A DNA stretch of 64,000 nucleotides from an uncultured Actinomycetes bacterium (GTDB lineage: Bacteria; Actinomycetota; Thermoleophilia; Gaiellales; Gaiellaceae): the NCBI GenBank assembly GCA_963728765.1, contig CAVSKX010000004.1, positions 470,137 through 534,136 on the forward strand. Direction: 5' to 3'. Within the stretch, counting starts at the first letter, position 1. The number at the start of each line of letters is the position of its first letter. The notes below the pieces were generated by a model that worked only from the letters and a program-made list of their open reading frames with translations, made no database searches and was not told the DNA's origin. Below are positions 1 through 64,000 of the stretch, in pieces. The position numbers and the translations under genes are program-made.

Positions 1-879
1 GCGCGCCAGCGCGGCCTGAAGTTCCGGTGGCAGCACCGACTCGACCTCGATCCGCTCGTCCCGGAGCGGGTGCGGAAACGCGAGGCGCCACGCGTGGAGA
101 AACTGGCGCTTGAGCTGCTCGTCCGGGACGCCGTAGACAGGATCGCCGACGATGGGGAGGCCGATGGCCGCGAGGTGGACGCGGATCTGGTGGGTGCGTC
201 CGGTCTCGAGGCGCACGTCCAGCTGTGCGTGGCGGCCGAGCAGCCGCTCGACCTCGAAGTGCGTGACCGCCTCGCGAGGCGTGTCGGTGTCTAGAGAGTG
301 GCGCGTCGGGTCGTGGCGGTCCCGGCCGATCGGTGCCTCGATCCGCCCGGTCCAGGAGCGCGGGCGGCCGCGGACGAGCGCCTTGTAACGCCGCTCCAGC
401 GCCCGGTCGCGGACGAGCTCCTGGAGCCGCGCATAGGCCTCGTCGCTTCGCGCGACGACGAGCAGGCCCGAGGTGTCCCGGTCGAGCCGGTGGACGATCC
501 CGGGCCGCTCGTCGTCTTCGCCGCCCGCGGTGAGCCCGACCAGCCCGTGCACGAGCGTCCCCGACGCGTGCCCGGGCGACGGGTGGACGACGACCCCGGC
601 CGGCTTGTCGATCACGAGCACGTCGTCGTCCTCGTAGGCGATTCGAAGCGGGACCTCCTCGCGCTCCAGCCCGGGCGGCGAGGCCTCGGGCACCGTCAGC
701 TCGACGTGCTCTCCGCCTGCGAGCCGGTGGCTCTTCGGGCGCACCTCGCCGTCCACGAGCGCGGCGCCTTCGCCGAGCAGCCGCTCGGCCGCCGCGCGCG
801 AGCCCACCTCGGGCAACGAAGCGAGGAAGCGATCGAGCCGCTCGCCCGCGGCCTCGGCGGGGACGGCAACGCGCACCAA
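1..879 (-). CDS. rluD: RluD-family pseudouridine synthase; C-terminus lies beyond the window start
   Basis: Absent from the ORF track because it is truncated. Reverse translation gives an S4-like N-terminus (ERLDRFLASLPEVGSRAAAERLLGEGAALVDGE) and the catalytic motif GIVHRLDRDTSGLLVVARS (about 440-495). Only TTG 879 or GTG 876 are available as starts after the in-frame stop at 964-966. It lies downstream of lspA, a common arrangement. Confidence 0.8.
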   Translation of the reverse strand, partial: MVRVAVPAEAAGERLDRFLASLPEVGSRAAAERLLGEGAALVDGEVRPKSHRLAGGEHVELTVPEASPPGLEREEVPLRIAYEDDDVLVIDKPAGVVVHPSPGHASGTLVHGLVGLTAGGEDDERPGIVHRLDRDTSGLLVVARSDEAYARLQELVRDRALERRYKALVRGRPRSWTGRIEAPIGRDRHDPTRHSLDTDTPREAVTHFEVERLLGRHAQLDVRLETGRTHQIRVHLAAIGLPIVGDPVYGVPDEQLKRQFLHAWRLAFPHPLRDERIEVESVLPPELQAALAR

Positions 880-980
880 GGCGTCGCGTCCGATGCCGTC
901 CTCAGGCGGCGGGGGCTTCGCCCGCGCCTCCGTCTGAAATGACCGGTCGGCGCGCCTGCATTGTCAGTGGTGCCGCAGGG

Positions 981-1532
981 TCAGCGGGACCGGGTTTCGC
1001 CGATCAGCAGCGCGATGAAGAGGATCGAGACGCCGATCACGATGAAGCTGTCGGCGAGGTTGAACGCCGGCCAGTAGCGCAGGTCGAGGAAGTCCGTGAC
1101 GTGGCCGAGGCGGATCCGGTCGATCAGGTTCGAGGCCGAGCCGCCGATGAGGAGCCCCAGCGCGACGGGCAGCACGGGGTGGCGCGCCCCGGAGCGCGCG
1201 AAGAAGACGAGCATCCAGCCGACCGCGAACGCCGTCAACGCCGTCACCACGGCCGTGGCGCTCGAGAAGAGCCCGAACGCGATCCCGGAGTTCTGCACGT
1301 GGTGGATCGCGAAGGGCCCGATCACATGCACCGAGTCGTCGAACGCGAGTTGCGAGGAGACGATCAGCTTCGTCACCTGGTCGGCCGCGATCGCCGCGAT
1401 CACGACCGCGCCCAGGGCCAGCCACTGCTGCGTGCCTGCCGCGAGGGAGCGCTCCGCGACCGAGACCGGCGTTAGCGCGTCCGTGCTGGAGCCGACGCGG
1501 ACGTCAACCGTCCGCGGAGCCGGTTCGCTCAC
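981..1532 (-). CDS. lspA: Lipoprotein signal peptidase II
   Basis: ORF 981..1619 carries NSGIAFG, IGGSASNLIDR and FNLADS motifs and four TM segments. Preferred start is GTG 1532, giving a GTGA overlap with the upstream stop. Confidence 0.85.
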   Translation of the reverse strand: MSEPAPRTVDVRVGSSTDALTPVSVAERSLAAGTQQWLALGAVVIAAIAADQVTKLIVSSQLAFDDSVHVIGPFAIHHVQNSGIAFGLFSSATAVVTALTAFAVGWMLVFFARSGARHPVLPVALGLLIGGSASNLIDRIRLGHVTDFLDLRYWPAFNLADSFIVIGVSILFIALLIGETRSR

Positions 1533-1897
1533 CCGCGTTCCTCGCGGCGCTTGCAGTCGATGCAACGCGTCGTCCACGGCAGCGCCTCCAGGCGCTCCTC
1601 GGGGATGGGCTGGCCGCACTTCGGGCAGGTCCCGTAGGTGCCGTCATCGATCCGCTGCAGCGCGGCATCGATCGCCTGCAGCAGCCGCTCCTCGTTGCCC
1701 TCGAGCGTTGCGTCCAGCTCGCGGTCGAAGGTCGACGTCGCCATGTCGCCCGGGTGGTTGTCGCTCGGGATCTCCTCGCGGTCGTCCTCGAGCTGACCGC
1801 GGTTCTCCTCGTGGATGTAGTCGAGCGCCTCCTTCACCCGCCGCCGCTCGTCGAGCAGGCGCTGCTTGAAGTGCTCGGTGTCGAGCGCCGTGGTCAC
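1529..1897 (-). CDS. TraR/DksA-family C4 zinc-finger protein
   Basis: 122 aa with a charged coiled-coil N-terminus and the four-Cys finger CPKCGQPIPEERLEALPWTTRCIDC. Confidence 0.8.
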   Translation of the reverse strand: MTTALDTEHFKQRLLDERRRVKEALDYIHEENRGQLEDDREEIPSDNHPGDMATSTFDRELDATLEGNEERLLQAIDAALQRIDDGTYGTCPKCGQPIPEERLEALPWTTRCIDCKRREERG

Positions 1898-2271
1898 GAC
1901 GCATCCCCGCTACCCGGCAGGTCCCGGTTGGTGGGTGCAGACGGACGTCCGGGCAGAGCCCGAACGTCCTGAGGACGCCGTCGCAAGCGCCGGCTCGGCG
2001 CTCGGTCCAGCCTCCGCTCGATCTCCGCCGGCCCGATGCCCTCCATCAGGACGACCTTTTCCCTCGCGCCGTGGCCGGAAACGATCGAGAGCGAACGGCG
2101 AGGCAGCTGGAGCGTGTCGGCGAGCAGGTCGAGCACGGCGTCGTTCGCCCGCCCGCGCTCCGGCGACGCGCTCACGCGGACCTTCCAACCGTCCCCGTAA
2201 CGCCCGGCGACCTCGGTCCGTCGCGCCCCCGGAGAGACGCGGAGCCGGACGCGCGTCGAGGGCTTCGCCAT
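1894..2271 (-). CDS. DUF167 (YggU-like) protein
   Basis: 125 aa. VRLRVSPGARRTEVAGRYGDGWKVRVSASPERGRANDAVLDLLA resembles YggU. ATGA overlap with the next gene, and typical position after divIVA/yggT. Confidence 0.7.
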   Translation of the reverse strand: MAKPSTRVRLRVSPGARRTEVAGRYGDGWKVRVSASPERGRANDAVLDLLADTLQLPRRSLSIVSGHGAREKVVLMEGIGPAEIERRLDRAPSRRLRRRPQDVRALPGRPSAPTNRDLPGSGDAS

Positions 2272-2300
2272 GGGGCCAGTATAGGTTCGGCGGCTGGGTC

Positions 2301-2741
2301 TCAGGCGGCGTGCGCGCCTGCCTCCGCGTCGGCTTCGGCGTCCGCGACCGCGTCGAGCGCAGCCTCCAGCAGCGCACGCACTTTCCGGGCCTCTGCGAGC
2401 AGCCGTTCCCGCTCCGCTTGGGCGGCTCGCGTGACGGCGCGAGCCTCGGCGTGCGCCTCGTCGAGCACGATTCCGGCCTCGCGCCGCGCCTGGTCCTTTA
2501 GCTCGTGGGCCGACTTCTCGGCGGAGACGAGCGTCGTCCGCAGCAGCGTCTCGAGGTCGCGGTGCCGAGCGAGCTCGCCTTCGAGCTGCTCGATCCGGTC
2601 GGCGAACTCGGCGCGCTCCCGCCAGACCTCCTCGAATGAGCTCGCAACGTCCTCGAGCAGCTGGTCGACCGGCTTGCGGCGGTAGCCGCGCCAGCTGCGT
2701 GGGAGGTCTACGTGGTGGAGCTCCACCGGGGTGATGGTCAT
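2301..2741 (-). CDS. divIVA: DivIVA-domain cell division protein
   Basis: N-terminal DivIVA signature ITPVELHHVDLPRSWRGYRRKPVDQLL followed by coiled coil. ATG 2741 is preceded by GAGGAG at 6 nt; the longer ORF start (2768) would overlap yggT. Confidence 0.85.
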   Translation of the reverse strand: MTITPVELHHVDLPRSWRGYRRKPVDQLLEDVASSFEEVWRERAEFADRIEQLEGELARHRDLETLLRTTLVSAEKSAHELKDQARREAGIVLDEAHAEARAVTRAAQAERERLLAEARKVRALLEAALDAVADAEADAEAGAHAA

Positions 2742-2751
2742 GACGATCTCC

Positions 2752-3060
2752 TCAGGAGTAGTGGGCAAAGAGCGCGTCGATCACGCGCATCAGGGCGATC
2801 AACGCGAGCATGGCCACCACGGGCGAGAGGTCGAGCGCTCCGAGCGGCGGCAGGATCCGCCGGAAGATCCGCAGGTAGGGCTCGCATACGTCGCGGAGGA
2901 AGTCCGTGATCCGCCGCACCCAGATCGAGTACGGCAGCTTCACCCACGACGTCAGGACGTACACGAAGATCAGCAGGATGTAGACCCACAGGAACACGTC
3001 GATGAACGTGTTCACCCTGGATGCAGCATCCGCCAAAGCGAGTTGTGGGTGGTAGGACAT
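2752..3060 (-). CDS. yggT: YggT/Ycf19-family membrane protein
   Basis: ORF 2752..3144. ATG 3060 (MSYHPQ...) has AGGAG 5 nt upstream. Hydrophobic, with the YggT-like FIDVFLWVYILLIFVYVLTSW segment, in the sepF-yggT-divIVA order. Confidence 0.8.
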   Translation of the reverse strand: MSYHPQLALADAASRVNTFIDVFLWVYILLIFVYVLTSWVKLPYSIWVRRITDFLRDVCEPYLRIFRRILPPLGALDLSPVVAMLALIALMRVIDALFAHYS

Positions 3061-3096
3061 TGGCGCTCCTACGTCCCGGTCTCTGCGTTGGACGAC

Positions 3097-3460
3097 CGTA
3101 CCGGCAAGGCCGGCACGGCCTCTTCTGGTCGGCGTCGCAAGCAACGCCTTGGCAGCGCGAGCGTGGCCATCAGGCGTGACTTCTGCTCGTCACGCCCGTT
3201 TCCTGGTGCCAGAGCGGCCGTACGGGCCAAGCCCGCACGTCCTGAAGCGGCGCCGACAAGCGGCGCCTTAGCCGGACGCACGGGCGAAGCCCGGGCGTCC
3301 TCTTCTGGTCGGCACCGACAAGCGGCGCCTTAGCCGTACGCACGGGCGAGGCCCGTGCGTCCTCTTTTTGGTCGGCGCCGACAAGCGGCGCCTTAGCCAG
3401 ACGCACGGGCGAGGCCCGTGCGTCCTCTTTTGGGTCGGCGCCGACAAGCGGCGCCTTAGG
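3097..3460 (+). repeat. Tandem array of two-hairpin units: three near-perfect copies (period 62-63 bp) plus about three degenerate copies
   Basis: Unit = GACGCACGGGC-GAG-GCCCGTGCGTC, then CCTCTTTT(T)GGTC, then GGCGCC-GACAAGC-GGCGCC, then TTAGCC. Unit starts are at about 3274, 3336 and 3399; degenerate units lie at 3097-3273. The last unit supplies the sepF stop codon (TTA at 3456-3458 on +). Confidence 0.9.
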
Positions 3461-4016
3461 CCTGGTTGAAGAAGCCGCGCTCGAGCAGGCGGGCGCGCTC
3501 TTCCGCCGAGACCTGCACGTTGCGCGGGGTGAGCAGGAAGACCTTGTCGGCCACGCGCTGCATTCCGCCCTCGAGCGCGTAGGTGAGCCCGCTCGTGAAG
3601 TCGATCAGCCGCTTCGAGAGCTCCTGGTCGGCGCCCTGGAGGTTGAGGATCACCGGGATCGAGTCCTTGAACTTGTCGGCGATCTGCTGCGCATCGTTGA
3701 AGCTGCGCGGCACGACGAGGTGCACCTGCACCGACGGGACGGCGCGCACGGGCGCGGCCTCGTCGTAGGGGCCGCGGCGGTTGTTCCCGCGCGGGCGCAA
3801 CGCGGTCGTGGGCGCCGCCTCCTCGGGGTCCGGGTCGGTCCAGTCGTCGAAGTCCTGCTGCCGGCCCCGCGGGGTCAGCCGGCGCACGTTCGGCCGCGAG
3901 CTGTAGGTGCGCCCCAACTCCTCCTCGGTGAGGTAGCCGTCCTCGTCCCAGTCGTCCTCCTCCTCGGCGATGCCGAAGTAGACGAGCGTTCGGTTCCAAA
4001 CGTCTGCAAATCCCAT
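3456..4016 (-). CDS. sepF: Cell division protein SepF
   Basis: ORF 3456..4124. Start at M37 (MGFADVWNRTLVYFGI). The C-terminal SepF domain reads VHLVVPRSFNDAQQIADKFKDSIPVILNL ... RLIDFTSGLTYAL. Confidence 0.9.
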   Translation of the reverse strand: MGFADVWNRTLVYFGIAEEEDDWDEDGYLTEEELGRTYSSRPNVRRLTPRGRQQDFDDWTDPDPEEAAPTTALRPRGNNRRGPYDEAAPVRAVPSVQVHLVVPRSFNDAQQIADKFKDSIPVILNLQGADQELSKRLIDFTSGLTYALEGGMQRVADKVFLLTPRNVQVSAEERARLLERGFFNQA

Positions 4017-4029
4017 GGTTTGCGGGATG

Positions 4030-4635
4030 TTACAACCCGTAGAGAACGGACCCCAGCCGCACCAGCGTGGCGCCCTCGTCGGCTGCCACGCGGTAGTCCT
4101 GGCTCGTCCCCATCGAGAGCTCACGCAGGCCGTAGCGCTCCGCCAGCTCGCGCAGGCGGCGGAAGTACGGCCGGGAGGCCTCCGGGTCGTCGGTGAACGG
4201 CGGCATCGTCATCAGCCCGGCCACGTTCGCGTAGAGGGCGAGAAAATCCTCCAGCTCGGCCTCGGGGATTCCGGACTTCGACTCCTCGCCGGAGAGGTTG
4301 ACCTCGACCAGGGCCGGGATCTCGAGCCGCTGCGCGGCGGACTCGCTCGCAAGCGAGTGGCACAGCTCGCAGAGCTCGTTCACGGTTCGCGCCTTGCGGC
4401 TCTGCAGGTGGCCGATGAAGTGCCAGCGGAAGGCGTCGCCGTGCTCCACGTGCTTGGCCTCGAGATCCTGCGCGCGGTTCTCGCCGACGACCTCGATCCC
4501 GGCCTCGGCCAGCGCAGGCAGGTCCTCGACGTCCACGTACTTGGTCGCCGCGACGATCGTCACGTCCGGGGCGAGCTCGCCGCGAATGCGCTCGTAGTTC
4601 GCCCGGACAATCTCAGCCGATAACGCCAAGCACAC
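4030..4635 (-). CDS. yggS: YggS/YlmE-family PLP-binding protein
   Basis: ORF 4030..4728 with VAATKYV, HFIGHLQSRK and LSMGTSQDY motifs. Start is GTG 4635 or TTG 4629, just after the upstream stop at 4613. Confidence 0.85.
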   Translation of the reverse strand: MCLALSAEIVRANYERIRGELAPDVTIVAATKYVDVEDLPALAEAGIEVVGENRAQDLEAKHVEHGDAFRWHFIGHLQSRKARTVNELCELCHSLASESAAQRLEIPALVEVNLSGEESKSGIPEAELEDFLALYANVAGLMTMPPFTDDPEASRPYFRRLRELAERYGLRELSMGTSQDYRVAADEGATLVRLGSVLYGL

Positions 4636-5317
4636 CCTGCCTGCCGGTGAGGCCGTCGTCTCGCCGGTGTGAGAAGAAACGGTCGGGGTTGCATGCGGTG
4701 CAGAGGTCGACGCGGTCGACTCGCACACAGCCGGCGGCGCGAAGCGCCCGCTCCGCAGCCGACCAGAGGTCGAGCCTCCCGTCCTGCACCAAACCGAGCC
4801 CGAAGGCGCTGCGGTACCGCGAAGCCACCTCCTCCCCCACGTCGTAACAGCACGGCCCGATCCCCGGGCCGATCACCGCCGCCACGAGCCCGCCGTCCAG
4901 CGCCGCGACCCCCGACGCGGCGATCCCGCCGAGGAGCCCGCGCCAGCCCGCGTGCAGGACCGCCAGCGCGGGCTCGCGGCCGTTCGCCCGCGCGAGCGCG
5001 ATCGGCAGGCAGTCGGCCGCCAGCGCCAGCACAGGCACGCCGCGCTCGTCCGTCCAGAGGCCGTCGGCGCGCTCGGCGCGAGCGCCCGGCCGTGCCTTCA
5101 CGACATCGGCGGAGTGGTGCTGGTAGTTCATCGAGAGTGCATCGGGGTCGGCGCCCGCCTCCGCGCAGAGCCGCCGCCTGTTCTCGTCGACCCGCTCGGG
5201 CTCGTCCGCGGTCGCGCGGCCGAGGTTGAGCGAGGCGAACGGCCCCTCGCTGACACCTCCCTCGCGGGTCGAGAAGACGACGTCGTACGGCCCCGGCGCG
5301 TTCTCCCAGCGGATCAC
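4613..5317 (-). CDS. pgeF: PgeF/YfiH (YlmD, DUF152) family protein
   Basis: 234 aa with VVFSTREGGVS, ADCLPI, HAGWRG, CTACNPDRFFSHRRD motifs. GTGA overlap with the upstream gene. Confidence 0.85.
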   Translation of the reverse strand: MIRWENAPGPYDVVFSTREGGVSEGPFASLNLGRATADEPERVDENRRRLCAEAGADPDALSMNYQHHSADVVKARPGARAERADGLWTDERGVPVLALAADCLPIALARANGREPALAVLHAGWRGLLGGIAASGVAALDGGLVAAVIGPGIGPCCYDVGEEVASRYRSAFGLGLVQDGRLDLWSAAERALRAAGCVRVDRVDLCTACNPDRFFSHRRDDGLTGRQGVLGVIG

Positions 5318-7875
5318 TGCGCGATCAGCTCCTGGGCTGCCGCCAGCTCGGAGTCGCGGCCGTCGAGCTCGCCGTTCAGCTTGCGGCGCCGCAGTTCGGC
5401 GAGGACCTCCCCGACACGCGGCGACTCCGCGAGGCCGAGCTCGGCGAGGTCGCTGCCGCTCACCTCCAGGCGCACGTCGCGCAGGCGCTCGAAGTACTGG
5501 TGCAGCTGCGGCACGTCGGCGAGCGCCAGCGCGAACAGCGGGGCGTCGGGGGCGTACCGGTCGGCGAGCGCGACGACCCCCGCGGGATCCGTCGCCTCGC
5601 GCAGCCGCTCGACGAGTCGCGGCCCTACGGTCACCGCGGCCGCGATCGCGTCGGCCTCGCGCCGGCGCACCTTCAGCCGCTGGAGCCAGTCGTAGGCCTC
5701 GTCGGCGGGCAGCTTCCGCGCGAGCGCGGCCAGCCCGAGCCGCCAGGACGGTACGGCGAGGCCGTAGCGGTCGCGCAGCTCCCGTAGCCGTGCAAACAGC
5801 TCGACCGCCTCCGCGTCGGCCGCCAGGTGCGGGTGAATCGCCCGGTCCGCACCGAGCTCGGCGAGCCGCAGGATCGAGTGCTCGGCCTCGCGCTCCTCCA
5901 GCAGCGCGACGAGCTCGTCGCGCAGCCGCGCCGAGGAGAGGTCGCCGACGAGCCCCATCTCGATCGTCCCGCGCGCGAGGCGCACCGTGTGCTCGTCCAT
6001 CCGGAAGCCGTAGCGGTTCTCGTAGCGGATCCCGCGGAAGATGCGAGTCGGGTCGTCGATGAACGAGAGGTTGTGCAGGACGCGGATCCGCCGCGCGTCG
6101 AGGTCGCGCCGCCCGCCGAAGGGGTCGACGAGCCGACCGAGGTCTTCCCCCCGCAGCGAGACCGCCATCGCGTTGACGGTGAAGTCGCGCCGGAAGAGGT
6201 CCTCGCGGATCGAGGCGTGCTCGACCGTCGGCAGCGCCGCCGGTGCGTCGTAGAACTCGGTGCGAGCCGTCACCACGTCGACGCGGCGACCGTCGCCGTA
6301 GAGCACGACCGCGGTGCCGAACTTCTCGTGGGGGCGGACGCGCCCGCCGAGCACCTCCGCGAGCGCCTGCGCGAGCGCGATCGCGTCACCCTCGACCGCG
6401 ATGTCCACGTCGAAGCTCTGCTCCCCGAGCAGGATGTCGCGCACGGTCCCGCCGACGAGGTAGACGCCCTCGAACGGCTCCGACACGGCGGCGACTGCGT
6501 CGAAGACCGCCTGCAGCCGCTCGAGCCGCCCGAGCTCGTCCGTGAGCAATGGGCCGGGCGCGCGCTCCGCCTCCGCCTGCTGGCCGAGCGCCTGGAGAAC
6601 GTCGCTGCGCGTCACGACGCCGACCACGCGCTGGTCGCTCAAGACCGCAACGCGGTCGCCGCCGGCCGCGAGCAGGCGCTGGAGCTCGCCGAGCGGTGTT
6701 TCCTCGTCACAGGTCGCGACGCGGCCGCTCATGATTCCCTTCACCGGCGCGTGCGACAGGCCGTGCGACACGGCGCGATCGAGGTCCTCGCGGCCGACGA
6801 CGCCTTCGAGACGGCCGTCCGTGGCGACGAGGATCCCGCTCTGGCCGTAGCGCTGGCAGGTCACCAGAGCGCTCGCAACCGTGTCGTCGGGCGAGACCGT
6901 CCGCGGGGGGCTCGACATGATCTCGGCCGCGGACGGAAGCTCCCGCACTGCGCTCTGCAGGCCTGCCAGCAGCCGCTCCTTCGCCGGCCCGAGCCGACCC
7001 CTGAAGATCGCGGAGGCCGCCTCCGGATGCCCGCCCCCGCCGAGCGCCCCCGCGAGGCGCGAGGCGTCGAGCTCCGGAGTGCGGCTGCGCGTGACGCAGA
7101 AGACGCGCTCCTCCATCTCGACCAGTAGCGCGAGGGCCTTCGTGTCGGTCAGGTCGACCACCTTGTGCGCGAGATTCGAGACGCCGTCGACGTAGCGCGG
7201 CCACTCGACCGCGCCCACGAGCAGCTCGACCCCGGCGACCTCGTGCGGCTCGAGCGCGTCGAGCAGCGCCCCGAGCAGCTCGCGCTCGTCCTCGGTCAGC
7301 GGCGAGTGGAGGAACTGCGCGAGCAGCTCCTGCCGCGCGCCGTGGCGCAGGCACCACGCGAGCGCCTCGGCGTCGCGCTGCGTGGCGCTCGGGTACGTGA
7401 GCGAGCCCGTGTCCTCGTGGATGCCGAGCGCGAACGCCGTTGCCTCGAGCGGCGTGACCGCGAGCTCACGCTCGGCGAGCACGCCGACAAGCGTCGTCGT
7501 CAGCGCGCCGTCGGCGGAGAGGATCGTGTGCTCCTCCCCCGCCCACTCCGGTGCCTCGCCGCCGTGGTGGTCGAAGACGATCGCGTCGACGTTCGGGTCC
7601 AGCGCGACCCCTTCGAGCTCCCCAAGCCGGCTCGCATGGGTGGTCTCGACGACGATCAGGCGACGGATCGCGTCCGTCTCCAGCCTTGTTGCCTCGACGA
7701 GGCCGAGCTCGTCCGCGTGCAGGCGGTAGAACTCGCGCACGTTGCGGTTCAGCGAGCCCGAGAGGCAGACGACGGCGTCCGGGTAGAGCCGCCGCGCGGC
7801 GAGCATCGCCGCGAACGCGTCGAAGTCGGTGTTGCCGTGGGTCGCGATGACCGTCTCGGCCCTCATGCGGCCCAT
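5314..7875 (-). CDS. Fusion protein: DHH/DHHA1 domain + tandem CBS + class II nucleotidyltransferase (CCA-adding / poly(A) polymerase family)
   Basis: The last ~853 aa of the 1050-aa ORF. DHH: VIATHGNTDFDAF ... VFDHHGG. DHHA1: GGGGHPEAAS. Two CBS modules. Nucleotidyltransferase head: VYLVGGTVRDILLG..FDVDIAVEG and RRDFTVNAMA. The N-terminal 197 aa of the ORF are Arg-rich and overlap ridA, so the start is placed at ATG 7875 (or 7866). Confidence 0.8.
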   Translation of the reverse strand: MGRMRAETVIATHGNTDFDAFAAMLAARRLYPDAVVCLSGSLNRNVREFYRLHADELGLVEATRLETDAIRRLIVVETTHASRLGELEGVALDPNVDAIVFDHHGGEAPEWAGEEHTILSADGALTTTLVGVLAERELAVTPLEATAFALGIHEDTGSLTYPSATQRDAEALAWCLRHGARQELLAQFLHSPLTEDERELLGALLDALEPHEVAGVELLVGAVEWPRYVDGVSNLAHKVVDLTDTKALALLVEMEERVFCVTRSRTPELDASRLAGALGGGGHPEAASAIFRGRLGPAKERLLAGLQSAVRELPSAAEIMSSPPRTVSPDDTVASALVTCQRYGQSGILVATDGRLEGVVGREDLDRAVSHGLSHAPVKGIMSGRVATCDEETPLGELQRLLAAGGDRVAVLSDQRVVGVVTRSDVLQALGQQAEAERAPGPLLTDELGRLERLQAVFDAVAAVSEPFEGVYLVGGTVRDILLGEQSFDVDIAVEGDAIALAQALAEVLGGRVRPHEKFGTAVVLYGDGRRVDVVTARTEFYDAPAALPTVEHASIREDLFRRDFTVNAMAVSLRGEDLGRLVDPFGGRRDLDARRIRVLHNLSFIDDPTRIFRGIRYENRYGFRMDEHTVRLARGTIEMGLVGDLSSARLRDELVALLEEREAEHSILRLAELGADRAIHPHLAADAEAVELFARLRELRDRYGLAVPSWRLGLAALARKLPADEAYDWLQRLKVRRREADAIAAAVTVGPRLVERLREATDPAGVVALADRYAPDAPLFALALADVPQLHQYFERLRDVRLEVSGSDLAELGLAESPRVGEVLAELRRRKLNGELDGRDSELAAAQELIAQ

Positions 7876-7924
7876 TCTGCCTTCGGGCCCGGGAGAAAGC
7901 GGCGCATTTCCGGCACCCTCACGG

Positions 7925-7982
7925 CACAGACACGTGCGCCCACGCGCTGTACGCTCGCCTCGGGGAGGAGGCCGGGCGAACC
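7925..7982 (+). promoter_or_regulatory. Bipartite intergenic element R1 (14-mer, 11-nt spacer, TACGCT, G-rich box)
   Basis: CACAGACACGTGCG-N11-TACGCT-CGCCTCGGGGAGGAGGCCGGGCGAACC. It is essentially identical to 41238-41295 outside the spacer. The geometry is CAGACA, 17 nt, TACGCT. Confidence 0.5.
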
Positions 7983-8003
7983 CTCCCGAGACCACGCCGA
8001 AGC

Positions 8004-8399
8004 TCAGCCGGCCAGCGCGATCGCCTCGATCTCGACCTTCGCGCCCGACGGCAGCGCAGCGACCTCGATCGTCGCGCGCGCGGGCGGGGCGTCGCCGACG
8101 TGACGCGCGTAGACCTCGTTCATCCCGCCGAAGTCGCCCAGCTCGGTGAGGTAGACCGTCGTCTTCACGAGCCGGTCGAGCCCGCTTCCGGCCGCCTCGA
8201 GAATCGCACGCAGGTTCGCGAAGACCTGCTCGGTTTGCTCCGTGATCGAGTCGCCGACGATCTCCGCGTGGTCGGGGCGCAGCGAGAGCTGCCCCGAGAC
8301 GAAGACCAGGCCACCCGCGCTGATCGCCTGCGAGTACGGCGCCCCCTGGAACGGCGCCGGCGCCGCCTCGGTGCGGACGACGGACTTCTCTGCCATCAC
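8004..8399 (-). CDS. ridA: RidA/YjgF-family reactive-intermediate deaminase
   Basis: 131 aa: APFQGAPYSQAI..GGLVFVSGQL ... VKTTVYL ... ARATIEVAALPSGAKVEIEAIA. Start is GTG 8399 or ATG 8396. Confidence 0.9.
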   Translation of the reverse strand: MMAEKSVVRTEAAPAPFQGAPYSQAISAGGLVFVSGQLSLRPDHAEIVGDSITEQTEQVFANLRAILEAAGSGLDRLVKTTVYLTELGDFGGMNEVYARHVGDAPPARATIEVAALPSGAKVEIEAIALAG

Positions 8400-8935
8400 T
8401 CCTCCCTTCGCCGCTTGCGGCAGCTCTGCGCGAAAGCCACGCCCAGCGCCTTGAAGATCGCCTCAAGCACGTGGTCCGGCTCCGATCCTTCGATCAGGCG
8501 CACGTGCAGCGTCAGCCCGGCGCCCTCGGCGAGCTCGTGCAAGAAGGTCGCGACGATGTCGCTCCCACTTCCCGCGATCCGTGCATCGCTCAGGTCGAAG
8601 TTCGAGACGACGAGCGGCCGGCCGGAGACCTCCACCACGACGTGCGCGAGCGCCTCGTCGGCCGGCACGACCGCCGAGCCGTGCCGCCTGCGGCCCTCGG
8701 CCTGGAAAGCGCTGGCGAGAGCCTGACCGAGCGCTCGCCCCGCTGCGGCGACCTCTTCCTCGGCGTCGCCCGGTGCGACTTCGAGCGCGAGATCGAACGA
8801 CGCGTACTGCGCGAGCAGCGTCAGGAGGTGGTCGAGGACGGGAACGCCGGTGGCGACGCTCGCCTTGCCGCTGCCGGCTACGTCGACCCGCGCGTGCAGC
8901 CGCCCCGCCTCGTCGGCTCGGCCCAGGCGCGGCAT
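8396..8935 (-). CDS. Imidazoleglycerol-phosphate dehydratase-like protein; divergent, with several metal-ligand histidines absent
   Basis: 179 aa counted back from the stop. TGVPVLDHLLTLLAQYASFDLAL, GRALGQAL, VPADEALAHVVVEVSGRP and DHVLEAIFKALGVAF align by eye to the IGPD fold. Confidence 0.65.
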   Translation of the reverse strand: MPRLGRADEAGRLHARVDVAGSGKASVATGVPVLDHLLTLLAQYASFDLALEVAPGDAEEEVAAAGRALGQALASAFQAEGRRRHGSAVVPADEALAHVVVEVSGRPLVVSNFDLSDARIAGSGSDIVATFLHELAEGAGLTLHVRLIEGSEPDHVLEAIFKALGVAFAQSCRKRRREE

Positions 8936-9099
8936 CAGTGCTCCTCCCGGTGATGCCGCCCGATCTGTCGGTCGCGAGCACCAAGCCAGGGGCCCCACTC
9001 GGCCGCGGCCAAGGCTGGTTGCCTTGGCAAGGGCGAGGGAGGTTCCTGGCGCCGCGTGATCGCGGGCGACAGGCGGGTGAGCATTGCCGGGTGGAGCAA

Positions 9100-10410
9100 C
9101 TAGCCCTCGATGCGCTCGATGTGGGCGCCGATCGAACGGAGCCGCTCGTCGATGCGCTCGTAGCCGCGGTCGATCTCGCCGATGTTCCCGATCGTCGACG
9201 TCCCCTCGGCGCAGAGCGCCGCCAGCAGCATCGCCATCCCAGCGCGGATGTCGGGGCTCGACATCTGCTGCGCGTAGAGCCTCGCGGGCCCGGTGACGAC
9301 CGCACGGTGCGGATCGCAGAGGATGATCCTCGCCCCCATCGAGACGAGCTTGTCGACGAAGAAGAGGCGGCTCTCGAACATCTTCTCGAAGATCAACACC
9401 GTCCCCCGCGCCTGCGTGGCGATTGTCACCGCGATCGAGGTCAGGTCGGCCGGGAAGGCGGGCCAGGGCCCGTCCTCGAGCTTCGGGATCTGGCCGCCGA
9501 GGTCGTCGCGGATCACGAGCTCCTGGTCCGGGGGCACTCGCAGCGTCGTGCCGTCGACCTCGACGCGGATGCCGAGCCGTTCCAGCGTCGGCAGAATCGC
9601 GCCGAGGTCCTTCGGCTCCACGTCGTCGATGATGATGTCGCCGCCGGTGACCGCCGCGAGGCCGATGAAGCTTCCGACTTCGATGTGCTCGGGGCAGATC
9701 CGCCACTCGCCGCCGCCGAGGCGGTCGACGCCGTGGACGCGCAGGACATTCGACTCGATGCCCTCGATCTGCGCGCCGAGCGAGACGAGGAAGCGGCAGA
9801 GGTCCTGGATGTGCGGCTCGCAGGCGGCGTTGCCGATCACCGTCTCGCCCGGGGTGAGCGCGGCCGCCATGACCGCGTTCTCGGTGGCCATCACGCTCGC
9901 CTCGTCCAGGAAGATGTGCCGGCCGCGAAGGCCGTCGGTGCGCAGCTCGAAGCGCGCGCCGATGTCGATCTCCGCGCCCAGCTCGGCGAAGGCGTGGATG
10001 TGCGGGTCGAGGCGCCGGCGCCCGATCACGTCGCCGCCCGGCGGTGGGACGCTCGCACGCCCGAGCCGCGCGAGCAGTGGTCCCGCCAGCAGGAAGGAGG
10101 CGCGGATTCGTCTCGACAGCTCGGCGTCGAGCTCGTGCGACGAGACGTCGGCCGCGTGCACGCGGACCTCGTTCTCACCGACCCACTCCACCTCGGCTCC
10201 GAGGCCCGCGATCAGCGCCATCATCGTCTCGACGTCGCGGATTCGCGGCACGTTGTGCAGCACGACGGGCTCGGTCGTGAGCAGGCACGCGGCGAGGTTC
10301 GGCAGCGCCGCGTTCTTGTTGCCCGCTGCCGTGATCCGGCCGCTGAGGGGCTGTCCGCCCTGGATCACGAAGGACTCCGAGAGCATGTCGGTGACCGCGG
10401 TCTGGGCCAT
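9100..10410 (-). CDS. murA: UDP-N-acetylglucosamine 1-carboxyvinyltransferase
   Basis: 436 aa: [34 protein letters not shown], and the C-terminal [19 protein letters not shown]. Confidence 0.95.
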
Positions 10411-10478
10411 AGCGAGGGGCTATCGTAGTAGCAAGCGTGAGCGGCTACCGGCAAACGTTCCAGGTCCTCGTCGCAGAC

Positions 10479-10535
10479 GGATGCACGGCCGAGCCGCGCA
10501 TCCTGACGCTAGGCATCGCAAGCGACGGCTAGGTC
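10479..10535 (+). repeat. Single copy of the two-hairpin repeat family, ending at the start codon of the HD gene
   Basis: GGATGCACGGCCGAGCCGCGCATCC-TGACGCTA-GGCATCGCAAGCGACGGC-TAGGTC, then ATG 10536. Homologous to the units of the 3097-3460 array and to 13002-13060. Confidence 0.5.
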
Positions 10536-11114
10536 ATGGAGCCGAGCCGCGACGCCGCCTGGGAGACCCTGAACCGCTACACGAAGAGCGAGGCGCTGCT
10601 GCGTCACGCGCTCGCTGTGGAGGCCGCCGTCGGCGCCTACGCGCAGAAGCTCGGCGAGGACGAGGAGCTCTGGCGGGCGACCGCGCTCCTGCACGACTTC
10701 GACTACGAGATGCACCCGACGCTCGACAAGCACCCGCAGGACGGCGCGCCGATCCTGCGCGAGGAAGGGTGGACGGACGAGGTCGTAGAAGGCGTCCTCT
10801 CCCACGCGTCGCACCTCGAGCTCCCGCGCGATACCCCGCTCAAGAAGACGCTGTTCGCCTGCGACGAGCTCGCCGGCTTCGTGCACGCCTGCGGCCTCGT
10901 GCGGCCCGACGGGATCCAGACGCTGGAGCCGAAGTCCGTGAAGAAGAAGCTGAAGCAGCCGTCGTTCGCCGCCGGGGTCAACCGGCAGGACGTCTACGAG
11001 GGCGCCGAGGAGCTCGGCGTCGACCTCGACGACCACATCCGGTTCGTCGTCGAGGCGATGCGCCCGATCTCGGCCCAGCTCGGACTACGGCAGAGCGCCG
11101 ACGAGCCGGTCTAG
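10536..11114 (+). CDS. HD-domain phosphohydrolase
   Basis: 192 aa: LLRHALAVEAAVGAYA ... ALLHDFDYE ... SHASH. Confidence 0.8.
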   Translation: MEPSRDAAWETLNRYTKSEALLRHALAVEAAVGAYAQKLGEDEELWRATALLHDFDYEMHPTLDKHPQDGAPILREEGWTDEVVEGVLSHASHLELPRDTPLKKTLFACDELAGFVHACGLVRPDGIQTLEPKSVKKKLKQPSFAAGVNRQDVYEGAEELGVDLDDHIRFVVEAMRPISAQLGLRQSADEPV

Positions 11115-12164
11115 GTCCTCGTCGCTGTTCCACCAGCCGCAGGAGACGCGGAGCAAGCCGTGCCCCGGGATGTCGCGGACGACGACCCCTTCTGCATAAA
11201 GCCGGCGCACGAGCTCGGCCGTGTCGCCTTCAACACGGAACGTGACGAGGGTCCCCTGCCCCGGGTGTGTGAGGACCTCGAACCGCTCCGCGATCAGCTC
11301 GCGGCAGCGTGCCACGTTCTCCGCTGCGCGGTCTAACCGGCCCTCGGGCGCCAGGTCGAGTGCCGCGTCGAGGCCGGCGAGCGAGGGCGGCGGCGTCCAC
11401 CCCGGGTCGAAACGGGCGGCGCCGTCGCGTGGCGTGAACGCGCCGGTCGGTTCGTAGCCCTGCTGTGAGAGGTAGCTCGGTGCAGCCACGGTGAGCGAGT
11501 CGGGGTCGCGCACTACGAGCCCGCCCATCGAGTCCGGGCCGCAGAGCCACTTCTGGCACGAGAACGCATAGAAGTCGACCTCGGTGGCCTCGATGGCGAT
11601 CGCACCTGCGCTCTGAGCGCCGTCCGCGAGCACGGGCAGCCCGGTCGCCTCCCGCAGCTCGGCGATCGGGAAGCGGTTTCCCGTCATCCAGCACACGTGC
11701 GAGAGGGCGATGAGTCGCGTCTTCGGCGTCACAGCGCGCTGGAGCTCGTCCAGCGATTCCTCGGCCGACAGCTCCCGGACCTCCGCGACGCGCACCTGCG
11801 CGGATGAGACCGCGAGCGCGCCGAGCAAGCCGAAATGCTCGCCGTCGGTCGTCACCACCTCGTCCTCGGGCCGGAGGCCAAGACCCGCGAGGACGATGTT
11901 GCAGCCGTTCGTCGTCGAGGTCGCGAGCGAGAGCGACTCTGGCGGCGCGCCGACGGCCGCGGCCAGCTTGGCGCGAACCCGGTCCCGCAGCGCGAGCGCG
12001 CGCTCGAAGTAGGCGGAGCCGCCGCGCCCGAGCTCGAGGTCGGCACGCTCTTGCTCCGCCATCGCCTCGGCGGTCGACCGCGCCAACGGCCCGTTCGTGC
12101 CCGCGTTCATGTACGCGAGGCGTTCGAACACGGGGAACTGCGCTCTGGCCTCCTCGAACGTCAT
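11085..12164 (-). CDS. Class V aminotransferase / cysteine desulfurase-like PLP enzyme
   Basis: C-terminal 359 aa of ORF 11085..12803, starting MTFEEARAQFP. Motifs YMNAGTNGP, ALSHVCWMTG and FSCQKWLCGP (PLP lysine context). ATGA overlap with the upstream gene. Confidence 0.8.
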   Translation of the reverse strand: MTFEEARAQFPVFERLAYMNAGTNGPLARSTAEAMAEQERADLELGRGGSAYFERALALRDRVRAKLAAAVGAPPESLSLATSTTNGCNIVLAGLGLRPEDEVVTTDGEHFGLLGALAVSSAQVRVAEVRELSAEESLDELQRAVTPKTRLIALSHVCWMTGNRFPIAELREATGLPVLADGAQSAGAIAIEATEVDFYAFSCQKWLCGPDSMGGLVVRDPDSLTVAAPSYLSQQGYEPTGAFTPRDGAARFDPGWTPPPSLAGLDAALDLAPEGRLDRAAENVARCRELIAERFEVLTHPGQGTLVTFRVEGDTAELVRRLYAEGVVVRDIPGHGLLRVSCGWWNSDEDLDRLVGALP

Positions 12165-12940
12165 TCGATCGTCACCTCCACCGGCGCATGGTCGGACAGG
12201 AGCTTGCCGTGAACGCGGCGCCTCTCGTCGGGCCAGCGGTGCGCGCGGCCGGACCTGGCGCCGCGCACGAGCACCTGGTCGATCCACGCGATCGGCTTCG
12301 TGAAGCCCCACGAGGCGAGCTCCGTCAGCGTCGAAGAACGCTCGCGAATGACGTTGAAGTCGCCCGCGACGACGAGCACGTCGTCGGGCTCCGCGAAAGC
12401 GTCCGCGAAGGTCGCGGCGCGCAGCAGCTCCGCGTCGGCAACGCGCCAGTCGTGGACGGCGGACCCGTGCAGGTTCGCCACCGTCAGCTCCTCGGTGCGC
12501 ACGGCGTGGCAGACGCGGCGTTCCTTCGCCCAGCGCAGGCTTCGGCCCCGGCCGAGGCGCAGCTCCCGGCCGATCCGTCGCCGAAAGGCCGGCGGGTTGA
12601 GCACGATCGAGTCCGTCTCGAGCACGCGCAGGCCGGCGCGCACCAGGATTGCGTTCGCCTGCCCGGTGAAGGCGGAGCGGAAGAGCCCGTAGTTCAGCTC
12701 CGTGATCAGGTGACCCAGCTCGGCGCTCCCGAGCCGAGGCCGCGCCGCGACGGCCCCGAATGACTGCATCCCGCTCCAATCGGCGAGGTGCCGCAGCGCC
12801 CACACCGGAACCTCCTGTAGGCAGACCACGTCGGGCTCGTCCTCGGTGGCGAGGCGCACTATCTCCTCCAGATGGCCCGCGCGCTCCGGCGGGCTCGTGT
12901 TGCCGTGGAAGACGTTCCAGGTGCGAACGAGCGGGCTCAA
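12161..12940 (-). CDS. Endonuclease/exonuclease/phosphatase (EEP) family protein
   Basis: 259 aa: TWNVFHG, PDVVCLQEV, VVAGDFN, and the C-terminal LSDHAPV. Confidence 0.75.
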   Translation of the reverse strand: MSPLVRTWNVFHGNTSPPERAGHLEEIVRLATEDEPDVVCLQEVPVWALRHLADWSGMQSFGAVAARPRLGSAELGHLITELNYGLFRSAFTGQANAILVRAGLRVLETDSIVLNPPAFRRRIGRELRLGRGRSLRWAKERRVCHAVRTEELTVANLHGSAVHDWRVADAELLRAATFADAFAEPDDVLVVAGDFNVIRERSSTLTELASWGFTKPIAWIDQVLVRGARSGRAHRWPDERRRVHGKLLSDHAPVEVTIE

Positions 12941-13001
12941 AGCCGGATTAGTCTAGGGCGATGGTCGCCAACCCCAATCGCGTCGATTGGTCATTTCAGG
13001 C

Positions 13002-13060
13002 GGACACACGAGCCGTGCGTGCGTGTTCCTGAAGCGGCATTGCAAGCGACGCGTTAGAAC
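13002..13060 (+). repeat. Single copy of the two-hairpin repeat family, ending at the start codon of the next gene
   Basis: GGACACACGAGCCGTGCGTGCGTGT-TCCTGAAGC-GGCATTGCAAGCGACGCG-TTAGAAC, then GTG 13061. It shares TCCTGAAGCGGC exactly with array unit 3239-3250. Confidence 0.55.
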
Positions 13061-13369
13061 GTGAGGAAGCGCCGCTTCGCCGACGTGATCTCGCGGCAGC
13101 TCGACCTCTTCGTCCGCGAGAACCTCGAGCTGCTCGACGCCTGCGACGCGGCCGAGCGCGCGTACGACCGCGCCGAGCGCGAGGTGGCCGAGGAGCGCTT
13201 CGGCGACTACCAGGACCTCGTCGAGACCGGCACCGAGATCCTGGCCGACCTGCGGGACAACTTCGCGTGGACACTCGACGAGGCCTCGGCCGAGGAGTAC
13301 GAGGACGAGTTCAACCGCGCGGTTACGAAGCGGCTTCCCCGCTTCGGCCTGGAGATCGAGAACCGCTAG
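13061..13369 (+). CDS. Hypothetical acidic helical protein
   Basis: 102-aa ORF with genome-typical codon bias. No family recognised. Confidence 0.5.
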   Translation: MRKRRFADVISRQLDLFVRENLELLDACDAAERAYDRAEREVAEERFGDYQDLVETGTEILADLRDNFAWTLDEASAEEYEDEFNRAVTKRLPRFGLEIENR

Positions 13370-13848
13370 CCGAGCTGCGCTGCGAAGCCGCCGACGATCG
13401 CGCCGTAGATGAGGTGGCCGACCAGCGTCCAGATGAGCGTGCGGCGGCCGTAGTTCATGAGCAAGAACCCCGGAGCCTCGAGAAGCGGGGTCTCCTCGGC
13501 GTCGGACCATGGCGACCCCATGCGGGGATGCACGGCCGGGAGCAGCACCGTCAGCAACGCGCCGCCCGCGAGACTGGCGTGGACGAGGCCGAGCGCGGCG
13601 CCGAACAGCCAGCCCGCGTGGCCCACCGCACGAAACACCGCGTAGTAGGCGAGCGCGAAGAGCAGGCCGTTGACGAAGTGCACGACGTAGCCGATCACGC
13701 TCGCGGGGCCACGCCGGTCGGTGAACACCGTGCCCAGCAGGAGCGGGATGTCCATCCGCGTCCACCCGAGCTCCTGCGCCACACGCAAGCCGCTCGTCAG
13801 CACGATCGTGCCGACGGCGCCGCCGGCGAGCGCACCCCAGAGGGTCAC
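13366..13848 (-). CDS. Hypothetical integral membrane protein (about 4 TM)
   Basis: 160 aa, Gly/Ala/Leu-rich hydrophobic segments. Overlaps the stop of the upstream GH15 gene. Confidence 0.6.
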   Translation of the reverse strand: MTLWGALAGGAVGTIVLTSGLRVAQELGWTRMDIPLLLGTVFTDRRGPASVIGYVVHFVNGLLFALAYYAVFRAVGHAGWLFGAALGLVHASLAGGALLTVLLPAVHPRMGSPWSDAEETPLLEAPGFLLMNYGRRTLIWTLVGHLIYGAIVGGFAAQLG

Positions 13849-15656
13849 GCGGCCTTCCTCTTCGCGGCCTCGGCGTCCACGATCGACACCGCTGCGTTGA
13901 CCAGCGCGAGGTGGGTCAGGGCCTGGGGGAAGTTCCCGAGGAACTCGCTCGTCCGCGGGTCGATCTCCTCGGAGTACAGGCCGACATCGTTGGCGAGGCC
14001 GACGAGCTCTTCCATCAGCGCGTTCGCATCATCCAGCCGCCCCGTGCACGCGTAGGCGTCGACAAGCCAGAACGAGCACGTCAGGAACGCTCCCTCCTCG
14101 CCCGCCAACCCGTCCTCGCCGCGGTAGCGGTACACGTACGGCCCCTCTCTGAGCTCCCGTTCAATCGCCGCGATCGTGCTCTGGATCCGCTTGCCGCGCG
14201 GTTCGTGGTAGCCCAGGAGCGCGAGTGTGAGCAGGCTCGCGTCGAGCTCGCGCAGGTTTGGTGCGCGGACGTAACTGCGCCGCTGCTCGTCCCAGCCCTC
14301 CGTGTCGACGAAGCGCTGGAGCTCGTCAGCCTCGGTTCGCCAACGCTTGTTGCGGTTCGGGATCATCCCCTCGTCGGCGAGCGCGCAGGCGCGGTCGAGT
14401 GCGACCCAGCAGAGCGCTTTCGACTGCGTGTAGTGCGTGCGCTCGCCGCGAACCTCCCAGATCCCGTTGTCGGGGTCGCGCCAGTGGCTCGCAACGTAGT
14501 CGGCGATGCGCGCCACCTCTTTGCCGGTGTCGCCGTCCAGGTGACCGACTTCCCTGCCGTAGAGCCAGATCGCTTCGAGGACGGCGCCGTACAGGTCGAG
14601 CTGGATTTGCTTGCTCGCGCCGTTTCCGATCCGGACCGGCGCCGAGCCGCGGTAGCCGTCGAGCTCTCGCAGCTCGCGCTCGCCCGTGTGGTCGGAGCCG
14701 TCGATCCGGTAGAGGATCTGAAGGCGCGGTTGCGTCAGGCGCGAGGCGTGCATGAGCCACCAGAAGAACGCGTGCGCCTCGTCGCGGAAGCCGAGTCGGA
14801 GCATGGCGTCGAGCGTCCAGCTGGCGTCGCGCAGCCACGTGAAGCGGTAGTCCCAGTTGCGCTCGCCTCCGATCCACTCCGGCAGCGACGTGGTCGGCGC
14901 CGCGACGATCGCGCCCGACGGCGCGAAGGTCAGCAGCTTGAGCGCAAGGGTGCTACGGACGACCGCCTCGCGCCAGGAGCCGTTGTACTCGGAACGGTCC
15001 GCCCACCGCGGCCAGAAGTTCACCGTACGTTCGAGGCGCCGCTCGGAGTCCTCACGGCCGGGGATGACCAACGGTTCCCGGTGGGACGCTGAGAGCGAGA
15101 GGATCGCGCTGGATCCTTGCGCGAGCTCGATCTGCCCGGAGATGACGCCATCGTGTGCCTCGCCCTCGCCCGCGTCGCAGAGCCCGAGCACAAGCGCGTC
15201 GGCGCCCGCGTGGGCGAACCACCGGCCGTGCCGGCGCTCGATCCGGGTGTCTGCTCGGCCGTAGCCGAAGCGCGGCTCGAGCGACCAGCGGAGAGGGACC
15301 GTGCCGGACAGCGCCTCCACCTTGCGCACCAGCTCCCGCATCGGCGAGATGCGCTTGATGTCGGTGAGGGTCATCGCGTCGGTCACGCGAACGCGGCCCT
15401 TGCCGGTCGTGAAGGTCGTCTCGAGAACGTTCGAGTTGGGCTGGTAGCGGCGCTCAGCCTCGAACGGAATCGCCGGCTCGAGCCTGAACGACCCGCCGCG
15501 CTTCGCGTCGAGGATGCGCGCGAAGACGGACGGCGAGTCGACGTTCGGCAGGCAGAGCCAATCGATGGAACCGTCGCGGGCGATGAGCGCGCCGGTGCGC
15601 CCGTCGCCCACGAGCGCGTATTCGCGGATCGGGGCGTAGCCGTCGACGCGTTCCAT
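13845..15656 (-). CDS. Glycoside hydrolase family 15 (glucoamylase/trehalase-like)
   Basis: ORF 13845..15740. Start at M29 (MERVDGYAPIREYALVGDGRTGALIARDGSIDWLCLP). Later ERNWDYRFTWLRDAS and a C-terminal (alpha/alpha)6 region. Confidence 0.85.
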   Translation of the reverse strand: MERVDGYAPIREYALVGDGRTGALIARDGSIDWLCLPNVDSPSVFARILDAKRGGSFRLEPAIPFEAERRYQPNSNVLETTFTTGKGRVRVTDAMTLTDIKRISPMRELVRKVEALSGTVPLRWSLEPRFGYGRADTRIERRHGRWFAHAGADALVLGLCDAGEGEAHDGVISGQIELAQGSSAILSLSASHREPLVIPGREDSERRLERTVNFWPRWADRSEYNGSWREAVVRSTLALKLLTFAPSGAIVAAPTTSLPEWIGGERNWDYRFTWLRDASWTLDAMLRLGFRDEAHAFFWWLMHASRLTQPRLQILYRIDGSDHTGERELRELDGYRGSAPVRIGNGASKQIQLDLYGAVLEAIWLYGREVGHLDGDTGKEVARIADYVASHWRDPDNGIWEVRGERTHYTQSKALCWVALDRACALADEGMIPNRNKRWRTEADELQRFVDTEGWDEQRRSYVRAPNLRELDASLLTLALLGYHEPRGKRIQSTIAAIERELREGPYVYRYRGEDGLAGEEGAFLTCSFWLVDAYACTGRLDDANALMEELVGLANDVGLYSEEIDPRTSEFLGNFPQALTHLALVNAAVSIVDAEAAKRKAA

Positions 15657-15737
15657 AGGGAGCGGATTCTGCCCACGGGCACGGTTGCGGGAAACGAGAG
15701 CTGAGGACGAATCGACCCGGATCCGGCACGAACGAGG

Positions 15738-15812
15738 CACACACGCGTGCGTCGAAGACGGGTACCGTCGACCGCGGAGGGAGGCGGGCTAGAGCCCCAC
15801 CCTCGGGTGGGG
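15738..15812 (+). promoter_or_regulatory. Bipartite intergenic element R5 plus C-rich/G-rich hairpin
   Basis: CACACACGCGTGCG-N11-TACCGT-CGACCGCGGAGGGAGGCGGGCTAGAG, followed by CCCCACCC-TC-GGGTGGGG. Same geometry as R1-R4. Confidence 0.45.
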
Positions 15813-15841
15813 GTACGGGTCTTCGCGGCCGGACGAGCTGG

Positions 15842-34645: not shown

Positions 34646-35386
34646 TCAGGAAGCGAGAGTCCGGAGGCGGAAACCGCCGTGGTACTCGTACGACGAGGTG
34701 ATGACGCCCAAGGCCTCACGCGCGCCACGCGCGGTGAGGCCCGCATCGTGCGCCTCGGCGAGCGGCCGTCGGAGCAGGCCCTCGATCCCGAGCACGCCAT
34801 CTCGCGAGAGCGGTAGCGCGCCGCTCGCGCAGTCGCGGCAGACGGCCCCGCCTGCCCGAGGCGAGTAGCCGGTGAGGCCGGTCTCGGCGCCGCACTCGGC
34901 GCAGCTCGTCACGTGCGGCAGGTATCCCGAGAGCCAGAGCAGCTTGAGCTGAAACGAAAGCACGAGCGGATCGGCCGGCGGACGCCCGTTCTGCGGCTGG
35001 AGCTCGTCGAGGAGCTCGAGGAAGCGTGCGAGCGCGTGGAAGGCGCGCTCGTTGGCTTCCTGCTCGGGGAACAGGCGCAGCATCGCCTCGGCGGCGACGA
35101 GCCCGACGTTCAGACGGTACGGCTGTTCGCGGGCGGCGTGGTGCGAGCGCAGCAGCTCGACTCCGGTGACCGTCTGCAGCTCGCCGCTTCCCTGGTGAAG
35201 CTGCAGCTCGACATGGCTGAGCGGCTCGAGCCGCGCGCCAAACCGCGACTTCGTCTTGCGCACGCCCTTCGCTACAGCACCGACGCGCCCGCGGTCGAGC
35301 GTGTACAGGTGCAGCACGCGGTCGGCTTCCCCGAGACGGAACGAGCGGAGCACGACCGCCTCGGTCGTGTACGAGCGACCGGCCAT
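34646..35386 (-). CDS. recO: DNA repair protein RecO
   Basis: Starts at M23 of ORF 34646..35452 ([29 protein letters not shown]). Zinc motif CAECG ... CRDC. Confidence 0.85.
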
Positions 35387-35451
35387 CCCGCTCAAGTGTA
35401 GGGCCGAGCCAGGCCGGGAATCGCCGCGGCTGCAAGCCGTTTCAACCGTCA

Positions 35452-35703
35452 ATGGCCAGGATCCAGATGTACACGACCCGCTGGTGCGGCTACTGCGTCC
35501 GCGCGAAGACCCTGCTCGAGTCGCGCGGGATCTCGTTCGAGGAGATCTCGCTGGACGACGACCCGGACTTCCGCCGGCGCCTGCTCGACCTCACCGGCGG
35601 GTGGACCGTGCCCCAGATCGTCATCGACGGCCGCCCGATCGGCGGCTACACCGAGCTCTGGCAGCTCGATCGCAGCGGCGAGCTCGAGCACCTCGCGGCA
35701 TGA
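35452..35703 (+). CDS. Glutaredoxin
   Basis: 83 aa with active site CGYC and TVPQIVIDGRPIGG. Confidence 0.85.
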   Translation: MARIQMYTTRWCGYCVRAKTLLESRGISFEEISLDDDPDFRRRLLDLTGGWTVPQIVIDGRPIGGYTELWQLDRSGELEHLAA

Positions 35704-35706
35704 AGA

Positions 35707-35728
35707 AGGCGGGGCTTTCGCCCCGCCT
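35707..35728. terminator. GC-rich hairpin between the convergent grx and mutM genes
   Basis: AGGCGGGGC-TTTC-GCCCCGCCT. On the minus strand it is followed by TCTTCA. Confidence 0.6.
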
Positions 35729-35791
35729 CCAACTTGACCCCAACTGTCCTCGAAGGTTCGCCTATCGCCGCTTCGATCTGCTTTCAAACGT

Positions 35792-36649
35792 CTATGCGTA
35801 TCTGTTGTGCGCAGGGCCTCGCAGGCCCTGACAAGCGGGGCAAAACCAGGTTCCACGGCCTGCTGCGCGGATCTTCTCGATCGGCCGGCCGCACCTTGGG
35901 CACGGCTCTCCCTCACGCCCGTAGACCTTGAATTCGTGCTGCATGCGACCGGTTCCGCCGTCGGGGGTGCGGTAGTCGCGAAGCGTTGCGCCCTGGCGCT
36001 CGATACCCGCCTTGAGCGCAGCCCGGATGCCACGGTGGAGGGCGCGGAGCTCGGCGAGGTCCAGCTCACCGGCCGGCTGCTGCGGGTGGATGCGCGCCCG
36101 CCAGAGTGCCTCGTCGGCGTAAATGTTGCCGACGCCCGCGATGCGCCGCTGATCGAGGATCGCCGCCTTTACCGGCGCGCGCCGGTTGGCGAGTGCCTCG
36201 CCGAGGCACTTCGTCGTGAATGCCGCGGCCAGTGGCTCCCCGCCGAGTCGTGTGGCCAGGTACGGCTCGACCTCGTCTGGCTCCGCAACGAGCCAGGTTC
36301 CGAAGCGCCGGACGTCGCGGTACACGACGTCCGATCCGTCGTCTAGACTGACAACAGCACGCCGATACGGGTCGGCCGCGAGCGGCGTCCCGCGCCTGAC
36401 GTGCAGAACGTTCCCCGTCATCCGGAGGTGGATCAGGAGAGCCCGACCAGTCTCGAACCGAACAATCAGATACTTGCCGCGGCGATCGACGGCCGCGACC
36501 CGCTCGCCCTCCAGCTCGGCCGCGATCTCGATGCGGTCAAACGGGCGCGTTAGCCGCGGATCGGAGATCTCGACGCTCTCGAAGGTGCGGCCGACGAGCA
36601 CCGGCTCGAGCCGGCGACGGACGGTCTCGACTTCTGGAAGCTCAGGCAC
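35792..36649 (-). CDS. mutM: Formamidopyrimidine-DNA glycosylase
   Basis: GTG 36649 gives (M)PELPEVETVRRRL. Also H2TH and the C-terminal zinc finger CPRCGRPIEKIRAAGRGTWFCPAC. Confidence 0.9.
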   Translation of the reverse strand: MPELPEVETVRRRLEPVLVGRTFESVEISDPRLTRPFDRIEIAAELEGERVAAVDRRGKYLIVRFETGRALLIHLRMTGNVLHVRRGTPLAADPYRRAVVSLDDGSDVVYRDVRRFGTWLVAEPDEVEPYLATRLGGEPLAAAFTTKCLGEALANRRAPVKAAILDQRRIAGVGNIYADEALWRARIHPQQPAGELDLAELRALHRGIRAALKAGIERQGATLRDYRTPDGGTGRMQHEFKVYGREGEPCPRCGRPIEKIRAAGRGTWFCPACQGLRGPAHNRYA

Positions 36650-36710
36650 CGCACCAGGGTAGTCGGCGGCATCCGGGTAGACGTGCCTGGTTGAGCCGTG
36701 GCCGCAGCGC

Positions 36711-38009
36711 CTAGGCGAGCACGTCGAGAACGACCGACCGCTGCTGCGGTGGCTCGTCCGCGATCGTGTAGGCGGCGGCGACCTCGCGAGCCCCCTCTTC
36801 AGCGGCAGCGTTGCTCGCAGCGTGGATCTCCGCCAACGGCTCGCCGGCAGCGATCCTGTCCCCGCGCTTGCGAAGGCACACGATCCCAACGCTGTGGTCG
36901 ATCGTTTCGTCCTTCGTGCGGCGGCCAGCGCCGAGGTGCAGGGCCGCCTGCCCGACCGCGACCGCGCCGAGCGCGCTCACGTAGCCCTCGCGATCGGCTT
37001 CGACCGTGAAGACGACAGGGGCAACCGGGAGTACGTCTTCGGTGGGGTGGCCGCCCTGCGCGCTAATCCACCGCTCGTACGCCTCGTAGGCGGTGCCGTC
37101 CGCGATTGCCTGCATCGCGCGCACGCGCCCCTCGTCCACGTCGATGCCGAGGTCCGAGACGGCGAGCAGTCGTGAGCACGCAGCCAGGACGAGCTCGAGG
37201 AAGTCGGCCGGGCCCTCGCCGCGAACGGTCGCGATCGCCTCGCGGATCTCAAGCGCGTTGCCGACGGCGCTCCCGAGCGGCTGGTCCATGTCGGTCAGGA
37301 GGCAAACGACCTCGCGACCGGCGCGGCCGCCTAGATCGATCATCGCCTCCGCCAGCGCACGGGCGTCGTCGAGCGATTTCATGAAGGCGCCGTCTCCGAC
37401 CTTGGCGTCGATCACGATCGCGTCGGCTCCACCCGCGATCTTCTTCGACATGATGCTCGCCGCGATCAGCGAGTAGTTGTCGACCGTCGCGGTGACGTCG
37501 CGAAGCGCGTAGAGCTTCTTGTCGGCCGGCACGAGGTCCGCGCTCGCGCCGATGATCGCCATCCCGGCGTCCTTGACCTGCGCAGTGAACTCGTCGGTCG
37601 AGAGCTCGACCCGAAACCCGGGGATCGACTCGAGCTTGTCGAGCGTCCCGCCGGTGTGCCCGAGCCCGCGGCCGCTCATCTTCGCGAACGGCACTCCGCA
37701 CGCGGCGACGATCGGCCCGACGGCAATCGACGTCTTGTCCCCCACGCCGCCCGTCGAGTGCTTGTCGACGACCTTGCGGCCGAGCGCGGAGTGGAGGTCG
37801 ACGGTGTCGCCGGTTGCGATCATCGCCTGCATCAGCGCGTACGTCTCTGTGCTCGTCAGGCCCCGGAAGAAGATCGCCATCGCGAGCGCGGCCATCTGGT
37901 AGTCCGGCACCTCCTCACGCGCGTAACCGAGCATCAGCTCGTTCCATTCCTCCGCCAGCAACGCGCCGCCGTCGCGCTTGCGCTCGATCAGCTCGCCAGG
38001 CCGGATCAT
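36711..38009 (-). CDS. deoA: Thymidine / pyrimidine-nucleoside phosphorylase
   Basis: 432 aa: VDKHSTGGVGDKTS and SGRGLGHTGGTLDKLE. Confidence 0.9.
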   Translation of the reverse strand: MIRPGELIERKRDGGALLAEEWNELMLGYAREEVPDYQMAALAMAIFFRGLTSTETYALMQAMIATGDTVDLHSALGRKVVDKHSTGGVGDKTSIAVGPIVAACGVPFAKMSGRGLGHTGGTLDKLESIPGFRVELSTDEFTAQVKDAGMAIIGASADLVPADKKLYALRDVTATVDNYSLIAASIMSKKIAGGADAIVIDAKVGDGAFMKSLDDARALAEAMIDLGGRAGREVVCLLTDMDQPLGSAVGNALEIREAIATVRGEGPADFLELVLAACSRLLAVSDLGIDVDEGRVRAMQAIADGTAYEAYERWISAQGGHPTEDVLPVAPVVFTVEADREGYVSALGAVAVGQAALHLGAGRRTKDETIDHSVGIVCLRKRGDRIAAGEPLAEIHAASNAAAEEGAREVAAAYTIADEPPQQRSVVLDVLA

Positions 38010-38716
38010 CGCTCCGCCACGAACACCGTCGCGTAGGCGCCGGCGCGGAACGGCCCGTCGAACTCGGGCAGGGGCCGCGGCACCTCGGCGCTGAAGATGG
38101 TCGAGTCGACGTACTCGTGAACCGCGGCGGCGTCGGGAAAGACGAGCTGGGCGTCGACGTCTTCTCGTTCCACGCTGCGAAAGTGGCGGACGAGTTGCTC
38201 CGCGCCGTTCTCTCGCGAGAACGGCCGCTCCGCCTTCTGGTAGTCGACAAGTCGCCAGACCTCGGCCATGTGCGCTTCTCCGATCGTGACGGCGACGAGC
38301 TTCCCGCCGGGCTCGAGCACACGCGCGAGCTCCGCTAGCGCCCGGTCGACTTCTTCGACGTGGTAGAGCATCGCGTTCGCGACCGCGCAGTCGAACTCGC
38401 CGTCGTCGAACGGCAGCTCCTGGACGTCGGCCACGCGTGCGTCCAACCCGCGGTCGCGCGCGACCTCCACCATGCGCGGCGATAGATCCGTCGCGACGAC
38501 CTCCGCAGACGTCTCGCGCGCGAGGCGCTCCGCGAAGTTGCCCATTCCGCAGCCGACTTCCAGCACCCGTCGCGGCTGCGCCGCAACCACGGCCTCGAAA
38601 GCCGTGTCGAACGCGTCCGGCCCCTCGCGGAAGCGCCGCTGGAAGTCGCGCCTCACGGCAAGCCCGTCCTCGCTCGCGTACTGGCGGCGAACCAGCTCGG
38701 GGTCGTTCAGCCTCAT
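38006..38716 (-). CDS. Class I SAM-dependent methyltransferase
   Basis: Starts at M21 of ORF 38006..38776. Motif I VLEVGCGMGNFAERL. Confidence 0.8.
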   Translation of the reverse strand: MRLNDPELVRRQYASEDGLAVRRDFQRRFREGPDAFDTAFEAVVAAQPRRVLEVGCGMGNFAERLARETSAEVVATDLSPRMVEVARDRGLDARVADVQELPFDDGEFDCAVANAMLYHVEEVDRALAELARVLEPGGKLVAVTIGEAHMAEVWRLVDYQKAERPFSRENGAEQLVRHFRSVEREDVDAQLVFPDAAAVHEYVDSTIFSAEVPRPLPEFDGPFRAGAYATVFVAER

Positions 38717-39885
38717 CACTTCTCGAGGATCGGTGTCCCCGGGATGCCGCGGCCGGGCGCCTTGCCGCCGAGCCACGAATTGACCGTCGCGCCCACGTCA
38801 GCGAACTCGCCGTCCTCGTGGATCCGCCCGGCGGCGTTCCGGCCCTGCACGTAGGCCAGCAGGAGCGCGTGCTCGCGCGAATGGTCGGTCGAGGGCGTCG
38901 TCGGGTCGCAACCGTGATCGGAGGTCAGGATCAGCAGGTCCTGGTCGCGGAGCGCATCGAGGAGGTCGGGAAGCCGCCGGTCGAAGTCCTGGAGGCAGCG
39001 GTGGAAGTTGACGGGGTCGTTGCGGTGCCCCCAGAGCATGTCGGTCTCGACCAGGTTGGTGAAGACGAGCCCCTCGTCGAGCTCGCGCAGCAGCGTCTCC
39101 GTCTGCTGGATCCCCTCGACGTTGGACTTCGTCGGCCGAGACTCGTCGATGTCGCACCCGGCGAAGATGTCGGAGATCTTGCCGACGCCGTGCACCTTGT
39201 GGCCGGCCTCGCGCACGAGTGTGAGGTAGTTCGGTCGGCGCGGCTCGAGCGAGAAGTCGTGCCGGTTCGGGGTCCGCTCGTAGTTCCCGGGCTCGCCGAC
39301 GAACGGTCGTGCGATCACGCGCCCGACCGCGTGCTTGCCCGTGAGGATTTCTCGGGCGATCCGGCAGCCCTCGTACAGCTCCTGAAGCGGAATCGTCTCC
39401 TCGTGCGCGGCGATTTGGAAGACGGAGTCGGCCGACGTGTAGACGATCCACTTGCCGGTGTGCTGGTGCTCCTCGCCGAGCTCCTGGATGATCTCCGTCC
39501 CCGAAGCCGGCTTGTTGCCGAGCACGCCGCGCCCGGTCCGGTGCATGAACGGGTCGATCACGTCGTGCGGGAACCCCTGCGGGTACGTGGGGAACGGCGT
39601 CGGAGTGACGACGCCCATCAGCTCCCAATGGCCGGCGGTCGTGTCTTTGCCCTTCGAGCGCTCGAGCAGGCGGCCGGCGACCGCCGGCGCGCCCGGTTGC
39701 GGCGGACAGCCCTCGAGCGGCTCGACGTTTCCGAGCCCGAGCGCCTCGAGATTCGGCAGGTCGAGGCCGCCGACCGCGCGCGCGACGTTGCCGAGCGTGT
39801 CAGAGCCCTCGTCCCCGTACGCGTCGGCATCCGGGAGCGCTCCCGCGCCCACGGCATCCAGCACGATCACGCAGGCGCGCGGCAC
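38716..39885 (-). CDS. deoB: Phosphopentomutase
   Basis: 389 aa: [30 protein letters not shown]. Confidence 0.9.
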
Positions 39886-39890
39886 GCGGC

Positions 39891-39897
39891 TAATCTA
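39891..39897. promoter_or_regulatory. Overlapping divergent -10 boxes: TAGATT for deoB and TAATCT for the small + strand ORF
   Basis: Minus strand: TAGATT-AGCCGC-GTG (deoB start 39885, 6-nt gap). Plus strand: TAATCT-N9-ATG (39906). Confidence 0.35.
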
Positions 39898-39905
39898 TCT
39901 CGCTA

Positions 39906-40013
39906 ATGGACGCCGTCCTCGGACTGCTCGGCCTGACGGTCTTTATCGTGTGCGTGATCGCGCTCGCCGCTGGGACCACGTGGCTCGTCGTCAAGATCTT
40001 CCCCACGAAGTAG
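39906..40013 (+). CDS. Candidate 35-aa hydrophobic peptide
   Basis: MDAVLGLLGLTVFIVCVIALAAGTTWLVVKIFPTK. Below the ORF-track size cutoff. Nearly all codons end in G/C, as in real genes here. One TM segment. Confidence 0.35.
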   Translation: MDAVLGLLGLTVFIVCVIALAAGTTWLVVKIFPTK

Positions 40014-40027
40014 CGCTCCGGACCCGC

Positions 40028-41152
40028 TCACACTGGCGACAGCGGCAAGACGTCCTCGAGCGGGTGGAAGTCGAGCCCGTGCGCGTCCGCGACAGCCTCG
40101 TACGTGACCTTGCCGTCGAGCACGTTGACGCCGCGCGCCAGAGCGCGGTCACGCGCGACGGCCTCCGCAAGCCCGTGGCCGGCGATCGCCTCGACGTACG
40201 GCAGCGTCACGTTTGTGAGCGCCTTCGTCGACGTGATCGGAACCGCGCCCGGCATGTTCGCGACGCAATAGTGCGTTACACCGTCGACGACGTAGACGGG
40301 CTCGCTGTGTGTCGTCGGGCGCGAGGTCTCGGCGCTCCCGCCCTGGTCGATCGCGACATCGGCGAGGACGGCGCCGTCCTTCATCTGCGCGACCATCTCG
40401 CGCGTCACGAGCTTCGGCGCCACGGCGCCGGGGATCAGGACGGCGCCGATTACGACGTCGGCCTCCGCGACCGACTCCTCGATCTGCAGCGACGACGACA
40501 TCACGAGGCTGACCCGGCCCGACAGGATCTCGTCGAGGTGACGCATCCGGTCGACCGAGCGCTCGAGGATCGTCACGTTCGCGCCGAAGCCCAGCGCGAT
40601 GATCGCAGCGTTGTAGCCGACGATCCCGCCGCCGATCACGAGCACGCGGCCGGGCGCCACTCCCGGCACGCCGCTGAGCAGCAGGCCGCGGCCGCCAAGC
40701 GGCTTCTCGAGGAAGTACGCGCCGGCCTGCGCCGCCAGCCGGCCGGCGATCTCGCTCATCGGAGCCAGCAGCGGCAGCGCGCCGTTGTCCGTCTCGACCG
40801 TCTCGTAGGCGACGCACGCTGCGCCGCTCTCGGCGAGCGCTCGGGTGAGCTCCTCGCTCGCCGCGAGGTGGAGGTAGGTGAAGAGGACGAGGCCCTCGTG
40901 GAGACGTGGGTACTCGTCGGGCAGAGGCTCCTTCACTTTCAGCAGGAGCTCGGAATCGCGCCAGACCTCGTCGACGGACGCGAGCGTGGCGCCGACCGAG
41001 CTGTAGGCGTCGTCCGGGAAGGAGCTGCCTTCGCCGGCGCCTGTCTCGACGACCACGTCGTGCCCGCCCTGAACGAGCTCCCGCGCGCCCGCGGGCGTCA
41101 GCGCGACGCGGTACTCGTCGGACTTGATCTCCTTGACGACTCCGACCTTCAT
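40028..41152 (-). CDS. ald: Alanine dehydrogenase
   Basis: Starts at M17 of ORF 40028..41200 (MKVGVVKEIKSDEYRVALTP). NAD motif VIGGGIVG. Confidence 0.95.
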   Translation of the reverse strand: MKVGVVKEIKSDEYRVALTPAGARELVQGGHDVVVETGAGEGSSFPDDAYSSVGATLASVDEVWRDSELLLKVKEPLPDEYPRLHEGLVLFTYLHLAASEELTRALAESGAACVAYETVETDNGALPLLAPMSEIAGRLAAQAGAYFLEKPLGGRGLLLSGVPGVAPGRVLVIGGGIVGYNAAIIALGFGANVTILERSVDRMRHLDEILSGRVSLVMSSSLQIEESVAEADVVIGAVLIPGAVAPKLVTREMVAQMKDGAVLADVAIDQGGSAETSRPTTHSEPVYVVDGVTHYCVANMPGAVPITSTKALTNVTLPYVEAIAGHGLAEAVARDRALARGVNVLDGKVTYEAVADAHGLDFHPLEDVLPLSPV

Positions 41153-41237
41153 CGGGGCGAGAAACCCTAGCTTCTCGGCGCTTGGCCGATGTCGAGACAC
41201 GCCGTGGACGGTCCGTCACAGATCAGGCACGAAGCGT

Positions 41238-41332
41238 CACAGACACGTGCGGCGGCGCCGAATATGCTCGCCTCGGGGAGGAGGCCGGGCGAACCGTAGT
41301 GAGGAGCGGCCGAGAGAGAACGGGGTGGCAGC
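41238..41332 (+). promoter_or_regulatory. Bipartite intergenic element R2 with an extended tail
   Basis: CACAGACACGTGCG-N11-TATGCT-CGCCTCGGGGAGGAGGCCGGGCGAACC, then CCGTAGT ... GAGAGAGAACGGGGTGGCAGC, ending 15 nt from the upstream stop codon. Confidence 0.5.
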
Positions 41333-41347
41333 ATTGAGCTCGCCGCG

Positions 41348-42292
41348 TTACGCGCCAGCTGGGCGGAGCAGGCTGCGGGCTGCGACGCCTGCACCGTAGG
41401 CCGCCGCGAAGAAGTCCGGATCTTCGTCCGGCCCACGGCCCATGTGCGAGAGCGGCAGTCCCGCGCACGCCTCGCGCCAACCGCCCGATGGTTCCGCAAC
41501 CACGACCTCGCCGCGCACGAGCGCGAGCACGGCCTCTGTGTGGTGGGATCTCCCCCGGTGCCGGTCCCGCTCATCGGCGACGGAAATCCGCTGCGCGACG
41601 ACCGGCAAGCCGCCGAGCGAAAGTACCGCGTTCGCCGAGTCTGCAGCCGCGAGGCCGCCGTGGCCGAAGCGCGTCCCGGTCCCGACGATCCCCGGGCCAA
41701 CCGAGCAGACGGCTACGTCGTGCTCCCCGCGGGCCCAGAGAAGGGCCGAGGCCGGTGAGACGCATTGCACCTCCGCGTCGAAGCACGGCGCCACCGCCGC
41801 GGTCGAGGCCAGCAAGCCGCGCTCCCGCAGCGTCCGCACCGTGTCCGACAGCGACACCGGCAGTGCGCCGCCTGCGAGCTGCAGGTACGCGACGCGCAAC
41901 CCCTCCAGCGCCGCGCACACCGGCGAGACCTGGCTGTGGAGCGAGCAGCAGACGACCGGCATCCCCTCCAAGGCGTCCGCACTCTCCCCCGCCTCCTCCG
42001 CATGGACACGCGCGTGCTGGAGCGGCGTGTACGGCAGGACCATCACGTGCGCCCCTTCCTCGGCCGCGAGCTCGAGGCCGCGCGTCAGGTTCGCGTAGAG
42101 AACGTCGAACCCGCCGCTGCCGAGCTCGAGCTCCCACGCCTGCACGTTCACCAGCACCTCGTCCTCGAGCGCGACCGGCCCCGTGACCGTCGGGTAGGCG
42201 ACGCAGGCGACCCCGTCGACCTCCAGCCGTACGAAGGCGTCGTGCCGCTCGCGTATAGCGGTGACGCGGCCGCGCCGCAGGCTAAGCGCCAC
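41348..42292 (-). CDS. Conserved hypothetical protein (DUF3866-like, recalled from memory)
   Basis: 314 aa. N-terminal pattern RRGRVTAIRERHDAFVRLEVDGVACVAYPTVTGPVALEDEVLVNVQAWELELGSGGFDV. Confidence 0.6.
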   Translation of the reverse strand: MALSLRRGRVTAIRERHDAFVRLEVDGVACVAYPTVTGPVALEDEVLVNVQAWELELGSGGFDVLYANLTRGLELAAEEGAHVMVLPYTPLQHARVHAEEAGESADALEGMPVVCCSLHSQVSPVCAALEGLRVAYLQLAGGALPVSLSDTVRTLRERGLLASTAAVAPCFDAEVQCVSPASALLWARGEHDVAVCSVGPGIVGTGTRFGHGGLAAADSANAVLSLGGLPVVAQRISVADERDRHRGRSHHTEAVLALVRGEVVVAEPSGGWREACAGLPLSHMGRGPDEDPDFFAAAYGAGVAARSLLRPAGA

Positions 42293-43424
42293 CGTCGACC
42301 TCGCCGGCCGCCTCGACGAGCGCCAGCGTCACATCGACCATCTCGTACAAGTCCGCGACAGCGATCCGCTCGTCGGGCGTGTGGATGTCGGTCATCCCGT
42401 TCGCGAGGTTCACGCACTGCAGGCCGCGCTGATTGAACACGTTCGCGTCGGCGCCTCCGCCCGAGAAGATGTACGACGGCTCGCGCCCGACCCGCTCGAG
42501 CGCCGCCGCCGCGATCCGCACAGGCGCGTCGTCGCGGCGGAAGCGATATCCGGGCGACAGGCCCGAGACCTGCGTCTCGACCTCACACTCCTCCAGGCTC
42601 GCCGCGAAGGTGACGGTCTCGAGCATCTCGCGGATCAGGTCGGCGAGCTTTCGCTCGTCGTGGCTGCGTACCTCCGCGGCGAACTCGCACCATTCGGGGA
42701 CGACGTTGCGAGCCGTCCCACCCTGGATGCGTCCGACGTTCGCCGAAGTCTCCTCGTCCAGCCGTCCGAGCCGCAGGTCCGCCACCGCGCGTGCGGCGGC
42801 GGCGATGGCGGAGCGCCCGTCCTCCGGGAACATCCCCGCGTGCGCCGCGCGGCCGTGGAAGCGAACGTCGAGCTTCTGCTGGTGCGGCGCGCCCAGGATG
42901 ATCTCGCCGATCGGGCCAGCGTGGTCGTACACGTAGCCGAGCCGAGCGGCCAGCCGCGACTCGTCGAACGCGTCGGCGCCCATGAGGCCGACCTCTTCCT
43001 TCGGCGTGAACAGCAGCTCGATGCCGGGATGGGTCCGGCCGTCTTCGATCAGGCGCGCAGCCGCCTCGAGCATCGCCGCCACCGCAGACTTGTCGTCGGC
43101 GCCCAGGATCGTGCCGGTCGCGTTTCGCACCACCTCGTCCTCACCCACGACCGGCTCGATCGCCGCCTCCGGCAAAACGGTGTCGAGATGCGCGCAGAAG
43201 AAGAGGGGCTCGCCGGCACCGTTCGGCTCGAGCCGACAATAGACGTTCCCAATGGTGGAGCCGACCTTGGCACCCGCGTCGTCCTCGTCGGCCTCGAGCC
43301 CGAGCGCCGTGAGGTAGTCGAGCACGCGGTCAGCGACGGCGCGCTCCTCTCCCGGCGGGCTCGGCAGCGCCGCGAGCTCGACGAACGTCGCGAGTACATC
43401 GGATCCCCAATCAGGTCGGGCCAC
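42282..43424 (-). CDS. M20-family metallopeptidase (peptidase T / tripeptidase-like)
   Basis: 380 aa: FCAHLDTV, GADDKSAVAAMLEA, TPKEEVGLMGA, GRAAHAG. Confidence 0.8.
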   Translation of the reverse strand: MARPDWGSDVLATFVELAALPSPPGEERAVADRVLDYLTALGLEADEDDAGAKVGSTIGNVYCRLEPNGAGEPLFFCAHLDTVLPEAAIEPVVGEDEVVRNATGTILGADDKSAVAAMLEAAARLIEDGRTHPGIELLFTPKEEVGLMGADAFDESRLAARLGYVYDHAGPIGEIILGAPHQQKLDVRFHGRAAHAGMFPEDGRSAIAAAARAVADLRLGRLDEETSANVGRIQGGTARNVVPEWCEFAAEVRSHDERKLADLIREMLETVTFAASLEECEVETQVSGLSPGYRFRRDDAPVRIAAAALERVGREPSYIFSGGGADANVFNQRGLQCVNLANGMTDIHTPDERIAVADLYEMVDVTLALVEAAGEVDGGA

Positions 43425-43447
43425 TAGGCGATCGTAGACGCGCGCGT

Positions 43448-43453
43448 TAGATT
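43448..43453 (+). promoter_or_regulatory. Candidate -10 box (TAGATT) 6 nt upstream of the PAS gene ATG; leaderless
   Basis: TAGATT-CATCGC-ATG (43460). Confidence 0.35.
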
Positions 43454-43459
43454 CATCGC

Positions 43460-46689
<3,230 letters not shown>

Positions 46690-46697
<8 letters not shown>

Positions 46698-47571
46698 CCT
46701 CAGCGGTAGGCGTCGGCCACGGCGGGAGTGCGCCGTCCTCGGCGGACTTCTTCACGCCGTACTGCCCGGCGTCGGTTCCCGCGAGCAACAGGACCGTCCC
46801 CAGTCGCCCCACTCGCGTATCCACGTTGTCGACCGATGAGAGGCCCGCCTGCGCGAAGGCCTTCGTGGCCGAGTGCGCCGCGTCCGTCTGCTCGACGCCG
46901 ACCGCCGGGACGGCAACCGACCCGAGCCCCGAGTAGAGGCCAAGTAGGAAGCGACTCGTGGCACCGCGTTGGGGATCTGCGGTGCGTACGACGACGACGC
47001 CGTCGGCCGGCGCCTTGTTCGCGCCTTCGCGGTTCTCGACGAGCGCCGCGTTGAGCGAGTCCCAGAGCGGCGTGTCGCCGCCGAGCATCAGCTCCTGGCC
47101 GAGGGCACGGCCGAGGGCCTCGACGTTTTGCCTCCCGCGGAGCCCGACGGCCGCGGGCTGGCCCTTCAGCGCCGAGTTGAGCTGGCGCAGGTCGATCGGC
47201 ACCTTCAGCGCCCGCAGGCGCAGCTGCTGCGCGCCGCTGTCCAGGAACAGGCGGTTGATCTCCGAGCGGATGCCACCTTTGACGTCGCCGACGAAGACCA
47301 CCGCGATCTGCTTTCCGCGCAGGCGATTCTTCGCGAGCACCGGGTACGTCTCGTTGATGTACGCGAGTGCCGCTTGCTGCTCGCGACCGTCCAAGTTCGA
47401 CTGCGCGGCGTTCTGGTCGAGCTGGCGCTGGTACTTCGCGACCTGCTCTTCGAGGAACTTCGTCTTCTGGTTGTCGACAGGGCCGGAGATGCCGACGCCG
47501 ACGAGGATCCCGATGATCAGCGCCAGGAAGACGGCCGCGAGCGAGGCGACGTGATAGCGAAGGTCGAACAT
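46690..47571 (-). CDS. MctB/SteB-type membrane-anchored protein (copper transporter family, DUF3186)
   Basis: Starts MFDLRYHVASLAAVFLALIIGILVG. Positioned between steA and pyrG, as in other actinobacteria. Confidence 0.7.
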
Positions 47572-47576
47572 GTCAA

Positions 47577-47999
47577 CTAGAGCTCTGCGGCAGTCTGGCA
47601 CAGGGCGTGCAGGCGCCTGAGGGCGTTTCGCGGGAGCGAGCGGCGCAGGCCGACCAGGAACGGCCCACTGACGGTGAGGATCGCACGCGTGTGGTGGTTG
47701 CCGGCGTCCGCGAGCTCCAGCTCGACGTCGAGGCGCTCGCTCGTCATGTACCAGGTCACGCGCTTCAGCGGCTCGACCTCGAGTACGACCAGTGTCGACT
47801 CGACGCCCGGCCGGCGTAACAGGCCGGGCCGCATCGCCGCGTGCAGCTTCCAGCGTGCGGCCGGCGCCAGTCCCCGCCGATCGGGGGTGACTCCGGCGAC
47901 ACCCGGCCACCAGTCGGAGAAATGGTGCGGCTCGGCCAGGAAGAGCCAGACGTCCTCGAGGGGTGCGAGCAGCTCGCGGGCTTCAGCGTACGTGGGCAC
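47577..47999 (-). CDS. SRPBCC (START / polyketide cyclase-like) protein
   Basis: 140 aa: VWLFLAEPHHFSDWWPGV pattern. Confidence 0.65.
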   Translation of the reverse strand: MPTYAEARELLAPLEDVWLFLAEPHHFSDWWPGVAGVTPDRRGLAPAARWKLHAAMRPGLLRRPGVESTLVVLEVEPLKRVTWYMTSERLDVELELADAGNHHTRAILTVSGPFLVGLRRSLPRNALRRLHALCQTAAEL

Positions 48000-48008
48000 C
48001 TGGTCCTT

Positions 48009-49142
48009 TTAGCCGAGGCCGAGCAGGTCGCGAATGCGCTGGCCGAGCAAGCTGATGAAATCACGCAGCCCGGGGGATGCGGCGACGGCGACGACCACGG
48101 CGCCGAGGCCGGCGACGGCGAACAGGATCAGCGGCCACAGACCGACCTGCCGGCTCACCAGCCGGGAGACACCCTTCGCGTCGATCAGGATCTCGCCGAC
48201 CTTGAGCCGTGTCACGAACGTCGAGGACATCCCCGCGCGGTCGCGCTCGAGGAACTCGGTCAGGTTGAAGTGCGTCCCGACGGCGACGATCAGCTCGGCG
48301 CCCTTCTCGAACGCGAGCAGCAGTGCGATGTCCTCGCTGATCCCGGGTGCGGAGACGGTCGAGTAGCCGAGGCCGAGGCGGTCGAGCCTGGGTGCGCCCG
48401 GTGCGGCGCCGTTGCGGTAGGCGTGCACGACGAGCTCCGCACCGTTGCGAAGCGCGTCGTCCGAGACGGAATCCATGTCGCCGACGATCACGTCCGGCTT
48501 CATGCCGGCCGCGAGCAGCGCGTCGGCGCCGCCGTCGACGCCGACGAGGACGGGCTTGAAGTCGCGCACGTAGGGCCGCACGATCGCGAGGTCGCGCTTG
48601 TAGCCGGGCCCTCGCGCGACGACGAGCGCGTGTCGCTCTCGGAAGCGCGTCTCGAGCGCGGGGAAGTCGATGCCCTGAGTGAGCAGCCGGCCCTCGTCGC
48701 GCAGATACCGCAGCGTGTTCTCGGCGAAGCCCTCGAGCGCCTCGGTGACGCGGCCCTGCTGCTCCGCGAGCGCGCGGTGGAGCTCCTCGGCGGCCAGCGA
48801 GCGGCCGTTCGCGAGGCAGGTGCCGTTGCGGAAGACGCTTGCGCCGCGCACGGTGACGTCCTCGCCGTCGTGGAGCTCGTCAAACAGCGCTGTCCCCGGG
48901 GCGTCGATCAGGCGGACGCCGCCCCGGACAAGCAGCAGCGGGCCGGGGTTCGGGAAGCGGCCGGTCTGCGACTGCGCGACGTTCACCACCACGCGTACGC
49001 CCGAGTCGAGCAGCTCCTCCGCCGAGACGCGGTCGATGTCCTGGTGGTCGATGATCGCGACGTCGTCGGGCCCGAGGCGGCTGACCAGGTTCTTCGTGCG
49101 CTTGCCCAGGCGTGCCCTGCCGGTGAACTCGACGAAGCTCAT
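48009..49142 (-). CDS. steA: SteA-like cytokinetic ring protein (thiamine pyrophosphokinase-like)
   Basis: 377 aa: GRARLGKRTKNLVSRLGPDDVAIIDHQDID, DVIVGDMDS, and a C-terminal TM segment. Overlaps the recN stop. Confidence 0.75.
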   Translation of the reverse strand: MSFVEFTGRARLGKRTKNLVSRLGPDDVAIIDHQDIDRVSAEELLDSGVRVVVNVAQSQTGRFPNPGPLLLVRGGVRLIDAPGTALFDELHDGEDVTVRGASVFRNGTCLANGRSLAAEELHRALAEQQGRVTEALEGFAENTLRYLRDEGRLLTQGIDFPALETRFRERHALVVARGPGYKRDLAIVRPYVRDFKPVLVGVDGGADALLAAGMKPDVIVGDMDSVSDDALRNGAELVVHAYRNGAAPGAPRLDRLGLGYSTVSAPGISEDIALLLAFEKGAELIVAVGTHFNLTEFLERDRAGMSSTFVTRLKVGEILIDAKGVSRLVSRQVGLWPLILFAVAGLGAVVVAVAASPGLRDFISLLGQRIRDLLGLG

Positions 49143-50773
49143 CGTTCTTGCTGGACGGCCGAGATGAACTGCTCGCCGCCGAGCATGCGCGTCAGCTCGT
49201 CGCGGCGCTCGTCCTCGGCCAGCTCGTCGATGGTGGTGTGCGTCGGGTCCCCAGGAACCTTCTCGACGCGGAAATGCCGGTCGGCGACGGACGCGATCTG
49301 CGGCAGGTGCGTGATCGTGATCACCTGAGCGCGGCCGGCGAGACGGCGGAGTGTCTCCCCTACCGCGTGTGCTGTGTGCCCGCCGATGCCGGCATCGATC
49401 TCGTCGAAAACCATCGTCTCGCCGCCGCCGACCGCCGCGATCGCGAGCGCGATCCGGGAGAGCTCGCCGCCGGAGGCCGTCTCCGCGACAGGGGCGAAGG
49501 GGAGGCCGGCGTTCGGCCGGATCAGGAAGGCGGCCTCGTCGGCGCCGGTCGGGCCGGGCTCGCGCTCGCGCAGCTCGACGCGGAACTCGCCGTCGCCCAG
49601 GCCGATGCCCTGCAGCTCCTCGGCGACCGCGGCCGCAAAGGGCTCGGCCGCCGCCGTGCGGTTTGAGCGCAACCCGGCGGCGAGCTTCTGGACGGTCGCT
49701 TCGGCCTCGGACAGCGCCTTTGCGGCGGCCGCGACCGGGTCGGCGCCGGCGTCGAGCGCCTGTAGCTCGGTGCGCGCCTCGGCCCCGCGCGCGAGCAGCT
49801 CCTCGGAGGTCTCGCAGCGGAAGCGCCTGCGCGCCGCGGCGATGCGGTCGAGCTCGGCCTCGACGTGCTCGAGGCGGTCCGGCTCCGCTTCGAGGGACGC
49901 GAGGAACGCACGCAGCTCGGAGGCGGTGTCGCGGAGGCGCAGCTCGACGTCACGGAGCTCGTTCCCGGCGCGCTCGAGCTCGGGTGCCAGGCGCTCCAGC
50001 GGGGCGACCGCGCGCTCGGCGGTCGCTGCGAGCCCGGCCGCACCGTCGCCGTCGTCCGGGGCGAGGGCCTCGCCTGCGGCGGCGGCGCCTTCCGCGAGCT
50101 CGGTGACGTGGCGCAGCCGTTCACGCTCGGCGCGCAGCTCGTCCTCTGTGGTGGCCTCGAGGCCCTCCGTGTCCTCGACGAGCGCCCGTAACTCCGCCAG
50201 GCGCGCCTCCGCGGCGGCGGCGTCCTGGGTCAGCTCGTCGTGGCGCCGGCGCGCCGCCGCGAGCTCGCGCCAGGCGATTCGTAGCTCGGAACGTCGCCGC
50301 TGCTGCTCGTCGCCCGCGAACGCGTCGAGCACGTCGAGCTGGTACGCCGGCCGGGCGAGGCGGCGCTGCTCGAACTGGCCCGACATGGCGATCAGCCGCT
50401 CGGCCGCCGCTGCGACGTCCTCGCGGGCGGCGCTCCGGCCCCACGCGTACGCGCGCGTTCGACCGTCCGGGAAGACGCGGCGCGCGAGAACGAGACCGTC
50501 CTCGTCCTGGGGGCGCAGTTCGGCGAGAGCGCCCAGCTCGTCGTCGTCGAAGAACCCCAGGGGCGGGTCGAGCTCGGCCTCGACGTAGGCCTCGTCGCCG
50601 TCGGGCCCGACGAGCGCCGCGTCGCCGCGGGCGCCGAGCAGCAGGCCGATCGCCTGGGCGAGGATCGTCTTGCCGGCACCGGTCTCGCCGGTGATCGCGT
50701 TGAGCGCCGGGCCGAAGGCGAGCTCGACCCGGCGGATGAGGACCAGGTTGTCGATGCGCAGGCGCCGAAGCAC
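49139..50773 (-). CDS. recN: DNA repair protein RecN
   Basis: 544 aa. Walker A ITGETGAGKT, a long coiled coil, the signature ASGGELSRIALA, and Walker B MVFDEIDAG. Confidence 0.95.
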   Translation of the reverse strand: MLRRLRIDNLVLIRRVELAFGPALNAITGETGAGKTILAQAIGLLLGARGDAALVGPDGDEAYVEAELDPPLGFFDDDELGALAELRPQDEDGLVLARRVFPDGRTRAYAWGRSAAREDVAAAAERLIAMSGQFEQRRLARPAYQLDVLDAFAGDEQQRRRSELRIAWRELAAARRRHDELTQDAAAAEARLAELRALVEDTEGLEATTEDELRAERERLRHVTELAEGAAAAGEALAPDDGDGAAGLAATAERAVAPLERLAPELERAGNELRDVELRLRDTASELRAFLASLEAEPDRLEHVEAELDRIAAARRRFRCETSEELLARGAEARTELQALDAGADPVAAAAKALSEAEATVQKLAAGLRSNRTAAAEPFAAAVAEELQGIGLGDGEFRVELREREPGPTGADEAAFLIRPNAGLPFAPVAETASGGELSRIALAIAAVGGGETMVFDEIDAGIGGHTAHAVGETLRRLAGRAQVITITHLPQIASVADRHFRVEKVPGDPTHTTIDELAEDERRDELTRMLGGEQFISAVQQER

Positions 50774-50779
50774 GCCTGG

Positions 50780-50785
50780 ATGCTA
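50780..50785 (-). promoter_or_regulatory. Candidate -10 box (TAGCAT) 6 nt upstream of the recN GTG; leaderless
   Basis: Minus strand reads GGACG-TAGCAT-CCAGGC-GTG (50773). Confidence 0.35.
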
Positions 50786-50858
50786 CGTCCGCTCGACCGG
50801 CGCGGCGACCCGCAGAAACAGCCGAGTGCCGGCGCCGCGTTTTCTGTTCACGCGCGCA

Positions 50859-50913
50859 CCCCTGGGTGGGTGGGGGTTAGGGACGGTACCGGTCGTGAGC
50901 GCACGAGTGTGTG
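50859..50913 (-). promoter_or_regulatory. Bipartite element R4: promoter-like half conserved, C-rich instead of G-rich downstream box, sense to recN
   Basis: Minus strand: CACACACTCGTGCG-N11-TACCGT-CCCTAACCCCCACCCACCCAGGGG. Confidence 0.45.
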
Positions 50914-50940
50914 ACGGAAATGTGGCGATTATGTGCCTCT

Positions 50941-51801
50941 TTACTCGGCTACGAAGGTGCGCCGGTAGCGCGTGAAGAACGTCTCCTCCGGGAGCGTTGC
51001 GAGCATGCTGCTCTGCTCCGAGAGGCGCGCCTCCACCTGGTCGCCTGGAGCCAGCTCGTGCACCGCGTGCCCGTCGACCAGCACGGTCGCCCCCACCCCG
51101 GCCGTGCGGTTCGTGACGGTCAGCTCGCGGCCCCGCGGGACGACGAGCGGTCGAGCGTGCAGCGAGTGCGGCGCGACGAACGTGAGCGCCATGGCCTCGA
51201 GGCCCCAAACGAGCACCGGACCGCCGTTCGACAGGTTGTACGCGGTTGACCCCGAGGGCGTCGAGCAGATCAGCCCGTCGCACGGCAATGCCCCGAGATC
51301 CTCACCGCCGATCGCCCACCCGAGCTCGATCATCCGGCCGAGCGTCGAGCTCGCGACGACGACGTCGTTAACCGCCTGCCAGGTCCCGCCGCCCGCCGAG
51401 GCCTCCAGCGCCGGCAGCTCGACGACGTCGAACTCCCCCGCGAACGCTCGCCCGACGCCCGCCTCGAGCTCATCGGCCCCGGCCGAGGCCAGGAAGCCGA
51501 CGCGCCCGAAGTTGACGCCGAACACCGGCACGGCCGTCCCAAGGAACGTCTTCAGCGCGCGGAGCATCGTCCCATCGCCACCCAGCACGACGGCGAGATC
51601 CGCCGAGGTCACGTCGCCGGCCGCACCGTCGCCGTGCTTCGCGACCTCTTCTTCGGGCAGCACCAGCTCGACGCCGCGCTCGTCCGCGAGCCCCCGCAGG
51701 CGCTCCAGCGGCTCGCGTACCGTCTCCGCCCGCCCGAGCGTGATCACAGCCGCCCGCCGCACTTCAGGCTGTCGCGTCGTCGATCCAGTGCTCGAGCTCA
51801 T
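50941..51801 (-). CDS. nadK: NAD kinase
   Basis: 286 aa: VVLGGDGTML, GVNFGRVGFL, STPSGSTAYNLS. An alternative GTG start at 51762 sits just after the tlyA stop. Confidence 0.9.
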   Translation of the reverse strand: MSSSTGSTTRQPEVRRAAVITLGRAETVREPLERLRGLADERGVELVLPEEEVAKHGDGAAGDVTSADLAVVLGGDGTMLRALKTFLGTAVPVFGVNFGRVGFLASAGADELEAGVGRAFAGEFDVVELPALEASAGGGTWQAVNDVVVASSTLGRMIELGWAIGGEDLGALPCDGLICSTPSGSTAYNLSNGGPVLVWGLEAMALTFVAPHSLHARPLVVPRGRELTVTNRTAGVGATVLVDGHAVHELAPGDQVEARLSEQSSMLATLPEETFFTRYRRTFVAE

Positions 51802-52525
51802 CGGGAATCTCCGGCCGCTCGCGCTGCACGAGTTGCAGGAAGAACTCGCGGTTCCCCTTCGGGCCGGGCAGGCCGGAGTCTACGACGCCGCGCACCTCGG
51901 CTCCCCAAGCCGCCGCTTCCTCCGCCACTTCGCGCAGCACGCGCCGCCAGACCTCGCCGTCACGCACCACGCCCCGCCGGGCCTCTCCCCGCGCGGCCTC
52001 GAACTGCGGCTTCACGAGCACCACGGCCTCCCAGCCCGGCGCCGCAACCCTGAGCGCCGGCGGCATCGCTTTCCGCACGCTGATGAACGAGACGTCGCAG
52101 ACGACGAGCTCGGGCGCGAAGGGCAGCTCTCGCAGATCGCGCACGTTCAGCCGCTCGAGCACCGTCACGCGCGGGTCCTCCCGGATGCGCGGGTGCAGCT
52201 GCCCGTAGCCCACGTCGAGCGCGACCACCCGGGCCGCGCCGCGCTGCAGGAGCACGTCGGTGAAGCCGCCGGTCGAGGCGCCCACGTCGAGGCAGTCGCG
52301 CCTGTCAGGGTCGACGCCGAACGCATCGAGGGCGTTCGCGAGCTTCTCGCCCCCACGTGACACGTATCTCTGAGGCTCCGTCACCGCCAGCTCGGCCGAC
52401 TCGTCGACCTGCTGCCCCGCCTTCTCGTAGCCGGGGACGCGGCCTGCGAGCACCAGTGCCTGCGCCTGCGCACGGCTCTCCGCGAGCCCCCGCTCCACAA
52501 GCAGGACGTCGAGGCGTTTCTTCAA
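51764..52525 (-). CDS. tlyA: TlyA-family rRNA 2'-O-methyltransferase
   Basis: 253 aa. S4 domain KKRLDVLLVERGL, YVSRGGEKL, and the SAM motif LDVGASTGGFTD. Confidence 0.9.
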   Translation of the reverse strand: MKKRLDVLLVERGLAESRAQAQALVLAGRVPGYEKAGQQVDESAELAVTEPQRYVSRGGEKLANALDAFGVDPDRRDCLDVGASTGGFTDVLLQRGAARVVALDVGYGQLHPRIREDPRVTVLERLNVRDLRELPFAPELVVCDVSFISVRKAMPPALRVAAPGWEAVVLVKPQFEAARGEARRGVVRDGEVWRRVLREVAEEAAAWGAEVRGVVDSGLPGPKGNREFFLQLVQRERPEIPDELEHWIDDATA

Positions 52526-53481
52526 GAGGCGACGGAGAGCACGGCATCCCAGGCGAGCTCAGACGCGACGACGCCCAGAGAGGTGGTGTCGAGCAGCGGG
52601 TCGCTTTCAACCGCGCCCGTGGTGACGGCGAAGAGCACGTCGCCGTCCTCCAGCGCGTGGAATGGCTGGATCGCACGCGCCATCGAGGCATGCACCTGTC
52701 GCCCGAGCGTCCGCAGCTGCCGCGAATCGAGCCGAAGGTTCGTCGCCACGACCGTGAGCGTGGTGTTCCCAGGCGGCGGTCGCACCGGCTGCCCGCCGGT
52801 GAGCCGCTCCTCCACGCCGGGCACCAGCTTCCGCCGCAGACCGCTCTTCGCGTCGTAGTGGCCGCGCACGACGTTGCCGTCACGGTCGACGATCGCCCCG
52901 ACCGCGTTGACGACGACGAAGACCGCGACCCTCGTCTCGCCGATTCGGCGGAACGCCGCGCCCTGCCCGGCGGGCTCCCCTTCGTCGACGGCGAAGAGCT
53001 TCCCGGCGGTGGCAGATCGCCCCGCCCCGCGCGCGCCGAGCGGGAACGCACCGGGACGCGCCGCCCGCAGCGCCGCCCTGCCCAGTTCCTTGTCGGGGTA
53101 GATCGCGTTGTCGCGCCGACCCCAGTCGAAGACGATCGCGCCGGCGACGAGCGGGATCTCGAGCCACCCGGTGCGGTACTCCCGCCGCGCGAAGAGCTCG
53201 GCCGCGACCCCGGCCGTCGCCTCGAGCCCGTAGGCCGACCCGCCGGCGAGGCAGATCGCGTGGACGAGGTCGTATCCCGCGCCGGTCACGCCGGGCGAAC
53301 CGCCGCGCACGTCGATCGACGCCGCGGCGCCGTCCTGGAGCGAGAAGACGGTGCACCCGGTCGGCCCTTCGTCGTACTCGGCGACCCCGATCTCCAGGCC
53401 CGGGAAGTCGAAGCGGAGCTCGCGGCCGTCGAACGAGGTGCGCGGAGTCAGCTCCGCCGTGTCGTTGGTCAGCCGCGCCAC
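52522..53481 (-). CDS. Peptidase family S58 (DmpA / P1 aminopeptidase-like)
   Basis: 319 aa: GPTGCTVF, DVRGGSPG, ICLAGGSAYGLEA, NTTLTVVATN. Confidence 0.75.
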   Translation of the reverse strand: MARLTNDTAELTPRTSFDGRELRFDFPGLEIGVAEYDEGPTGCTVFSLQDGAAASIDVRGGSPGVTGAGYDLVHAICLAGGSAYGLEATAGVAAELFARREYRTGWLEIPLVAGAIVFDWGRRDNAIYPDKELGRAALRAARPGAFPLGARGAGRSATAGKLFAVDEGEPAGQGAAFRRIGETRVAVFVVVNAVGAIVDRDGNVVRGHYDAKSGLRRKLVPGVEERLTGGQPVRPPPGNTTLTVVATNLRLDSRQLRTLGRQVHASMARAIQPFHALEDGDVLFAVTTGAVESDPLLDTTSLGVVASELAWDAVLSVAS

Positions 53482-53484
53482 CGG

Positions 53485-54255
53485 CTACGACGTTCGCGCG
53501 GCGAGACCCGTGACGATCCCCGCCAGCACGGACGTATCGGCGTCGACCTCCGCCAGCCGCGCCTGCGCGCGCTCCGCCGTCTCGTCGGCGAGCGCGCGGG
53601 CTCCGTCAGCCCCGCGCTCGAGCAGGTAGCCATCCTCGTCGAGGATATCGTCGACGATCTGGAAGAGCAGCCCGACTTCGTCCGCGAAGGCACGCCAGGG
53701 TTTCTGCTCGCCCTCGGGCACCTCGGCCACCCAGAGCGCGCAGGCCACCGACGCCGAGAACAGGCAGCCTGTCTTCAGCTGGTGCAGCGCGGCGAGATCC
53801 TGCTCGCCGCCCGTGATGTCCAGGTACTGGCCGCCGATCATCCCCAGCGTCGCCTGGACGAGCTCGCGCGCGACCGGCGGCGAGGGGTACGAGAGCACCA
53901 GCCGTAGCGCCTCTGCGAGCAGCGCGTCGCCGGCGAGGATTGCCACCGCCTCCCCGTGCGCCGCCCACGTGCTGGGCCGCCCGCGCCGCACCTCGTCGTC
54001 GTCGAGCGCCGGCAGGTCGTCGTGGACGAGCGAGAACGAGTGCACCAGCTCGAGCGCCGCGGCAGCCGGCAGCGCGGCCTCGGGCTCGGCGCCCGCCGCC
54101 TCCGCGGTCGCAAGGCAGAGCACGGGCCGGATGCGCTTGCCCCCGCCCTCCAGCGCATAGCGCATCGACGCATCAAGGCCGCCGACCTCGGGGGTCAGCG
54201 CCAGGTCGGCAAGGTACGACTCGACGAGCGCGCGCAGCTCCTCGGGCGTGTTCAC
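53485..54255 (-). CDS. ispA: Short-chain polyprenyl (farnesyl/geranylgeranyl) diphosphate synthase
   Basis: FARM motif LVHDDLPALDDDEVRRG and SARM motif FQIVDDILD. Confidence 0.85.
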   Translation of the reverse strand: MNTPEELRALVESYLADLALTPEVGGLDASMRYALEGGGKRIRPVLCLATAEAAGAEPEAALPAAAALELVHSFSLVHDDLPALDDDEVRRGRPSTWAAHGEAVAILAGDALLAEALRLVLSYPSPPVARELVQATLGMIGGQYLDITGGEQDLAALHQLKTGCLFSASVACALWVAEVPEGEQKPWRAFADEVGLLFQIVDDILDEDGYLLERGADGARALADETAERAQARLAEVDADTSVLAGIVTGLAARTS

Positions 54256-54437
54256 CCTTCGGCCTCCCGTTTGGCCTGCTGCAGCTGCGCCTCGACCTCC
54301 TTGGCGATCTCCGAGAGCTCCGTCAGCACCTCGATCGCCTCGTCGGGATCCGTCGTCTCCTCGAGCCGCGCGCGCGTGCGCTCGAGCCGGTCGAGCAGCT
54401 CTTCCGCGTTCTTGAGCCGCTCCTCGGCGCCGCTCAT
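54252..54437 (-). CDS. xseB: Exodeoxyribonuclease VII small subunit
   Basis: 61 aa, helical (LKNAEELLDRLE ...). ATGA overlap with nusB. Position before ispA as in Bacillus. Confidence 0.8.
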   Translation of the reverse strand: MSGAEERLKNAEELLDRLERTRARLEETTDPDEAIEVLTELSEIAKEVEAQLQQAKREAEG

Positions 54438-54808
54438 GCCGCTGCCTCTCGCACGATCTTGCCGAGTATGCCGTTCACCAACCTGCCCGCGTCCTCCGAG
54501 GAGTAGCGCTTGGCGAGCGTAACGGCCTCGTCGATCGCCACCTCCACGGGGATCTCGCCACGGTCGAGCTCGAGAATCGCCATCCGCAGGATGTTGCGCT
54601 CGAGCGCGCCGAGCCGGTCGGCGGTCCAGTCGTCGGCCGCCGCGGTGATGCGTGCGTCGAGCTCCTCGTGGCGCTCGACCACGTCCTCGGCAAGCTTCCG
54701 CGAGAAGTCTGGAACGTCGCCCTCGAACAGCGACGCGAGCTCTTGCCCGGTCACGTCCCACTGATAGAGGAGGACGAGTGCCGTCCGGCGGTCGGCCCGG
54801 CGACTCAC
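54434..54808 (-). CDS. nusB: Transcription antitermination factor NusB
   Basis: GTG 54808 gives (M)SRRADRRTALVLLYQWD ... ERNILRMAILEL ... AVTLAKRYSSEDAGRLVNGILG. Confidence 0.85.
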   Translation of the reverse strand: MSRRADRRTALVLLYQWDVTGQELASLFEGDVPDFSRKLAEDVVERHEELDARITAAADDWTADRLGALERNILRMAILELDRGEIPVEVAIDEAVTLAKRYSSEDAGRLVNGILGKIVREAAA

Positions 54809-55110
54809 GCGACTTCCTCGATCTCCACGTCCACGCGCTCGACCTCGAGCCCGCCCGTCTGCGCCAGCGCCTCCGCGACGCGCTCCTGCACCGACCGCGC
54901 GAGCTCGGGCATCGCCGCGCCGTGGCGGACCGAGAGCTCCAGCGTGACCGAGGCCCGGCCGTCGGCGTGCTGGATCTCGAGGCCGCGCCTCGGGCGCCGC
55001 AGCCGCGCGCCGTCGACCGAGGAGACGGCCTGCGCGACCAGCCGCGAGAGCGCCGCGGCCGTCACGGTCACCGAGCCCGCGGCACTGCGGAAGACGAGCG
55101 GTTCGGTCAC
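54805..55110 (-). CDS. Asp23/Gls24-family protein
   Basis: 101 aa from GTG 55110. GSVTVTAAALSRLVAQAV ... VDVEIEEV pattern. accC-asp23-nusB order. Confidence 0.75.
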   Translation of the reverse strand: MTEPLVFRSAAGSVTVTAAALSRLVAQAVSSVDGARLRRPRRGLEIQHADGRASVTLELSVRHGAAMPELARSVQERVAEALAQTGGLEVERVDVEIEEVA

Positions 55111-56465
55111 GACCCGGCCATCGCCGGCAGCCGGTCCGCCGCCTCGGCGAGGTAGTCGGTCGAGTAGCGCCCGCTGCCGAACTCCTCGCTGCGCAGGATG
55201 TCGATCGCCAGCTCGCGCGTCGTCGGCACGCCCTCGAGCACGAGCTCGCCCAGCGCGCACAACCCCCGGTCGATCGCCTGCGGCCGGATCTCGTCACGGA
55301 CCACCACCTTGCCGAGCAGTGAGTCGTAGTGCGGCGGCACGACATAGCCCTCCTCGACGTGCGTGTCGAGCCGCACTCCGGGCCCGAGCGGCGGGCGGAA
55401 CCGCGTCACGCGCCCCGGCGCAGGCGCGAAGTCGTTGCGCGGGTCCTCGGCGTTGAGGCGGATCTCGAGCGCGTGCCCTCGGCGCTCGGCCCGGCCGGTG
55501 CGATCGAGCGCCTCGCCGGACGCGACCCGCAGCTGCTCGCGCACGAGATCCATGCCCGTGACCATCTCCGTCACCGGATGCTCCACCTGGAGCCGCGCGT
55601 TCAGCTCGATGAAGTAGAACGAGCGGTCCGGGCCGAGCAGGAACTCGAAGGTGCCGGCATTGCGGTAGCCGATCGCGTGACAGGCATGCTCGGCGGCGGC
55701 CTCCATCGCCTCGCGCGTCTCGGGATCGAGCGCCGGCGAGGGCGACTCCTCGATCAGCTTCTGGTGGCGCCGCTGGATCGAGCACTCGCGCTCCCCGAGC
55801 GTCAGCACGCCGCCCTGCCCGTCCGCGATCACCTGGATCTCGACGTGCCGGGCAGGCGACACCGCCTTCTCGAGGTACAGGCTGCCGTCGCCGAACGCGG
55901 CCTCCGCCTCCATCGAGGCCATCCCGAATGCGGCTTCGAGCTGGTCCGGGTGGCGAACGAGGCGCATGCCCTTGCCGCCTCCGCCGGCCGACGCCTTGAG
56001 CAGCACCGGGTAGCCGACCTCGGCTGCTGCGGCACGCGCCTCCTCGACGCTCGCCGACCCCTCGGTGCCCGGCACGAGCGGCACGCCCGCATCGCGCATC
56101 TCGAGCTTCGCCTGCACCTTGTCGCCCATTCGCGCCATCAGGTCCGCGTCCGGCCCGACGAAGACGAGGTCGTTGTCCGCACAGGCCTCGACGAAGGCGG
56201 GGTTCTCGGCGAGGAAGCCGTAGCCGGGGTGCACCGCCTCGCAGCCGGTGGTGGTGGCCGCTGCGACGAGCGACGGGATCTTCAGGTAGCTCTCGGTCGC
56301 CGCAGGCGGGCCGACGCACACGGCTCGGTCCGCGAGGCGCACGTGCAGCGCGTCGGCGTCGGCGGTCGAGTAGACGGCGACCGCTTCGACGTCGTTCTCG
56401 TGCAGCGCGCGGATCACGCGGACGGCGATCTCGCCGCGGTTCGCCACCAGCACCCGCTTGAACAT
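55107..56465 (-). CDS. accC: Biotin carboxylase
   Basis: Starts MFKRVLVANRGEIAVRVIRA. ATP-grasp KASAGGGGKGMR. FIELNARLQVEHPVTE. Confidence 0.95.
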   Translation of the reverse strand: MFKRVLVANRGEIAVRVIRALHENDVEAVAVYSTADADALHVRLADRAVCVGPPAATESYLKIPSLVAAATTTGCEAVHPGYGFLAENPAFVEACADNDLVFVGPDADLMARMGDKVQAKLEMRDAGVPLVPGTEGSASVEEARAAAAEVGYPVLLKASAGGGGKGMRLVRHPDQLEAAFGMASMEAEAAFGDGSLYLEKAVSPARHVEIQVIADGQGGVLTLGERECSIQRRHQKLIEESPSPALDPETREAMEAAAEHACHAIGYRNAGTFEFLLGPDRSFYFIELNARLQVEHPVTEMVTGMDLVREQLRVASGEALDRTGRAERRGHALEIRLNAEDPRNDFAPAPGRVTRFRPPLGPGVRLDTHVEEGYVVPPHYDSLLGKVVVRDEIRPQAIDRGLCALGELVLEGVPTTRELAIDILRSEEFGSGRYSTDYLAEAADRLPAMAGS

Positions 56466-56629
56466 CAGTGGTTCGCCTGGCCCCGTTTTCGGATTTCTGG
56501 CGAGCGAAAAGCAAGCCAGGCTAGGACGCAGGGAGCGCTCGTACCTGGAAGGTACGGGCGCGACTGAGGACGACGCATGGCGCCGCTTTGCAGCCGCCAG
56601 AAACCGAAAGGCCGGGTCTGGCGAGCCAC
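56466..56629 (-). promoter_or_regulatory. Structured inter-cistronic leader with mutually exclusive hairpins
   Basis: On the mRNA strand, a central UCUGGCG (56601-56595) can pair with CGCCAGA either upstream (56623-56617) or about 90 nt downstream (56503-56497). The inner hairpin is CGUACCU-UCC-AGGUACG. Confidence 0.35.
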
Positions 56630-58435
56630 TTAAACCGCGTCTAGCGGCTGCGGGCCGACCGGCTCGAGCTCGAACAGCAGCTGGCCGAACTCGACCGGCT
56701 CCGCATTGCCAACGTGGATCGCGTGCACGATCCCGGCCGCGTCCGCCTTGATCTCGTTCATCAGCTTCATCGCCTCGAGAATGCAGAGCGTCTGTCCGGG
56801 TGCGACGGTGTCGCCCTCCTCGACGAACGCCGGTGCGCCCGGCTGAGGCGCGCGGTAGAAGACGCCGACCATCGGGGCCTCGATCCGCACGAAGCCGTCC
56901 GTGGGCGGGGTCGGAAGCGGCAGCAGCTCGTCGTCCCCCTCGCCGCCGAGCGGCGCGAGCTGTGGCTCGAGCGGCTCGGGCGTGCGGCGGACGGAGACGC
57001 GCATGCCCGCCTCCTCGATCGTCACCTCGCCGACCCCCGACTCCTGGACGATGCGGACGATCTCGCGGATCCGCTCGGCCCGCGCCTGGTCGACGCCGCT
57101 TGCGATGAGGCTGTCGTCGCCGCTCGCGCGGCCGCGGATCGCGCCCAGCAGCGGTTCGGCCTCCTCGCCGAAGAGCGCCAGCAGCAGCAGCTCTTCCTCG
57201 CTCGAGGCAAGGCCCTTGGCCTCGTCGCGCAGCGAGTCGAGGTCGACCGGCGCCTCCTCCTCGGGCGCGCCGCCCGAGAGCGCAACCGCACGCTGCACCG
57301 TCGCGTCGATCGGGCCCGGCGGGCTGCCGTAGCGGCCTTCGATCAGGGCGCGCAACTCGTCGACGACGGTCTGGTAGCGGCTCGCCGAAAGCACGTGCAG
57401 GAGCGCTTGCGAGCCGAGGATCTGACCGATCGGCGAGGCGATCGGCGGCCAACCCACCTCCTCGCGGATCCGCGCGAGCTCGTCGAGCACCTCGTCGAGC
57501 CGATCGCCGGCCGCCAGTGCGCGCAGGTGCGAGTCGAGCGCGCCGACGAGCCCCGGCGGAACCTTGTGCTCGGCCGCGCGCACCGCGATTCGTGGCGCCA
57601 ACGGCGTCACCGGCTCGTCGCCGATGTGCTCGTCCACGAGCTCCGACGCGCGCCAGAGCGCGTCCACGTCGACCCCGGTGTCCATCCCGAGCCCGGCAAG
57701 TGCGGTCGCGAGCGCCTCGCCGGAGATGCGGTGGACGGTGAGCGCGACGGGGTAGACCGCGCAGGCGACGAGGTCGGCGCCGGCGCGCGACGCCTCGAGC
57801 CCGGCCGCGAGGGCGTTGCCGCCCGCGCCCTGGCAGTACAGGCCGACCGGCAGCCCGCTCGCTTCGGCGAGCGTCCCGACGAGCTCTTGTGCGCGCTGGG
57901 GCTGCAGCGAGCTCGACGGGTCGTGCAGCAGCACGCGCGCAGCCCCGAGCTCTGGGAGCTTGCGCGCCTGCTCGACCAGCGCCTCCGTCTCGTTCGTGTA
58001 ACCGGAACCGAAGACGAGCCCGGCGTCGAACTCCTTGCCCGCCGACGTGATCGCCTGGCCCGCCTCGCGCAGGTTCTCGACGTCGTTCAGCGGATCGTGG
58101 AGGCGGAAGACCTCGATCCCACTCTCGGCGGCGGAGGCCACGAAGCGGCTCACGAACTCGCCGCCGACCGGCCGCGAGCCGACGAGAAAGCGGCCGCGCA
58201 ACGCCATCGCGAGCGGCGTCTCCGTCCGCTCGTTGAGCGCGCGGATCCGCTCCCACGGGCTCTCGACGCCACGGCGGACCGAGGTGTCGAAGACGCCGCC
58301 GCCGGAGATCTCGAGGTAGGCGAACCCGGCCCTGTCGAGGATATCCGCGAGCCGCAGCAGCTCGGCGGTCGGCATCCGCGCGGCGAGCGGCTCCTGGCTC
58401 AGCAGCCGGATTGTCGTGTCGACGAGCGCTGGCAC
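56630..58435 (-). CDS. Fusion of an OadA/PycB/5S-type carboxyltransferase-like TIM-barrel domain (catalytic residues substituted) with a biotin carboxyl carrier domain
   Basis: 601 aa. N-terminus: LVDTTIRLLSQEPLAARM ... FRLHDPLND ... PVGLYCQGAGGNA. C-terminus: EAPMVGVFY ... CILEAMKLMNEI (biotinyl-Lys motif). Sits immediately upstream of accC, in the accB position. Confidence 0.8.
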   Translation of the reverse strand: MPALVDTTIRLLSQEPLAARMPTAELLRLADILDRAGFAYLEISGGGVFDTSVRRGVESPWERIRALNERTETPLAMALRGRFLVGSRPVGGEFVSRFVASAAESGIEVFRLHDPLNDVENLREAGQAITSAGKEFDAGLVFGSGYTNETEALVEQARKLPELGAARVLLHDPSSSLQPQRAQELVGTLAEASGLPVGLYCQGAGGNALAAGLEASRAGADLVACAVYPVALTVHRISGEALATALAGLGMDTGVDVDALWRASELVDEHIGDEPVTPLAPRIAVRAAEHKVPPGLVGALDSHLRALAAGDRLDEVLDELARIREEVGWPPIASPIGQILGSQALLHVLSASRYQTVVDELRALIEGRYGSPPGPIDATVQRAVALSGGAPEEEAPVDLDSLRDEAKGLASSEEELLLLALFGEEAEPLLGAIRGRASGDDSLIASGVDQARAERIREIVRIVQESGVGEVTIEEAGMRVSVRRTPEPLEPQLAPLGGEGDDELLPLPTPPTDGFVRIEAPMVGVFYRAPQPGAPAFVEEGDTVAPGQTLCILEAMKLMNEIKADAAGIVHAIHVGNAEPVEFGQLLFELEPVGPQPLDAV

Positions 58436-58441
58436 GCGGGG

Positions 58442-58447
58442 AGCCTA
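58442..58447 (-). promoter_or_regulatory. Candidate -10 box (TAGGCT) 6 nt upstream of the GTG at 58435; leaderless
   Basis: Minus strand reads GCGC-TAGGCT-CCCCGC-GTG. Confidence 0.35.
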
Positions 58448-58831
58448 GCGCCGCGCGCCGGAGGCCGTGCGAGGCGCGCGGACCGCGGCCGTGGTGTGGA
58501 TATCCGCACCGCAAGACACCGGGTAATCACATCCCGTAGCGGACACGAGCATGCGACTCTTGGCGAGAGGCACGAACCCAGGGGAGCTCTGATGGACGCA
58601 CGCGAGGCCCAATTCGACACACGAAGAGGTCTCTCGGAGAGCGTGCTGCCACGCGCGCGTGCGTCGAAGCGCCACGCGGGGCGCCGCGAAGCCTCTCCGG
58701 CGAAACATTTGCACGGTCGCGTCGTCGGAAGCACTTCGCCTCGCTCTGCGAAGGCAGGCCATCGGTCGCTAGCCGAGGTGCCGCTGGGAGCGCAACCGTG
58801 TCACCCGGGCGAGATCAAGCAGACTCGTGAG

Positions 58832-59230
58832 CTACTCGGTGCGCTGGGCGAAGACCCAGACCTGGCCCTCGGGATCCGTCGCAGTGAACCGGCGGTCTCC
58901 CACAGGCGCCGTCTCCAATTCAGTGACGTCGGCACCGGCGGCCCGTGCCTGCTCATGTAGAGCATCGACGTCATCGACGTAGAAGTGGATCAATACCGAC
59001 GGATACGCGTCCAACCGCCTGGGGCTCTTGAAACTCTCTCCGGCTTGGCCGAGCATCACCAATCCGTCCTCGCCGAGTACCAGTTCTCTATGAATTCGTC
59101 CCTCGCCGCCCGTCTGCTCGAGGCGCTGAACGAAACCGAACGCCCTCGTCAGATACTCGACGGCCTTGCTTGCGTCCTCGTACAACAGGTACGGGCAGAC
59201 GCGCGTATAGCCCGGCGGCGGGGTCCGCAT
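58832..59230 (-). CDS. VOC / glyoxalase-bleomycin resistance family protein
   Basis: Starts at M30 of ORF 58832..59317 (MRTPPPGYTRVCPYLLYEDASKAVEYLTRAFGF ...). Confidence 0.75.
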   Translation of the reverse strand: MRTPPPGYTRVCPYLLYEDASKAVEYLTRAFGFVQRLEQTGGEGRIHRELVLGEDGLVMLGQAGESFKSPRRLDAYPSVLIHFYVDDVDALHEQARAAGADVTELETAPVGDRRFTATDPEGQVWVFAQRTE

Positions 59231-59340
59231 CAGGCTTGGCGTTCCCCGCCGTGCGACCTGGTAACCACAGTGTCGCCTGGGCCGGCGTGCGGGAACGAAG
59301 CTTGAGCGTGCCCGCAAGCCATTCTCCCGGCTAGGTTCAG

Positions 59341-59880
59341 ATGATGGCCTCGCCTCCGCGCGCCGTTGAGACCGAACGGCTACGTCTCGTGCCCTGGAGC
59401 GATGCCTATTCGGACCGGTTCGCCGATCTATGTGCGGATGCGGAGGCGATGCGTTTCATCAGCCGAGGCAGGCCACTACCACGGGCCGTTGTCGATGAGA
59501 TCCTGCGGCGAACGCGAGAGATGTGGGAGCAGCACGGCTTCGGGCCCTGGGCTGCACTTGAGAAGGGCAGTGGTCGCTGGATAGGGCGCATTGGATTGAA
59601 CTTGCTCGATGACTGGCCGGGTGCGGACAAGTGGGAGGTCGGGTTCGAGCTTGTTCCTGCCGCATGGGGACAGGGGTACGCGACGGAGGGTGCTCGTCGC
59701 ACGATCCGCTTCGCCTGGAACGAGACGCCATTGACGCGGATCATCTGCGTCACCGTCCCCGACCATCTCGCCTCACGAAGAGTCATGGAGAAGTCGGGCA
59801 TGACGCTCCAAGGCGAGCTCGCCTTCAGGGAAACGACGGTCGTCTGGTACGCGATCGATTGTCCTTCGTCGCGGCGATAA
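59341..59880 (+). CDS. GNAT N-acetyltransferase (RimJ/RimL-like)
   Basis: 179 aa: ETERLRLVPW ... WEVGFELVPAAWGQGYATEGAR ... ASRRVMEKSGM. Confidence 0.8.
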   Translation: MMASPPRAVETERLRLVPWSDAYSDRFADLCADAEAMRFISRGRPLPRAVVDEILRRTREMWEQHGFGPWAALEKGSGRWIGRIGLNLLDDWPGADKWEVGFELVPAAWGQGYATEGARRTIRFAWNETPLTRIICVTVPDHLASRRVMEKSGMTLQGELAFRETTVVWYAIDCPSSRR

Positions 59881-59960
59881 ACGCGGCGACGTGGGCCGGC
59901 GTTGCGGAATGTGACCCGAGCGTGAGCCTGGTGCCCGCGGAGTTTGTCTGCATTACCGGG

Positions 59961-60473
59961 CTAGGTGACGCCCAGTGCTTCGTAGGTTGGGAAGAGCTCG
60001 TTCCAGCGGGCCTCGACGTTGCGGAGCTCGCGACCGCTGATGTAGTCGGCCAGGTGCTCGACGTGAATTTGGATCCCCGCGCCGTAGGCTGGGAGCAGGT
60101 TGACGGGCATGCCCCGGTTTTCCCAGACCAGCCTGGTCTGAGCGCCCTCGGCAATCAGCTGGGCCTCGATGACAGTCTGCTCCGGCTGGCCGGGCCGAGG
60201 ATCGGGATCGCGCATCGTCAACAGCAGGCGCTGCGGAGGCTCGCACGCCTCCACCTGCCCTGTGCGCTCTCCTGCGAGGGCGATGCGCACACGGAACTCG
60301 CCCCCCTGAGAAAGCTCGCCCTCTACCTCGCCGTACCAGTGGGCGAGTCGATCGGGATCGGTGAGTGCTCCCCAGAGGTCATCGATCCCAGTGTCGAGGC
60401 GATCTTCCATCCGCACGACGCCCTCGCCATCGACTGAATGGAGACTCCCCAGAACGGACGCATCGCCAGTCAT
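59961..60473 (-). CDS. SRPBCC protein of the AHSA1 (Aha1-like) type
   Basis: 170 aa: IDDLWGALTDPDRLAHWYG pattern. GGAGGA lies 6 nt upstream of the ATG. Confidence 0.75.
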   Translation of the reverse strand: MTGDASVLGSLHSVDGEGVVRMEDRLDTGIDDLWGALTDPDRLAHWYGEVEGELSQGGEFRVRIALAGERTGQVEACEPPQRLLLTMRDPDPRPGQPEQTVIEAQLIAEGAQTRLVWENRGMPVNLLPAYGAGIQIHVEHLADYISGRELRNVEARWNELFPTYEALGVT

Positions 60474-60623
60474 CTAGATCCTCCTCTATACGCGTCTTCC
60501 TTTGGTCTCGATGAGGCGGAACGTTCGGCCGCTGCGCCCACCGTCGATGCTCAGACGAAAGAGTGGCCACGAAGTCATCGGACATCGCGTAGGCGCTCCC
60601 GTCGATGCGCCAGGAGGCGGAGG

Positions 60624-60715
60624 GTCGCCTGGGCCAGTGATGCTTCTATAACTGTCAAGCCGTCATTGGCGCGTGCTCGAGGAGTCGGTAGAGGCCCTGA
60701 GCATCCCGGATCAGG
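60624..60715 (-). mobile_element. Remnant of an IS110-family element (transposase-distal end plus the last ~20 codons)
   Basis: Reverse translation of 60655-60715 gives ...LIRDAQGLYRLLEHAPMTA*, matching the C-termini of the two IS110 transposases. It is followed by GTCGCCTGGGCCAGTGATGCTTCTATAACTG, homologous to 61365-61390. Confidence 0.6.
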
Positions 60716-61292
60716 CGGCACGCGGATGCCTCCAGACGACAGCCTTCCGCTTCGAATCTGCGGGTGTCACCGTCTCTGTCGGCGTCGCACCGAGTCTCTG
60801 CGCGACACGCTGGGACCGGAGGTTGTCCGGCGAGATCAGAGACACAAGCTGGTCGATGGATCGACGCTCATATGCCCACTTCCGGATGCCAGCGGCTGCC
60901 TCGGTCGCATATCCGTTGCCCCAGTGGGCGCGGCGCAAGGCCCAGCCAAGCTCAGGCTGAGCATGATTTCCGGCGGTTGCCCAGGTCGAGGGCGTCCAGT
61001 CGCGCGTGTCGAAGATCATGAGACCAGCTTGGCCGACCACCTGCCGGTCGTTCCCCGTGGTCGCAAGAAGGAAGGCACCGAGCCCGTCGGCTCGCCAACC
61101 GCCGATCATCCCTTCTTCGATCATGGCTCGGACGTCCTCGACGACTGAGACGGGCTCTTTGCCTAACCCCTGCATGACCTCGGCGTCCGCAAACAGGTCG
61201 TACAGAGCTTCCGCGTCACGTGCAGCGGGAACGCGGAGGCAAAGCCTGTCCGTGTAGAGGCGGAGCCGCTCCCACGAATTGTCACGGGCCAC
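60711..61292 (-). CDS. GNAT N-acetyltransferase (RimJ/RimL-like)
   Basis: 193 aa: TDRLCLRVPA ... ELGWALRRAHWGNGYATEAA ... RSQRVAQRLG. Its last codons overlap the IS remnant. Confidence 0.8.
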   Translation of the reverse strand: MARDNSWERLRLYTDRLCLRVPAARDAEALYDLFADAEVMQGLGKEPVSVVEDVRAMIEEGMIGGWRADGLGAFLLATTGNDRQVVGQAGLMIFDTRDWTPSTWATAGNHAQPELGWALRRAHWGNGYATEAAAGIRKWAYERRSIDQLVSLISPDNLRSQRVAQRLGATPTETVTPADSKRKAVVWRHPRAA

Positions 61293-61386
61293 GCCGAGAC
61301 GCTACCCAGAGCGGCAAACGCAGCTAGTGCGATTGCAAGCTCGCTCGTGTCCGCGCTTCCACTAGTCGCCTGGGCCAGTGTTGCTC

Positions 61387-62394
61387 CTATGTCAATGAGG
61401 GCTCACTCTTCAGCGTCGTGTAGACAGTGCGAGCCAGCTGACGCTTGAGGCAGCGGAGCGCCTCGCGCCGGCTCTTGCCCTCGCCCTGCTTGCGCTCCAG
61501 GTAGGCGCGCGCCGGGGCGTAGACGCGGCCCTGAGTGATCGCTATCCGGTGCAGGGCACAGTTCAGCTGGCGGTTGCCGCCGCGGTCGAGCCGGTGCCGT
61601 CGCTGCTTGCCCGAGCTGGCCTCTAGCGGCGCGACGCCGGCGTGGCGGGCGAGCCGGGCGTCGCTTCCGAAGCGCTCGATCGGGCCGATCTCGCAGAGCA
61701 GCTTTGCGGCGCTCAGCGGGCCGCAGCCAGGCAGCTCGAGCAGCCGCGGGGCGAGCGTCTGCGTCCGCGCCGCCAGCTCGTGCTCGAGGGCGACGATCTC
61801 GCGCGTCGAGGCGCGGCAACGGCCGAGTAGCTGACGGGCGATCCGCACCTGGGTCGTCTGCTCGCGGCGGGCGAGCCAGCGGCCGAGCCGCTCCAGCCAG
61901 AGGGCTCGGTCGAGTGCCCCCAGCGGCACCACTAGCGTTGGGTCGAGCTCGTGCAGGTGCCAGCGCAGGCGCTGCTGGGCTCGTCGTCGCTCGGCGACCA
62001 GGTCGTCGCGGTGGTCGAGCAGCAGCTTCAGCTCCCGCAGGCGCTCCTCGCCGGCCCGTGGCCGGTCGAGGTCGGGTTCCTGCAGCGCAGCGCGGGCGAT
62101 CGCGAGCGCGTCGAGCGCGTCCGACTTGCCGCGCGTGCGGCCGCGCCGGCGCTGGGGCGCCGTCAGCCGCGGCGGCACCCGCACCAGCTGCTCGCCGGCC
62201 TCGAGCAGCAGCCGCTCGAGGCTGCGGCTGACGTGGCGACAGTCCTCGAGCGCCCACTGCCGTTCGCCCAAGGGCGCCCAGCTCAGCAGCGCGGCCTCGA
62301 CCGGACCGCTCCAGCTCGAAAGCTCGCGCCCGAGCTCGTCGACAGCCACCGCCGTCAGCTCGTGCTTGTGCACGTCCACCCCGATCACGATCAT
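61387..62394 (-). CDS. IS110-family DEDD transposase/recombinase
   Basis: IVIGVDVHKHELTAVAVDE (RuvC-like DEDD N-terminus) ... LLELPGCGPLSAAKLLCEIG ... HAGVAPLEASSGKQRRHRLDRGGNRQLNCALH (Tnp_20 domain). AGGAGG lies 8 nt before ATG 62394. Confidence 0.9.
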   Translation of the reverse strand: MIVIGVDVHKHELTAVAVDELGRELSSWSGPVEAALLSWAPLGERQWALEDCRHVSRSLERLLLEAGEQLVRVPPRLTAPQRRRGRTRGKSDALDALAIARAALQEPDLDRPRAGEERLRELKLLLDHRDDLVAERRRAQQRLRWHLHELDPTLVVPLGALDRALWLERLGRWLARREQTTQVRIARQLLGRCRASTREIVALEHELAARTQTLAPRLLELPGCGPLSAAKLLCEIGPIERFGSDARLARHAGVAPLEASSGKQRRHRLDRGGNRQLNCALHRIAITQGRVYAPARAYLERKQGEGKSRREALRCLKRQLARTVYTTLKSEPSLT

Positions 62395-62400
62395 TGACAT

Positions 62401-62696
62401 CGCCTCCTAGCGTTGAGGGGCGACCGGCGAGCGGACAGGCCTCAATCGAGGCAGCTGCCAAGCTCCTATCAGGTCACGCTCGGCGGTCTCGGGAAGGCGG
62501 CGGCGACACAACGCTGGCAAGTCAGCTCTCGGGCGACATGCGGGAATCGGGTCAGCCGCCGCCGCCCGAGTCTGCGCCGCTTAACGGACGCCACCACCCG
62601 CCGAGGATGACATTGAGTGCGGGAATGTCACTCGACCGGAGGCATCAACTCGGCCCGGGCCTGCTGTGCTGAGCGCGTTACCCTTAGGCTCAGCTC
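62401..62696 (-). ncRNA. Candidate bridge-RNA-encoding non-coding end of the IS110 element
   Basis: 296 bp without credible ORFs, upstream of the recombinase gene. It contains several hairpins and three 10-12 nt segments identical to sequences at the transposase-distal ends of the IS copies. Confidence 0.3.
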
Positions 62697-63227
62697 ATGT
62701 CGCGATTAGTACTAGGTGCCGTCGGACTCTTGGCCACCGCAGCCGTCACGACCGCTCATGGTTCTGGTCGCGCTGGCCCGGCGGCGTACAGCGTGGTCGG
62801 TCGGCAGGCTCAAGAGGTGGCGGTGACGATCCGGTTCGTTAACGCCTTCAATGCTCACAACCTGAAGCAAGCCGTTGCGACCTTCTCGCAGAACGCTAAC
62901 GCGAGCGACTGCGACTACAGTCACGTCCACGTCGTGCTCCTCAGCGGAAAGAGGGCGATTGCTGCCTGGCTGAGGAAGCGGTTCGCGGACGACGATCACC
63001 TCGGGATCGCACGGGTCTTCAATGAGAACACAGCGCAGGCCGTAGGGGTGCTAGGCATCGACTGGTCCCTTAGGACGAGCAAGACGCTCCGAAGGCTTGG
63101 GTTCCCGCGCGGAATCGTGCCGCAAGTAGTCGCGAAGGTCGTCTTCACGCCCGGATTTCCGCCTCGGATCCGAGCGTTCGCCAACGGCCCTGGCGGCGGC
63201 GACCGGAGCATTTGCCGACCGCGGTAG
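62697..63227 (+). CDS. Secreted hypothetical protein (possibly an NTF2/SnoaL-like fold)
   Basis: Signal peptide MSRLVLGAVGLLATAAVTTAHG. The FVNAFNAHNLKQAVATFSQNA pattern is the basis for the fold guess. More A/T-rich codons than the core genes. Lies between two IS110 copies. Confidence 0.6.
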   Translation: MSRLVLGAVGLLATAAVTTAHGSGRAGPAAYSVVGRQAQEVAVTIRFVNAFNAHNLKQAVATFSQNANASDCDYSHVHVVLLSGKRAIAAWLRKRFADDDHLGIARVFNENTAQAVGVLGIDWSLRTSKTLRRLGFPRGIVPQVVAKVVFTPGFPPRIRAFANGPGGGDRSICRPR

Positions 63228-63272
63228 GGGCTCTCCCTACCTGATCCCTTCCGCCCAGGTGGAAGCGGTCTT

Positions 63273-64000
63273 GTCTGGGCCAGCAGTGCGGGAATGAAGC
63301 TCCTATGACCTGTCAAGCCATCAGCGGCTCCTGGTTCTCTAGCAGCCGGTAGAGGCGACGGGCGAGGTAGCGCTTCACCAGCCGAGTGGCCTCGCGGAGG
63401 CTTTTGCCCTCGGCGACCCGGCGAGCGATGTAGTCGCGGGTTTGAGGGTCGTGCTGTCGGCGGTGAAGCACGATCGTATGCAGCGCCCGGTTGAGCTGAC
63501 GATCGCCACCGCGGCTGAGCCGATGCCGCGTGGTCTGGCCGCTCGAGGCCGGTATCGGTGCGACGCCGGCGAGGCGTGCGAAGCAGGCTTCGGAGCGCAG
63601 TCGGCCGCGGTGGGACCAGGCGACGAGGACTTGGGCGGCGACGACAGGCCCGATGCCGGGTTCATCGAGCAGGGCTGGCGAGAGCGCCCGGACGTGGGCG
63701 AGCAGCTCGTGCTCGAGCTCGTCGGCTTCGGCCGTTGCAGCCTGGACGCGGCGTGCGAGGCTGCGCAAGACAAGCCGGGTCGCGAGCTCGTCCGGCGGGC
63801 CCGACGTCGTACGACGTAGGCGACTGCAGCGGTCGAGCAGCTTGCCGGCCGGAAGCCCGTGTAGCTCCTCGCGGAGCCGCTCGGGCGCAGTGACGATCAC
63901 CGCGCGGAGCTGGGTGAGCGCCTCGCGGCGGACGTCGACGGCGGTACGCCGGGCGACGAGTAGCAGCCGCAGCGCCTCGCGCCGCTCGCCCGCTCGGGGC
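63273..64000 (-). mobile_element. Second IS110-family element, running off the window end
   Basis: The shared end motif GTCTGGGCCAG starts at 63273. The transposase ORF continues in frame to position 64000. Confidence 0.7.
63313..64000 (-). CDS. IS110-family transposase; N-terminus beyond the window end
   Basis: ORF 63313..63900 stays open upstream to 63999 (PRAGERREALRLLLVARRTAVDVRREALTQLRAVIVTAPE ...). C-terminal Tnp_20 motifs: LAGVAPIPASSGQTTRHRLSRGGDRQLNRALH. Confidence 0.85.
   Translation of the reverse strand, partial: PRAGERREALRLLLVARRTAVDVRREALTQLRAVIVTAPERLREELHGLPAGKLLDRCSRLRRTTSGPPDELATRLVLRSLARRVQAATAEADELEHELLAHVRALSPALLDEPGIGPVVAAQVLVAWSHRGRLRSEACFARLAGVAPIPASSGQTTRHRLSRGGDRQLNRALHTIVLHRRQHDPQTRDYIARRVAEGKSLREATRLVKRYLARRLYRLLENQEPLMA

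What the first reader, a model, noticed from the sequence alone, without database searches (positions are those of the whole stretch)
7925..7982. Bipartite promoter-like intergenic element family (copy R1) that I cannot assign to any known family
7925-7982 (+) reads CACAGACACGTGCG / cccacgcgctg / TACGCT / CGCCTCGGGGAGGAGGCCGGGCGAACC. The copy at 41238-41295 matches 14/14, 5/6 and 27/27 positions in the three blocks but only 4/11 in the spacer. So the blocks are conserved, not the whole segment. Diverged copies at 15738, 31728 and 50913 (reverse strand) keep the same geometry: 14-mer, 11 nt, TANNNT. On the + strand this is a sigma70-type promoter (CAGACA, 17 nt, TAYGCT). Yet every neighbouring gene is on the - strand. 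The predicted RNA would begin in the G-rich box and run antisense into the ridA 3' end (stop 22 nt away). Alternative readings are a C-rich, anti-SD-like (CCUCCUCCCC) UTR element on the - strand mRNA, or an operator about 50 nt upstream of the nucleotidyltransferase gene. From memory it does not match ydaO, glycine, yybP-ykoY, SAH, ykkC or 6C RNAs.
Basis: seen in the sequence. Interest (0 to 1): 0.7.

Follow-up and report, generated by a model that had tools for sequence, protein, structure and literature searches.

The report
Conserved promoter cassette with G-rich start
The element is one copy of a widely conserved, previously undescribed promoter cassette of the soil actinobacterial family Gaiellaceae; it starts a short non-coding RNA with an invariant G-rich, ribosome-binding-site-like 5' end whose function is still unknown.

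Summary
R1 (7925-7982) and R2 (41238-41295) share 14/14, 5/6 and 27/27 positions. The relaxed motif hits five times in the window against 0.01 expected.

Database scans show a lineage-wide cassette. More than 118 exact copies of the 14-mer motif lie almost only in Gaiellaceae/Thermoleophilia genomes. More than 120 copies of the G-box occur in soil metagenomes.

Anatomy: four tandem 11-bp direct repeats (G[TG]CAC..TTTC), 5 bp, -10 TAnnnT, 6 bp, then the G-box GGGGAGGAGGCCGGGCGAACC at the predicted start.

The same promoter sits 6-8 nt before leaderless start codons and about 30 nt before SD-led genes elsewhere. So + strand promoter activity is well supported. The "-35" reading is not.

The G-box is locked to the -10 in 104 of 107 copies. 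It recurs at conserved sites, including ridA/nucleotidyltransferase, usually with no gene to drive.

It has no hairpin fold and no Rfam match. It reads as a start-less Shine-Dalgarno and is G-quadruplex-prone.

Best reading: an activator-type promoter making a short non-coding RNA whose 5' end is the functional part. The mechanism is inferred, not shown.

The parts
7901..7944 (+). R1: four tandem 11-bp direct-repeat units (GGCGCATTTCC / GGCACCCTCAC / GGCACAGACAC / GTGCGCCCACG). Presumed binding array for a transcription activator.
   Evidence: Unbiased logo from 104 G-box-selected copies: G.caC.ctTTC / GgcaC..ttcC / GTcACAGACAC / GtGCGcctttC. Same upstream consensus in 121 copies selected by the 14-mer. 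Sequence read.
7950..7955 (+). R1: -10 hexamer TACGCT (TAnnnT type), 5 bp after the last repeat unit.
   Evidence: TAnnnT lies 6 nt before the G-box in 104 of 107 copies, mostly TACGCT or TACGAT. The same hexamer position precedes leaderless start codons by 5-8 nt in other loci.
7956..7961 (+). R1: discriminator CGCCTC, predicted not to be transcribed but conserved within the G-box class.
   Evidence: Pairwise identity is 0.92 in the main G-box class against 0.41 over all promoters of the family. Information content is 0.9-2.2 bits per position.
7962..7982 (+). R1: G-box GGGGAGGAGGCCGGGCGAACC, with the predicted transcription start at 7962-7963. It is a start-less Shine-Dalgarno-like, G-tract-rich 5' end of a non-coding RNA. 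At R1 the complementary CCCTCCC follows at 7981-7987.
   Evidence: 27/27 identity with R2. Fixed phase to the -10. No start codon or ORF follows. A G-quadruplex is predicted from G3G4/G6G7/G9G10/G13G14. No excess hairpin structure.
8004..8399 (-). ridA (Ribonuc_L-PSP). It converges on the predicted R1 transcript, and its stop codon lies 22 nt after the G-box.
   Evidence: Pfam E=7.7e-38. The same ridA / cassette / nucleotidyltransferase arrangement appears in about 15 other contigs.
5314..7875 (-). DHH-CBS-PolyA_pol nucleotidyltransferase gene, divergent from R1. Start is at 7866 or 7875. A -10-like CAGAAT (7879-7874) lies 7 nt before the ATG at 7866 (inference).
   Evidence: Pfam PolyA_pol 7.6e-29, CBS 3.6e-20, DHH and DHHA1. 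The block CATTCTGCC is largely conserved, invariant at ATT and TGCC, in the alignment of orthologous spacers.
41214..41295 (+). R2: second main-type cassette. Repeats 41214-41257, -10 TATGCT 41263-41268, G-box 41275-41295. It lies between DUF3866 (41348-42292, -) and ald (40028-41152, -).
   Evidence: Orthologous copies in L029, L080, L197, L126 and L138 have the same flanking genes.
15738..15812 (+). R3: same promoter type (14-mer 15738-15751, -10 TACCGT 15763-15768). It drives a different G-rich class: G-tract 15776-15788, then hairpin CCCCACCC/GGGTGGGG at 15795-15812. It lies between dnaE (C-terminal part) and a GH15 gene, both on the - strand.
   Evidence: The same class occurs in L005, L070 and L105.
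31728..31789 (+). R4: same promoter type (14-mer 31728-31741, -10 TAGGCT 31753-31758). It drives the class GGCAGGGGGGCGGGTCGGGACCC (31765-31789). It lies between glyS and the PPDK-regulator (Kinase-PPPase) gene, both on the - strand.
   Evidence: Orthologous copies in L075 and L103, and the same class before mqnA and purN elsewhere.
50860..50913 (-). R5: same promoter type on the - strand (14-mer 50913-50900, -10 TACCGT 50888-50883), followed by a C-rich leader. It lies about 100 nt upstream of recN. recN has its own leaderless-type -10 (TAGCAT 50785-50780) 6 nt before GTG 50773.

Best explanation
R1 is one copy of a vertically inherited transcription cassette that is specific to Gaiellaceae and related Thermoleophilia.

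**Layout.** Four 11-bp-phased direct repeats (G[TG]CAC-N2-TTTC) stand where a -35 would be. They are followed by 5 bp, a TAnnnT -10, a 6-bp conserved discriminator and then the invariant G-box at the transcription start.

**How it most likely works.** The steps are marked as shown or inferred.
1. A sigma-70-family holoenzyme uses the -10 and fires on the + strand. The use of this promoter type is shown by gene geometry in homologous copies. Actual start sites are not mapped.
2. A winged-helix, OmpR/PhoB-type activator bound head-to-tail to the repeats recruits the polymerase. This is inferred from the 11-bp direct-repeat architecture only.
3. Transcription starts at 7962-7963 and yields a short non-coding RNA. 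Its first 10 nt, GGGGAGGAGG, form an extended Shine-Dalgarno sequence with no start codon. Its first 15 nt can form a two-layer G-quadruplex.
4. I judge, at about 40%, that this 5'-terminal G-box is the functional part and acts on the RNA itself. It would dock 30S subunits through the anti-SD, or fold as a G-quadruplex, at the extreme 5' end. That would protect or mark the transcript, like a 5' stabiliser.
5. At R1 the transcript runs antisense into the ridA 3' end and away from the nucleotidyltransferase gene. It could therefore modulate the two neighbours by antisense pairing or transcriptional interference. This is inferred.

**Confidence.** The figure of 0.5 is for the whole statement. The + strand promoter part alone I put near 0.85, the response-regulator-type activator near 0.5, and the RNA-level role of the G-box near 0.4.
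For: **Promoter.**
- The exact motif precedes leaderless starts by 5-8 nt and SD-led genes by 26-30 nt. Pfam matches begin within the first few profile positions of these proteins: SSB, L28, GARS_N, VitK2_biosynth and DZR_2.
- Leaderless -10 elements elsewhere have the same TAnnnT-N6/7-start geometry.

**Repeats.**
- An 11-nt register is seen in two independently selected sets.
- Published MtrA sites are direct repeats of GTCACAgcg, or GtnAcC-n5-GTnAcn (PMC13189361 and PMC2945938).

**G-box coupling and conservation.**
- 104 of 107 G-box copies have the -10 exactly 6 nt upstream.
- Flanking spacers have diverged (pairwise identity 0.40-0.44) while the box is invariant.
- The cassette recurs at at least 13 syntenic sites across many contigs. 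Examples are ridA/NT, DUF3866/ald, ftsI/murE, and next to ribE, tilS, pntA, purD and hutH.

**Non-coding and independent.**
- No same-strand ORF follows at R1-R4 or in most copies.
- Where a same-strand gene follows (purD, hutH, hisC, recN), it has its own leaderless -10.

**G-rich start as a class feature.**
- 73 of 121 promoters carry four G-tracts within +1..+35. The C-rich equivalent occurs in 5 of 121, and the background rate is 2.2%.
- A 5' G-quadruplex appears in the minimum-energy fold of 48 of 121, against 1-2 of 121 in controls.

**SD identity.** Genes driven by this promoter use GAAAGGAGG or GGAGGAG before the ATG. The G-box decamer is AGAAAGGAGG with three A-to-G changes that keep G-U pairing. 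The 16S tail sequence used for this comparison is from memory.
Against: - No transcript data exist, so the start site, the RNA length and even expression are predictions.
- The discriminator (-6..-1), which should not be transcribed, is also conserved (0.92). Strict conservation ends near +21, roughly the downstream edge of an RNA polymerase footprint. This fits a DNA-level role at least as well.
- The G-quadruplex and SD readings explain G-tracts and AGGAGG. They do not explain why CCGGGCGAACCG is invariant.
- The other G-rich classes (R3 and R4 types) are not SD-like.
- No enrichment of terminator-like hairpins follows the box.
- No activator is identified. The one candidate tested, MtrA, shows no repeat array upstream of its own gene in six of seven loci.
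Confidence: 0.5

Rival explanations
1. The G-box works as DNA. The conserved block from -6 to about +21 is part of an extended promoter or operator. It could be a repressor or roadblock site over the start, or an initially transcribed or non-template-strand element. Such an element would control open-complex stability, escape or pausing, or recruit an elongation factor as the ops element recruits RfaH. The RNA would be a by-product. The cassette would then regulate its neighbours through the shared activator array, divergent-promoter coupling or transcriptional interference.
For: - Fixed 6-bp phase to the -10 in 104 of 107 copies.
- The untranscribed discriminator is conserved.
- Strict conservation stops near +21 and decays to background by +36.
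- The RNA body downstream is not conserved even between orthologous copies.
- The cassette nearly always lies 20-90 nt from the start of a divergent gene, or 60-100 nt upstream of a gene's own leaderless -10.
- The strong G-over-C strand asymmetry fits a non-template-strand G-quadruplex as well as an RNA one.
Against: - The block is neither palindromic nor repeat-like, as most operators are. The arms CGCCTCGG/CCGGGCG do not co-vary in variant copies.
- Weaker conservation continues to about +35 (GwACTamGGGACC), beyond a polymerase footprint.
- The first decamer is exactly the lineage's SD sequence, which a DNA role does not predict.
Confidence: 0.28
2. The cassettes are genes for a multi-copy family of trans-acting small RNAs. 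Their conserved single-stranded 5' end is a seed that pairs with C-rich partners. Possible partners are the 16S anti-SD tail (a ribosome sponge or decoy), C-rich regulatory RNAs of the 6C type, or CCUCC-containing mRNAs.
For: - Many dispersed loci share an invariant 5' end with variable 3' parts, as in sRNA families with a 5' seed.
- The 5' decamer is about half unpaired in ensemble predictions.
- The cassettes are independent transcription units even next to purD and hutH.
Against: - No conserved terminator or RNA body.
- Convergent genes begin only 20-60 nt after the start, leaving no room for a discrete sRNA gene.
- No excess of complementary sites in the window.
- No 6C or other known partner RNA in the window or in 18 loci.
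Confidence: 0.15
3. The functional strand is the - strand. The C-rich complement (GGUUCGCCCGGCCUCCUCCCC) would be an intercistronic element of the ridA-nucleotidyltransferase transcript. It could be an anti-SD-like sequestrator or a Rho-loading (rut) site that ends the upstream gene's transcript.
For: - R1-R4 and most other copies lie between two genes of the opposite strand, just after the stop codon of the upstream one.
- The complement is C-rich and G-poor.
- At R1 it can pair with GGGAGGG to form a hairpin after ridA.
Against: - The box is tied to a + strand -10 at fixed phase.
- It also occurs with a divergent gene upstream and a same-strand gene downstream, where no - strand transcript is expected.
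- The - strand fold is not better than shuffles (z = -0.82).
- The R1 hairpin partner is absent from orthologous copies.
Confidence: 0.05
4. The copies are remnants or ends of a mobile element (a MITE or IS end) that carries an outward promoter.
For: Dispersed near-identical short blocks occur in intergenic DNA, five of them in 64 kb.
Against: - Similarity is limited to 61 nt, with a diverged spacer and no flanking homology or inverted repeats.
- No transposase lies nearby.
- Each copy sits at the same orthologous site in many genomes, with copy-specific -10 variants: TATGCT at ald, TACGCT or TACGAT at ridA.
Confidence: 0.02

Closest known systems
Response-regulator-dependent promoters of the OmpR/PhoB family: pho boxes, and the MtrA boxes of Actinobacteria (GTCACAgcg direct repeats; GtnAcC-n5-GTnAcn)
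   Same: Both have tandem direct repeats with an 11-bp period and a GTnAC-like core. The repeats replace the -35 and end just upstream of a TAnnnT -10. Unit 3 here (GTCACAGAC) matches 7 of 9 positions of the mycobacterial MtrA motif.
   Different: There are four units with a TTTC tail. The proximal 14 bp is much more conserved than known RR boxes. The regulator is unknown. The MtrA gene of this lineage lacks the array upstream in six of seven loci. The cassette is locked to a conserved transcribed box, which pho and MtrA regulons are not.
STAB-SD and other 5' mRNA stabilisers of Bacillus: a Shine-Dalgarno-like sequence near the 5' end that binds 30S without initiating translation
   Same: A perfect SD (AGGAGG within GGGGAGGAGG) lies at the 5' end of a transcript, with no start codon at initiation distance.
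   Different: Here the SD is the very first nucleotides of the RNA. It is followed by a further 11-25 conserved nucleotides. It is multi-copy, and most copies have no downstream gene to stabilise. The stabilising effect is untested.
5'-terminal or non-template-strand G-quadruplex elements
   Same: Four G-tracts with 1-2-nt loops lie within +3..+15. This feature is shared by the otherwise unrelated G-rich classes behind the same promoter, 73 of 121 copies.
   Different: The loop bases are invariant within a class, which a quadruplex alone does not require. Folding is only predicted by an energy model.
   Same: Short conserved intergenic sequence in an actinobacterium.
   Different: There is no hit at gathering thresholds in the window or in 18 related loci. 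Only chance-level hits (E of 3.5 or more) appear around R1. There is no conserved secondary structure. 6C is C-rich, so the G-box could at most be a partner of such an RNA, not a member of the family.
RfaH ops-type elements: a short conserved non-template-strand signal in leaders of many operons
   Same: A multi-copy, orientation-specific, unstructured, G-rich conserved box lies shortly after promoters.
   Different: ops elements lie at variable distance inside leaders of long operons. The G-box is fixed at +1, and most copies have no operon downstream.

Membership tests
Sigma-70-family (group 1) promoter | A -10 hexamer of the actinobacterial TAnnnT type at the right distance from transcript starts | tested here: met
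   TAnnnT is present in 104 of 107 G-box copies. The same hexamer lies 5-8 nt before leaderless ATG/GTG starts of comM, comF and small proteins, and 26-30 nt before SD-led ssb and a secreted protein.
Sigma-70-family (group 1) promoter | A -35 hexamer resembling TTGACA, 16-18 bp upstream | tested here: not met
   The consensus scan finds no site. CAGACA matches 4 of 6 and is embedded in an 11-bp repeat register.
Sigma-70-family (group 1) promoter | An experimentally mapped transcription start | not testable with these tools
OmpR/PhoB-type (MtrA-like) activator site | Head-to-tail direct repeats with a period of about 11 bp and a GTnAC-like core | tested here: met
   Four units in register in two independently selected sets. 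Published motifs were read.
OmpR/PhoB-type (MtrA-like) activator site | Autoregulatory site upstream of the regulator's own gene (expected for MtrA) | tested here: not met
   Six Gaiellaceae mtrA-mtrB-lpqB loci (L239-L244) have only a leaderless -10 and no repeat array. One locus (L083) has a divergent cassette.
OmpR/PhoB-type (MtrA-like) activator site | Binding by the protein | not testable with these tools
   Needs EMSA, DAP-seq or ChIP.
Structured cis-regulatory RNA / riboswitch (any Rfam family) | A match to a curated covariance model | tested here: not met
   No hits at gathering score in the window or 18 loci. Around R1 only E of 3.5 or more.
Structured cis-regulatory RNA / riboswitch (any Rfam family) | Conserved secondary structure more stable than chance | tested here: not met
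   R1 RNA z = +1.77. Over 104 copies the mean z is 0.02. Individual minimum-energy folds are inconsistent. The candidate helix AGGY/RCCU is absent from the commonest type.
5' stabiliser of the STAB-SD type | An SD-complementary sequence near the 5' end with no start codon at initiation distance | tested here: met
   AGGAGG at +5..+10 with no ATG/GTG/TTG within the next 12 nt. The lineage's real SDs read GAAAGGAGG or GGAGGAG. The 16S tail itself could not be checked because no rRNA is in hand.
5' stabiliser of the STAB-SD type | 30S binding and increased RNA half-life | not testable with these tools
   Needs toeprinting and decay assays.
G-quadruplex element | Four G-tracts of at least 2 with short loops, strand-specific enrichment, and predicted folding | tested here: met
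   73 of 121 on the sense strand, 5 of 121 for the C-rich equivalent, 2.2% background. A quadruplex is in the minimum-energy fold of 48 of 121 against 1-2 of 121 controls. Physical folding is untested.
Trans-acting sRNA gene | A discrete transcript with its own terminator | tested here: inconclusive
   No intrinsic-terminator match at R1. Hairpins after the box are no stronger than in control DNA. Many actinobacterial terminators lack U-tails, so this does not exclude one.
Mobile element end / MITE | Terminal inverted repeats, extended homology, a transposase, or variable insertion sites | tested here: not met
   Only a 61-nt direct similarity. Positions are syntenic across contigs. No transposase lies among the flanking genes.

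The most novel reading that the evidence does not exclude
The G-box cassettes are a new kind of regulatory RNA unit. They would be promoter-locked, start-less Shine-Dalgarno / G-quadruplex 5' ends, made from tens of dispersed and mostly gene-less transcription units per genome. They would dock or titrate 30S subunits, or a C-rich partner RNA, and so couple a global response-regulator signal to ribosome availability or to the expression of neighbouring housekeeping genes (murE, ald, ribE, purD, tRNA nucleotidyltransferase).
Probability: 0.2. Interest if true: 0.8.

Novelty: new variant of a known kind. Interest (0 to 1): 0.6.

Why it matters
Gaiellaceae are among the most abundant soil Actinobacteria, yet almost nothing is known about how they control genes.

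This cassette gives a precise, testable promoter architecture for the lineage. It consists of four 11-bp repeats, a TAnnnT -10 and a start 7 nt later. That can be used at once to annotate promoters, leaderless genes and a probable global regulon in hundreds of metagenome-assembled genomes.

The invariant G-rich, SD-identical box is fixed at +1 and conserved at the same intergenic sites across many genomes. Most copies have nothing to express. That pattern is unusual.

If the box acts through the ribosome's anti-SD, or as a 5' G-quadruplex, it would be a new way of stabilising or marking transcripts, or of titrating ribosomes. If it acts as DNA, it would be a rare case of sequence-specific selection on the whole initially transcribed region.

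Either way it points to conserved antisense or divergent transcription inside housekeeping clusters such as ftsI-murE.

Tried and rejected
- **Rfam.** The whole window and 18 related loci at gathering score, and the R1 region at E up to 10, gave nothing meaningful.
- **Secondary structure.** Single-sequence folds are inconsistent. R1 RNA is less structured than shuffles, and the family mean z is 0.02. The - strand fold is not significant. The small helix AGGY/RCCU co-varies in minor variants but is missing in the main type, so I dropped it.
- **Terminators.** No consensus hits at R1 and no hairpin enrichment after the box.
- **Coding potential.** No start codon after the SD-like box and no conserved frame or stop.
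- **mRNA leader idea.** I first read purD, hutH and hisC as G-box-led mRNAs. These genes carry their own leaderless -10 next to the start codon, so the cassette is a separate upstream unit.
- **DNA-damage or competence regulon.** This was suggested by ssb, recN, comM and comF. I rejected it because the promoter also drives purD/purN-adjacent units, mqnA, hemD, gatA, pntB, rpmB and priA.
- **General housekeeping promoter.** Rejected. Only five sites occur in 64 kb even with 4 mismatches. Non-seeded sites occur at about one per 80-180 kb in related DNA.
- **MtrA as the regulator via autoregulation.** Not supported.
- **Complementary targets in the window.** At chance level.
- **16S 3' end.** Not present in any sequence held.
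- **Source genome.** The exact RidA protein is not on record.
- **Literature.** No relevant paper contains the 14-mer or the G-box; the single sequence match was in an unrelated mouse neuroscience paper. The one full-text search for promoter or start-site work on Thermoleophilia returned no paper mentioning that class among the eight listed.
- **Mobile element.** Rejected.
Full report

Yes. The + strand at 7925-7982 reads CACAGACACGTGCG / cccacgcgctg / TACGCT / CGCCTCGGGGAGGAGGCCGGGCGAACC. The copy at 41238-41295 is identical in the 14-mer and the 27-mer, differs at one position of the hexamer, and shares 4 of 11 spacer bases.

- The 27-mer occurs twice with up to 3 mismatches, against 0.00 in shuffles.
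That pattern was built from those copies.
- Allowing four mismatches in the 14-mer adds no sixth site.
- The only similarity between R1 and R2 that the repeat finder sees is 61 nt long (family D11).

- R1 lies between ridA (8004-8399) and a DHH-CBS-PolyA_pol nucleotidyltransferase gene (5314-7875).
- R2 lies between a DUF3866 gene and ald.
- R3 lies between dnaE and a GH15 gene.
- R4 lies between glyS and the PPDK-regulator gene.
- All of these genes are on the - strand.
- R5 is on the - strand, between the NAD kinase gene and recN.

**2. The family outside the window**

- 116 carry Thermoleophilia, Gaiellales, Gaiellaceae or unrefined Actinomycetes/Actinomycetota/Actinobacteria MAG titles.
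- One, labelled Gemmatimonadales, carries the same cassette and glycosyltransferase gene as a Gaiellaceae contig, so it is probably mis-binned.
- One Desulfovibrio hit lies inside a gene and looks like chance.

What follows the TAnnnT differs between loci, and this is informative.
- **Leaderless genes.** In about ten loci a long ORF with high third-position GC starts 5-8 nt after the hexamer. These are comM (Mg_chelatase), comF (DZR_2), a conserved 76-aa protein and an 87-aa protein.
- **SD-led genes.** In others an SD and ATG follow at 26-30 nt. These are ssb and a secreted protein.
- **Start codons are real.** Pfam matches begin within the first few profile positions.

This is the geometry of a working -10 with a start about 7 nt downstream. 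The same geometry appears at the -10 elements of unrelated leaderless genes, namely mtrA, hutH, purD and recN.

The genes served are functionally mixed. They include priA, mqnA, gatA, pntB, hemD and rpmB. The motif is therefore neither a single-pathway regulon nor the general housekeeping promoter.

In DNA fetched for other reasons, additional sites occur at only about one per 80-180 kb. That means tens per genome. The window, with five in 64 kb, is locally dense.

**3. Anatomy**

To see the promoter without conditioning on the 14-mer, I scanned metagenomes for the 21-nt G-box.

Of 107 distinct copies, 104 have TAnnnT exactly 6 nt upstream, usually TACGCT or TACGAT. An 11-nt spacer and a 14-mer variant precede it, most often CACAGACACGCGCG, GACAGACACGTGCG or CACAGACACGTGCG.

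Laid out in an 11-nt register, the consensus is:
- G.caC.ctTTC / GgcaC..ttcC / GTcACAGACAC / GtGCGcctttC
- then CccGa-TACGmT-CGCCTC-GGGG.

The set selected by the 14-mer shows the same upstream units.

These occupy about -63 to -20. 'CAGACA' is not an independent -35. In R1 the units are 7901-7911, 7912-7922, 7923-7933 and 7934-7944.

**4. The G-box**

*Position and class.* Forty-two of 121 promoters selected by the 14-mer carry GGGAGGA[AG]G (GGGAGGAGG in 41 of them, GGGAGGAAG in L053) starting at the 8th base after the hexamer, and in 40 of the 42 a further G precedes it at the 7th base. Twenty-two carry the full main type. The predicted RNA therefore begins GGGGAGGAGG(CC/TT/CT/TC)GGG.

*Extent of conservation.* Conservation continues, more weakly, as GAACCGwACTamGGGACC to about +35. 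It reaches background by +36.

*Not coding, not structured.*
- No start codon lies at initiation distance and there is no conserved frame.
- Folds are inconsistent. R1 is less structured than its shuffles (z = +1.77). The family mean z is 0.02.

*Two sequence-level properties stand out.*
- The first decamer is the lineage's own SD (GAAAGGAGG or GGAGGAG before real genes). It differs from AGAAAGGAGG only by A-to-G changes, which would keep G-U pairing to a standard 16S tail. The tail sequence is from memory. No rRNA was available to check it.
- G-richness just after the start is a property of the whole promoter class, not only of this box.
  - 73 of 121 have four G-tracts within +1..+35.
  - Only 5 of 121 have the C-rich equivalent, and 2.2% of background windows do.
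  - ViennaRNA's quadruplex model puts a 5' G-quadruplex in the minimum-energy fold of 48 of 121, against 1-2 of 121 controls. R1, R2 and R3 are among the 48.
  - R3 (G-tract plus CCCCACCC/GGGTGGGG hairpin) and R4 (GGCAGGGGGGCGGGTCGGGACCC) belong to other recurrent G-rich classes behind the same promoter.

**5. Genomic context**

G-box cassettes sit at the same orthologous intergenic sites in many contigs. Each site keeps its own -10 variant and has a diverged spacer. This points to old paralogues kept by selection, not recent transposition. The sites are:
- ridA / cassette / nucleotidyltransferase (R1, about 15 contigs)
- DUF3866 / cassette / ald (R2)
- ftsI / cassette / murE
- next to ribE, tilS, pntA, a LysR gene and alaS
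- upstream of purD, hutH and hisC

Most copies have no same-strand ORF within 250 nt, and a convergent gene ends 20-60 nt after the box. Nearly all have the start of a divergent gene 20-90 nt upstream of the repeats.

Where a same-strand gene follows, it has its own leaderless -10 beside the start codon. Examples are GGGATACACT-N6/7-ATG for hutH, GAGTAGACT-N6-GTG for purD and TAGCAT-N6-GTG for recN. The cassette is therefore an independent unit even there.

Downstream of about +35, orthologous copies diverge. No terminator signal stands out.

**6. What R1 is and how it most likely works**

*Shown by sequence and comparison.* R1 is a complete copy of this cassette, in the orientation that works as a promoter elsewhere. 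No gene lies downstream of it. It is divergent from the nucleotidyltransferase gene and convergent with ridA.

*Inferred.*
1. Transcription starts at 7962-7963.
2. The four repeats bind a winged-helix response regulator that substitutes for a -35 contact.
3. The RNA is short, or it runs antisense into ridA.
4. The invariant 5' end is the functional part.

My preferred mechanism, at about 40%, is an RNA-level role at the extreme 5' end. This would be 30S docking through a start-less SD, or a two-layer G-quadruplex, that protects or marks the transcript. Effects on ridA and the nucleotidyltransferase gene would follow through antisense pairing or transcriptional interference.

The main rival, at about 28%, is a DNA-level role. 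The untranscribed discriminator is conserved too (0.92). Strict conservation ends near +21. The phase to the -10 is fixed.

A trans-acting sRNA family with a 5' seed has about 15%. A - strand function (anti-SD or rut) has about 5%. A mobile origin has about 2%.

**7. Comparison with what is known**

- **Promoter half.** It works like OmpR/PhoB-type promoters. Published MtrA sites are direct repeats of GTCACAgcg or GtnAcC-n5-GTnAcn (PMC13189361, PMC2945938). Unit 3 here is GTCACAGAC.
- **MtrA membership is not established.** The lineage does have an mtrA-mtrB-lpqB operon. Sources name the protein MtrA, and the third gene has Germane and Gmad2 domains. One locus (L083) has a cassette divergent from it. 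Six other loci have only a leaderless -10 and no repeats.
- **G-box half.** It resembles a STAB-SD 5' stabiliser and 5' G-quadruplex elements in sequence logic only.
- **Rfam.** It matches no family.
- **Literature.** Neither block appears in any relevant paper in the held literature.

**8. Verdict**

The finding is real and not previously described. It is a lineage-wide promoter cassette with an unusual conserved start region, and it is often gene-less and antisense to its neighbours.

The promoter reading is well supported. The function of the G-box is not, and it needs 5'-end mapping and the mutational tests listed under next steps. I rate it a new variant of a known kind, with moderate to high interest.

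Noticed in passing
window 3248-3459: A tandem array of a 63-nt unit, 3.4 copies at 93% identity, lies between two - strand genes. Each unit holds a strong hairpin (GGACGCACGGGCGAGGCCCGTGCGTCC) followed by TCTTTTTGG. That looks like an intrinsic terminator on the + strand, the strand without genes here. Each unit also repeats the last codons and stop of the gene ending at 3456.
   Followed up: partly
window 50785-50771, 41169-41150; loci L044, L099, L100, L118, L239-L244: Many genes have a bare TAnnnT 6-7 nt before the start codon and no recognisable -35. Examples are recN (TAGCAT-N6-GTG), hutH, purD and mtrA. ald is similar but has TAGGGT 11 nt before its ATG. The lineage appears to rely heavily on leaderless or near-leaderless mRNAs.
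   Followed up: partly
window 15776-15812 (R3); L007, L016, L032, L013, L046 and others: A second recurrent class follows the same promoter. It has a 5' G-tract (GGGTGGCGGGTGG, GAGGGCGGCGGG or GGAGGGAGGCGGG), then the hairpin CCCCACCC-N3-GGGTGGGG. The 5' G-tract could compete with the 3' arm for the C-tract, which would give a switch-like arrangement. The class occurs both as orphans and upstream of pntB and an ABC-transporter gene.
   Followed up: no
window 50852-50841 (R5 leader); L032, L041, L064, L085, L105: The motif GCGCGCGTGAAC, or alternating (CG)n stems, recurs shortly after the G-rich hairpins. In some loci it encloses an SD-like AAGGG in the loop just before the start codon.
   Followed up: no
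L174 1741-1761: This is the only clear G-box copy without a promoter. It lies 172 nt downstream of a normal cassette on the same strand. It is preceded by a strong hairpin (CACGGGGGAACCAGGGGTTTCCCCGTG) instead of a -10.
   Followed up: no
L003 (CAVRWY010000008.1): A contig labelled Gemmatimonadales carries the same cassette and downstream glycosyltransferase gene as Gaiellaceae contig L031. It is probably a binning error in that MAG.
   Followed up: no
window as a whole, compared with loci L001-L238: The window holds five promoter copies in 64 kb. DNA around other copies holds only about one extra copy per 80-180 kb. Either this region is a local cluster or this genome has more copies than its relatives.
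   Followed up: partly
L136, L137, L142, L143, L171, L188, L199, L213, L219, L227: A G-box cassette is conserved in the ftsI-murE spacer of the cell-division and cell-wall gene cluster. It points backwards into ftsI, always 92 nt from the murE start.
   Followed up: no

What the first reader, a model, noticed from the sequence alone, without database searches (positions are those of the whole stretch)
41238..41332. Element copy R2: identical core, about 95 nt long, with a duplicated upstream half-site
It has the same blocks as R1. Beyond the G-rich box it continues CCGTAGT...GAGAGAGAACGGGGTGGCAGC. This tail is shared with R3 (CCGTAGT...GAGAAC...AACGGGCGGCGGCAGC) but not with R1. The unit ends 15 nt from the stop of the DUF3866-like gene. 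CGTCACAGA occurs twice, 21 nt apart (41214-41222 and 41235-41243). The 14-mer lies 86 nt upstream of the ald start on the opposite strand. A conserved tail suggests a transcribed product of about 70-100 nt rather than a bare promoter.
Basis: seen in the sequence. Interest (0 to 1): 0.6.

Follow-up and report, generated by a model that had tools for sequence, protein, structure and literature searches.

The report
Conserved promoter launching ribosome-site-like RNA

Summary
R2 is real and non-random. It is one of 13 'G-box' copies in this 3.4-Mb Gaiellaceae MAG. They belong to a set of about 41 promoter cassettes with the same layout: three G(T/G)CAC direct repeats 10-11 bp apart, a -35-like CAGACA, a 17-nt spacer and a TAnnnT -10.

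The genome's own leaderless genes place the transcription start 6-7 nt after the -10, at 41275, the first G of GGGGAGGAGG. Sibling cassettes put a start codon exactly there, including a Pfam-confirmed comEA.

Only about -62 to +33 is conserved. In 28 orthologous ald loci, +1..+21 is 97% identical, above the 88% of the ald coding start. Beyond +33 identity falls to 32-37%, which is background. The R2-R3 tail resemblance is at chance level, and there is no excess folding, terminator or covariation. A structured 70-100-nt sRNA is therefore not supported.

The G-box pairs 10/10 with the 16S 3' end (-14.5 kcal/mol), no start codon follows, and RNase J is present. My best reading is an activator-dependent promoter giving an untranslated, 30S-binding (STAB-SD-like) RNA that runs antisense into the DUF3866 gene. 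The promoter and start site are well supported. The RNA's function is inferred. No RNA-seq could be used.

The parts
41215..41219 (+). Direct repeat 1 (GTCAC, inside CGTCACAGA 41214-41222), about -60 from the predicted start
   Evidence: Family consensus is G(T/G)CAC at -61/-60.
41226..41230 (+). Direct repeat 2 (GGCAC), 11 nt after repeat 1
   Evidence: Family consensus is ttcGGCAC at -53..-46.
41236..41240 (+). Direct repeat 3 (GTCAC, inside CGTCACAGA 41235-41243), 10 nt after repeat 2, abutting the -35
41240..41245 (+). -35-like hexamer CAGACA, followed by the conserved block CGTGCG and a 17-nt spacer
   Evidence: Column counts: A-32 in 161/170, C-31 in 158/170.
41263..41268 (+). -10 hexamer TATGCT (TAnnnT)
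   Evidence: T-12, A-11 and T-7 are each 161/170 while the middle positions vary. They are invariant in 27 ald orthologues.
41269..41274 (+). Discriminator CGCCTC, nearly invariant
41275..41284 (+). Predicted transcription start (41275) and G-box GGGGAGGAGG, complementary to the last 10 nt of 16S rRNA
   Evidence: Genome-wide TAnnnT-to-start spacing peaks at 6-7 nt. Sibling cassettes place ATG/GTG at this position. 16S 3' end. Duplex -14.5 kcal/mol with 10/10 paired.
41275..41307 (+). Conserved 5' segment of the predicted RNA (+1..+33): GGGGAGGAGGCCGGGCGAACCGTAGTGAGGAGC
   Evidence: Information content falls to zero after about +33. Orthologue identity is 0.97 for +1..+21 and 0.68 for +22..+33.
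41308..41347 (+). Non-conserved 'tail'; not part of the element
41348..42292 (-). Convergent DUF3866 gene; the predicted RNA enters its 3' end at +74
40028..41152 (-). Divergent ald (alanine dehydrogenase) gene. Its own -10 (TAGGGT, 41164-41169 on the minus strand) persists where the element is absent.
   Evidence: Pfam; empty site in L087.
7922..7994 (+). R1, sibling G-box copy
31725..31797 (+). R3, diverged sibling: same promoter, degenerate G-box, keeps CCGTAGTAC

Best explanation
R2 is one copy of a vertically inherited, activator-dependent sigma-70-type promoter cassette of Gaiellaceae.

Anatomy: three G(T/G)CAC repeats spaced 10-11 bp, the layout used by OmpR/PhoB-family response regulators such as MtrA, lie upstream of and abut a -35-like CAGACA. 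Seventeen nt further on is the -10, TATGCT.

Transcription starts on the + strand at 41275. The RNA is untranslated, and its first 21-33 nt are the selected part: 5'-GGGGAGGAGGCCGGGCGAACCGUAGU.

The first ten bases pair with the whole 3' tail of 16S rRNA, and no start codon follows. I infer that this 5' end binds 30S subunits. That would work like a STAB-SD 5' stabiliser, protecting the RNA from RNase J. With about 13 co-regulated copies it could also act as a decoy for anti-SD sites.

In R2 the transcript has no conserved 3' part. It runs antisense into the 3' end of the DUF3866 gene, against read-through towards ald.

Shown: conservation boundaries, promoter anatomy, start-site rule, 16S complementarity, absence of structure or ORF.
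Inferred: that it is transcribed, which regulator acts on it, 30S binding, and the biological effect.
For: Copies and spread:
- 13 copies in this genome.
- Matches in 24/24 (BLAST of the element) and 48/48 (that 601-nt query also includes ald and DUF3866 coding sequence) genus genomes.
- 18 of 89 genera in the family; the reversed-pattern control gave 0-1.
- At least 120 soil metagenome contigs.

Promoter signature:
- T-12, A-11 and T-7 are each 161/170, with G-14 and the -35 block also conserved.

Start site:
- Genome-wide, TAnnnT lies 6 nt (185 cases) or 7 nt (128 cases) before candidate start codons, against a background of about 10.
- The same cassette places ATG or GTG exactly at +1 in five loci. 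One is a Pfam-verified ComEA (SLBB + HHH_3).

Selection:
- At 28 ald orthologues ascertained through ald, identity is 0.97 for +1..+21 and 0.86 for -12..-1, against 0.88 for the ald coding start and 0.32-0.37 for the tail.
- Copies sit at orthologous positions next to ald, ribE, ridA, murE/ftsI and ftcD/hutH.

30S binding logic:
- The 16S rRNA ends in CCUCCUUUCU.
- The G-box duplex is -14.5 kcal/mol, against about -9 for GGAGG.
- The sequence shows no ATG, GTG or TTG 5-10 nt downstream.
- RNase J is present.
- The STAB-SD precedent is described in PMC4113751.
- The 5' 35 nt are slightly less folded than shuffles, z = +0.5.

Regulator type:
- The repeats fit the MtrA GTnAC direct-repeat consensus with an 11-nt period (PMC6265350; PMC5650626).
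Against: - There is no transcript evidence of any kind.
- No terminator or defined 3' end was found.
- The invariant discriminator (-6..-1) and the conserved +11..+33 are not explained by 30S binding alone.
- Classical STAB-SD sits in front of a translated gene. About 80% of copies with a determinable downstream neighbour face a convergent gene instead (113 against 29, 28 undetermined).
- R3 has lost the SD-like box but keeps the promoter.
- No regulator gene lies next to any cassette.
Confidence: 0.55

Rival explanations
1. The RNA product is irrelevant and the element works at the DNA or transcription level. A strong promoter fires against the upstream gene. Its G-rich initial transcribed region holds or stalls RNA polymerase, for example by pausing, an R-loop or G-run slippage. 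This blocks read-through from DUF3866 into ald and insulates neighbouring transcription units in a genome that seems poor in hairpin terminators.
For: - Orientation bias: the downstream neighbour is convergent in 113 copies and co-directional in 29. The upstream neighbour is divergent in 91 and co-directional in 39.
- In this genome, 7-8 tandem-gene contexts are antisense against 1 sense.
- There is no terminator, no conserved tail and no structure.
- The discriminator and the first 21 nt, which govern promoter escape, are the most conserved part.
- Other cassette types also begin with G-runs.
Against: - The counts are inflated by orthology and are not independent events.
- Four of the 13 copies in this genome point at co-directional genes (hutH, purD, an MBL hydrolase, a hypothetical).
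- The same promoter drives ordinary genes such as comEA, era, tgt, gatA and hemD, so it is not intrinsically a roadblock.
- An exact SD complement is not required by this model.
Confidence: 0.2
2. The functional strand is the minus strand. Downstream of the DUF3866 stop, the sequence UCGCC-CGG[CCUCCUCC]CCG-a-GGCGA forms a hairpin with a C/U-rich, anti-SD-like loop. It would act as a 3'-UTR terminator or a 3'-UTR-derived sRNA of the CcsR/6C kind.
For: - The minus-strand hairpin is stable, contributing most of -20.4 kcal/mol for the 67-nt stretch.
- There is a weak CcsR1 hit on the minus strand (12.2 bits, E = 2.2).
- Most copies lie just after the stop codon of a minus-strand gene.
Against: - The CcsR1 hit is far below the gathering score of 65.3, and nothing passes gathering.
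- There is no compensatory change.
- 15 of the 18 one-sided changes are C-to-U. These keep G-U pairs on the + strand but would be A-C mismatches on the minus strand.
- The TAnnnT information profile and the start codons at +1 in sibling cassettes fix the promoter on the + strand.
- Copies with co-directional downstream genes have no minus-strand gene to terminate.
Confidence: 0.07
3. One reading: a discrete, structured trans-acting sRNA of 70-100 nt, whose conserved tail is part of the functional RNA.
For: - The transcribed region is conserved beyond the promoter.
- Multi-copy sRNA families controlled by one regulator are a known kind.
Against: - Tail identity is at background, 0.32-0.37.
- The R2-R3 tail match is at chance level.
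- Folding z-scores are about 0.
- No covariation.
- Convergent stop codons lie as close as +23.
- No extended complementary target was found in the genome.
Confidence: 0.05
4. A miniature mobile element, MITE- or REP-like, that carries an outward-facing promoter and has spread to intergenic sites.
For: - It is multi-copy and confined to intergenic sites.
- It is present or absent at the ald locus across the genus. An empty site in G062 keeps the ald promoter.
Against: - Copies are positionally orthologous across species whose flanking genes are only about 75% identical.
- No terminal inverted repeats or target-site duplication appear in the filled-versus-empty comparison.
- The conservation profile is that of a promoter plus transcript start, not of element ends.
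Confidence: 0.05

Closest known systems
OmpR/PhoB-family response-regulator promoters (MtrA boxes of Actinobacteria, pho boxes, M. tuberculosis PhoP repeats)
   Same: Short direct repeats with a period of about 11 bp. The promoter-proximal repeat abuts or replaces the -35. The repeat core GTCAC fits the published MtrA consensus GTnAC (PMC6265350, PMC5650626).
   Different: There are three repeats, plus a further invariant block (ACACGTGCG) between the -35 and the spacer. The regulator is unidentified: the genome has 20 OmpR-type DNA-binding domains, and none lies beside a cassette.
Multi-copy sRNA regulons driven by one two-component regulator (streptococcal csRNAs/CiaR, Vibrio Qrr/LuxO). Named from my own knowledge.
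   Same: Many paralogous short non-coding transcription units per genome share one regulator-type promoter and a conserved RNA segment.
   Different: Those sRNAs have conserved hairpins, terminators and C/U-rich anti-SD seeds. Here only the first 21-33 nt are conserved, the seed is purine-rich and SD-like, and there is no terminator or structure.
STAB-SD 5' mRNA stabiliser (cry3A of Bacillus thuringiensis)
   Same: An SD-like sequence near the RNA 5' end is complementary to the 16S 3' end and does not start translation. The proposed effect is to block the 5'-3' exonuclease RNase J (PMC4113751). An RNase J homologue is present here.
   Different: STAB-SD lies in the leader of a translated mRNA. 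Most G-box copies, R2 included, have no downstream gene and run into a convergent one. Here the SD-like box is at the very first nucleotide.
CcsR1 / 6C-type sRNAs with C-rich loops
   Same: The minus strand of the element can form a hairpin with a CCUCCUCC loop.
   Different: The Rfam score is 12 bits against a gathering score of 65. The promoter evidence places transcription on the other strand.

Membership tests
OmpR/PhoB-type (MtrA-like) activated promoter | Direct repeats of a 5-7-nt core with a period of about 11 bp | tested here: met
   GTCAC 41215, GGCAC 41226, GTCAC 41236. Family columns -61, -50 and -39.
OmpR/PhoB-type (MtrA-like) activated promoter | Promoter-proximal repeat adjoining or overlapping the -35, with a normal -10 | tested here: met
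   Repeat 3 ends at the first base of CAGACA. 17-nt spacer, then TATGCT.
OmpR/PhoB-type (MtrA-like) activated promoter | Binding and activation by a phosphorylated response regulator | not testable with these tools
   20 Trans_reg_C proteins are encoded. None is linked to a cassette.
Leaderless-type sigma-70 promoter of this genome | Start 6-7 nt after TAnnnT | tested here: met
   Genome-wide peak of 185 and 128 against a background of about 10. Sibling cassettes have ATG/GTG at +1, one of them ComEA.
Trans-acting base-pairing sRNA | Discrete transcript with a terminator or stable structure | tested here: not met
   Mean folding z from +0.5 to -0.06 in 170 copies. R2 z from -0.16 to +1.1.
Trans-acting base-pairing sRNA | Conserved seed with complementary targets | tested here: inconclusive
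   The seed is conserved. Among sites with 0-1 mismatch to the complement of the first 16 nt I saw only the antisense strand of element copies and a few sites in coding sequence; none looked like a target. The output was cut and only partly read.
STAB-SD 5' stabiliser | SD-like sequence near the 5' end, complementary to the 16S 3' end | tested here: met
   10/10 nt paired, -14.5 kcal/mol.
STAB-SD 5' stabiliser | Does not direct translation (no start codon at SD spacing) | tested here: met
   The sequence CCGGGCGAACCG after the box has no ATG, GTG or TTG. There is no conserved ORF in orthologues.
STAB-SD 5' stabiliser | 5'-3' exonuclease present in the host | tested here: met
   RNase_J_C domain, E = 3.7e-24.
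STAB-SD 5' stabiliser | Lies in the leader of a translated mRNA and raises its stability | tested here: not met
   R2 faces the convergent DUF3866 gene. 113 of the 142 copies with a determinable downstream neighbour do likewise. Stability itself cannot be tested here.
Rfam CcsR1 (RF02791) | Score at or above the gathering threshold | tested here: not met
   12.2 bits against 65.3. No family passes gathering in the window.
MITE/REP-like mobile repeat | Terminal inverted repeats or target-site duplication; copies at non-orthologous sites | tested here: not met
   The filled-versus-empty ald site shows no duplication. Copies are positionally orthologous.
CsrA/Rsm-sponge RNA | Host encodes CsrA | tested here: not met
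   No PF02599 match in the genome.

The most novel reading that the evidence does not exclude
The G-box RNAs are a co-regulated family of Shine-Dalgarno decoys. About 13 promoters per genome would release short RNAs on one signal, and the 5' ends of these RNAs occupy the anti-SD of free 30S subunits. In this organism leaderless genes are at least as common as SD-led genes. Such a burst would shift translation away from SD-led mRNAs towards leaderless ones, which would be a global translational switch of a kind not described before.
Probability: 0.12. Interest if true: 0.8.

Novelty: new variant of a known kind. Interest (0 to 1): 0.5.

Why it matters
Gaiellaceae are abundant soil actinobacteria; every genome with this element that I saw is a metagenome-assembled genome, and nothing in Rfam or in the few papers I searched describes this element. 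This cassette gives:
- a calibrated promoter and start-site model for the lineage;
- a putative regulon of about 41 transcription units in this genome, mostly short G-rich RNAs;
- a concrete, testable idea that an SD mimic at the extreme 5' end stabilises an RNA or titrates ribosomes in a largely leaderless translation system.

For annotation, it marks about 13 sites per genome where antisense transcription into the 3' ends of housekeeping genes (DUF3866, ftsI, glyS, methylmalonyl-CoA mutase) should be expected.

Tried and rejected
- **Rfam.** Nothing at gathering in the window. Only sub-threshold CcsR1 and ar14 hits around R2. Nothing for three other cassette types.
- **RNA-seq.** Metagenome contigs gave no transcript-like ends.
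- **Structure.** No excess folding. The mutual-information scan found only a 1-nt register shift in the upstream repeats. The -7..+17 hairpin is 98.6% paired but has no compensatory change, and its 5' arm lies upstream of the start.
- **Small ORF.** The GTG at +25 in R2 gives 12 aa, is not conserved in orthologues, and lies 15 nt from the SD.
- **Trans targets.** No convincing non-element site complementary to the first 16 nt (output only partly read).
- **Pairing with helix 45 of 16S.** The AACCGUAG match fails in the 46 copies that carry A at +22.
- **CsrA sponge.** No CsrA gene.
- **Regulator by autoregulation.** No OmpR-type gene lies beside a cassette.
- **Functional theme of neighbours.** None: ald, ribE, murE, tilS, phoH, thiolase, PDRP and others.
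- **Mobile element.** Rejected on orthology and the lack of TSD or TIR.
- **C-to-T tolerance as strand evidence.** Partly an artefact, because my search pattern allowed C/T at +11. Only position -1 is unbiased.

Full report
**Observation**

The region 41154-41347 is the spacer between two minus-strand genes. One is DUF3866 (41348-42292, Pfam E = 5e-70). The other is alanine dehydrogenase (40028-41152, AlaDh_PNT E = 2e-82).

- The 30-nt core GCTCGCCTCGGGGAGGAGGCCGGGCGAACC is identical in R1 and R2. No such match occurs in shuffles.
- CGTCACAGA occurs twice, 21 nt apart.

**Family**

- BLAST of R2 against the window's own assembly finds 13 clear copies. The assembly is 3.38 Mb, 70% GC, in 8 contigs.
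- Matches were found in 24/24 (BLAST of the element) and 48/48 (a 601-nt query that also spans ald and DUF3866 coding sequence) genomes of the genus.
- It occurs in 18 of 89 genera sampled in the family. The reversed-pattern control gave 0-1.
- It occurs in at least 113 genome contigs, nearly all titled Gaiellaceae, Gaiellales or unclassified Actinomycetota MAGs (one is labelled Anaeromyxobacteraceae), and in at least 120 soil metagenome contigs.
- Copies are positionally orthologous. Among 169 loci from other genomes, the element lies beside orthologues of ald (40), ribE (20), ridA (12), murE/ftsI (11) and ftcD/hutH (11).
- One genus member, G062, has an 'empty' ald site. It keeps the ald -10 (TAGGGT) but lacks the element, so ald does not depend on it.

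**Anatomy**

I anchored 170 unique copies at the G-box. Information content is confined to about -62..+33.

- G(T/G)CAC repeats lie at -61, -50 and -39.
- A conserved block, CGTCACAGACACGTGCG, contains a -35-like CAGACA.
- A 17-nt spacer follows, with G at -14.
- T-12, A-11 and T-7 are each present in 161 of 170 copies while the three middle positions vary. This is the information profile of a TAnnnT -10.
- A near-invariant CGCCTC comes next.
- Then follows GGGGAGGAGGCCGGGCGAACCGtAcTaaGGG.
- After +33 there is no signal.

**Start site**

The genome calibrates its own rule. TAnnnT lies 6 nt (185 cases) or 7 nt (128 cases) upstream of candidate start codons, against a background of about 10 at other spacings. 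Leaderless mRNAs are therefore common.

Applied to R2 (TATGCT at 41263-41268), the start is G41275, the first base of the G-box.

A position weight matrix of the promoter half alone (-41..-7) finds 41 cassettes in this genome. Five carry ATG or GTG exactly at the predicted +1. One of these is a Pfam-verified ComEA (SLBB and HHH_3). Others lead into what I read by eye, from the translated downstream sequence, as era, tgt, gatA and hemD; these four were not checked against Pfam. This fixes both the strand and the start of the cassette.

**Is the tail real?**

No. The evidence is as follows.

| Segment, 28 ald-locus orthologues found through ald coding similarity | Mean pairwise identity |
|---|---|
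| +1..+21 | 0.97 |
| -12..-1 | 0.86 |
| first 90 nt of ald | 0.88 |
| +22..+33 | 0.68 |
| +34..+53 | 0.37 |
| +54..+73 | 0.32 |

- Random expectation at this base composition is about 0.29.
- The closest relative, 90% identical overall, already has a different tail.
- The best R2-R3 tail alignment scores 17. This is reached by 3.2% of shuffles and by 11 of 169 unrelated tails.
- In other copies the convergent gene's stop codon sits as close as +23..+25.

**Is it a structured sRNA?**

No evidence supports this.

- R2 folds no better than shuffles, with z from -0.16 to +1.1.
- Over 170 copies, mean z is +0.50 (+1..+35), +0.16 (+1..+80) and -0.06 (+30..+110). The reverse complement gives the same.
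- The one tidy hairpin (-7..+17) is 98.6% paired but has no compensatory change. Its 5' arm lies upstream of the start.
- Rfam has nothing at gathering. CcsR1 on the minus strand scores 12 bits against 65.

**What the conserved 5' end could do**

- The genome's 16S rRNA ends in ...GGAUCACCUCCUUUCU.
- GGGGAGGAGG pairs with all ten terminal bases at -14.5 kcal/mol. GGAGG gives about -9.
- No start codon follows at SD spacing, and no ORF is conserved.
- The 5' segment is, if anything, less folded than shuffles.
- An RNase J homologue is present.

This is the logic of the STAB-SD stabiliser: 30S binding to an SD-like 5' sequence that does not initiate translation, blocking 5'-3' decay (PMC4113751). 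With about 13 co-regulated copies, a decoy effect on 30S is also conceivable. CsrA is absent. No extended trans target was found.

**Regulator**

GTCAC repeats with an 11-nt period match the published MtrA consensus. In M. tuberculosis this is c-G-T/A-n-A-C/T-c, a 9-nt direct repeat with a 2-nt spacer (PMC6265350). In S. coelicolor it is GT(G/T)AC repeats separated by five nucleotides (PMC5650626).

The genome encodes 20 OmpR-type DNA-binding domains, none next to a cassette. The regulator's identity is therefore open.

**Context**

Of the 170 copies, 113 face a convergent gene and 29 a co-directional one. The upstream neighbour is divergent in 91 and co-directional in 39. These counts are not independent, because many copies are orthologues.

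In this genome the neighbours are housekeeping genes with no common theme. R2's transcript would enter the DUF3866 ORF at +74, opposing read-through towards ald. An insulator or interference role in which the RNA itself is unimportant is the main rival.

**Verdict**

- Well supported: the element is a conserved, probably activator-dependent promoter, plus a 21-33-nt conserved transcript start that mimics a ribosome-binding site.
- Inferred: its function (STAB-SD-like 5' protection or a 30S decoy, on an antisense or orphan transcript).
- Untested: transcription itself.

Two earlier follow-ups in this scan reached the same basic reading for other copies.
- the start-site calibration;
- the roughly 41-member cassette set, with coding members starting at +1;
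- positional orthology and the empty site;
- quantified failure of the tail and structure hypotheses;
- full complementarity to the 16S tail, with RNase J present.

Noticed in passing
Own genome, 41 sites. In the window: 15734-15830 (+) and 50917-50840 (-).: The same promoter cassette drives other short G-rich starts. About 8 copies read GGGYGGCGGGTGG followed by a CCCCACCC/GGGTGGGG hairpin. Four or five read CCCCGGGTGGGTGGGGGTTAGGGATGGG, which looks G-quadruplex-like. Several are GGGGGC...GCCCCC hairpins. Some appear, from my by-eye reading of the downstream translations (not Pfam-checked), to be leaders of era, tgt, gatA and hemD; others are orphans facing convergent genes. None matches Rfam.
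   Followed up: partly
Window 50858-50882 (-) (R4, upstream of recN) compared with G000:C4:73080 (+): The transcribed start of R4, CCCTAACCCCCACCCACCCAGGGGT, is the exact reverse complement (25/25) of the 'type C' start ACCCCTGGGTGGGTGGGGGTTAGGG, which the same promoter drives elsewhere. A second such copy lies at C2:31369. The two RNA classes could form a duplex of about 19 bp.
   Followed up: partly
G000:C2:31322 (-) and C2:31369 (+): Two cassettes sit back to back. One starts a leaderless comEA whose mRNA carries CCUCCUCC at +12..+19, complementary to the G-box core. The other starts a C-rich RNA. Other cassettes lie before comF-like and recN genes and after dnaE2.
   Followed up: no
Several cassette loci, e.g. 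window 50845-50856 (-), G000:C4:776711 and C2:182950: The motif GCGCGCGTGAAC, or its complement GTTCACGCGCG, recurs 40-55 nt after the start of many non-G-box cassettes. At C4:236912 it forms the palindrome GTGAACATTCAC. Its meaning is unknown.
   Followed up: no
Whole genome: There is a strong leaderless signature. TAnnnT lies exactly 6 or 7 nt before candidate start codons in 185 and 128 cases, against a background of about 10. GGAGG at SD spacing is rarer, at about 40-55 per offset.
   Followed up: yes
L087 (G062:C4:220658-223887): This is an empty site. ald and its TAGGGT -10 are intact, but the whole cassette is missing, and the convergent gene's stop lies about 50 nt from the ald ATG. 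In one search roughly a dozen of the 48 genus genomes matched only the ald end of the query, which suggests they also lack a recognisable copy at ald; apart from L087 I did not inspect them.
   Followed up: partly
Family-wide, +22..+27 of the element: A conserved A/T-rich patch (TAcTaa) stands out in a 70% GC context. In about ten copies the convergent gene's stop codon falls within about +23..+28, overlapping this patch. No convergent ORF reaches closer than +23.
   Followed up: partly
G000:C4:600301 (+): One G-box copy sits between ftsI and murE inside the cell-division/cell-wall gene cluster, firing antisense into ftsI.
   Followed up: no
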